From IMG/VR virus record IMGVR_UViG_3300037787_000006, positions 1 to 32,340 of that record: a DNA stretch of 32,340 nucleotides, one strand, 5' to 3'. The notes beneath the pieces were generated by a model. That model saw nothing but the letters and a program-made list of their open reading frames with translations. It made no database searches and had not been told where the DNA came from. The stretch comes from a virus. Its lineage: Duplodnaviria; Caudoviricetes. Made by a program: the position numbers and the translations under genes. Positions 1 to 32,340 of the stretch are shown here, in pieces (position 1 is the stretch's first letter; the number at the start of each line of letters is the position of its first letter).

Positions 1-127
1 GCTGTTGCGCTTGTTAAGCCATCAAATGGATCACCAGCAGCAGGGCTTGCAATAAAGTTCGCAAACGTTGGCTCAGTGCCTACAATGGTCAAGGTATAAC
101 CTGTCATGTCGGTCATTGCTCCACCTG
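1..127. repeat. terminal direct repeat, copy 1 (127 nt; circular assembly overlap)
   Basis: 1-127 is identical to 32214-32340 (GCTGTTGCGCTTG...GCTCCACCTG); the ORF crossing the junction stays in frame. Confidence 0.95.
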
Positions 128-521
128 TTGCGCTATCCACGTTTGCCTCAACACCACGCACGCGTCCCATCAATCGGGCGTTGCCCATACGGTCTACAAT
201 AACTACATGAGGGCGGCCATAAGCTAAAAGCTTCATTTCTTTGTGCATGGCCTTTGTTAAGCCTTTCAGGTTTAACGTCAAAGTCTGGGTTACAACGAAC
301 GTGCCTGTTTCCCGGTCGCTCACACCATTTTCTACAAAGGTGTTGTTGTTGGCCTTGAGAACGTACTTGTAAGCAGAAAACGTGCCTGAGGCATCTGTTA
401 TCTCGTCATCTACAATGGTAAGCGTTCCGAGGTCGCCAAAGTTTACAAAGTAAACCTCATCAATGCCGCCTATGTACTGCTTACATGGTTCTGCGTAGCC
501 TAAAGTTAAATCACAACTCAT
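1..521 (-). CDS. putative major tail (tube) protein, 5' part; continues across the origin to the stop at 32192 (180 aa total)
   Basis: Not in the ORF track. Manual translation from ATG 521: MSCDLTLGYAEPCKQYIGGIDEVYFVNFGDL...; directly follows the capsid gene; size and composition typical of a tail tube protein. Confidence 0.7.
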   Translation of the reverse strand, partial: MSCDLTLGYAEPCKQYIGGIDEVYFVNFGDLGTLTIVDDEITDASGTFSAYKYVLKANNNTFVENGVSDRETGTFVVTQTLTLNLKGLTKAMHKEMKLLAYGRPHVVIVDRMGNARLMGRVRGVEANVDSATGGAMTDMTGYTLTIVGTEPTFANFIASPAAGDPFDGLTSAT

Positions 522-535
522 ATTTTTTTGGTATT

Positions 536-569
536 AAAAAAGGGCAGGCAGACTGGCCACCTGCCCCTT
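536..569 (-). terminator. intrinsic terminator after the major capsid gene
   Basis: Minus strand GGGCAGG-N11-CCTGCCC followed by TTTTTT. Confidence 0.75.
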
Positions 570-588
570 ATTGGTTATCGTTTAATTT

Positions 589-1545
589 TTAGTTTGCGCT
601 GTTGGTGATACCGTATGTTACAATATCGCCTGCAAAACCGTACTGAACACCTGCGGTGTAACGCATTACGAAGCGTACATTTTGGCTTCCGTCGATGTCG
701 GCCATGTCAAGTACTTTCACTTCGTTGTGGTCGTTTAACAGACCTGTACCGAACCAAAGGTTCTCTTTCTGTGATGCAATCGCTTTGTTGTCTCCAAGGC
801 CGTTAGCTACAAAAAGCTTAACACCATCAAAGTTCAACTCATTTTGCATATTGTACCACATAGTACCTTGGCCTGCGATACCGTTAGCACCTAAGCCTGA
901 TGCACCAAAGCCACCTAAAGCGCGAATGTAAGCGCGGGCAATGTTCTGAGAAATGTAGATGTACATATCTTCTTTACCATAAAGGCGTGAAGGGATAGCA
1001 TCTACAATTTTACCAAGCTCTGCAACTACGTTACTTGCGGTTACTGTTGTGCCTGCAACTTCTTGTCCTGAAGGCAAAGCAGCGTCAGCAGCGATTAAGG
1101 TTGTTACACCTGAGAAGCTACCGTTTGTGGCGTTAGCACCGCCCCAAAGGTCTTGCTCTGTTTTCTCCGCAATCTTAGCACTCATGCGAGCGATAAGAAA
1201 ATCAACAAAGTTCTTTGGCAATACATCGTGAGCAGAATAGCCCATTTGTACAGCTTCCCAATCATTGCGAAAATCAGCCTTGCAAAGGTCAAGGTTAACT
1301 TGTAGCTCCTTCGGTTCAAGAATACGCTCTGCAACTGTAACCGTTCCTGTCGGGTCAAAGTCACACGTTGCATTTTTTACCAAGCCATCCAACGCCAAAG
1401 TCTTAACGACTTCTTTGTATTTAATGTTGGTTTTTACAGTTACACCTTCTTGAGCTAGGGTGTTACCGCTTAATAGGGCTGCGCCTATGTATTTGCCGGC
1501 AAATTCGCCAGCGTAAGTAGTGGTTAATGAAGTGGTTGTTGCCAT
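589..1545 (-). CDS. major capsid protein
   Basis: 318 aa, downstream of protease and scaffold genes; MATTTSLTTTYAGEFAG N-terminus and TCDF motif resemble capsid proteins of aquatic Bacteroidota phages; followed by a terminator. Confidence 0.85.
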   Translation of the reverse strand: MATTTSLTTTYAGEFAGKYIGAALLSGNTLAQEGVTVKTNIKYKEVVKTLALDGLVKNATCDFDPTGTVTVAERILEPKELQVNLDLCKADFRNDWEAVQMGYSAHDVLPKNFVDFLIARMSAKIAEKTEQDLWGGANATNGSFSGVTTLIAADAALPSGQEVAGTTVTASNVVAELGKIVDAIPSRLYGKEDMYIYISQNIARAYIRALGGFGASGLGANGIAGQGTMWYNMQNELNFDGVKLFVANGLGDNKAIASQKENLWFGTGLLNDHNEVKVLDMADIDGSQNVRFVMRYTAGVQYGFAGDIVTYGITNSAN

Positions 1546-1571
1546 TTTATCTTCTTTTTTTTAGGTTGGTT

Positions 1572-2138
1572 TTAAATTTCTGCGATCGTTTTTAACACTC
1601 TATCTAGTGTCGTCATCTTGCGCTTGCTCAAGATGATTTTGCTATTTTCTTTTTCAGCCTTCTTTTCAGGGCTGTGCTTGATAGCTGCCATTTCTACTTT
1701 TTCGGATGGCTCTTCGGCTGGTGCTGGTGCCTCAGTTTCGGCAGACGCTTTAACCTCTTTGGCTTCCATCATTTCTACCATTGTGGCTACCATCCTTTTA
1801 AGCTCTTCAAACTCCATGCGGGTTACTGGCTTTTCATCTTCAGCGGCTTCAACTTCTACCTCTACCTCAGGGGCTTCTTCCTCTTCTGCTGGCATTTCGT
1901 TGATTGCGCTTATGATACCGTCTTCTGCTATCACTAGCTGGCGGCCGTCTTCCATCATGTATTCGCCTGCTGGTAGTGGTACGCGCTCTTCATCGTTTAC
2001 AATAGCGATTTCTGCGCCTGGTTCAAATACTTCGGCTTCTAGTACCGTACCGTTGTCAAGTTTAGCCTGCGCCAACTTAACCTCAGTTTGCATACCCAAA
2101 GCCGTCTTAACTTGTTGCAAAATTTGTTCTGCTTTCAT
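1572..2138 (-). CDS. putative capsid scaffolding protein
   Basis: 188 aa, very Glu-rich, between protease and capsid genes. Confidence 0.65.
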   Translation of the reverse strand: MKAEQILQQVKTALGMQTEVKLAQAKLDNGTVLEAEVFEPGAEIAIVNDEERVPLPAGEYMMEDGRQLVIAEDGIISAINEMPAEEEEAPEVEVEVEAAEDEKPVTRMEFEELKRMVATMVEMMEAKEVKASAETEAPAPAEEPSEKVEMAAIKHSPEKKAEKENSKIILSKRKMTTLDRVLKTIAEI

Positions 2139-2144
2139 GGTTTT

Positions 2145-2168
2145 AAAACGTATTTATTAATTACTGTT
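2145..2168 (-). promoter_or_regulatory. putative late (phage sigma) promoter
   Basis: AACA-N14-CGTTTT-N6-ATG(2138). Confidence 0.6.
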
Positions 2169-2756
2169 TGATTTTTGTATAATCTCGCGCAGCCGCTTTA
2201 CCATTTGCTCCGCTTCTGTGAGTTCAGGCTCATCTTCTTTTTTGCTAAACATCCCTTCAATGCTAAAGCCTTTAACCTTGCCTGTTTTTACAAACTCATC
2301 CCATACCTGCTCGTTCTCTACTTTCATAGCAACAAACCAAGTACCCAAAGGGGCTTCTAAATTGTAAAGCTTTGATTTGTCGTGGGTGTCGTCTTCTTTG
2401 ATCCACGTTTCAACTACGGTCAACCCTTCAAGATTAACCTTATGCTCAAGCGTGCTTTTGCCTTGCCTGCCTAACTTTAAAAATAGCTCGCTGGCTTTGC
2501 GGACGGTGTCTTTAGAAAAATGTATGTAATACACATCTTCACCGCCTTCATCTTTGCGGGGTATGAGTTTATCAGGGATGAGTGCCGCACCTAAAAGAAT
2601 ACGCTTTTCTTCGCTTATGGTGGCAAGCTTTATTTCTTCATCTTGCTTTGATAACGTGATGAAGTCGCTTTCAATGGCTGGCTTTTCAACAATGCTGATT
2701 GCCTGCACCCCGTTTAAAATTTGCTGTTCGTCTAAGATGAGTTCAATAACCTTCAT
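2157..2756 (-). CDS. prohead protease (XkdF-like serine protease)
   Basis: 199 aa; AISIVEKPAIE, TLEH, GTWF and VKGFSIEG motifs. Confidence 0.8.
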   Translation of the reverse strand: MKVIELILDEQQILNGVQAISIVEKPAIESDFITLSKQDEEIKLATISEEKRILLGAALIPDKLIPRKDEGGEDVYYIHFSKDTVRKASELFLKLGRQGKSTLEHKVNLEGLTVVETWIKEDDTHDKSKLYNLEAPLGTWFVAMKVENEQVWDEFVKTGKVKGFSIEGMFSKKEDEPELTEAEQMVKRLREIIQKSNSN

Positions 2757-2762
2757 GCGTTA

Positions 2763-2786
2763 AAAACGCAATAAGGCGAAAGTGTT
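2763..2786 (-). promoter_or_regulatory. putative late (phage sigma) promoter
   Basis: AACA-N14-CGTTTT-N6-ATG(2756). Confidence 0.6.
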
Positions 2787-2791
2787 ACATT

Positions 2792-4573
2792 TTACCCAAA
2801 TGTGGCATTTGCTAACCGCTTGCGCTCTAGTTCTGCACCACTGTTAACCTCACCGCTTACCACATAAGCCTGCACAGGTGTATTGCCTGTTTGGAAGCCT
2901 TGAATAATGCTGTTTACGTTCGCCTGTCCGGGTATGTTTACCGCTGGAGGGGTAAAGCTTGCGCCACTAGGGGCAGCACCACCACCGCCACCGCTTGCGG
3001 GGTTTGTTTGCAATATGCTACGAACCTGCGCTAAACCAAATAAACCAGTGGCCACGGCATTAGCTATGTTCCATCCGGGGATATAAGGCTTTGCTGTTAA
3101 AGCAGCCGTTACTGATTGATATGTATTCCAGATAGCTTGCGCCACTGCGAGTGCCTTTTGCTCTGCGCTGCCCTGCTCTAGGTTGGCAGAAATAGCATTC
3201 ATTAAATTATTGGCGATACTCAGTTTTGTATCTGCAAGCTTTTTTTCATCTGCAAGTTGTTTATCGCGTTCGGCTTTTTCTTTTTCTGCCAATTCATCTT
3301 TTGCCTTTTGGTCTTCGGCTCTGTATTTATCATTCAAGATTTTTAACGCCTGCAATTTTGCGTCTTCAATTTCTATCGTGTCTAGTCCGTACTTTTGCGC
3401 CTGAGCAATAAGGTTGTTGTATTTCTCTTCTTCTTTTTCAATTTCTAAAGCCCTCTTTTCATCTTGGTCTAAAGCTAAAGCATCGCGCAATTCCTTTTCA
3501 AAAGCGGCTTGTTCTGTCATGCGCTGTTTTTCTTGCGCGGCTATTTCCTTATTAATGCGGTTTAATTCTCTTTGTGTTTGTCGTTGTTGATTAGTACGTG
3601 CAACCATTTTATTATTAACCGCTGCAATAAGTCGCGCCTCTTCATCTAGGTTCTCTTTATTGCTTCGCGCAAATGTGTTCTCCATAGTTTGCGCGTCAGC
3701 ACGTAATTTTAAGGCTTCTAATTCTTTTTTCAGCAGCTCGTCTTCTAAATCTTGTGCATCTCTTAATGCTTGACCTCTTTGTTTTGCTGTAAATTCCTCC
3801 TCCTGCCTTGACTTTAGTCTTAGTTCGGCAATTTTCTGTTCCATTTCTGAACGCTCAACAAGTAAAGCACGCTCTATTTTATCAGCCTTGGCACGCATAT
3901 CTGCAACCTGTGCAGCTGCCTTGCCTTCATTTATTTGTTCTTTAACAAAATTTTTAGTTGCCTCTGCGGCTGCGCTTACTTTGTCGGTTACATTTTCTAT
4001 GCCTAATGTCATTTTAGCAAAAGCATCTGTTGCTACTTTGCCTGCTTCACCAAATTCACCACTTAAAGCCAGCTTAATGGCTTTCCCTAATGCTGGAAGC
4101 CATTCAAACATACCAACAATCCTATTCTCTACATTTTCATATATTGCTTTTCCAAAGTTTTTTAAAGCTTCAAGCGGGTTTTCAAATGCCCAAATAATTT
4201 TTTCACCAAAATCAGCTAATAGGTCTATTAAATTTCCAGTTAATGCACCTATTACACCCATGATTTTAGCAAACTTATTTTGCCCTTCTTCGCTACTTTT
4301 AAAAGCCGCTACAAGTGAGGTAACTACAAGTACCAAAGCACCTAAGCCTGTTGCAGCGATAGCAGTACCCACACCTTTAAAGCCAAGGGCAACACCTTTA
4401 AGGGTAGCTGTGAATGATTTGAATTTAGATATTAACCCGCCTGTTAGTTTATCGGCTTGATTTTGTATCTCATCAATATTGCTGCCTGTTTTTTTAGTTT
4501 CCTTGTTTAGGTTTTCTACTTGCTTTGTCGCTTCGCCTGTTTCAACCTTGACTTTTACTACTTCTTCAACCAT
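2792..4573 (-). CDS. tail tape measure protein
   Basis: 593 aa; Ala/Gly-rich hydrophobic segment (ATGLGALVLVV), long coiled coil, C-terminal QAYVVSGEV. Confidence 0.8.
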   Translation of the reverse strand: MVEEVVKVKVETGEATKQVENLNKETKKTGSNIDEIQNQADKLTGGLISKFKSFTATLKGVALGFKGVGTAIAATGLGALVLVVTSLVAAFKSSEEGQNKFAKIMGVIGALTGNLIDLLADFGEKIIWAFENPLEALKNFGKAIYENVENRIVGMFEWLPALGKAIKLALSGEFGEAGKVATDAFAKMTLGIENVTDKVSAAAEATKNFVKEQINEGKAAAQVADMRAKADKIERALLVERSEMEQKIAELRLKSRQEEEFTAKQRGQALRDAQDLEDELLKKELEALKLRADAQTMENTFARSNKENLDEEARLIAAVNNKMVARTNQQRQTQRELNRINKEIAAQEKQRMTEQAAFEKELRDALALDQDEKRALEIEKEEEKYNNLIAQAQKYGLDTIEIEDAKLQALKILNDKYRAEDQKAKDELAEKEKAERDKQLADEKKLADTKLSIANNLMNAISANLEQGSAEQKALAVAQAIWNTYQSVTAALTAKPYIPGWNIANAVATGLFGLAQVRSILQTNPASGGGGGAAPSGASFTPPAVNIPGQANVNSIIQGFQTGNTPVQAYVVSGEVNSGAELERKRLANATFG

Positions 4574-4698
4574 GTCTTTAAATATTTTACAAGTTTACGC
4601 CAGCCCATTGGCAGCTCATATTTTCCCAGTGCCCTGTCAACCTCAGGGCTAATACCTTTTTTTGCCGTGCTTAACGCTTCTATTATTTCGATAATCAT
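4558..4698 (-). CDS. small hypothetical protein (46 aa)
   Basis: Manual: MIIEIIEALSTAKKGISPEVDRALGKYELPMGWRKLVKYLKTWLKK; ATGA overlap with the upstream stop; fills the gap before the tape measure gene. Confidence 0.65.
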   Translation of the reverse strand: MIIEIIEALSTAKKGISPEVDRALGKYELPMGWRKLVKYLKTWLKK

Positions 4699-6695
4699 TT
4701 GACGTTTATTAACTTCATCTTTGTGCGGCCTGTGTTTAGGTTGATTTTGATTTCGTTAATTCTAAAAATCAAATCACCAACTACTAAATAATCATTCATC
4801 TGCAAGTTGATAATAATGTTCAACGGTAGGATAGCTTCTAAATCTGTTATCCGCGTGCGGCTGTCAAAAATATCATTGACCTGATCTTGATAATATTCAG
4901 TGTAAAGCCCGCGCGTTACTAAGCCCCCAAAGTAAGGGTCAATCGTTGCACCAAATGCAAGGCTTAATGTATTTGCGCTCAGGCTGCTTTCATTGCAGAC
5001 CCCGAAGCGGTGGTACGCGCTCACTTCGTTGTCGTTCCCATCCGCGGTGAGAAGGTTGAATGTTTTTGTTAGTGATGTGGCCTTATCTTGGTAGTATAAA
5101 AACCAAAGCCCCCCCAGATATGGCGAGGGGTCGGCAGTGTTGTCTTCTATTATTGATGCTATGCTTATATCGGTGGCGGTGTCATCGTCTGCGTCAATAA
5201 GCCTTTCAAAAATTGGCATTTCCGCGCCGCTTTCTACTTCAAATGTTTCAGCATCGCGGTAGTCTAAAACTAAGTTCAAATCTCCGTATCCTATGCCCTC
5301 GCGGCCAAAGTATTCTTTACCTGCATACGTGCCGGGTTCGTTGTGGTTAAACTCAATGTTGCCGAAAATATTCGACTTGGCTAAGCTCATGTTGTTCATG
5401 TCAACATAGCGGCTTATGTCGTGCGTCTTGTTGCCTATCCAGTCGCTGTATGGTTCAATTTCAAAAGTGTTTGCCGCTGTTGGGTAAACTATCAAATTAA
5501 ACATTTTGATAAGTGAGGTCATGAAGTCGTAGACCTTAATTTCAGGAACAACCTTAGATATGGTTACATAAGTATAACTAAATTCTTGTGCAGTATCAAA
5601 AATTAATTGTTGCCTGCTTAATATGTTTGGTGGTGATGCTATTCCATCATCAAAATAAATCTCTATCGTTTTACTTATGGTTTGGTTTGGGTTTAAAGTT
5701 GAAAATTGAAATGTTACCTCATCATCTGTTAAAACATCAATATCATAAGTTTGATTTAACAAAATATTAGTGGTGGTATTTCCTGAAACTTTCAATTCAC
5801 CATTTACCAAAATATCAAAACGCAATAAAGGGGTGGAGGTATGAAATGCCTGAAATTTAATCGTGCAATCATAATCTATCGTTAAAACTTTTGTAGTGTT
5901 ATTCCATGTGTGAAATACATCTAACGTGCTAACGCTTACAGTTATAGGCTGAGGCACTTGAGGCATATAACCCTCATTCCTATGCAGCCACAAATACAAA
6001 TCGGTAAAAGCACTAGACGCAAAAAAGGTGCTGTTAAACGTAATGCCATACTTTGACTCTATCGCGTCAATGATAGGGGCGACTTTTAACGCAGGCTTGA
6101 GTTCGTAATGCCTTATTCCGTGGTCGTTGCTACTGTGGCCGCTGTGGTATGCTATGTTATTGTCATCGTGGTTGCTGTTTGCGCTGTTGTAAAACCACTT
6201 GCGCACAGGGCTAATTAATGGGTAATAAATTTCACCACTTTTTAACCCTGCACCCTCAACACCTGTTTCTACGTTTGCGAAACTGTGCGCGTGGTCATAA
6301 CTTGAGAGGTCTAAATCTTCTAGCTTGTCTTCACCAAAAGTATCCTTTAGGCTTTTTAAATCTCCATAAAAAACCAAGCTATAAGATGAGGGCAAACCGT
6401 TTGTGAATTTCGCGCCTTCAATAATGAATACACCACTACGCACAGGCAAGGTATCAACCTCTATTCTACCCGGTACGCTTTCACTTTGCGCGTAACCGTT
6501 TAGAACGGTCATATCATAGTAATGCTTTAACGCCTTGTTGTTTTTAGGCGTGGCAGGTACAGTGAATGTTTGGGTGAAGTCAGTATAAACGCGGCCTAGT
6601 TCGCGGTAGTCGGTAGCCTTACGGGTAAGCACTATATCCTCATCCCCGAAAAGGTCTAAATAAACATCGTTAAAATATAATGCTACCTTTCTCAT
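4695..6695 (-). CDS. tail tip / baseplate hub-like structural protein
   Basis: 666 aa in the tail module; N-terminal LDLFGDEDI...FTQTFTVPATPKNN typical of siphovirus tail proteins. Confidence 0.65.
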   Translation of the reverse strand: MRKVALYFNDVYLDLFGDEDIVLTRKATDYRELGRVYTDFTQTFTVPATPKNNKALKHYYDMTVLNGYAQSESVPGRIEVDTLPVRSGVFIIEGAKFTNGLPSSYSLVFYGDLKSLKDTFGEDKLEDLDLSSYDHAHSFANVETGVEGAGLKSGEIYYPLISPVRKWFYNSANSNHDDNNIAYHSGHSSNDHGIRHYELKPALKVAPIIDAIESKYGITFNSTFFASSAFTDLYLWLHRNEGYMPQVPQPITVSVSTLDVFHTWNNTTKVLTIDYDCTIKFQAFHTSTPLLRFDILVNGELKVSGNTTTNILLNQTYDIDVLTDDEVTFQFSTLNPNQTISKTIEIYFDDGIASPPNILSRQQLIFDTAQEFSYTYVTISKVVPEIKVYDFMTSLIKMFNLIVYPTAANTFEIEPYSDWIGNKTHDISRYVDMNNMSLAKSNIFGNIEFNHNEPGTYAGKEYFGREGIGYGDLNLVLDYRDAETFEVESGAEMPIFERLIDADDDTATDISIASIIEDNTADPSPYLGGLWFLYYQDKATSLTKTFNLLTADGNDNEVSAYHRFGVCNESSLSANTLSLAFGATIDPYFGGLVTRGLYTEYYQDQVNDIFDSRTRITDLEAILPLNIIINLQMNDYLVVGDLIFRINEIKINLNTGRTKMKLINVK

Positions 6696-7855
6696 TGCGT
6701 TCTATTTATGGCGGTGTGTGCGTAGGTGAAAATGAGGGTGTAGTTCACTAACTCGTTAACCTCATCTTTGTATGTTACGCTTGCGCTTTCTAAAACCACA
6801 GGCACGCTGTTATCCATCAAAAACGCTTCGCTTTGCAGCAGCTGCCTAACAACCTCGTTATACTCTTCACCTATCAACCCTGTGTTTAAAGTGATACGCT
6901 CCTGACCTATCGCGTTAATTCGTGCGTGTACGCCTTCGCGGGTGTTGTAGGTGTATGGTCGTGTGCCATCGTCTGCACGTGCCCCCCAAGTGCCTATAAT
7001 GCGTTTATAACCTTCACTCTGAACGGTCATGTCTTTTACGCTTTTCTTTTCAAACACCATTGTATCCCAAACGCCCCACTTATTCAAAAAAGCTATGTAA
7101 TGCCCTTCGTATTTTGGCTCGCAGATGTAGGCCACATTAATACTTCCTAAATCTTCATCGGTGCTTTCATCTCTAACCTCAACAGTAAAGCCGCTTTTTG
7201 CAGCGTAAATGTCAAGGGTTAAATCTGTAACGCTGTTCAAATTTGGGCGGCCTATTGGAATATAAACAACTTGTTTGTCGGTGTCATCGCCATGCGCTGG
7301 TGCTGCGTTCCAAGATGAAGGCGTTACTCCATCGTTTAGCCGCCATTCTATTCTTGGGTTGTTTTTGACTGGAAGGTTAAAATATTGACCCGGTAAAAGG
7401 TTTATCGTGCGCGGTGCTGTTAGTATCGTTTCTGAGTGTGTGGCGTTCAATCCATCTTCAAACTCGGTGTACCCATCCATCGCTAGAAAAGTGCTGTCTT
7501 CTGTGTACCCTCCATCGCTCTCAGTGGTGGCGGTTGATACCTTCACCCATAGTGCAGCTCCTACGGCTTGCGCAATGTAATAGGTACTTGCTCCGGGTGC
7601 GTTGTGGCTAGTGTAATTCTGCACAAAATAAGCCCTCACTATTTCTGAAACGTTTGTTAGCACCTTACCATCTACGCTCAACTTACTGAGCTGTACTTGC
7701 GCTTGTGCGGGTGCGCCTGTGCTTTTGTCGCCTGTGTATAAGCTTATGCTGTGCACCGCATCGGTTATGGTTTCGCCTGCGGTGTCAGGTTCGCATTGTA
7801 AAAACATCGGGCTTCGTGCCTGTGAAAAATCTGAGGGGTATATGATATTGGCCAT
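6692..7855 (-). CDS. tail structural protein (distal-tail-like)
   Basis: 387 aa; C-terminal CEPKY...FLNKWGVWD...LNTG motifs; tail module context. Confidence 0.55.
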   Translation of the reverse strand: MANIIYPSDFSQARSPMFLQCEPDTAGETITDAVHSISLYTGDKSTGAPAQAQVQLSKLSVDGKVLTNVSEIVRAYFVQNYTSHNAPGASTYYIAQAVGAALWVKVSTATTESDGGYTEDSTFLAMDGYTEFEDGLNATHSETILTAPRTINLLPGQYFNLPVKNNPRIEWRLNDGVTPSSWNAAPAHGDDTDKQVVYIPIGRPNLNSVTDLTLDIYAAKSGFTVEVRDESTDEDLGSINVAYICEPKYEGHYIAFLNKWGVWDTMVFEKKSVKDMTVQSEGYKRIIGTWGARADDGTRPYTYNTREGVHARINAIGQERITLNTGLIGEEYNEVVRQLLQSEAFLMDNSVPVVLESASVTYKDEVNELVNYTLIFTYAHTAINRTQ

Positions 7856-8379
7856 TATTTTAACCTTTTATTGTTTCTTGCAAATGCTATAAAATCGGGT
7901 ATGCTTTTTGCGTATGCCTTTGCTATGTTTTCGGGTAGCCGCTTAAATAGCCGCTCAAATGGCTGGCTGTAAAATTTAGTTGGCTCTATACCTTGCGTAA
8001 ATATCTTGTTGCGTATTAAATACGCTAACCGTTGCTGCCCACCCTTACTGAACCTGCCTTTTTCATCTCTTAAAAACAACCTGCGTGCGCGGACCCATTC
8101 CAAAAGCGGGGCTACTGGTGGTCGTCTTGTTGTGTAGCTAAAGGGTGTGTTAAATTTACGCTGCGTGCCGCTTACGCCTTTGTCCACATAATCGCCATAC
8201 GGCTCCATCTCAAAAGCAAAAGCCAACGCGCCTGAGGGGTAAACCTTCACTTTGTAATCTATGCTATCATACAGCTTCCTGCTTACGTTCTTTTTTCTGC
8301 GTGTAAGGTTTGCGCGGCTTTGGCGTTTTAGCTCCTTGCCAAAGTTTAACAACGTATTTTCAACTTCAACGGGCTGCAT
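7855..8379 (-). CDS. putative neck/tail completion protein (HK97 gp10-like)
   Basis: 174 aa, basic; LYDSI, YGDYVDKGV, GIEPTKFY motifs. Confidence 0.6.
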   Translation of the reverse strand: MQPVEVENTLLNFGKELKRQSRANLTRRKKNVSRKLYDSIDYKVKVYPSGALAFAFEMEPYGDYVDKGVSGTQRKFNTPFSYTTRRPPVAPLLEWVRARRLFLRDEKGRFSKGGQQRLAYLIRNKIFTQGIEPTKFYSQPFERLFKRLPENIAKAYAKSIPDFIAFARNNKRLK

Positions 8380-8629
8380 TCGCTTTCATCATTAACTGTT
8401 CATCTTGCTGTTTCATGTACTCTAACGCTGTTAAACATTTGGTCGCTGGTTCTTTTGTGATCTGATCAAATTTTGTAATGTCGCCCCCTGCAAGGTTGAA
8501 TACTGAGCTGTACCATCCCCAGCGGGCTGCAAATTGAGCCGACCCGCTAAGATTTGCGCCCCTGTCATCGTCTGTGGTAGCGGGAAATATCGAAGGGTAT
8601 CGCTCACTAAATCCTTGGCGATAGTCCAA
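8366..8629 (-). CDS. -1 frame extension of the tail assembly chaperone (GT-like)
   Basis: 87 codons starting with TTG inside the T9 run 8628-8636; joined product reads GAMLFF-LDYRQGFSERYP...WGWYSSVFNLAGGDI. Confidence 0.65.
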   Translation of the reverse strand: MDYRQGFSERYPSIFPATTDDDRGANLSGSAQFAARWGWYSSVFNLAGGDITKFDQITKEPATKCLTALEYMKQQDEQLMMKANAAR

Positions 8630-9093
8630 AAAAAAAGCATTGCGCCCATTGCTATGCTTAGCGGCATTTCTTTGTATTCGCTCGCATCGCCTGCGCCTTC
8701 ATAGGGTGTTATGGTGTACAGGTCGCGGCTGCGCGCTTCTACCTTGCGGTATAAAATAGCCATTGACTTGTGCAGGAATTTATTTTGCGGTAGGTAGTTA
8801 TCGAGGTCAATTAACTCACCAAATGTTATTTTACTTAGGTTTGGAATAAACCCTTTATCGTTCCAAAATACGGTCAGACTAGGTTTGTCATTCAGCATAT
8901 TTGCAAGGTGCCGCGAAATGCGTATTAGGTCGGCGTATTCAATGATACTAGCATCTTTTATCTTGCAGAACACTTGCACCATTTTTAACGTCAATTCGCG
9001 GTCGGTAGGGTTGGTGTCAGCGTAGGCCATGATCTCCTGATATTGGCCTACGGTAACCTCGCTCATGTCTGTTGGTACTTTTATCTTTAGCAT
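8431..9093 (-). CDS. putative tail assembly chaperone (G-like, 0 frame)
   Basis: 220 aa in the tail module; contains slippery T TTT TTT. Confidence 0.6.
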   Translation of the reverse strand: MLKIKVPTDMSEVTVGQYQEIMAYADTNPTDRELTLKMVQVFCKIKDASIIEYADLIRISRHLANMLNDKPSLTVFWNDKGFIPNLSKITFGELIDLDNYLPQNKFLHKSMAILYRKVEARSRDLYTITPYEGAGDASEYKEMPLSIAMGAMLFFWTIAKDLVSDTLRYFPLPQTMTGAQILAGRLNLQPAGDGTAQYSTLQGATLQNLIRSQKNQRPNV

Positions 9094-9548
9094 ATTGTCG
9101 TATCAATGTTTGGCACTTGAACGGTAAATGATAGCATCCAGCCGCTTAGTAAGTTCTTAAACCTTCCTGTAAATGGTAGTGCTGTTGGCGCGTTTATAAC
9201 CTGATAGTTACTTGCAAATAAGTTGCCGCGCATGAGGTGCTGCGTGAGAATGTTTGCTTCATTCAACATCGCATTCATTATGTCTTGGTGGTTGTTGTTG
9301 CCGTAAAATGGCGTGCCCTCTTTTTTGTTGTCGGTATTGATGTCTACCAAGTCGGCAAACAGAATGTTTATGTCAAACTCAATGGTCTGCATGCCCATTC
9401 GGGCTTCCTCAATTAAAATATGTGCTAAGGGATAGATGCCTTGTTTGTCAAGGTCTACGTCAGCCATATCGCCAAGTTTAACTATGTTAATCTGTTGGCT
9501 GTCTAGCTGGTTTTTTAGGGCTGTGGTGATTTTGTAATAAGCTCGCAT
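9087..9548 (-). CDS. putative tail terminator
   Basis: 153 aa; YPLAHI and LSGW motifs; first gene after a putative late promoter. Confidence 0.55.
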   Translation of the reverse strand: MRAYYKITTALKNQLDSQQINIVKLGDMADVDLDKQGIYPLAHILIEEARMGMQTIEFDINILFADLVDINTDNKKEGTPFYGNNNHQDIMNAMLNEANILTQHLMRGNLFASNYQVINAPTALPFTGRFKNLLSGWMLSFTVQVPNIDTTIC

Positions 9549-9554
9549 ACTGTG

Positions 9555-9578
9555 AAAACGTAATGCGGGCTTTTTGTG
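9555..9578 (-). promoter_or_regulatory. putative late (phage sigma) promoter
   Basis: CACA-N14-CGTTTT-N6-ATG(9548). Confidence 0.55.
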
Positions 9579-10738
9579 CTAAAGGACATAATACGCGGGG
9601 GCTTTTTTGTTACCTAAGCGTTTCATGCTGATATATCTCAGCGCGTCTATGCCGTGATTAAAGGCGTCAATAGGTTTGTTGGTTTTTGCGCCTGTTTTGT
9701 CTGTTTCCCATGTGTATGATCTCAGCTCTTTAATGATATTCAAACTTCGCTGTGTTACGTTCAGGGTGTACTCCTGCAAGATAGCTATACCCGCGTTAAC
9801 GCTGTCTTTGCCTTTGTCGGCTGGGTGTACGTTCAACCCTGCACGCCTTAGCTCCGCTATGCTTTTTGGCTCTGCGCTATCTGCTATAATGTACTTGTTC
9901 TTCAGTAGCCGCGCAATGTCGTTGTTAAGTAGCCCTGTTTGATAGACTACTTCATCAATATAAACCTGCCCATCGTGCCGGTACAAATCAACGGCGGCTG
10001 TTGGGTCGTTGGTAAATCCAAAGTCCAAGCCAGTGCCTAAATATTCAGCACCATCAGGTACCTGTGAAACTTGCCGCCAGTTCTCAAAAACAACACCCTG
10101 CAAACTACCTATCTCCCCAAGTCCGTACACCTGCCACCAGTTGCGCCAGTAGTCGGAGCGTTGCGCCTTTTCTTTGGCGGCTTCTATCTCCGCGCGTATG
10201 GATGGCTCCAGGGCTTCGTTGTCTAAATAGGTGAGCTTTACAAAGTCTGTTTTATCGTTGCCTATTAGCTCGGTGTGTGCCCAAAATTCGCTGGTTGGGT
10301 TGTAGTCTAAATAGATAAACTTTTTTGTCCTGATGGCTAGTTGCTGGTAGGCTTCAAAGGCTACATTGTTGGCTTCGTTGATAAACAGAACATCACGCCT
10401 TGCACCGCGTAGCTTGTCGGGTTGATCTACACTAAAAAATTCAATGTAGCTGCCATTTGTGAAGGTGTATGTTAGGCTGCTTTTGTTAAAGCGTGTATCA
10501 TCCCAATTTTCAGTCCAAAGCATTATCTTTTGAAAGTCGCGCAATGCACCGCGCCTAAGATGTGGTATGCTTTCTGCAACAATGCTAATTTCTGAGGCTT
10601 TGTTTTGAATAGCATATTGGATAAGTATCGGAATGATACTAAACGTTTTTGACGCGCTGGTCAGGTGCCGCCCTGAATGACGCGATGTCTACGTCTCAGG
10701 GCGGCTATCTTTTTTTGTGCTGTTGTTTTTTTAAGCAT
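9579..10738 (-). CDS. terL: terminase large subunit (PBSX-like), interrupted at Walker A by a 5-nt insertion; 384 aa if rejoined
   Basis: ATG 10738 gives MLKKTTAQKKIAALRRRHRVIQGGT-stop. A second frame from 10661 gives TSASKTFSIIPILIQYA...RRGALRDF..., then LRGARRDVLFINEAN (Walker B), DYNP, GLDFG and NHGIDALRY (nuclease). Confidence 0.9.
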
Positions 10739-10871
10739 CTCTCCAAGTGGTATAACATACGGCTAGCCGCTGTTGTTTGTTAGGGTATTCGCTCTGCATG
10801 GTTTCATCTTCCATGCAGCGGCTCATAAAATCATTTTGACTTTCTCCTTCTTTTGCTTTTGGTAGGGGCAT
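10731..10871 (-). CDS. small conserved-type phage protein (46 aa)
   Basis: Manual: MPLPKAKEGESQNDFMSRCMEDETMQSEYPNKQQRLAVCYTTWRDA; its end overlaps the terL start. Confidence 0.75.
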   Translation of the reverse strand: MPLPKAKEGESQNDFMSRCMEDETMQSEYPNKQQRLAVCYTTWRDA

Positions 10872-11232
10872 CGTGATAAGTGTTTACAAGTTGTTGCAAT
10901 TCTTCTGCCAATGTGCGTACACATGGCGCGCAGCTAGTGGCCTTCTTTTTAGTGTTAAAAACGCGGTTGTATATCTGCAAAAGTTGCCGTTGCTGGTCGC
11001 TGGTAATGAATGGGCTTTTGTCTGCAAAGAATTTGCTCAGGTAGATATACTCTTTTTCTGTGAGGCATTGCGTGCCGCGATAAGGGAATAGCTCATTCAG
11101 CTTCTTGCGCCTTTCATTGCATCCGCAGTCTTCACCTGCCAGCCATTTAACGGCTTTGTCTATTCCTGTGGCTTTTGTGGCTTTGGCTATTGTGTCGCCA
11201 ACTCCAACGCTTTTTTTATTCGTTGTTTGCAT
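10831..11232 (-). CDS. Cys-rich hypothetical protein (possible Zn binding)
   Basis: 133 aa; GVGDTIAK...GEDCGCNERR and CAPC motifs. Confidence 0.7.
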   Translation of the reverse strand: MQTTNKKSVGVGDTIAKATKATGIDKAVKWLAGEDCGCNERRKKLNELFPYRGTQCLTEKEYIYLSKFFADKSPFITSDQQRQLLQIYNRVFNTKKKATSCAPCVRTLAEELQQLVNTYHDAPTKSKRRRKSK

Positions 11233-11687
11233 CGTTTAATAGTGTTAAATATCGTAGCTACGCTTATACCGGTGTCTTCGGCTAGCGTTCTCATGCTTAC
11301 TTCTTGGTCGTATTTTCGGCTCAGGTTAAAATACAAATCTAGCAGTTTTGCATCAAACCAATGAAAACGCGCTAAGGTGATGTGTATTGCTTCAATTTGC
11401 CTATCTGTAAAGGTTTGCTCATGTATTAGCATTTCGGCTAATTGTAGGCCGTCTAAATCGGTGTGCGGCTTGTTCTTGCGGCTGTGGTCGAGCGCGGTGT
11501 TGCGTACTATAAAAAAAAACAAGCCCTCAGTTATTGGCTTGTTCTTATTATTGGTGCTCCATTCTATAAGCTTTATGTAGCTATCTTGAACCACGTCTTC
11601 CGCCATATCTTGCGCGCCATATTTAAGCGCAACCGTTACCCATGAAGCGTGCTTTTTGTGTAGCTGTATGATCTCATTCTGGCACAT
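11187..11687 (-). CDS. sigma70/ECF-like RNA polymerase sigma factor
   Basis: 166 aa; region-2-like AEDVVQDSYIKL...VRNTALDHSRK and region-4 HTH SMRTLAEDTGISVATIFNTI. Confidence 0.8.
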   Translation of the reverse strand: MCQNEIIQLHKKHASWVTVALKYGAQDMAEDVVQDSYIKLIEWSTNNKNKPITEGLFFFIVRNTALDHSRKNKPHTDLDGLQLAEMLIHEQTFTDRQIEAIHITLARFHWFDAKLLDLYFNLSRKYDQEVSMRTLAEDTGISVATIFNTIKRCKQRIKKALELATQ

Positions 11688-11982
11688 CTAAATCAATCGG
11701 GGTGAAGATTGGCGTTTCGCTTTTGATGTTCGCGTTTACTTGTTGGGTTGCCTTACCGAAGGCACGGTCAAGAAGCACCTCAGCGGCACGCACATCGCCT
11801 TTAACGGCTTTTGCCCTGAGTGCTTTTAACACGGCTTCTAGTGCCTGCATTCCGTCTTTCTCATCTGCTAGCACCTTTGCCATTGCTTCGCGTATATCAG
11901 GCAGCTTTGGGCGGCCTTTGCGGTTGATGTTCTGCGGGCGTTTGTCAAAGCCCTTGCCAATTATGTTTTCGGGTTTAGGCAT
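11674..11982 (-). CDS. terS: terminase small subunit
   Basis: 102 aa; NRKGRPK, KAVKGDVRAA, LDRAFGK motifs (DUF5681-like); upstream of terL. Confidence 0.7.
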   Translation of the reverse strand: MPKPENIIGKGFDKRPQNINRKGRPKLPDIREAMAKVLADEKDGMQALEAVLKALRAKAVKGDVRAAEVLLDRAFGKATQQVNANIKSETPIFTPIDLDVPE

Positions 11983-13093
11983 AATCTTTACCGTTGCGTT
12001 TTATCTTTAAATCAGGGTCAAGCTTACGCATTCTGTCAATAATCACTTGGCAGTACTTGGGGTCTAATTCCATGCCGTAGCACTTGCGGTTGAGTTGGTG
12101 TGCGGCTACCATTGTGGAGCCTGAGCCTAAAAAAGTGTCTAAAATTAAATTAACTTTTCCTGCCCATTCAATACAAAAACGCATAACTTCTAAAGGTTTT
12201 TGTGTTGGGTGTACGCTGCCTTGTAACGCTGCTCTGTTTACTGTAACCGACCTTAATGGCTTATCTTCTGATGTCCAAGCCAGCTCTCCATCGCTCATTG
12301 TTAAACCGTCTTGTCCTTTGCTCCAATATATCCACCCTCTTTTTGCTGGCAATAAATCGGCAAAATAATTACCACCCCATATTATAGCAACATTAGTAAA
12401 AGAAAGTATTAAATCAAAGGTGTTTTTTTCGGGTCTTTCATTATCCCAACCTCTAAACTCATGGGCTTTTCTATTGTGTTTTGGGTTTTTAGCAATGCTT
12501 TCTTTTTGTCCATCAATGCCTAACCCATACGGTGGGTCGGTTAGTAATAGGTTTGCCTTCTCACCATTCATCAACTTTGCCACAGCATCACTATCCGTAC
12601 TATCCCCACAAAGCAACCTATGCTCACCAATCTCAAACAAATCGCCAAGCACAATATCCGTCTGAACCTCATCAGGCATTTCATAGTCATCCTCCGCAGC
12701 TTCTAACACCTCAGGCTCTTCAAAACCCGGAACATCCAAACCCCATGCCTCCAACTGCTCAACATCCCAATCAGCCTGCAATTCATCCCACGCCCACTCA
12801 CCAAAGCCAACGTTATCTTTAATCAAAAACTCCGCTTTCTGTTCCTCAGTCCAATCGTCTGCAAGTACCACAGGCAGCTCTTTAAGTCCAAGCTCTTTAG
12901 CTGCTTTTAAGCGCATATTACCACCAAGTACAACCACTTTGCCGTCTTTATCGGTAAAGCATACCAGCGGCCTTTTATTAAGCATATCCGGGAAGTCCTG
13001 AATGCTCTGCTTAAGCTTCTCAAACTTCTCATCCCGAATAACGCGAGGGTTCTTCGGGTTGGGTTTGATCTGTGTTATGGGTAATATCTGCAT
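11975..13093 (-). CDS. ParB-N domain / N6-N4 DNA methyltransferase fusion
   Basis: 372 aa; NPKNPR and GGNMRLKA (ParB-like), HRLLCGDS, TDPPY, HPTQKP, DTFLGSGST. Confidence 0.9.
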   Translation of the reverse strand: MQILPITQIKPNPKNPRVIRDEKFEKLKQSIQDFPDMLNKRPLVCFTDKDGKVVVLGGNMRLKAAKELGLKELPVVLADDWTEEQKAEFLIKDNVGFGEWAWDELQADWDVEQLEAWGLDVPGFEEPEVLEAAEDDYEMPDEVQTDIVLGDLFEIGEHRLLCGDSTDSDAVAKLMNGEKANLLLTDPPYGLGIDGQKESIAKNPKHNRKAHEFRGWDNERPEKNTFDLILSFTNVAIIWGGNYFADLLPAKRGWIYWSKGQDGLTMSDGELAWTSEDKPLRSVTVNRAALQGSVHPTQKPLEVMRFCIEWAGKVNLILDTFLGSGSTMVAAHQLNRKCYGMELDPKYCQVIIDRMRKLDPDLKIKRNGKDYA

Positions 13094-13109
13094 CGTTGTT
13101 CTGTCGTTG

Positions 13110-13274
13110 TTACATCCACTTCACCACGTTCCGGAGCTTCTCGCCTGTTTTGGTGCTATAAAAAGCATCTTCATAGGCATCGTAGCTTGCCTCATCAAAG
13201 TACACCTCATCAAAGTTTTCGCGCTTGGTCATTACGCGCTGGCGGTGTGCTGGTTTTTGCTCGTCTATTGTCAT
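13110..13274 (-). CDS. small hypothetical protein (54 aa)
   Basis: Manual: MTIDEQKPAHRQRVMTKRENFDEVYFDEASYDAYEDAFYSTKTGEKLRNVVKWM; ATGA-coupled to the upstream ORF. Confidence 0.55.
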   Translation of the reverse strand: MTIDEQKPAHRQRVMTKRENFDEVYFDEASYDAYEDAFYSTKTGEKLRNVVKWM

Positions 13275-13441
13275 ACGGCGTGCCATTGTTTAGGGTTTAA
13301 CCCTGTGCGCTTTGTGGCTTCTGCTACTGCGTGCGGGTATGCTTCATCAGCGGGTAGCCCTGTAACATCTACTAAAATTGCGGGTGCTTTCTTTCGCCCT
13401 TGTGTAAATGTAATTGCAATGTTCTTCTGTGTGGTCTTCAT
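13271..13441 (-). CDS. small hypothetical protein (56 aa)
   Basis: Manual: MKTTQKNIAITFTQGRKKAPAILVDVTGLPADEAYPHAVAEATKRTGLNPKQWHAV. Confidence 0.55.
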   Translation of the reverse strand: MKTTQKNIAITFTQGRKKAPAILVDVTGLPADEAYPHAVAEATKRTGLNPKQWHAV

Positions 13442-13443
13442 GC

Positions 13444-13707
13444 TTACAAATGTAACAAATCTATTTTTTCAGAAAATGATATTTCGCGGTTGTAAATAAC
13501 CTCGCCTAATAAGCCCATTTCTTTCTTGCGGTACTCTTCATTCCTTCGTTCTTGTCTAAGCGTGCTCATGCCCCTCAAATCGTTTCGTAAGGCGTCATAC
13601 TCAGCAAGGTGTGCGGGGCAAAGATAATACCATTTGCCGGATGTTGTTTTCTTGGCTCTGCCTGCTATCTTACGCTGGCAGTTTTGATGTTCACAGTGGT
13701 TTTTCAC
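13444..13707 (-). CDS. hypothetical protein, possible Zn finger
   Basis: 87 aa; CEHQNC...CPAH. Confidence 0.6.
   Translation of the reverse strand: MKNHCEHQNCQRKIAGRAKKTTSGKWYYLCPAHLAEYDALRNDLRGMSTLRQERRNEEYRKKEMGLLGEVIYNREISFSEKIDLLHL
13447..13454 (-). promoter_or_regulatory. possible Bacteroidota -7 promoter element
   Basis: TACATTTG, 5 nt before ATG 13441. Confidence 0.35.
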
Positions 13708-13895
13708 AGCTTCACCCTCCCATCTTTAACGAGGTTTTGTAGTTCGGTCATGCTTAGCTTTACTGCATCTTTGATAGGCACAAATTTAACCTCATCAGGG
13801 CTGGCCTCAAAAATGATATACAGCCCTTTGTCGGTGCGTAATAGTGTGCCGCGGTCAATGTGTACCCGGAGGTTATTAGGTGTTGTTACGACCAT
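13704..13895 (-). CDS. hypothetical protein
   Basis: 63 aa; overlaps neighbours in an operon-like way. Confidence 0.6.
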   Translation of the reverse strand: MVVTTPNNLRVHIDRGTLLRTDKGLYIIFEASPDEVKFVPIKDAVKLSMTELQNLVKDGRVKL

Positions 13896-14068
13896 ATCAA
13901 AAGATGCGTTTTGTTATCAATTACATTAAACTTTTGTAATTGATTAGGTATCTTATACAAGAAATTACGAGCTTCTTGGTTGCTCATCTCATCCATACCA
14001 ATAACGGCATACTTGTCAGTTTCGAATAACCATTTTCTAATTTCTCTGATTGTCATTTGTAGTTGCAT
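13886..14068 (-). CDS. hypothetical protein
   Basis: 60 aa; preceded by a -7 promoter and the AAACGCT leader. Confidence 0.65.
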   Translation of the reverse strand: MQLQMTIREIRKWLFETDKYAVIGMDEMSNQEARNFLYKIPNQLQKFNVIDNKTHLLIWS

Positions 14069-14092
14069 GATATCAGCGTTTTAATTATGGTA

Positions 14093-14120
14093 CAAATATA
14101 AAACAAAATATTAATACAAA
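14093..14120 (-). promoter_or_regulatory. Bacteroidota housekeeping-type early promoter
   Basis: TTTG...TTTTGTTTTATATTTG; TAnnTTTG at 14093-14100. Confidence 0.7.
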
Positions 14121-14140
14121 GCAAGGGTTATAAATATTTT

Positions 14141-14479
14141 TTACATCTCTTCAATTATGCGTTCTAACTCTTCTATCCTGCTGCGCGCTGCCCTGAGTAA
14201 AGCTACGTTATTTTTGTGTGCTGCTTGGTGTTGCTCTAAGGTGTAAAGGCACGCAGAAAAAAGCTCTTCCATTTTTTTGATAAAGTCGGCTCGCTCTAGG
14301 TGTTTTAACCCCGCACCACTGCGCCCGCTTTCTATGGCTTTGCGGCCTTCTACGGTCATCTCCATGTATATGGTTGTGGCCTGAATGCAAGCTTCTTGGC
14401 TTCGGTGCGTTAATGGCATACCATCGCTTTCTGGATAGCTGATCTCAAAATACATCTTCTTGGGTGTTCGTGTCGTCAT
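14141..14479 (-). CDS. hypothetical protein
   Basis: 112 aa, helical; follows the helicase. Confidence 0.6.
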   Translation of the reverse strand: MTTRTPKKMYFEISYPESDGMPLTHRSQEACIQATTIYMEMTVEGRKAIESGRSGAGLKHLERADFIKKMEELFSACLYTLEQHQAAHKNNVALLRAARSRIEELERIIEEM

Positions 14480-15356
14480 AAAATTGGCTTTTAGAATTGT
14501 TCCACATTAAAGAGGCGCGGCCTTTGGTGCCATAACCGCGCGGTTTCGACTTTTGGACAAATATCCACGTTTCGTTTTCAGCGCAACCGAATACCAGCGC
14601 GTTTGGCCGGTACACTAGCATGATACTGTAACCACGCCTAAACCACATCTGCCCTCCGTACATTTGGGTTGGGTTAGGTATAGGGTCATAGGTCGTTTGC
14701 TTTTCGCGGTCAAATATTGGCTTTATTTCGTTGGTATGGTTTAGCACTATGGTTGTCATCTTATTGGCTTTGTCGTGCTCTCTCATAGTACCTAATGCCT
14801 CGGATACGCTAACGTGAAGCTGTTGGTGGTCAATGCTTATTTCTGCCCACGGATCAATTAGGCAAGTATCTAAGCTAAACTCGCTTTCATTTGCTATATC
14901 GTGAACGTGCTGGTAGTAGGCCTCAAGTGTTATTTGCTTTGGGAAGTCAGGCGTATCGGCAATGTAAAAATGCTCCCTGATAAAGTTGTAAGCATCTTCA
15001 AATTCAGCGTGCGTCATCGCAAATAAATTCACCTGCTCTTTGTCCTTCATCAAGCGTACATCTTTGCCGGTATAAATGCAAAGCAATGTTTCTAACACCT
15101 CAGCTCCTGAGCCAGTTTCAGGCGAATAAATAAAATGCTTTTTGCCATAGGTGCGAGATAGGTTTATCAGCATCTGAAAGATAAAATACGTTTTACCTGA
15201 ATAGGGCAAGCCGTAAATTATAAGCGGGTAGCCTTGTTTAAATTGGTAGTACTCATCTAGCGATTGAAAGCCAGTTAATAAACCTGCTGTTTGCGCCTCA
15301 TTGCGTATAACCTCTAGTTCTCCACGGTAGCGGTCTATGTTAATCATCGGCTTCAT
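14445..15356 (-). CDS. DnaB-like / SF4 replicative helicase
   Basis: 303 aa; TGFQSLD, Walker A GLPYSGKT, YSPE, Walker B CLIDP; follows the initiator. Confidence 0.75.
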   Translation of the reverse strand: MKPMINIDRYRGELEVIRNEAQTAGLLTGFQSLDEYYQFKQGYPLIIYGLPYSGKTYFIFQMLINLSRTYGKKHFIYSPETGSGAEVLETLLCIYTGKDVRLMKDKEQVNLFAMTHAEFEDAYNFIREHFYIADTPDFPKQITLEAYYQHVHDIANESEFSLDTCLIDPWAEISIDHQQLHVSVSEALGTMREHDKANKMTTIVLNHTNEIKPIFDREKQTTYDPIPNPTQMYGGQMWFRRGYSIMLVYRPNALVFGCAENETWIFVQKSKPRGYGTKGRASLMWNNSKSQFYDDTNTQEDVF

Positions 15357-16005
15357 CTTTTATGCTTTGCTCAATCTGTCCCATTGTTGCCTCGTATTGG
15401 CCTAAGATACGCCTGCGGTTATCAGCCTGCCATGCTTTGAGTTCGTCTGGGTCTGTTGGCATTGTTTCTATCAGCGTGCGGGCTTTTGGTTTCGCATCTT
15501 TTTGTAGCCAGTTGCGGCAGGTAGTCATCAGGTTTCTGTACTTAGTGTTTCCGCTGTAATTTTCTACCGCATCTAGGGTGTTATCTATCTGCTCCTTTGA
15601 GTAGCCTAAATCAAGCAATGCCTGAAAATCTGAAAAAGAAAGGGAGAGATGCGCGAAAGCGCGATAGGCTTTTTGCCCTTGTCCTTTCTCTTGTTCTTTA
15701 TCTTTCTCTTTATCTTGTTCGGAGGTACCTCGGGGGGGTATGCTTGGCGTACCCTTAGCAGTATCCTTAGGGGGTACCTCTGAGGCTTTTGTGGTTTTTT
15801 TGCCAGCCTTATAACCTTCTAATTGGCGCACAATACTGTGTTTTTGGCTCATTAGGGCAAATTTTGCCATACCTTTAAGCTTCTTTGGTTCCTTACCTGT
15901 AAACTGCCAATCTAATAAAGCCTGAATAAAAATTAATTTTTCTGCATCAGGTAACTCTAAAAAAACCTCGTAGTAACTTCTATAAAAATTGAATGCTTTT
16001 CTCAT
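15340..16005 (-). CDS. putative replication initiator (DUF6291-like N-terminus)
   Basis: 221 aa; MRKAFNFYRSYYE N-terminus, KDKEKDKE linker, KYRN...RNW C-terminal domain; upstream of the helicase. Confidence 0.7.
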   Translation of the reverse strand: MRKAFNFYRSYYEVFLELPDAEKLIFIQALLDWQFTGKEPKKLKGMAKFALMSQKHSIVRQLEGYKAGKKTTKASEVPPKDTAKGTPSIPPRGTSEQDKEKDKEQEKGQGQKAYRAFAHLSLSFSDFQALLDLGYSKEQIDNTLDAVENYSGNTKYRNLMTTCRNWLQKDAKPKARTLIETMPTDPDELKAWQADNRRRILGQYEATMGQIEQSIKDEADD

Positions 16006-16015
16006 TTCGTTGTAT

Positions 16016-16120
16016 AAAAAAACCCTTTAGGTTTCCCGGTGCAGCGGTACTCCCTAAAGGGTTCTTGTTTAACTAAAATCTTCTCACGGCCTGCACTCCG
16101 TGTCTGCCATTGCAGCGGTT
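16016..16120 (-). promoter_or_regulatory. structured 5' leader / attenuator of the replication operon
   Basis: Hairpin CACGG-AGTGCAGG-CCGTG, then 11-bp hairpin AACCCTTTAGG/CCTAAAGGGTT ending in a T7 tract; the two loops are complementary. Confidence 0.6.
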
Positions 16121-16128
16121 CAAAGATA
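16121..16128 (-). promoter_or_regulatory. Bacteroidota -7 promoter element
   Basis: TATCTTTG preceded by a T-tract. Confidence 0.6.
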
Positions 16129-16134
16129 AAAAAA

Positions 16135-16341
16135 TCATTTCTTACGCGCAAAGATGCGCCTTATAACATATCCTCGTAAAATGCTTGCAGCAAAGAATAC
16201 AAAGGTTATGATTACATTTTCACCCAGTGTTACGGCAATGCCCAAGGTAGGGTAAATTACAAGTTGAATGCAGAAGCTAACCAATAGCCCCACCACCGTA
16301 TTAACCACGGCTTCAATAAATGATAGTTTTTTGCTTTGCAT
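16135..16341 (-). CDS. small two-TM membrane protein
   Basis: 68 aa; MQSKKLSFIEAVVNTVVG...RGYVIRRIF, a type I recall often lying next to phage methyltransferases. Confidence 0.75.
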   Translation of the reverse strand: MQSKKLSFIEAVVNTVVGLLVSFCIQLVIYPTLGIAVTLGENVIITFVFFAASILRGYVIRRIFARKK

Positions 16342-16354
16342 AATGTAAAGGTTA

Positions 16355-16430
16355 AAAGTTAGGCGGGTTTAAAATCTCTGAAATCAGATTATTTTTTTAA
16401 GTTAATAATTTGATTATCCCGCCTAACTTT
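16355..16430. repeat. long intergenic inverted repeat
   Basis: AAAGTTAGGCGGG (16355-16367) / CCCGCCTAACTTT (16418-16430), with inner AATCAGATTATT/AATAATTTGATT. Confidence 0.8.
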
Positions 16431-16435
16431 ATTTT

Positions 16436-17485
16436 TTAAAATAGTGTGTTTTGCTGTTCAGCGTAAAACCTATTCTCAGCTTCTTTTAAGTTGAGCAAAG
16501 CTTGCTTGTAATAGCTATCTTTTAGCTCAATGCCTATGCCCTTACGGCCTAAACTTACAGGGCTGTAAACCTCAGAGCCAACGCCCATAAAAGGCGATAA
16601 AACTACTTCGTTTGGGTTAGAATACAAAACCACTAAACGGTCAATCACGTCAAGCTGCAAGGCGTGAACGTGCTTTTCGTCATCCTCTTCTTTGCTATCT
16701 TTAAAAGGCAATACATTTTCATTTCGTATGTCATCCCAAACACTAGAAGCGTAACGCCTCCACATTATATGACTAGCCTTGTTTTCTTTGTGATCTCCTC
16801 TAAAGTCCTTGTATTTTGCTAAAATATTAGCCCATACTTTATCGTAGTCATCTAAGTCAGTGCCTATTGCATCCAGCTTAACTGGCATACCTTTTAAGCT
16901 TCGATACGTTTCAGGTGCTATCGGGTTAGCTCCAAAATAAGGGTAAACATTTAAGCCGTGCTCATGCGTTACTGGCACCTTGTTTTCACCTGCTTTTTTA
17001 AACACTAAAATGTAGTCAGGTTGAGCTGTAAAACATTCGGTGCTATCTTCAACTATTAGCTTATGCATTAACGAACGCACCATAGTTCTAAGCCTTACCT
17101 TTAGTGGTTCCTTCCAAACTGTAATACGGTTGCAAAAGTGAAAACCATATTTTTCATGAAGTCTAATAATCTCATGTGGAAAGTCCCAAAGAAAATTTTT
17201 AGTAACATTAGTTAACACATCCTGACAATGTACTGCCGTAAGCCTTCCTGGCTTTGTGATGCGTGCAATTTCTTTTATTAAAAATTCATATTGCACTAAA
17301 AAATCTTCTTTGGTTTCGCAGTTGCTCATGTCGTGAATGTCGCTGCTATATTCGTATAGCCCTGCAAAAGGTGGCGAATAAACGCTAAAGTCAATACTAT
17401 TGCTTTTTAGTGCAGACGTTACCTCAACGCAATCACCATTGTAAACGCTGTATTTCTCCGTGTGTAGTTGGTTCTTAACTTTCAT
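16436..17485 (-). CDS. N4/N6 DNA methyltransferase
   Basis: 349 aa; YNGDC, SPPF, KHVHALQLDVI, SPFMGVGSE, GIELK. Confidence 0.9.
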   Translation of the reverse strand: MKVKNQLHTEKYSVYNGDCVEVTSALKSNSIDFSVYSPPFAGLYEYSSDIHDMSNCETKEDFLVQYEFLIKEIARITKPGRLTAVHCQDVLTNVTKNFLWDFPHEIIRLHEKYGFHFCNRITVWKEPLKVRLRTMVRSLMHKLIVEDSTECFTAQPDYILVFKKAGENKVPVTHEHGLNVYPYFGANPIAPETYRSLKGMPVKLDAIGTDLDDYDKVWANILAKYKDFRGDHKENKASHIMWRRYASSVWDDIRNENVLPFKDSKEEDDEKHVHALQLDVIDRLVVLYSNPNEVVLSPFMGVGSEVYSPVSLGRKGIGIELKDSYYKQALLNLKEAENRFYAEQQNTLF

Positions 17486-17486
17486 T

Positions 17487-18860
17487 TTATAAAAATTTAG
17501 GTGTATTAATTACTTGATTGAATTCTTTTTTGTTAAGCTCTATTTTGCTTTCTGCAAGGTTTTTTTGAATTTCTTTATTGTACTGAATTGCACGTTCCGT
17601 TTTAAAATCTAAGGTATCCAAAACGCGCTTTTGCCCATCAGATAAAACAAGATCAACCGTTACGTTTTTAGTTTGTCCAAACCTCCAAAACCTTCTAATC
17701 GCTTGGTAATATTGCTCATAGCTCCAAGTAGGAAAATAAACCGTATGGTTACAGTGTTGCCAGTTTAAACCAAATGAAGTTATTTGCGGCTTAGTGATTA
17801 ACCGCTTAATATTACCTTCAGCAAAATTCATTAGAATATCTTCCTTTTTGTCCACGCTATCACTACCTTTTACTTGACTAGCTTCAGGGTCTAAATTTTG
17901 CAATAAGTCGCCTTCATCATTATAATGGCACCAATAAACGGAAGTCTTACCTTCAGCTAATTCTACCGCTTTTTCACATCGTTCTTTTATGCTGCCTTTC
18001 TGTTCTTCTCTCACTTCGCTCATACTTTTAGCAATGCCATTAAAAAGCATTATTTGCCCGCCTATATTCCAGTTCTTCTCATTCTTTACAAAGTGTGTAT
18101 TTGTAATTAATTCAGGCAAGATATAACGGTCATCAGCAAATCCTAAATCACTAGGTTTTTTTACATTAATAGACCACTGGTTAATCCATTTAAAAAAATC
18201 ATTTTTTGCATGGCCTTTTAAATACCATTTAGTGCCTATGTCTTGCGGTTTAAAATTATTTTCCTTATTAGAAAAAAACCGCTGTAACATATCCATATAG
18301 CTCATATAGCCCAAAGCCTCAGAGCTAGTGCCAAATTCAATATAATCATTTGGGCTTGGCGTTGCGGTGCTTAAAAAACGGTACTTAATGTTTTTCAAAA
18401 AAGAAGTAATCTGACGTTTAATCTTGCCGTTAAAGTTCTTTAATATAGAGCTTTCATCAAGAATAACACCTTCAAAATCTGTGGCCTTCAAATAGTGTAA
18501 CCTTTCATAGTTACAAACTATTATCTTTTTGCCTTCAAATTCTCCCGCCTTGCTTTGGTGTATATCGTCAGTTATTTTAGCAAATTTAGCCTCCTTTATA
18601 AACTGAAAACCAACCGCCAGCGGGGTAAGTATCAGCACCCTTTTATTAGTATGCCTTACAATGTTTTCAGCTATGGTTAACTGCATCAATGTTTTGCCCA
18701 AACCAGTATCAGCAAAAATAGCTATACGGCCTTTTTTAACAGAGCGTTCAATAATGTGCCGCTGAAAGTCAAAAGCAATGTCAGGGTAATAATTCGGTTC
18801 AAAACCAAAATCACCTATTAAATGCTTTTTACGTTCTAAAAAATCTAAGTAGTCCTTCAT
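17487..18860 (-). CDS. SNF2-like superfamily II helicase
   Basis: 457 aa; DTGLGKT, LDES, TATP, GLNWQ, QAIRRFWRFGQ. Confidence 0.9.
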   Translation of the reverse strand: MKDYLDFLERKKHLIGDFGFEPNYYPDIAFDFQRHIIERSVKKGRIAIFADTGLGKTLMQLTIAENIVRHTNKRVLILTPLAVGFQFIKEAKFAKITDDIHQSKAGEFEGKKIIVCNYERLHYLKATDFEGVILDESSILKNFNGKIKRQITSFLKNIKYRFLSTATPSPNDYIEFGTSSEALGYMSYMDMLQRFFSNKENNFKPQDIGTKWYLKGHAKNDFFKWINQWSINVKKPSDLGFADDRYILPELITNTHFVKNEKNWNIGGQIMLFNGIAKSMSEVREEQKGSIKERCEKAVELAEGKTSVYWCHYNDEGDLLQNLDPEASQVKGSDSVDKKEDILMNFAEGNIKRLITKPQITSFGLNWQHCNHTVYFPTWSYEQYYQAIRRFWRFGQTKNVTVDLVLSDGQKRVLDTLDFKTERAIQYNKEIQKNLAESKIELNKKEFNQVINTPKFL

Positions 18861-18865
18861 AATAT

Positions 18866-19363
18866 TTAAGCGTTTAATTTATCCCAAAAATATAAAAATT
18901 CATCAACCGTACCAACAACATAAACATCGCCCCACTGGCTTTTTATAAATTGCTTCTGAGCTTCGCTTAATTTGTCGCTACCAATCTTGACCTCAAAATA
19001 AAGTGGGTATTGTCTTGGCCGCATAACTCGTATGTCAGGCTCCCCAACAATCTGGTCAGCGTTTTTCACATAGGTAACACTAGCTACCCTGCCGTGCTCC
19101 TTGCCGCCTATAAAGCGGCTTACGTGCTTTTTACCGCTATTGGCAACCTTTACAGCGCACCAGTCTTTGCGGCGCTCATTTACCCACTTAATGATAAAAC
19201 GCTCCAGCCAGATAGAAAGGTAGTTGCGGTGGCCTGTGCGCTCGTAAATCGTATCAACTTTCAAAGCATAGCGCGTGTCTATACCGCGCCTGTTTATGTA
19301 CCAAGTATTAATACGCTCATAAGCCTCAGGGCTGCAAATTTGCATTAGTTTTTTACGTGGCAT
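18866..19363 (-). CDS. VRR-NUC (PD-(D/E)XK) nuclease
   Basis: GEPDI...YFEVKIGSDKLSEAQKQF; ATG 19363 preferred over the track start 19381. Confidence 0.75.
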   Translation of the reverse strand: MPRKKLMQICSPEAYERINTWYINRRGIDTRYALKVDTIYERTGHRNYLSIWLERFIIKWVNERRKDWCAVKVANSGKKHVSRFIGGKEHGRVASVTYVKNADQIVGEPDIRVMRPRQYPLYFEVKIGSDKLSEAQKQFIKSQWGDVYVVGTVDEFLYFWDKLNA

Positions 19364-19646
19364 CGCTTGTAAGTTTTTCACCTGTTAATACTTTCCAAAG
19401 TGCTTGCAGCTCGTGCATTTTGGTTATTCCGCGTAAGCTTACTGTTTGCTCATAATCAGCCCAGCTAGCAGGTTCTTGCGCAATTATAGGGTAATAAATG
19501 CCGTGCGATAGGTGCAACAATAAAGCGTGCGTTACGTCATAACGTTTTTCAAACATATGACGCCCCTTTAACTCTTCAAACCCACACGCCACTAACCTCT
19601 CAGGCGTTATGTCTAGCATCCGCTCAATGTGTGCTTTATTCCCCAT
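19353..19646 (-). CDS. hypothetical protein
   Basis: 97 aa; ITPERLVACGF...HELQALWKVLTGEKL. Confidence 0.7.
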   Translation of the reverse strand: MGNKAHIERMLDITPERLVACGFEELKGRHMFEKRYDVTHALLLHLSHGIYYPIIAQEPASWADYEQTVSLRGITKMHELQALWKVLTGEKLTSDAT

Positions 19647-19917
19647 CGTGATGCGCTTTAATCATGTTAGCCACATTACCGGGAGTAACACTAAACATCT
19701 TCGCTATTTGCGCAAATGTTACGCTCGTTTCCTTACGTATGCGGTAAAAGATTAATGCCCGCGCTTTAGCAGCTTTGTGCGTTGTTTCAGTGAATAGTGC
19801 ATCGCGGTGAATAAGTGCCGTGTCGGCTACCTCTTCAATAATGCGAAGTACGGAGTCAGCGTCTTCGCTGACTCCTAGTACTTCCTTAACTTTAAAATGG
19901 CAAATCATCTTCTTCAT
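19636..19917 (-). CDS. HTH protein (DnaA C-terminal-like)
   Basis: 93 aa; KARALIFY...TFAQIAKMFSVTPGNV. Confidence 0.55.
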   Translation of the reverse strand: MKKMICHFKVKEVLGVSEDADSVLRIIEEVADTALIHRDALFTETTHKAAKARALIFYRIRKETSVTFAQIAKMFSVTPGNVANMIKAHHDGE

Positions 19918-20254
19918 CTAATACAGGTGTTTCAGGGTTATTACTCTCTTGAACGTTAGCCGTGTGGCTCTCAACTTTCCACGCTACCAGCGTTTGAAAG
20001 AAGCCGCTTTTTTGTTGGCCTGTGGTTTTATCTTTCCACTCAGCCTTGCGCCCATTGATTTGAAAAAAAACAGTGATGTCATCGCCTTGCTTTATGCCGT
20101 CAAGGTTTACCTTATCACCAAAAAAGGTAAACTCAGCCATTGTTGGGTAATCAGTACCAATACCAATATCAACGTAAAAATTGGTTAGAGTTTTACCCTC
20201 GTTGCCATAGGTTTTCGGCTTAGCCGCCGCTTTGAAGTTGCATCTTAATTCCAT
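19892..20254 (-). CDS. single-stranded DNA-binding protein (DUF3127-like)
   Basis: 120 aa; FFGDKV, FQINGR, LVAWKV and acidic tail DEEDDLPF. Confidence 0.8.
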   Translation of the reverse strand: MELRCNFKAAAKPKTYGNEGKTLTNFYVDIGIGTDYPTMAEFTFFGDKVNLDGIKQGDDITVFFQINGRKAEWKDKTTGQQKSGFFQTLVAWKVESHTANVQESNNPETPVLDEEDDLPF

Positions 20255-20468
20255 GCTTTTTGAAATTTATTGCTCCGTTTATTTCACTAATAAAGATGAG
20301 GAGCGTTTCATCGTCTATCAGCTTGTTAATTTTCAAATAATGCTGTGCAATCTCAGCAAGGCGGCGACACACTTTTATATCGCCTTCATGCCTTGCCGCT
20401 GTGATGTTTTTGTAAAGCCAGCGTTGCACATCGTCTGGCATTGCTTGGTTCCCTTTCATTTGGTGCAA
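20220..20468 (-). CDS. hypothetical protein
   Basis: 82 aa in the early operon. Confidence 0.55.
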   Translation of the reverse strand: MHQMKGNQAMPDDVQRWLYKNITAARHEGDIKVCRRLAEIAQHYLKINKLIDDETLLIFISEINGAINFKKHGIKMQLQSGG

Positions 20469-20722
20469 TATCTAAGAGTTACCATTCTACGTGCCCACGC
20501 TTTAACGCGCTGGCGTGCAGCTTTTTTTATTTCTAGTTTGCGTGCGTACGACTTGCGAATGTTAAAAAGGTCGAAATAATACAAGTCTTCAAGCGATCCT
20601 TCCATTCGGGCTATTTGTCTATCCCACATTTCAACCATGTCATAAGCACCAGTTATAGCTTCATGAAACTCAACATCTGTGAGCACCATCATTTTTGCAG
20701 TTGTATTAAGCATATTCTTCAA
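20456..20722 (-). CDS. hypothetical protein
   Basis: 88 aa in the early operon. Confidence 0.6.
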   Translation of the reverse strand: MKNMLNTTAKMMVLTDVEFHEAITGAYDMVEMWDRQIARMEGSLEDLYYFDLFNIRKSYARKLEIKKAARQRVKAWARRMVTLRYCTK

Positions 20723-21026
20723 TAGTTTTAGCGATTAATAATTCTAGTTCTTTAATCTGCTCAGGTGTAAAAGGCTCTACATCATCAAAATCCATTACAT
20801 GAAGGTTAGCCACATCCACACTGGTAACAATATCCCAGTTCTCATAGTAACACCCAGAAGGCGTATCTATTTTATCCCTTTCAGTAAGCCAGTTAACCTT
20901 ACAGCTAAAATCAACGCCAAATTCGTGGCCGTTAACTTGTACGGTGTAATTGCCGCCTGAGTAGAATATCTCAGCTTTCTCTTTTAAAATAGGCGTTAAA
21001 GCCTGCATAAAATCTTGTGTATTCAT
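20706..21026 (-). CDS. hypothetical protein (106 aa)
   Basis: Start moved to ATG 21026 (MNTQDF...) because the promoter and conserved leader lie at 21030-21057. Confidence 0.7.
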   Translation of the reverse strand: MNTQDFMQALTPILKEKAEIFYSGGNYTVQVNGHEFGVDFSCKVNWLTERDKIDTPSGCYYENWDIVTSVDVANLHVMDFDDVEPFTPEQIKELELLIAKTIEEYA

Positions 21027-21049
21027 CTTGTTAGCGTTTAAATTCTTAG

Positions 21050-21057
21050 CAAATATA
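21050..21057 (-). promoter_or_regulatory. Bacteroidota -7 early promoter
   Basis: TTTTATTTTATATTTG. Confidence 0.7.
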
Positions 21058-21066
21058 AAATAAAAT

Positions 21067-21402
21067 CTAATACGGAAAAACATTTACATAATACTTTGCC
21101 TTCTTTTCTTTTTTAGGCTCAGGGGCTAATCTTTGATCTCGGCGTATGGAATACACGCGGCTAGGGTCAACGTGAAGCGTGCGCGTAATGTAACGCACGC
21201 TTTTACTCTCTTTTAGCAACCTTATAATCTCTGCCGTTTGTTCCGCTTTTTTAGCGGCATGGTGTGCCTTTATTTCGGCTTTTAGCTCTGGGCACGCCCT
21301 CAGGTGCTTGTCAATGTAATGCTGGGTAAACTCGGTGTTATCCTCTACTTTCTTACGCGAGTATTCGTACTTGCGGAATGCTAATGTAATTTCGTGGTTC
21401 AT
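21067..21402 (-). CDS. HTH-containing hypothetical protein
   Basis: 111 aa; IIRLLKESKSVRYITRTLHVDPSRVYSI. Confidence 0.6.
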   Translation of the reverse strand: MNHEITLAFRKYEYSRKKVEDNTEFTQHYIDKHLRACPELKAEIKAHHAAKKAEQTAEIIRLLKESKSVRYITRTLHVDPSRVYSIRRDQRLAPEPKKEKKAKYYVNVFPY

Positions 21403-21581
21403 TGCTTTTCTTTTACAGTTATTATTAAAGACTTTACAAAAGCTTCATAATCTTCTTCAGATAAATGCTTTGGTTTAGTTAAAATAAGCATTGGTGAGGA
21501 TACGCTTCCTTCTTGCTTCCAAATAGAAAACCCTTTGTAATGGTATTTTTCTATTGTGTATATTATTTCTTTTTCACTCAT
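21399..21581 (-). CDS. hypothetical protein
   Basis: 60 aa; ATGA overlaps on both sides. Confidence 0.65.
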   Translation of the reverse strand: MSEKEIIYTIEKYHYKGFSIWKQEGSVSSPMLILTKPKHLSEEDYEAFVKSLIITVKEKQ

Positions 21582-21772
21582 CTTGCGGCTTCTTTTTTGA
21601 TTTGTTCTTCAATCTTTTCTATCTCTTTATCAAGCGTTTTATTCATACGCTTAAACTCGTTAAATAGCCCCTTATTCATGCTATTAAAAGCCCGGTAGTG
21701 CAGAACCTCCCCAGCTATTATAATGTAAATCAAAGCGGCTAAAATCACGCCTAAAAATATATCGTTAATCAT
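21578..21772 (-). CDS. small membrane-anchored coiled-coil protein
   Basis: 64 aa; N-terminal hydrophobic helix; ATGA overlaps. Confidence 0.65.
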   Translation of the reverse strand: MINDIFLGVILAALIYIIIAGEVLHYRAFNSMNKGLFNEFKRMNKTLDKEIEKIEEQIKKEAAR

Positions 21773-22416
21773 ATCCCCCTAGCTTTTAAAATTCTTTCTG
21801 CTAAATCTATCTCCCATTGCTCATCGCGTTCAATGTCAAAACACTTCACGCGATCAGCCTCTGGTATATCGCCAAACTTCATATTTTTCTCAAGCTGTTC
21901 GGCTGCCTTTTGATAGGCTGCCATGTCGGCGTTATCTCCACCCATTCCATAATACAGCTTTCTTTTTTCGGCTTCTATCATCCATTCGGGTGCATCGGTT
22001 AGGCAGTATACCAATTTCGCTTTTGTTGCACCTGTTAGCCACATATAACCGCGCAGTTGCGCCTCGTAGTCTTTGGTCATTTCTGCCTTGTCAAAAGTCC
22101 AAATATCAAAGCTATTTTTAATGTCCAGCACCAAATCACCGCTAAGCACATCAGGGCTTCCTGTGATAAATTCGTTTTGATAGTTGAGCACATCCCGCAC
22201 AAAGCTAGTGCCAAGCACGCGGTTAATCATGTTCAGGGCTTCTAGTTCATTTACGTTGCCTTTAGTAACGTATTTGTTAGCAAATACAGGCCAGCGGCCA
22301 TACTTATTGCCAATTTTCACCTGACGTATTACGTCAATGGCGGTTAGACCAAACTCCTGGTCTTTACCTCTGCCGCGTGTTAAGAACGCGCCTAGTTGTG
22401 AGCAGCGTATTTTCAT
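21769..22416 (-). CDS. YqaJ / lambda-exonuclease-like nuclease
   Basis: 215 aa; IRCSQLG, KGNVNE, TGSPD, DIKNS, YEAQLRGYMWL. Confidence 0.8.
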   Translation of the reverse strand: MKIRCSQLGAFLTRGRGKDQEFGLTAIDVIRQVKIGNKYGRWPVFANKYVTKGNVNELEALNMINRVLGTSFVRDVLNYQNEFITGSPDVLSGDLVLDIKNSFDIWTFDKAEMTKDYEAQLRGYMWLTGATKAKLVYCLTDAPEWMIEAEKRKLYYGMGGDNADMAAYQKAAEQLEKNMKFGDIPEADRVKCFDIERDEQWEIDLAERILKARGI

Positions 22417-23093
22417 CTTTGTTTAGCGTTTAAATTAATTTTTTGATGTAATCTTTTAATTGAACCTGCTATTAAATCAGCACTTTGATTTAATATTTTT
22501 TCTGGAGTAGTAAAGTAATACCTTGCTATCACTCCAATATTTAAGTCAAATAATAACTTAGCTTCGTCTTTATGTTCAGGATATTTAGCAACAAACTCGT
22601 CAAAGTTGTTTTTATAGTCCTCAACATTAAATGATAAAAGGCGGTGCTTATCTGTTTTTTCAACAATACAAAACGCCCTAGAGTGTCTTGGTGTTATAGA
22701 TATTTCCGGGGCTAAACATTTTTTTGGGCCCTCATTAACGATGTAATTATAAAAACAATCATCACCTTTTAATGCATAATTCAATAGATTTTGACCATCA
22801 GTTGTATAACCATTTCTAATAGGGCTAAATGATAACCGTTGAAAATCATCAACCGTAAAGCCAAAACTTTTGAATGTATAGAATTTGTAGTCCATTTGTA
22901 AAACACAAGGATATTCTCCAACTTCTATTGTTTCGCATTTGTAATCGCCTTTTACCCATACATTACCAATGTAATTTCCTGCTTCATCATAAGCCTTAAC
23001 ACATTTTTCTTCATGATAACAGTTTTTAGCCATTAACATCGCTTTATTTCCGCTTATTTGAAGCTTTACATCTTGGTAACTAAACATTGTCAA
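22413..23093 (-). CDS. hypothetical protein (AT-rich)
   Basis: 226 aa; no recognisable motif. Confidence 0.7.
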   Translation of the reverse strand: MTMFSYQDVKLQISGNKAMLMAKNCYHEEKCVKAYDEAGNYIGNVWVKGDYKCETIEVGEYPCVLQMDYKFYTFKSFGFTVDDFQRLSFSPIRNGYTTDGQNLLNYALKGDDCFYNYIVNEGPKKCLAPEISITPRHSRAFCIVEKTDKHRLLSFNVEDYKNNFDEFVAKYPEHKDEAKLLFDLNIGVIARYYFTTPEKILNQSADLIAGSIKRLHQKINLNAKQR

Positions 23094-23325
23094 AGTTTTT
23101 GCTTTCAGCGTTTCTTAACTCAATGTTTTGGCGGTATTCCGCGTTATGCTTTGCAAGCTTCATTAAAGTGTTAGCCCTGTCAAGCTCATACTTCAAAGCA
23201 TTGTTTACTTGTTTAGATAATTCTGCTTGCGCTTTGGCTGTTGCCACGTCTATTTCGCCTTTGTCCAATTTATTCATTTGGTCAAAAATATGAGCCAAAA
23301 CAGACTTGTTGTTTACTGGTTTCAT
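23080..23325 (-). CDS. hypothetical helical protein
   Basis: 81 aa; has its own promoter and leader. Confidence 0.7.
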   Translation of the reverse strand: MKPVNNKSVLAHIFDQMNKLDKGEIDVATAKAQAELSKQVNNALKYELDRANTLMKLAKHNAEYRQNIELRNAESKNFDNV

Positions 23326-23350
23326 CTTGTTAAACGTTTAAATTAATAAT

Positions 23351-23358
23351 CAAATATA
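23351..23358 (-). promoter_or_regulatory. Bacteroidota -7 early promoter
   Basis: TTTTATTTTATATTTG. Confidence 0.7.
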
Positions 23359-23409
23359 AAATAAAAAACTAAAACAACGCACCGCGCTATTTTAGTTTTG
23401 TTGGTTTTT

Positions 23410-24039
23410 CTAAATTAAGAAGTCTGCAAAATCAGCATCCTGCTTAAACCTCTCATTGCTAGGCATATCCCAAAAGGCTTTAATCTGCTCAGGTGTTGGC
23501 GGTGGTGTTTGTTGCAGCCAGTCTAACGCGCGCTTCTTTTCTTGATCTACATAGCTTCCTGAGAAGGCCACAGTATCGCGCCTGTTTAAGTTGCTACCAA
23601 ACAGGCGGCCGATATTCTCAGCGGCATCTTTTACCGCGTAGCTTTTAGCCGCTGGCAAGGCCATCATTATTGCGTTTTGCTTTATGGCTCCGAGGTCTGA
23701 AGCACTTTTGCCCGCGTCTGTTTGCACGCCTACTGCCCCGGTACCATCGTGGTACATCCACTCGTTGGTTAACGGGTTTTTGTAGTGCAGGCGCACGGTA
23801 ACGTAAACGCTGTTAAACATTTGCCCCTCGCGCAGCACTTCTATCTTCCAATGCTGGAAGATGCGTGTTAAAAGCAGCTCTATTTTATCAATAGGAAGAT
23901 AGGCTGTATTCCCCGCGTATGGGTTGCGTTTAACCCACTTTGCAGGCGGGTCTTGATTAAGTAGCAGGTTTAACTTGTCGTTTTTGTCAGCCGCAGTTAT
24001 GTCGTGGTGCAGCTCTGCTAATGTTGGTAATTTGCTCAT
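23410..24039 (-). CDS. Rad52/Sak-like single-strand annealing protein
   Basis: 209 aa; YLPIDKIE, VTVRLH, DGTGA, AKSYAVKDAAENIGRLFG. Confidence 0.7.
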   Translation of the reverse strand: MSKLPTLAELHHDITAADKNDKLNLLLNQDPPAKWVKRNPYAGNTAYLPIDKIELLLTRIFQHWKIEVLREGQMFNSVYVTVRLHYKNPLTNEWMYHDGTGAVGVQTDAGKSASDLGAIKQNAIMMALPAAKSYAVKDAAENIGRLFGSNLNRRDTVAFSGSYVDQEKKRALDWLQQTPPPTPEQIKAFWDMPSNERFKQDADFADFLI

Positions 24040-24071
24040 TGTTTAGCGTTTATTGAATTAATAGTTAAGTG

Positions 24072-24091
24072 AAAAAAGGGCTTGCGCCCTT
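24072..24091 (-). terminator. intrinsic terminator after the first early gene
   Basis: AAGGGC-GCAA-GCCC-TTTTTT (GNRA loop). Confidence 0.7.
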
Positions 24092-24095
24092 CGTG

Positions 24096-24281
24096 TTATT
24101 TTGAATTAAGGTAATTTTTGCAAGAGTTAATCAATTCATCAAATTGACCTGTATTATCTAAAATTGACCTTATAGCCTCTTCAGGTGTTAGACCTTGTTC
24201 AAATGCTCTATTCATTGCAATGTGAAAGGCTCCGAAAACTGCGCTTGCGTTTTTAGTAATGTTTGTTTCTTGAGTTGTCAT
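24096..24281 (-). CDS. hypothetical protein, first gene of the early region
   Basis: 61 aa; promoter and conserved leader upstream, terminator downstream. Confidence 0.7.
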   Translation of the reverse strand: MTTQETNITKNASAVFGAFHIAMNRAFEQGLTPEEAIRSILDNTGQFDELINSCKNYLNSK

Positions 24282-24305
24282 CCTGTTAGCGTTTTAATTA
24301 TAAAG

Positions 24306-24336
24306 CAAATATAAAACAAAAAACAATACCACCAAA
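24306..24336 (-). promoter_or_regulatory. Bacteroidota early promoter
   Basis: TTTG-N19-TATATTTG (-33/-7 consensus). Confidence 0.75.
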
Positions 24337-24357
24337 CACCCAAGCAAAAATTAAACT

Positions 24358-24385
24358 ATCATTTTGTTGGGTTCAACAAAATGAT
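24358..24385. repeat. perfect 12-bp inverted repeat
   Basis: ATCATTTTGTTG-GGTT-CAACAAAATGAT. Confidence 0.85.
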
Positions 24386-24396
24386 TTTTTATTCAT

Positions 24397-24424
24397 AAAA
24401 AAAGCCCCCATCGCTGGAGGCTTT
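24397..24424 (-). terminator. intrinsic terminator ending the late/lysis operon and the candidate sRNA
   Basis: AAAGCCTCCA-GCGA-TGGGGGC-TTTTTTT. Confidence 0.8.
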
Positions 24425-24480
24425 AAACGCTTAACATATGAAGAACTACTACTACATGAGCTAGGTACGCTCTAGAGAGG
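24397..24480 (-). ncRNA. candidate trans-acting antisense small RNA
   Basis: Lies between TATCTTTG (24482-24489) and a terminator; contains AGTAGTTCTTCATATGTTAAGCGTTTAAA, complementary to several early-gene start regions. Confidence 0.55.
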
Positions 24481-24495
24481 TCAAAGATAATGTAT

Positions 24496-25524
24496 TTATC
24501 TGATTTGGCCCTTTATTATTCTTAGGTTGTCTACTTCAAAATTTCCATCCTTGTAAACCTTTATAAACGCGAAGCCGTGGTTCCATTTGTTTATACGCAT
24601 ATAGTCTGGGTGTAAATGACAAAGGCACCCGGTGCTCCACGCTGTAACGACTTGGCCGTTCAAATTAGGCTCACTGTGCTCGCTGCTTTGGTGGTTGTGG
24701 CCTGCTAAAATGTTTGTTTTAGACCTCATGTAATATCCCCGCGCTGGGTTAACAGGGCTAAAGACACTACGCCCGAATTCATGGCCATGCATTACGTTTA
24801 ATTCGCCTATTTGAATGATACGGTCATCGGTAATGAGGTTAATACCAAGCTCGCCAAATCTCAGCAACACATCTAAACGAAATTCGCTTACATCTAAAAG
24901 CTCAGGTGCTTTAATGCGTAAAAATGCCTCATAACGTAACTCGTGGTTACCAAGCTTATAATAAATAACAGCATCAGGTAAGCGGTGTTTTAAGTAACTT
25001 AAAAATTGCCTAGTATCTTCAAGCTCCTGACTAAACCTTCTTTTTCGCGGGTCTTTTTCCCAGCGTGAAAGGCTATAACAGTCCATTATATCACCATTTA
25101 AAAGCACCGCGTTAGCTTTATTTTCTACGCCATAATCAATAGCTTTTTCAAGGCTTTCGGTGTCATGGTAGGGAATGTGAACATCACTAAGCACTAAAAT
25201 TCGCGTAGCGTTTTTAGGCATTTCATAAGGTAGCCACTCTTCATTATCGCTTTCGGGTATCGTGTAATAAGGCGAAGGAATGCCCATTTTTTTAGAGTTC
25301 TCAGCTGGATCTTTAATTAGTTCTCTATATGTTTTTTTGTTGCGTCTTTCTTTCCCTTTTACACCTCTGTAATAACGTATTATTATCCTAACCTGCTCAG
25401 CATCTTTAAAAAGTAAAGAGTTTTCAGCGTAGATTTTTTTCGCTAATGTCTGATTAGGCAAGTCAGGCCATTCTTTGAGATATTTTACGACTGTAGTTCC
25501 TTTTTGCGTTTTTTTTCTACTCAT
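24496..25524 (-). CDS. calcineurin-like metallophosphoesterase
   Basis: 342 aa; SDVH, NGD, GNHE, HGH, GHNH motifs. Confidence 0.9.
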   Translation of the reverse strand: MSRKKTQKGTTVVKYLKEWPDLPNQTLAKKIYAENSLLFKDAEQVRIIIRYYRGVKGKERRNKKTYRELIKDPAENSKKMGIPSPYYTIPESDNEEWLPYEMPKNATRILVLSDVHIPYHDTESLEKAIDYGVENKANAVLLNGDIMDCYSLSRWEKDPRKRRFSQELEDTRQFLSYLKHRLPDAVIYYKLGNHELRYEAFLRIKAPELLDVSEFRLDVLLRFGELGINLITDDRIIQIGELNVMHGHEFGRSVFSPVNPARGYYMRSKTNILAGHNHQSSEHSEPNLNGQVVTAWSTGCLCHLHPDYMRINKWNHGFAFIKVYKDGNFEVDNLRIIKGQIR

Positions 25525-25939
25525 TATTTCGGTTTTTCTTTTTTATGAAAGGAAGATCAATATTGCTAGTAACCGCACCTGCCACCTTTTCCACGCTTCG
25601 GCCTATTACATATCCGCCTAAGCCTAGTTCTAGTAAATTCCAAAAAGGGCTATCGCTGGTTAAATATGGTATTTTGTGGAATGCACCGATAACTATAATA
25701 ACGGTAAAGGTCAGCATAACCAATGGCCGCCATGACCTTTGTAACCAATTCCCTTGCAGCTCAACCTTTAGCACGTCAGCCTGTGCCTTTGTAGTTTCAT
25801 TTAAAGCCGTTAAAACTATCTGTGATAGTTGCGCCTTTGCTGCGCTTTTTTCCTCGTCAGAGGTGCTTAAACTGTCAATCACACCGCCAACATCTTGAAC
25901 GGCCTTAGTGCTGAAAAAAGAAACTAATTTGTCAAACAT
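25517..25939 (-). CDS. holin (3TM/GTA-type)
   Basis: TSDEEK, WLQRSWRP, GYVIGRSVEK; ATG 25939 overlaps the endolysin stop (TAATG). Confidence 0.75.
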   Translation of the reverse strand: MFDKLVSFFSTKAVQDVGGVIDSLSTSDEEKSAAKAQLSQIVLTALNETTKAQADVLKVELQGNWLQRSWRPLVMLTFTVIIVIGAFHKIPYLTSDSPFWNLLELGLGGYVIGRSVEKVAGAVTSNIDLPFIKKKNRNNE

Positions 25940-26310
25940 TACCAACGTGCTTTTGTGTTCCTGCAATCATAATGCACAAAGTTATCGTAAAGCCCTAGCC
26001 CGCCTTGTTTCATGTCTTGGCTATCAATCAGGCTTTCAATCGCTTCATGTACTTCTTTTGGCGTCATCCCATCCACGCGGATGTCTGCCGCGCGTGCGTA
26101 TAGGTGTTGGCTTCTTGGTGAGCCGCCAACATTTGCGTTATGCTCAGGGCTCCGGTACGCACTGTTTATGTAAATAGGCCGTTGCAGGTAGTCGCGCAAA
26201 ACCTGCAAGTTATTTGCAAGCTCTTGTACGTTTGGCAAGTATTGGTATGGTACGGTTGTACCATCTTTACACGCAAACTCACTCAGGCTAAAATTCTTGG
26301 TTAGCTTCAT
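25939..26310 (-). CDS. endolysin, peptidase M15A
   Basis: 123 aa; NFSLSEF, SAYRS, SQH, AAD, FVHYD. Confidence 0.9.
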   Translation of the reverse strand: MKLTKNFSLSEFACKDGTTVPYQYLPNVQELANNLQVLRDYLQRPIYINSAYRSPEHNANVGGSPRSQHLYARAADIRVDGMTPKEVHEAIESLIDSQDMKQGGLGLYDNFVHYDCRNTKARW

Positions 26311-26585
26311 TTAAGTCGCTTTCTAAGTTCGTCTATTTCCACTTGCATAACATTACACTTCTTGTCAAATTCTGACTTGATGCGCTGAATGTCTTCCTGC
26401 AACTCATTGATATTTTCCCTGAGAATTGCATTGACTTCTTGCAGGCTTGTAATGGTATTGCGCAATGTTTGCACCTCTATACTAGCAACCTGAGCGTTCT
26501 CTTTTTTACGGCCTAAAAACCAGCCAATAAAACCGCCTGTTGGAATGCCTAAAATTTCTACTATGTGGTCTGTTAGCCAAGTCAT
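26307..26585 (-). CDS. membrane-anchored coiled-coil lysis-cluster protein (holin/spanin-like)
   Basis: Start at ATG 26585 (ATGA overlap); N-terminal TM then coiled coil; next to the endolysin. Confidence 0.55.
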   Translation of the reverse strand: MTWLTDHIVEILGIPTGGFIGWFLGRKKENAQVASIEVQTLRNTITSLQEVNAILRENINELQEDIQRIKSEFDKKCNVMQVEIDELRKRLK

Positions 26586-26890
26586 ATTTCTGTGGGTGTT
26601 GGCCACCATTCATCGGTGGATTTTTCTATTGTGTGCGGAAATGCTTCGCTCCATGCTTGTTGCTGCTCTAGTGGTATGTTTTGCCTCATCTTTTCTGGCA
26701 CTACTGGAAATACCCATTTGCCGTCCATTCGTTGTTGTGGTATTGCCCATCTTTCAGTATTCTGTTTTGTAGGCTCTGGCAAGTCTGTTTTAGCATTTAT
26801 GCCTACTATCGGTGTTTGCCCTATTTGACAAATCATAGCCTCTGCCGCTATCGCTGTTTGCTCATCTTCAAAAACATAGTAATCTATCAT
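26582..26890 (-). CDS. hypothetical protein, possible fibre assembly factor
   Basis: 102 aa, Trp/Pro-rich, follows tail fibre genes. Confidence 0.55.
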   Translation of the reverse strand: MIDYYVFEDEQTAIAAEAMICQIGQTPIVGINAKTDLPEPTKQNTERWAIPQQRMDGKWVFPVVPEKMRQNIPLEQQQAWSEAFPHTIEKSTDEWWPTPTEI

Positions 26891-27615
26891 GGCGCGGTAG
26901 TTTTGTAAGGGTGTAATGCTGGTAGTTTTGAAGTTTGTCCATATTTATGAGCTAAGTAACCTTCAATTTTTTCACGGTCAGATTGAGAAGTTGTGCTATC
27001 ACAAATAATTAATTCCTTCAATCCTGCGTATAATCCACTACCTTGAAAATCTGTTCTATTACCTATCGTTAAAATAGTTGCATCTGTACCTACGTTGTTA
27101 CTGAGATAACCCAATTCTGTACCATTTTTATACAGTTTATCCCTAGTGTGTATGCCAATATCCAAAACATCTACATTTGCATCCCCCTGAGTGATGAAAG
27201 GCCCGTTGTATAATGTCAGCATCCTAAGTGAGCCACTACCAGTACCACCAGCTGCCATTCCAGTTTGATTACCCCCTAATACATATCTGACGAAAGTTGT
27301 AGATGTAACATCATCAAAGATATAAGCTACTAAAAAACCTGCGGCATAGCTCAGGGGTATGTTAACATCAAAATTTTCAAAACCAGTAAAATCAACTTGT
27401 TGATTAATAGCGTCATAATTTGGTTGTTCCGCACCTACACTTTGCGTAGCGTGGTTTGCGTTGCCGCTCTTGTCATCCCATTGGCTCACCTGAGTAGCAA
27501 CTTCTGTAATTGTAGAAGCATCTGTTGCATCATACCACGCTGCAAGGGTGGTAAGGTCTGATGGTGTCCAAGCCGCTGGTGCCCCCCCCGCATATCTGTA
27601 ACTGTTTATAATCAT
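26887..27615 (-). CDS. tail-associated lectin/LamG-like protein (possible receptor binding)
   Basis: 242 aa; WTPSDL, AWYDA, VSQWDDKSGNANHATQ, KIEGYLAHKYG. Confidence 0.6.
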   Translation of the reverse strand: MIINSYRYAGGAPAAWTPSDLTTLAAWYDATDASTITEVATQVSQWDDKSGNANHATQSVGAEQPNYDAINQQVDFTGFENFDVNIPLSYAAGFLVAYIFDDVTSTTFVRYVLGGNQTGMAAGGTGSGSLRMLTLYNGPFITQGDANVDVLDIGIHTRDKLYKNGTELGYLSNNVGTDATILTIGNRTDFQGSGLYAGLKELIICDSTTSQSDREKIEGYLAHKYGQTSKLPALHPYKTTAP

Positions 27616-28805
27616 GCTCTAGTACCTATTAACCACACTTTTAAGCCTGTTTCATCAGCCCCACCACTAACCGCGTCAATGTCTATTGTAATCTCCGCGT
27701 CATCAGCCAACGCGCTATCACTTATAACGGCTGGTGTGGCCGCTGTGGTGCTGGTCTTTTCGCCCGCGTCAATGGTTAGCTTCGTGCTTAGTACCGTTGT
27801 GCCGCTTTCGTTTATATCAATCGTAGTTGTGCCGCTTGTACTTCCCGCACCTGTTAGGCTTGCCCGCACCGCTGTTAAGGTCATAGCATAAGGCATTCTA
27901 AATGTGGCTTTTGCCGTGCCTGTTGTGAGTGCCGTTGTTTCATCGCTACAAGCAATGCCTATCTCGCATGGTAAGGCTAAAATCTTGTTGCCATTTAGGT
28001 CTAAATTACCGCCTAGTTGTGGTGTGGTGTCATCTACTAAATCTTGAAGCGCGCTATCAGCTTTTGTGCCTTGCGCTGCGGTGGCATAGTTTGCTGGGTC
28101 AAAGGCTTTAACGTCTGGCAAGTTTGTAACCTCGTCATCCATCAACGCGCCCGCGCTGCGCACGTTGTCGGTGTCGGTAACATCTGCGTTAGCTTCTATG
28201 CCGTCAAGCTTAGTTTCATCAGCTGTGGTAAAACTTGCCGTTGTTGCTGCTAACACCGCGCTATATGCCTGCACCGTTACACCTATGTCTGAGCTTTGAA
28301 GTGCGCTGTCGGCTTTATCTAACGAAGCGTTAACACTTGCGTCTAGTTTGCTTTCATCAATGCTATTAGCTTTTAAAGCCGCTGTAATGCTTGGCGTTGC
28401 GTCATCGTAGGTGAAGTCTATCTCGCTGCTATCGGTCAAGATATTACCTACGGCATCTTGCGCTTGTTCATCCGTGTACCCTCCACCTGCTGTTATAGCG
28501 TCATCAACATATTTTTTAGTGGCCGCTTGTAGATCAGTGGTTGGGGCCGGTACAATAGGGCTACTTGTAAAAGTCTTTATGCCGCCTATGGTTTCGTTAC
28601 CTGTATTTTGAACCGCTGTATCTGCCTTTGCGCCTTGAGCCGCTGTGGCGTAGTCTGTTGCATCGGTAGTGGCCGCTGTGCCTAAGGTAGCATCAAAAGC
28701 ATAAAGCTCGTCAAAGTTATCATTCGCTTTGTCAAATGCCGTTCTTATTGGGTCGCCAGTACCATCGTTAGGGGCTGCGCCTATATTTATTGTTTGCTTT
28801 GCCAT
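27612..28805 (-). CDS. tail fibre / baseplate protein
   Basis: 397 aa; N-terminal INIGAAPNDGTGDPIRTAFDKANDNFDELY (T4 gp9/gp10-like), AATKKYVD, KLDGIE, PQLGGNLDLNG. Confidence 0.75.
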   Translation of the reverse strand: MAKQTINIGAAPNDGTGDPIRTAFDKANDNFDELYAFDATLGTAATTDATDYATAAQGAKADTAVQNTGNETIGGIKTFTSSPIVPAPTTDLQAATKKYVDDAITAGGGYTDEQAQDAVGNILTDSSEIDFTYDDATPSITAALKANSIDESKLDASVNASLDKADSALQSSDIGVTVQAYSAVLAATTASFTTADETKLDGIEANADVTDTDNVRSAGALMDDEVTNLPDVKAFDPANYATAAQGTKADSALQDLVDDTTPQLGGNLDLNGNKILALPCEIGIACSDETTALTTGTAKATFRMPYAMTLTAVRASLTGAGSTSGTTTIDINESGTTVLSTKLTIDAGEKTSTTAATPAVISDSALADDAEITIDIDAVSGGADETGLKVWLIGTRA

Positions 28806-28806
28806 T

Positions 28807-28974
28807 TTAGATGCCTGTTCTTGTTATTGTTCTAACGCCATCCACCTCGGTAACGGTTACCTGCGTGCGTATTCCTGTTGTTTGGCCCCACCCTTGCTCC
28901 TTAGTGTCGGGCATTATCTTTTCGTCTTTGCGGCTCGCTCTTAGGGGTGTTGTTGTTTTGCTGCTCTTTTTCAT
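28807..28974 (-). CDS. small hypothetical protein (55 aa)
   Basis: Manual: MKKSSKTTTPLRASRKDEKIMPDTKEQGWGQTTGIRTQVTVTEVDGVRTITRTGI; stops 1 nt before the fibre ATG. Confidence 0.5.
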   Translation of the reverse strand: MKKSSKTTTPLRASRKDEKIMPDTKEQGWGQTTGIRTQVTVTEVDGVRTITRTGI

Positions 28975-29029
28975 TGAGATATTTTTTTAGTTTGATTATG
29001 TCTTTTTCTTTTGGTTCGTACCTTCTCAT
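28901..29029 (-). CDS. small basic hypothetical protein (42 aa)
   Basis: Manual: MRRYEPKEKDIIKLKKYLNEKEQQ...; ATGA-coupled to the upstream gene. Confidence 0.5.
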   Translation of the reverse strand: MRRYEPKEKDIIKLKKYLNEKEQQNNNTPKSEPQRRKDNARH

Positions 29030-29526
29030 AAAACCCAACCAGTTTTGTTAGTTCCGCGCTCTGGGTAGATGTCGCCATTGCTATTGGTGTAAAATTCCGG
29101 GAACAGGTTAGCGTGATAGGTAATGTAATCATTGAACCTATCCGCGTAAAATTCTGCCGTTCTTTTTTGCTTTGCGATTAGAAAATCAACCTCTTCTTTT
29201 GTGGCGTTTTGTGAGTTCTCTGGCGTATGTCTAAAAATACCGCCATTGCTCACTTCATAAGCTGCATAGTGCAGAAATTCCACCACCGCGTAATGTATTA
29301 ACATCGGCTGAACGTACGTTTTAAGCAATGTTTCGTAATTGCCGGTAAGCGTGCCCGCGATAATATCTGCTTGTAATTTTTCGTACAGGTCGGTGCCTAG
29401 TTGAACCTGAATGTATATGTCTTGAGCAAGCTCTATGTATTGCATCAATTTGTCAGGGTCAATACTTCCATTTAATGGGCTTTTTTTGATTAATAGCTCC
29501 CTATCTATAAATAACGCTTTGCTCAT
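29026..29526 (-). CDS. head-tail adaptor
   Basis: 166 aa directly after the portal; AQDIYI...LGTDLY, SNGGIF, FPEF. Confidence 0.65.
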   Translation of the reverse strand: MSKALFIDRELLIKKSPLNGSIDPDKLMQYIELAQDIYIQVQLGTDLYEKLQADIIAGTLTGNYETLLKTYVQPMLIHYAVVEFLHYAAYEVSNGGIFRHTPENSQNATKEEVDFLIAKQKRTAEFYADRFNDYITYHANLFPEFYTNSNGDIYPERGTNKTGWVL

Positions 29527-31286
29527 TTTTTATACCCTCTCGTTTTAGTGTCACGTGGTGCTATCAATGCTTTTTTAGCTTCTGCCTGTTCTACCTTAGC
29601 ACCATCTTTTATAGCCTCGTAGATTTGCGCCTTTGTCGTTCCTGCAAGCCAGTTGCCCCCCCACGGTGTACCGTCTTTTTTTGCACGTTTTTTGTAGATG
29701 AGCCTCACCCATCCATGCTGACAATTTGCACCACCTTTATACAAAAACACATCGTAAGGCTGACCTTTACTTTCTGCACCACCTTTGCTACTCAGGGCTT
29801 TGATGTCTTCCTTATTCATTATGCCTTTTTTGAGCAGTCTATTACACAAAGGTCTAGTTTCACCCACTACATTTTCTTTAGTGGTGCTTTGGTATTTGTA
29901 GCGTATTTTGAAAAAGTCGGTGTCTTGATAGCTGTCGTCTTGAAAGCCTAACAGCACGCGCTTAAACTTGTGTAGCACCGTTTCGTTAGCTTTCATTTGC
30001 TCCTTTGCCCAAGCGTTCAGCATCCCCTCTAAGTCATCTTCAGTGCTTTCGTCATCTGCCCACGCTTCATCTATTAAATCGTAGTCGCTCAAATCCTCTT
30101 CTATGGGCTTATCGTCTAAACGGCTCAAAATATCCTCAAGAATTTCACCTTTTAAAAAAGGCCTGTCGTCAATGGCTGCAAGCTGCGTAGCCTCTGCGCT
30201 TGCTTCGCTTTTCCAAGGGTTTAAGCTTTCAAAATAAAGCTCCAGACTAGCACCATTAACGCTCAACACCCTGTGCAATGCGTTTAGTATTAATATGCGA
30301 AACGGATTAACAACGGTGGCCTCAAATAGCATACTAGCTGTTTTTAGCTCATCCGCGTTGTTGCCTAGTCCTGTGTTATCTTTTATACCCAAAAGCATAG
30401 GCGAAGTGATGCGGTGCGCTACCATAATTTTTCGCATAGCTTCATCCGCAACAAATTGATATTGCTTGTCAGCATCGCTAACAGGTAGGTCATCAACCTG
30501 TGGTGCCTCTTCGCGGTTGTTGTGAAAGCCTACAATCATTTTACGGCCACTAGCACCGCTAAACTTCTGTAAAAGGCTGCGCTCTATTTCGCGGTTGGTT
30601 TGGTCATCTCCTGCACCTGTGAAAAAGCTTATTAATGTAGTTGCGCTAAACCCCCATTTGATGTTATTGATATGATATTGCGCCACTTCGCGCTCTATCT
30701 CACAATAAGGAAGGCCACCCTGATAATCAACAGGCGAATAGTAAAAATAGCCGCTTCGGTATGGCTTCATGTATAAAATTTCGGGCTTTGACTTGTTGCC
30801 AAAACCAAAAGCATCTATACGCTCAGGTTTATCTGTAGGCTTGCACTCTACCCAGTTGCTGTGGTAATAGTAAGCTGCTATTTCACCATCTTCATTTGCC
30901 TTTTCAGCGCGTAATGTTTCAACCGGGAAGTGATACAACTGCTTGACCTTGCCGTTTTGGTAGATAACCTGAAAGGCAGCATTGCCCATCAATTTTAAGT
31001 CGGTTACAATACGCCTAAGGTCTTCATCGTCAAGCATGGACATAAGCATTGCCCACTCGTCAGGCTTGCGCGTTTTATCTTTTGCATTTATACCCCCACC
31101 GTTAATGATTTCAACCATGCCGTTAATTATAGCATTGTTGGTAGGGCTATCGTTGTACAGGTCTATAAGGTGCTGAAAATAGTCGTTATCATCCCCATAA
31201 GCCACCCATTCTTTGCGCTTATCTTCTACCACCTTTGGCGAGGTGTAACTACTAAGCTCTATTACCTTTAAATTCTCGTTAGTCAT
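29523..31286 (-). CDS. portal protein with C-terminal extension
   Basis: 587 aa; WVAYGDDNDY, SPTNNAII, YYSPVDY, HRITSPMLLGI, GLGNNADE. Confidence 0.85.
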   Translation of the reverse strand: MTNENLKVIELSSYTSPKVVEDKRKEWVAYGDDNDYFQHLIDLYNDSPTNNAIINGMVEIINGGGINAKDKTRKPDEWAMLMSMLDDEDLRRIVTDLKLMGNAAFQVIYQNGKVKQLYHFPVETLRAEKANEDGEIAAYYYHSNWVECKPTDKPERIDAFGFGNKSKPEILYMKPYRSGYFYYSPVDYQGGLPYCEIEREVAQYHINNIKWGFSATTLISFFTGAGDDQTNREIERSLLQKFSGASGRKMIVGFHNNREEAPQVDDLPVSDADKQYQFVADEAMRKIMVAHRITSPMLLGIKDNTGLGNNADELKTASMLFEATVVNPFRILILNALHRVLSVNGASLELYFESLNPWKSEASAEATQLAAIDDRPFLKGEILEDILSRLDDKPIEEDLSDYDLIDEAWADDESTEDDLEGMLNAWAKEQMKANETVLHKFKRVLLGFQDDSYQDTDFFKIRYKYQSTTKENVVGETRPLCNRLLKKGIMNKEDIKALSSKGGAESKGQPYDVFLYKGGANCQHGWVRLIYKKRAKKDGTPWGGNWLAGTTKAQIYEAIKDGAKVEQAEAKKALIAPRDTKTRGYKK

Positions 31287-31686
31287 TTATAATGGTGTAT
31301 GATACATTATTACCAACCGTTGTATAAGTGTTGGCGTTAATGGTGTATTTTTCTAAATCGCTTTGATTAGTGCAGAATAGTTTACCTCGGTAAGCTACCG
31401 CATCACCTTGTTTTATCTCAAGGTAATAATAGCGGCCTTCTACTGGTGTAAAGTTTAAATCTGCGGTGTAATAGTTGCCGCTTAACGTGGCGTTTATGCT
31501 GTTTGTGATAGCCTCTTTGGTGCTTTCATCTGTTAGGGTGTATGTATAACCCCCTGAGCCTGCATCCGCTGTTATAAGCGTGCTATCAGCTGTAATGGTA
31601 GTCATGTCGGCTGTGTAATCACCGCTACCAGGCGCAAGACGTGGCGCAAAATAAATGGTTTGGTCTGTGGTCGTGATTACGTTCAT
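31279..31686 (-). CDS. putative structural protein
   Basis: 135 aa, Thr/Tyr-rich; first gene after a putative late promoter. Confidence 0.6.
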   Translation of the reverse strand: MNVITTTDQTIYFAPRLAPGSGDYTADMTTITADSTLITADAGSGGYTYTLTDESTKEAITNSINATLSGNYYTADLNFTPVEGRYYYLEIKQGDAVAYRGKLFCTNQSDLEKYTINANTYTTVGNNVSYTIIND

Positions 31687-31692
31687 GCCTTA

Positions 31693-31716
31693 AAAACGTA
31701 ACGCCCGCTTTTTGTT
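31693..31716 (-). promoter_or_regulatory. putative late (phage sigma) promoter
   Basis: AACA-N14-CGTTTT-N6-ATG(31686). Confidence 0.6.
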
Positions 31717-31728
31717 TTATTTGGGCAT

Positions 31729-31764
31729 AAAAAAAACCATTTTACCGACCTCAGCAAAATGGTT
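31729..31764 (-). terminator. intrinsic terminator of the moron-like gene
   Basis: AACCATTTTGCTG-AGGT-CGGTAAAATGG-TTTTTTTT. Confidence 0.7.
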
Positions 31765-31800
31765 AATTATTGTGATTTTTCGTAAAGTATTAAAAGGTAT

Positions 31801-32091
31801 TTACCACCAATTCACATCGTTAACATTCTCAACACTATTTAACTCTCTTCCTTTATAAAAATAGTATGTTTTAGGTTTAATTTCTATTCTAACAACATTA
31901 GGGCCTACGCTTGTTGCTAGCTCTATACTAATCGGTTTATTTTTATTATTAAGATTAATATTTATGCTTGATATAAGCACATCTCCATACGTACTACAAA
32001 AACAAATTAAATCATCAATAGTTTTAGAAGTAAAATCATCAAACCAAAAAAAAGTAATTTCTTTTTGTATTGTTTTATTAAAAGTTCCCAT
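31801..32091 (-). CDS. AT-rich moron-like hypothetical protein
   Basis: 96 aa; own promoter and terminator inside the structural region. Confidence 0.65.
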   Translation of the reverse strand: MGTFNKTIQKEITFFWFDDFTSKTIDDLICFCSTYGDVLISSININLNNKNKPISIELATSVGPNVVRIEIKPKTYYFYKGRELNSVENVNDVNWW

Positions 32092-32119
32092 AAATAAAAA
32101 TACTTGTTAATCGTTTACA

Positions 32120-32127
32120 CAAATATA
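32120..32127 (-). promoter_or_regulatory. Bacteroidota -7 promoter
   Basis: TTTTTTATATTTG. Confidence 0.65.
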
Positions 32128-32143
32128 AAAAACATTCGCAAAT

Positions 32144-32170
32144 AAAAAACCCCACCAGATGGCAGGGCTT
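32144..32170 (-). terminator. intrinsic terminator after the tail tube gene
   Basis: GCCCTGCC-ATCT-GGTGGGG-TTTTTT. Confidence 0.7.
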
Positions 32171-32191
32171 CACAACTCCAAAAGCTAAAGG

Positions 32192-32340
32192 TTAAGATGC
32201 TGTTACTATTGTTGCTGTTGCGCTTGTTAAGCCATCAAATGGATCACCAGCAGCAGGGCTTGCAATAAAGTTCGCAAACGTTGGCTCAGTGCCTACAATG
32301 GTCAAGGTATAACCTGTCATGTCGGTCATTGCTCCACCTG
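32192..32340 (-). CDS. 3' end of the putative major tail protein (wraps from 521)
   Basis: ...PFDGLTSATATIVTAS, TAA at 32192-32194. Confidence 0.7.
   Translation of the reverse strand, partial: GGAMTDMTGYTLTIVGTEPTFANFIASPAAGDPFDGLTSATATIVTAS
32214..32340. repeat. terminal direct repeat, copy 2
   Basis: Identical to 1-127. Confidence 0.95.

Follow-up and report, generated by a model that had tools for sequence, protein, structure and literature searches.

How can a phage make its large terminase when a stop codon interrupts its only terL gene within the Walker A motif? The question is raised by the window, i.e. the whole stretch of DNA that was analysed, which is one record of 32,340 nt with 127-nt terminal repeats and is rated complete. 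A search of the whole window genome found no second terL. The gene starts with an ATG at 10738 on the minus strand; an earlier note on this DNA had described it as broken in Walker A by ACC-TGA and as encoding 384 aa once 5 nt are skipped, and we reproduced these coordinates. The features of the locus are listed below, with counts that refer to the eight broken alleles described in the next section.

10731..10871, minus strand: 46-aa ORF, the stop of which overlaps the terL start by 8 nt
10664..10738, minus strand: terL ORF1 (25 codons), which closes within Walker A after its first half, QGGT; N-terminus as in 80/80 contiguous homologues
10673..10733, minus strand: tract with dense differences to the intact relatives at strain level, likely swapped in one piece
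10705-10667, minus strand: hairpin, all of it coding sequence (codons 12-24), ending one base short of the take-off codon; predicted driver
10661..10676, minus strand: small alternative hairpin spanning the take-off codon, of doubtful role
10664..10666, minus strand: candidate take-off codon ACC (Thr25); Thr in 8/8 alleles
10661..10663, minus strand: stop TGA right after the take-off codon, one base shared with the landing codon
10659..10663, minus strand: 5-nt coding gap, missing in intact homologues and in strain-level relatives from runs X5 and X11
10659..10661, minus strand: candidate landing codon ACC, opening the frame of the remaining terL; ACN in 7/8 alleles, GCT in 1
9579..10658, minus strand: terL ORF2, 359 aa, with the rest of Walker A, the Walker B region and an RNase H-like nuclease domain; open to its stop

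The downstream part is a TerL with Terminase_3/6N and Terminase_3C domains, and an intact TerL homologue matches PDB 2wbn. The frame of ORF2 is closed upstream and has no start of its own, in agreement with the earlier note: a TAG lies 10 codons earlier and no ATG, GTG or TTG precedes the motif (a single CTG immediately precedes the second ACC). The overlap between the 46-aa ORF and terL possibly allows translational coupling. The window genome contains no tRNA genes and hence no suppressor tRNA of the phage's own. A 9-kb Logan contig from run X1 (depth 14.5) is identical to the window over 9400-11900 without a gap in the match, which, as X1 is possibly the source sample, rules out an assembler slip only.

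The host of the window phage is likely a member of the Bacteroidota, since the closest cultured terL genes are from Flavobacterium phages (51.5%) and since a TATATTTG motif, which we take to resemble the Bacteroidota -7 promoter element, recurs five times. A TTTTATATTTG motif followed by an AT-rich tract precedes the ORF starts at 14093, 21050, 23351, 24306 and 32120 (minus strand), and these sites look like Bacteroidota-type promoters. The window also encodes a sigma-like protein (Sigma70_r2; 11187-11687) just upstream of the packaging region and two N6/N4 DNA methyltransferases (11975-13093 and 16436-17485), one of which is fused to a ParB-like domain.

Broken terL alleles and the hairpin that precedes the break

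The 80 best relatives in IMG/VR (62-67% identity) are all contiguous at Walker A, so that a ranking by similarity alone misses the broken class. Two pattern scans that tolerated inserts of any length between 1 and 30 nt behind the Thr codon, and that did not demand a stop, yielded 14 matches. Five of these were terL genes broken at the Thr codon, each with a stop as the next codon, and the same five were recovered by a stop-specific scan; the other nine (seven unrelated sequences and two intact distant terL genes) were discarded. A metagenome scan yielded six matches, namely two new alleles and four repeats of two known ones. The broken alleles are rare in IMG/VR, with five against an estimated 370 or so intact stretches matching a control pattern. 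A family-blind 5-nt pattern run over IMG/VR returned nothing new (four known alleles), two scans of GTDB genomes returned no prophage allele of a broken terL, and blastn of two cassettes (hairpin plus gap) against cultured phages gave chance matches only, so that no cultured phage with the cassette was found. The terL of the Flavobacterium phage FpV9 is intact.

In total, eight distinct broken alleles were obtained, including that of the window, with TerL bodies that are 55-84% identical; some of the alleles are related. All eight are broken at the same Walker A codon. The gap is 5 nt in seven of them, with the junctions ACC-TG-ACC (window), ACG-TA-ACT, ACG-TG-ACT, ACG-TG-ACG (two alleles), ACT-TA-GCT and ACG-TA-ACA, and in the remaining one it is 6 nt and in frame (ACG-TAA-ACA). 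A stop directly follows the take-off codon in every case (TGA in four, TAA in three and TAG in one), and the landing codon keeps AC in seven of the eight alleles while its third base takes all four letters. The earlier note had pointed to matched take-off and landing codons; these are present in the window, but the match is exact in just three of the eight alleles, and one landing codon (GCT) is not a Thr codon. The ACG take-off codons are paired with ACG, ACA or ACT as landing codons, and the two take-off codons that end in a pyrimidine are paired with landing codons that do so too. Small as these numbers are, the landing codons appear compatible with wobble reading by the take-off tRNA, and the GCT codon could pair with tRNA-Thr through a G.U pair.

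Downstream of the gap the frame is open and contains the Walker B-region and nuclease motifs in all eight alleles (one is ended by the end of its contig). In six of nine pairs dN/dS was 0.05-0.10 (the other three were saturated), where values against intact sisters include time spent as an intact gene; between the broken alleles L083 and L085 it was 0.067. An alternative genetic code was considered and rejected, as it would not account for three different stops together with a change of frame.

The strong hairpin that the earlier note had placed next to the take-off codon folds as described (10705-10667). The stretch 10738-10655 reaches -28.8 kcal/mol (z = -5.0), and none of 200 shuffles was as stable. 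Over the 45 nt up to the take-off codon the eight broken alleles range from -19.8 to -28.9 kcal/mol, against -5.6 +/- 3.4 for the same 45 nt in 134 distinct intact alleles (best -16.5), and the two ranges do not overlap. In each broken allele no other 45-nt window of the gene is as stable as the hairpin, and of 2000 synonymous recodings only 0-2 were as stable (0 for the window). When the eight alleles are aligned, 93.8% of the cells pair and 3 of the 12 pairs change on both sides. The covariation score, which is partly tied to amino-acid choice and to the relatedness of the alleles, exceeded those of all 500 shuffles and of all six slid controls; weaker count measures were matched more often, the number of pairs changing on both sides by 33 and that of further pair types by 98 of 500 shuffles. 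The stem also alters the protein, as can be seen from codon 13, which encodes Ala, Thr or Ser in all eight broken alleles and Lys or Arg in 99 of the 134 intact ones.

A scan for the signature of the stem returned nine matches, five of them broken loci and four of them copies of one intact allele. This intact allele, found at the terL start of L133, L227 and L230-L232, folds in the same register but less stably (-16.5 kcal/mol) and uses unusual Ser and Tyr codons; it is possibly a revertant or a precursor.

Other signals were less distinctive. The competing UCAGG/CCUGA hairpin mentioned in the earlier note does exist (-7.2 kcal/mol), and a hairpin of 4-5 bp occurs in the same register in seven of the eight alleles. 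Its energies (-3.1 to -7.2) are barely beyond those of the intact controls (mean -3.0 +/- 1.7), and it contains the stop, as the take-off stem-loop of gene 60 does, in the window allele only. No 3' structure signal was found in the broken alleles. The nascent peptide, called very basic in the same note, is basic, but unspecifically so, this being a trait of the family: by charge, the sole property compared, no nascent-peptide signal was seen (+4 to +8 in the broken alleles against 6.4 +/- 1.0 in 143 intact ones). In the 5-nt alleles the GGNGG of the two Gly codons has its 3' end 6 nt ahead of the landing codon, the spacing of the mini Shine-Dalgarno sequence of gene 60, but the protein forces it; Bacteroidia ribosomes reportedly do not read SD sequences (PMC10798248).

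A probable programmed stop-hop, its alternatives and its known counterparts

We consider it probable, on comparative sequence evidence, that the 5-nt gap is skipped by a programmed ribosomal stop-hop that would yield full-length terminase. This reading, the core of the earlier note, gains strong comparative support from the eight alleles that are broken at one codon, with a stop next to it, a Thr-type codon 5-6 nt further on and a covarying hairpin missing from intact alleles; it is also supported by the sole terL of a complete genome being broken in Walker A. The ribosome would pause with peptidyl-tRNA-Thr on codon 25 and the stop in the A site, after which the peptidyl-tRNA would let go of its codon. 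The 3' arm of the hairpin, still within the ribosome, would zip as the mRNA exits and pull the message forward, and the tRNA would re-pair 5 nt (or 6 nt) downstream, with decoding restarting at Ser. The modelled folding gain for an advance of 5-6 nt is negative in all eight alleles, with a size that depends on shielding (-4.9 to -12.7 kcal/mol with 9 nt shielded and -0.2 to -4.2 with 15). The hairpin likely pushes the hop, in a mechanism that follows the driver model for gene 60.

Several other explanations of the junctions have to be weighed. A -1 frameshift in the 5-nt alleles, or readthrough of the stop in the 6-nt allele, would give a terminase with two extra P-loop residues, and it is true that either route adds exactly two residues, that the second of these is Thr in seven of the eight alleles and that no stop closes the -1 frame within the gap. 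However, the junction lacks a common slippery sequence, the length of the loop is identical in 73 of 73 distinct intact contexts (a set that was partly selected for that), in-frame sense inserts were absent (0/14) from the scans open to 1-30 nt, and one conserved hairpin would have to serve two different mechanisms, all of which makes this explanation unlikely. Slightly less likely still is removal of the gap before translation, through a skip by RNA polymerase, through cutting and rejoining of the RNA or through a slippage deletion at the Thr codons that affects some of the DNA molecules. RNA polymerase can be moved forward by a strong nascent hairpin, intact sisters exist and one intact allele keeps a weaker hairpin. 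The constraints on the junction are nevertheless of the decoding type (an in-frame stop and synonymous Thr codons) and not those expected if a repeat in DNA or RNA were at work; the repeated sequence is only 2-3 nt long and imperfect in five of the eight alleles, and the intact sisters differ across the whole hairpin instead of by a clean deletion. Splicing is not known to have a route for the removal of 5 nt.

Translation might also stop and then restart on an overlapping start codon, so that TerL would assemble from two chains, a peptide of 25 aa and the remainder of the protein. The stop is overlapped by GTG in three of the eight alleles and by CTG in the window, but four of the eight have no start-like codon there and the next in-frame start lies 21-46 codons further on; the cut, moreover, would fall within the phosphate-binding loop and the hairpin would be left unexplained. 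We regard such a restart as very improbable, and the same low credence goes to the view that the broken terL genes are dead and belong to phages that are defective or depend on a helper. The rarity of the broken form in IMG/VR and the failure to find a cultured phage with the cassette would fit dead alleles, whereas the restriction of the damage to one codon in eight alleles, the intact downstream frame, the low dN/dS between two broken alleles, the selected hairpin and the complete genome without a second terL do not. Hardly credible, finally, are the two alternatives put forward in the earlier note, namely that the window genome was misassembled at this site or underwent an isolated fold-back (quasi-palindrome) mutation. 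The insert is the reverse complement of the nearby TCAGG and the sole run with the allele is possibly the source sample, yet a separate X1 contig is identical and both alternatives fail on the seven other alleles, which carry different inserts at the same codon.

Only a handful of established cases of natural bypassing are known. The terL stop-hop, as far as it can be judged from the alleles, would work like the bypassing of T4 gene 60 or of phage Hau3 and yet is neither. According to two preprints, T4 gene 60 has a 50-nt bypass (20 nt in the shortest homologue) that is linked to a MobA HNH cassette (10.1101/2022.08.31.505936; 10.1101/2024.12.09.627546), and in the driver model pairing of the mRNA on leaving the ribosome drives the forward movement (10.1101/2024.12.09.627546). 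Gene 60 and terL have in common a stop right after the take-off codon, a cognate landing codon and a 5' hairpin proposed as the driver. The terL alleles also share with the MobA cassette an HNH gene that overlaps the start of the recoded ORF (here in L095 and L097), near-identical genomes with and without the element, a gap that stays after loss of the nuclease in some of them, and a replaced tract that ends at or just after the landing codon. They differ in that the terL gap lies in a terminase Walker A motif, while that of gene 60 lies in a topoisomerase large subunit with CTE/NTE tails, in the length of the gap (5-6 nt against 50), in the stop that overlaps the landing codon in terL and in the use of Thr instead of Gly. 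Moreover, terL has no hairpin within the gap, its 5' hairpin abuts the take-off codon whereas that of gene 60 lies 9 nt upstream, no specific nascent-peptide signal was found, and the HNH gene is of the NUMOD4/HNH_3 type and, unlike MobA, does not split the gene.

The bypass in the terminase of the Streptomyces phage Hau3 has the support of reporter assays and mass spectrometry (PMC10732093). As described there, it similarly combines short gaps (7-10 nt) in an essential large terminase gene with a 5' stem-loop proposed as a stimulator, but it is triggered by a hungry UUA codon tied to host development, whereas true stops are found in all eight alleles here; the terminase family and the host group also differ, and the link with HNH genes is seen here only. 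Stop-hops in E. coli are known from synthetic constructs, and a review of 2016 knew of no natural in-frame stop hop (PMC5009743). Matched codons flank the stop in those constructs as in terL, and L092/L098 likewise spends exactly nine in-frame bases on a single amino acid; the terL case differs in being natural, in an essential gene and with a selected hairpin. By its junction L092 is a candidate natural in-frame stop hop. The byps of Magnusiomyces mitochondria have a hairpin within the insert. These byps resemble the terL gaps in being short inserts bypassed after an unreadable codon, and differ in their location in an organelle and in involving an unused sense codon (PMC5009743). Our literature search, which covered mostly open-access sources, found no report of a Walker A stop-hop in a terminase.

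Probable exchange between terL genes and association with HNH genes

We think it rather more probable than its opposite that the hairpin and the gap together are the cargo of a free-standing HNH homing-nuclease cassette. Such a cassette would destroy the target of the nuclease in conserved Walker A DNA, would move between terL genes by recombination and would persist after loss of the nuclease, as in the window genome. In a tree with 47 rows, made up of the eight broken alleles and of 39 intact ones that stand for 115 after clustering at 90%, the label changes eight times between broken and intact, at least six of these changes being forced. L092 has an intact sister at 98.6% and L085 one at 95.1%. 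Between L098 and the intact L116, 18 of 45 bases differ before the gap, against 0-5 per 45 downstream; after the gap 5 of the first 15 bases differ and later differences are rare. As the upstream DNA of this pair differs too, it shows a breakpoint and not a swap of the cassette only.

Strain-level relatives of the window were found in contigs of runs X5 and X11, in which the site is spanned, the 5 nt are missing and the stem is erased. In the X5 contig 24 of the 44 differences lie within the 61 nt of 10673-10733 and at most 20 in the other ~316 nt, with both flanks similar. Of the eight runs examined, X11 is the sole RNA run and carries the intact allele, so that RNA of a broken allele was not among them. 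Runs X2-X4 (uncovered at 10576-10743), X8 (uncovered at 10674-10715) and X24 (uncovered everywhere) were not counted as evidence. Over 75 nt, the 5' module of each broken allele is nearest to that of another broken one (8/8). With the hairpin left aside, the first 30 nt are closest to other broken alleles in four of the eight cases and tie with intact ones in the other four, so that convergence is also conceivable.

HNH genes (NUMOD4/HNH_3) overlap the start of terL in L095 and L097, the terL bodies of which are only 58% alike, and they end at the same offset to the terL start as the 46-aa ORF of the window. An HNH gene adjoins terL in two of the six broken loci with 700 nt of flank and in none of 115 intact loci (p = 0.002); when any HNH gene within 1.25 kb is counted, the numbers are two of six and two of 115 (further upstream in the latter; p = 0.012). 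The window genome itself contains no HNH gene, and none was found beside five of the seven other alleles, two of which have a short flank. Among 80 relatives of the L097 HNH gene that were examined, only the query locus belongs to this family of broken terL genes.

The broadest interpretation, for and against which we see the case as evenly balanced, is that terL contains the smallest natural programmed bypass, a 5-nt stop-hop with a stop that shares a base with the landing codon and with a hairpin in the 13 preceding codons as the sole driver. The 6-nt allele would then be the first natural in-frame stop hop, the module would spread with an HNH nuclease and outlast it, and the output of TerL would be gated by competition with the release factor. 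The 85-nt cassette comes in eight natural variants, which differ in the stop (three kinds), in the gap (two lengths), in the landing (matched or wobble) and in compensatory changes of the stem. Lacking the long gap and the peptide signals of gene 60, it is a minimal system in which to ask whether pairing of the exiting mRNA drives forward movement. A homing nuclease may in this way change invariant active-site DNA without a change in the protein, a route besides introns and inteins. In practice, such terL genes get annotated as N-terminally truncated or dead. Avs2 is described as sensing terminase. A function of the stop-hop in limiting TerL or in the evasion of such sensors, as put forward in the earlier note, is conceivable, whereas the link with a homing nuclease has some direct support.

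Some further loci with HNH genes near terL were noted. By eye, the terL genes of L095-L097, the HNH-linked lineage, are flanked by glycosyltransferase-like and acetyltransferase-like ORFs. In L277 and L282 (2000-2640) an HNH gene lies just before the terL Walker A in an apparent group I intron, which we presume to be such from motifs judged by eye. Among the relatives of the L097 HNH gene, L294 (1925-2082) has a terL of another family that abuts the HNH gene and of which the Walker A motif is split by a 41-nt gap. This gap consists of CGC, TGA, a hairpin and CGA (CGC and CGA being Arg codons), and a second hairpin ends just before the take-off codon, which makes L294 a long-gap case with the same 5' architecture.

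Follow-up and report, generated by a model that had tools for sequence, protein, structure and literature searches.

The c4 RNA is a processed cloverleaf that controls one antirepressor operon in temperate proteobacterial phages. In phages P1/P7 this antisense RNA is classified as Rfam family RF01695 (PMC2864571). Other phage genes are shut off by cis-antisense RNAs, including sar of P22 and OOP and aQ of lambda, with sar blocking translation initiation, and the phage sRNAs treated in those sections of a 2025 review on which we draw act either on host genes or on single phage genes (PMC12197685). A further example is SviR, an RNA of ∼210 nt from the PLE of Vibrio cholerae that is described as flanked by inverted repeats and as having two seeds (10.1101/2022.04.08.487710). 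In Bacteroides thetaiotaomicron the trans-encoded sRNA GibS is reported to repress mRNAs that lack a Shine-Dalgarno (SD) sequence by pairing over the start-codon region (PMC7366714).

The locus considered here occupies positions 24397-24489 (minus strand) of the window, by which we mean the whole 32,340-nt stretch of DNA that was analyzed, and probably encodes an ∼80-nt trans-acting sRNA that would pair with a tag and the AUG of the phage's own early mRNAs, damping their translation. With GibS it shares an AT-rich sequence, a long seed over the start-codon region and a Rho-independent terminator (PMC7366714). However, GibS, as presented in the part of that report used here, is host-encoded, 145 nt in length and directed at two metabolic targets with no repeated tag, whereas the window unit is phage-encoded and faces the phage's own tagged early starts, and there is no sequence or Rfam match between the two. 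As with c4, a phage RNA would act in trans, its complementary sites lying at other places in the phage's own genome. Unlike c4 it matches several unlinked early starts; the c4 model RF01695 is absent from the 23 Rfam matches up to E=10, and the kind of target that c4 controls, an antirepressor operon of a temperate phage, has no counterpart in an annotation without any antirepressor, repressor or integrase family. SviR resembles it as an sRNA of a mobile element that has a promoter and a terminator of its own, pairs close to the 5' UTRs of several transcripts of the element and of the phage, and reduces the translation of one of them, but SviR is satellite-encoded and targets a helper phage, and no shared start-codon tag is described in the available part of that study. 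While sar, OOP and aQ each control one gene, according to the review sections cited above, the window unit lies 0.1-10 kb from targets that it matches imperfectly. A search of Rfam 15 with the whole window gave 0 matches at E≤1 and one with 6 relative loci gave 0 matches, the best score in a local scan being 27.5 bits against a gathering threshold of 55 (Phe_leader, terminator part only); the unit belongs to no Rfam family. The initial annotation of this DNA had named no described system of this kind, and our literature search, which covered mainly open-access sources, likewise brought to light no phage sRNA directed against a start tag common to the phage's own early genes.

The phage genome is complete and circular, with a length of 32.2 kb and a 127-nt terminal repeat, and the window comprises all of it. 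All of the long ORFs are on the minus strand, and the only cultured phages matched by the capsid and portal proteins are the Nonlabens phages P12024L/S (32% and 35%). Comparison with PHROGs and Pfam delineates a late block with portal, tail, lysis and a phosphoesterase ending at 24496, and an early block that extends from 24281 down to about 13100 and includes genes for a Sak/Rad52-like protein, an exonuclease, SSB, an SNF2 helicase, a methylase, a Rep-like protein and a DnaB-like helicase; a sigma-70-like protein is encoded at 11187-11687. It had been proposed that the phage has no evident repressor and, in agreement, no integrase, repressor or antirepressor family was found among 53 proteins compared with PHROGs or 28 compared with Pfam, many small ORFs being without annotation. 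We infer that the host of this uncultured aquatic phage belongs to the Bacteroidota, likely of Flavobacteria type, an assignment that fits the TAnnTTTG boxes and the A-rich, SD-less starts as these are described for such bacteria (PMC9723704, PMC6847099).

The frame of the large terminase is broken within a Walker-A-like motif near 10660 (10661-10738, minus, and 9579-10544), the N-terminal 25 codons lying in one frame and the remainder in another, for which assembly error, mutation or recoding may be responsible. Late operon starts (upstream of 31686, 9548, 2756 and 2138, and in the late genes of contig L104) carry AAAA(C)...(T)ACGTTTT or GCGTTTT at 7-12 nt before the ATG, and the late genes of P12024L have a similar motif, TAAAACAAA...CGTTA. 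The CGT(T) box, ∼10 nt before the ATG in several late genes, resembles an ECF-type promoter and would give rise to mRNAs that have very short leaders or are nearly leaderless.

A detector that looks for a box, a body and a terminator finds 24397-24489 (minus) to be the sole such unit in the genome, consisting of a TAnnTTTG box, a 60-nt body and a terminator with a GNRA loop. The Bacteroidota sigma-A -7 box, TATCTTTG, is located at 24482-24489 (minus) with no TTTG at -33 and, taking the box to span -12 to -5 from the start (PMC9723704), transcription is predicted to begin near 24477, giving the RNA of ∼80 nt (24397-24477, minus). The predicted RNA contains a segment complementary to a start codon and early codons, AGUAGUUCUUCAUA (24437-24450, minus), then an anti-leader seed, UUAAGCGUUUAA (24423-24434, minus), complementary to an AAACG(C/U)U tag, and finally an intrinsic-terminator-like hairpin (24397-24421, minus) whose stem and loop, GCCUCCA-GCGA-UGGGGGC, extend from 24421 to 24404 and are followed by 7 U at 24403-24397. 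At the level of sequence, a non-coding gap here carries its own promoter and intrinsic terminator, as is expected of an sRNA gene. The positions given in the initial annotation for the promoter element, for the GNRA terminator and for a 29-mer between them (24450-24422) all check out. Its remark that this is the only inverted copy of the motif applies to the extended motif, with 1 plus-strand match, but not to the 7-mer AAACGCT, which occurs 6 times on the plus strand. In the fold predicted from the putative start UAGUUCUU is open and AAGCGUU is weakly paired with the 5' end, more loosely so in relatives; the seed is partly hidden under pairing with the 5' GAGCGU, with an opening cost of 4-7 kcal/mol. 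The RNA data derive from one metatranscriptome, in the form of contigs only and at low depth over the bin, and can show neither ends nor strand. Between the terminator and the first early promoter there is, in addition, a perfect 12-bp AT-rich inverted repeat (24358-24385), kept with some changes in the relatives L111, L113 and L114, that is possibly a protein-binding site.

The best predicted target is the leader and first codons of the SNF2-type helicase (start at 18860; 18848-18877, minus), the first gene of a helicase-methylase-Rep-DnaB run. This start had been put forward as the best match on account of a perfect 12-bp helix and a 14-bp helix with one G-U, and the calculation bears this out: with a 34-nt core of the RNA the duplex comprises 14 bp (one G-U, formed by 24437-24450) and 12 perfect bp at -32.8 kcal/mol, which ranks first among 55 starts and also among 2144 mRNA-strand windows, and the net value is -22.2 with opening energies. 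In the comparison with shuffled controls suggested at the same time, none of 500 dinucleotide shuffles reaches either the best value (shuffle mean -19.5, sd 2.2) or the mean of the top 6 pairings, -22.4 vs -16.8 for the shuffles (sd 1.05).

The AAACG(C/U)U tag precedes 8 of 26 early-region starts, the TTG at one of these being uncertain as a start, and none of the 29 others (Fisher p=0.0013); as the tag was defined from the finding itself, p-values of this kind are descriptive. In seven clear cases it sits -12 to -15 from the start codon, 8 of its 17 sense copies are located 6-25 nt before a start, and it keeps its place by the start codon even where there is no nearby promoter (22416, 24039). 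The position coincides with that of the A(-14..-11) initiation enhancer of Flavobacterium, an adenine run reported to enhance initiation in Flavobacterium johnsoniae (PMC6847099). When opening costs are included the net energies are clear only for SNF2, for the Sak/Rad52-like annealing protein (24039; 24027-24053, minus; -11.7) and for the exonuclease (22416; 22400-22435, minus; -11.5), the latter two having no promoter box within 60 nt. The remaining tagged starts have net values of -6.4 to -7.9, overlapping those of untagged late genes (4573 at -8.0, 26890 at -7.6), and early and late net energies show no overall difference (Mann-Whitney p=0.28). Among these starts, all on the minus strand, are that of an 81-aa ORF (23325; 23321-23343), where the 15-bp helix with one G-U noted previously is recovered with a modest net energy, that of a 106-aa ORF (21026; 21016-21042), that of the 61-aa first early ORF (24281; 24271-24295), a seed-only match, and that of a 60-aa ORF (14068; 14058-14082), which combines the seed with AACUAC after the AUG. 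The eighth tag (23107-23113, minus), 20 nt before the uncertain TTG start at 23093, has no favorable net pairing. A start at 32091 that had been listed as a weak match has no tag, is indistinguishable from background and has been dropped. Of the many early targets proposed initially, three are thus clear (SNF2, Sak and exonuclease), but four to five others are seed-only; with only three starts clear after accessibility, and the seed partly hidden, the case for these others rests on a seed of 7-10 nt.

The unit is well conserved in close relatives. Logan contigs from four studies have no substitution in 24413-24462; they differ by a GCGA-to-GCAA change in the loop, by a promoter variant, TATATTTG, that alters an n position only, and by two 1-nt deletions, among them one next to the anti-AUG, at 24438, in a single contig. 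Of the sequencing runs, X2, X3, X4, X8 and X15 entered the comparison, the 22 other DNA runs having shares of 0.17-0.25. Over the 59 nt of stem and body three JGI relatives show substitutions at 2 loop positions only, both keeping GNRA (GCAA, GAGA) on an invariant stem, and one 3-nt repeat deletion, the pairing segment being left intact; in the same relatives varying sites number 100/630 in Sak, 126/781 in holin plus lysin and 13/83 in the adjacent spacer (each about 16%). In L113 the phosphoesterase is lost, and the promoter box and unit are retained directly behind the holin, so that the unit is independent of the phosphoesterase gene. The relatives therefore keep the inverted leader copy before the terminator, with no substitutions in the pairing region, as the initial annotation had proposed to look for, but the compensatory changes between homologous RNA and targets that it also sought were not found, close relatives being invariant and distant ones not alignable. 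Mid-distance relatives were not found among the viral contigs and loci searched; candidates for this range are Logan contigs whose Sak is 68-73% identical (P0004 and P0005). An exact seed-pattern scan of viral contigs gave 2 matches, both unrelated and due to chance; the phosphoesterase query gave 80 loci, with at most 62% identity and mostly non-syntenic; the holin query gave 4 loci, including L106 (96% holin), uninformative in that a different gene follows the holin and the contig stops after a further 0.7 kb; and a scan for the tag by itself returned 77 loci, most of which had 0-1 tagged starts and none of which had a seed-bearing unit, an outcome that speaks neither for nor against the RNA. 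The seed is conserved and is complementary to unlinked initiation regions beyond chance, as would be the case for an sRNA, and we consider the unit a real, conserved feature and likely an sRNA gene. What endures of the original sRNA interpretation is a discrete non-coding unit predicted to pair in trans with the phage's own early starts, as indicated by pairing statistics, conservation and similar units elsewhere (see below); what does not is the claim of many strong targets.

Small early genes are deleted or swapped in the relatives at 22410-23323, 24050-24278 and 21398-21769, and in the first two cases the exchange joints (22410>23320, 24050>24278) are at tagged leaders, whose repeats likely serve as cassette-exchange points as well. 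A strongly matching tagged leader in L114 (128-150; -27.3 kcal/mol) is followed by an ORF of 4 codons, which immediately precedes a longer inserted gene. An alternative is that the RNA is real but regulates one to three targets (the SNF2/replication operon, Sak and the exonuclease), with the other tags representing a shared strong leader spread by cassette exchange. It is in keeping with net energies that set apart 3 starts only and with gene swaps that, having joints at tagged leaders, would spread the tag without every copy being a target. We nonetheless consider it unlikely, as swapped-in early cassette genes of relatives also carry the tag and match the RNA, in one case over 15 nt perfectly (-30.4 kcal/mol), and as the tag is rare in two host-type genomes (MAGs), with 2 copies each before an ATG vs 5 and 6 for reversed-pattern controls, which argues against a generic strong leader. 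The same rarity favors self-regulation over host shut-off via the tag, which we reject on this small sample of 2 MAGs.

The orientation and placement of the tags bear on a second alternative, that the tag is a DNA operator, a near-palindrome TTAAACG(C/T)TTAA bound by a phage protein, with the copy at 24423-24434 serving as another site or as a decoy. The core of the tag is quasi-palindromic, five tags lie 9-11 nt after a -7 box and there is a weak HTH match at 19636-19917 (PF08299, below cut-off). Yet the gene-linked tags are all in the sense orientation at a fixed distance from the AUG, 2 of them away from any promoter, the consensus, AAACGCT, lacks symmetry, and an operator leaves unexplained both the 14-bp match across the AUG with its G-U and the GNRA-preserving loop changes, making this proposal improbable. 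We attach the same low probability to an action in cis, with early mRNA 5' ends pairing with the nascent late transcript upstream of the terminator to tune read-through, or to pairing that stabilizes or activates early mRNAs. The seed does adjoin the terminator stem and, with all genes on one strand of a circular map, read-through would enter the early genes; against this, the unit's own promoter box is conserved and persists even after loss of the upstream gene, and pairing that covers the AUG is usually repressive, as for GibS.

Units with a similar layout and other sequences occur in distant Bacteroidota phages. A box, a U-rich body and a terminator are found right behind the holin in portal-related G005, L085, L089, L091 and L093/L097 and in cultured P12024L/S, and G010 and G011, with 15 related proteins each, have no detector match. 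Over all fetched loci the detector finds 62 units in 47 clusters, some of them related to each other. TTTTCAT (anti-AUGAAAA) is present in 10/47 clusters vs 1.3 expected and TTCAT in 14/47 vs 5.4 (0 of 1000 shuffles in each case), the control word TTTACT being also enriched (4 vs 1.1). On the opposite strand the ATGs mirrored by the TTTTCAT units begin ORFs of only 4-36 codons, and therefore most of these units are not the reverse strands of real genes; three detector matches are artefacts of real opposite-strand ORFs (48-125 aa) and are retained in the 47- and 58-unit counts. With the longest perfect match as the measure, shuffled and non-cognate controls are both surpassed at p≤0.01 by 7 of 58 units, which represent 5 independent clusters including that of the window, and 15 of 58 beat shuffles at p≤0.05. 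In a whole-body energy test, run for 36 of 59 units, 1/36 beats both controls. When the match is anchored at the AUG, 4 of the 5 units tested do better than shuffles (p≤0.02). Among 12 whole or near-whole records, 5 have a unit that fits the record's own starts better than any other of the 15 start sets, and 10 have one for which its own starts rank in the top 3, in a matrix whose records were partly chosen for earlier matches and from which G003's unit (a duplicate of G002), one nested G009 match and two G014 matches were left out; the best match of the window's unit among the 15 start sets is with its own genome. Pairing with the held-out starts of G013-G015 is not significant, and the P12024L unit gives a borderline result, with p=0.022 when the longest match is scored and 0.89 when energy is. 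The unit of G001 has a 17-nt perfect match with its own Sak leader and, relative to the window's pair, unit and leaders show a matching AA/CG swap, but Sak is the only gene in common. Judged from these sequences the unit class is present in several lineages. The least probable of the alternatives, namely that the window's unit arose neutrally, as an inverted copy of the SNF2 start, or is a mini-gene of 8 codons on the plus strand (ATG 24438), or belongs to a U-rich 3' UTR whose matches to A-rich starts are due to composition, could draw on the failure of most distant U-rich units to beat shuffles, but composition-preserving shuffles do not reproduce the window unit's match, there are zero substitutions outside the loop while the flanks vary by about 16%, and 1-nt deletions, at 24463 in 3/3 JGI relatives and at 24438, disrupt the mini-ORF, which has no plus-strand promoter box nearby.

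Other units were encountered during this survey. In L007 (8861 and 8973), L008, L009, L011, L013 and L016, units running from promoter to terminator occur in tandem, their bodies being structured and conserved and their hairpin carrying a GGTTTGTGG loop; the bodies do not match local starts, and the units are possibly another small-RNA family with its seed in the loop. Further anti-AUG (TTCAT) promoter-terminator units are present in the independently retrieved viral contigs L280 (12642) and L312 (16671).

For the trans-acting sRNA that we favor, host sigma-A polymerase would transcribe the unit from the -7 box, and a late boost could come from read-through of the late operon, which would end at the unit's terminator so that the 3' end of the late transcript supplements the RNA. 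By covering the enhancer together with the AUG on tagged early mRNAs, the RNA would then block 30S loading, in the manner of GibS in Bacteroides (PMC7366714) and as the coincidence of tag and A(-14..-11) enhancer suggests for initiation of the kind described in PMC6847099. The effect would be strongest for the SNF2 helicase and the replication operon, and the location of the strongest site at the head of the helicase-methylase-Rep-DnaB run points to feedback on replication. Late mRNAs may escape, since late starts are without the tag. Its likely role is to feed back negatively, with a delay, on early and replication proteins while RNA and genome copies build up. A pure early-to-late switch, on the other hand, would need late read-through or accumulation, because the promoter of the unit is the same sigma-A type box as that of the early genes. 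The initial annotation's other suggestions, a carrier state and superinfection immunity, gain no support from the present analysis, in which no integrase was annotated among 53 proteins.

A more general proposal, which we put forward tentatively and would stop just short of calling probable, is that each Bacteroidota phage lineage has a private early tag in the A-rich enhancer and a mirror RNA (tag plus AUG) at the end of the late operon, and that this arrangement is widely used as a repressor-free timer, silencing the early regulon while untagged, near-leaderless late mRNAs escape. Private tags within an A-rich enhancer would suit hosts that do without Shine-Dalgarno pairing. The syntenic unit in cultured P12024L/S, whose RNA would run from about 9838 to 9895, provides a bench model and makes the class directly testable. 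How early and replication genes are shut down in repressor-less lytic phages is poorly understood outside a few models. If our interpretation is correct, it would account for the repeated early leaders and would offer a compact tag/anti-tag tool for SD-less Bacteroidota, and a self-tagged early regulon under a single RNA would represent regulation of a new design in this abundant group of aquatic phages.
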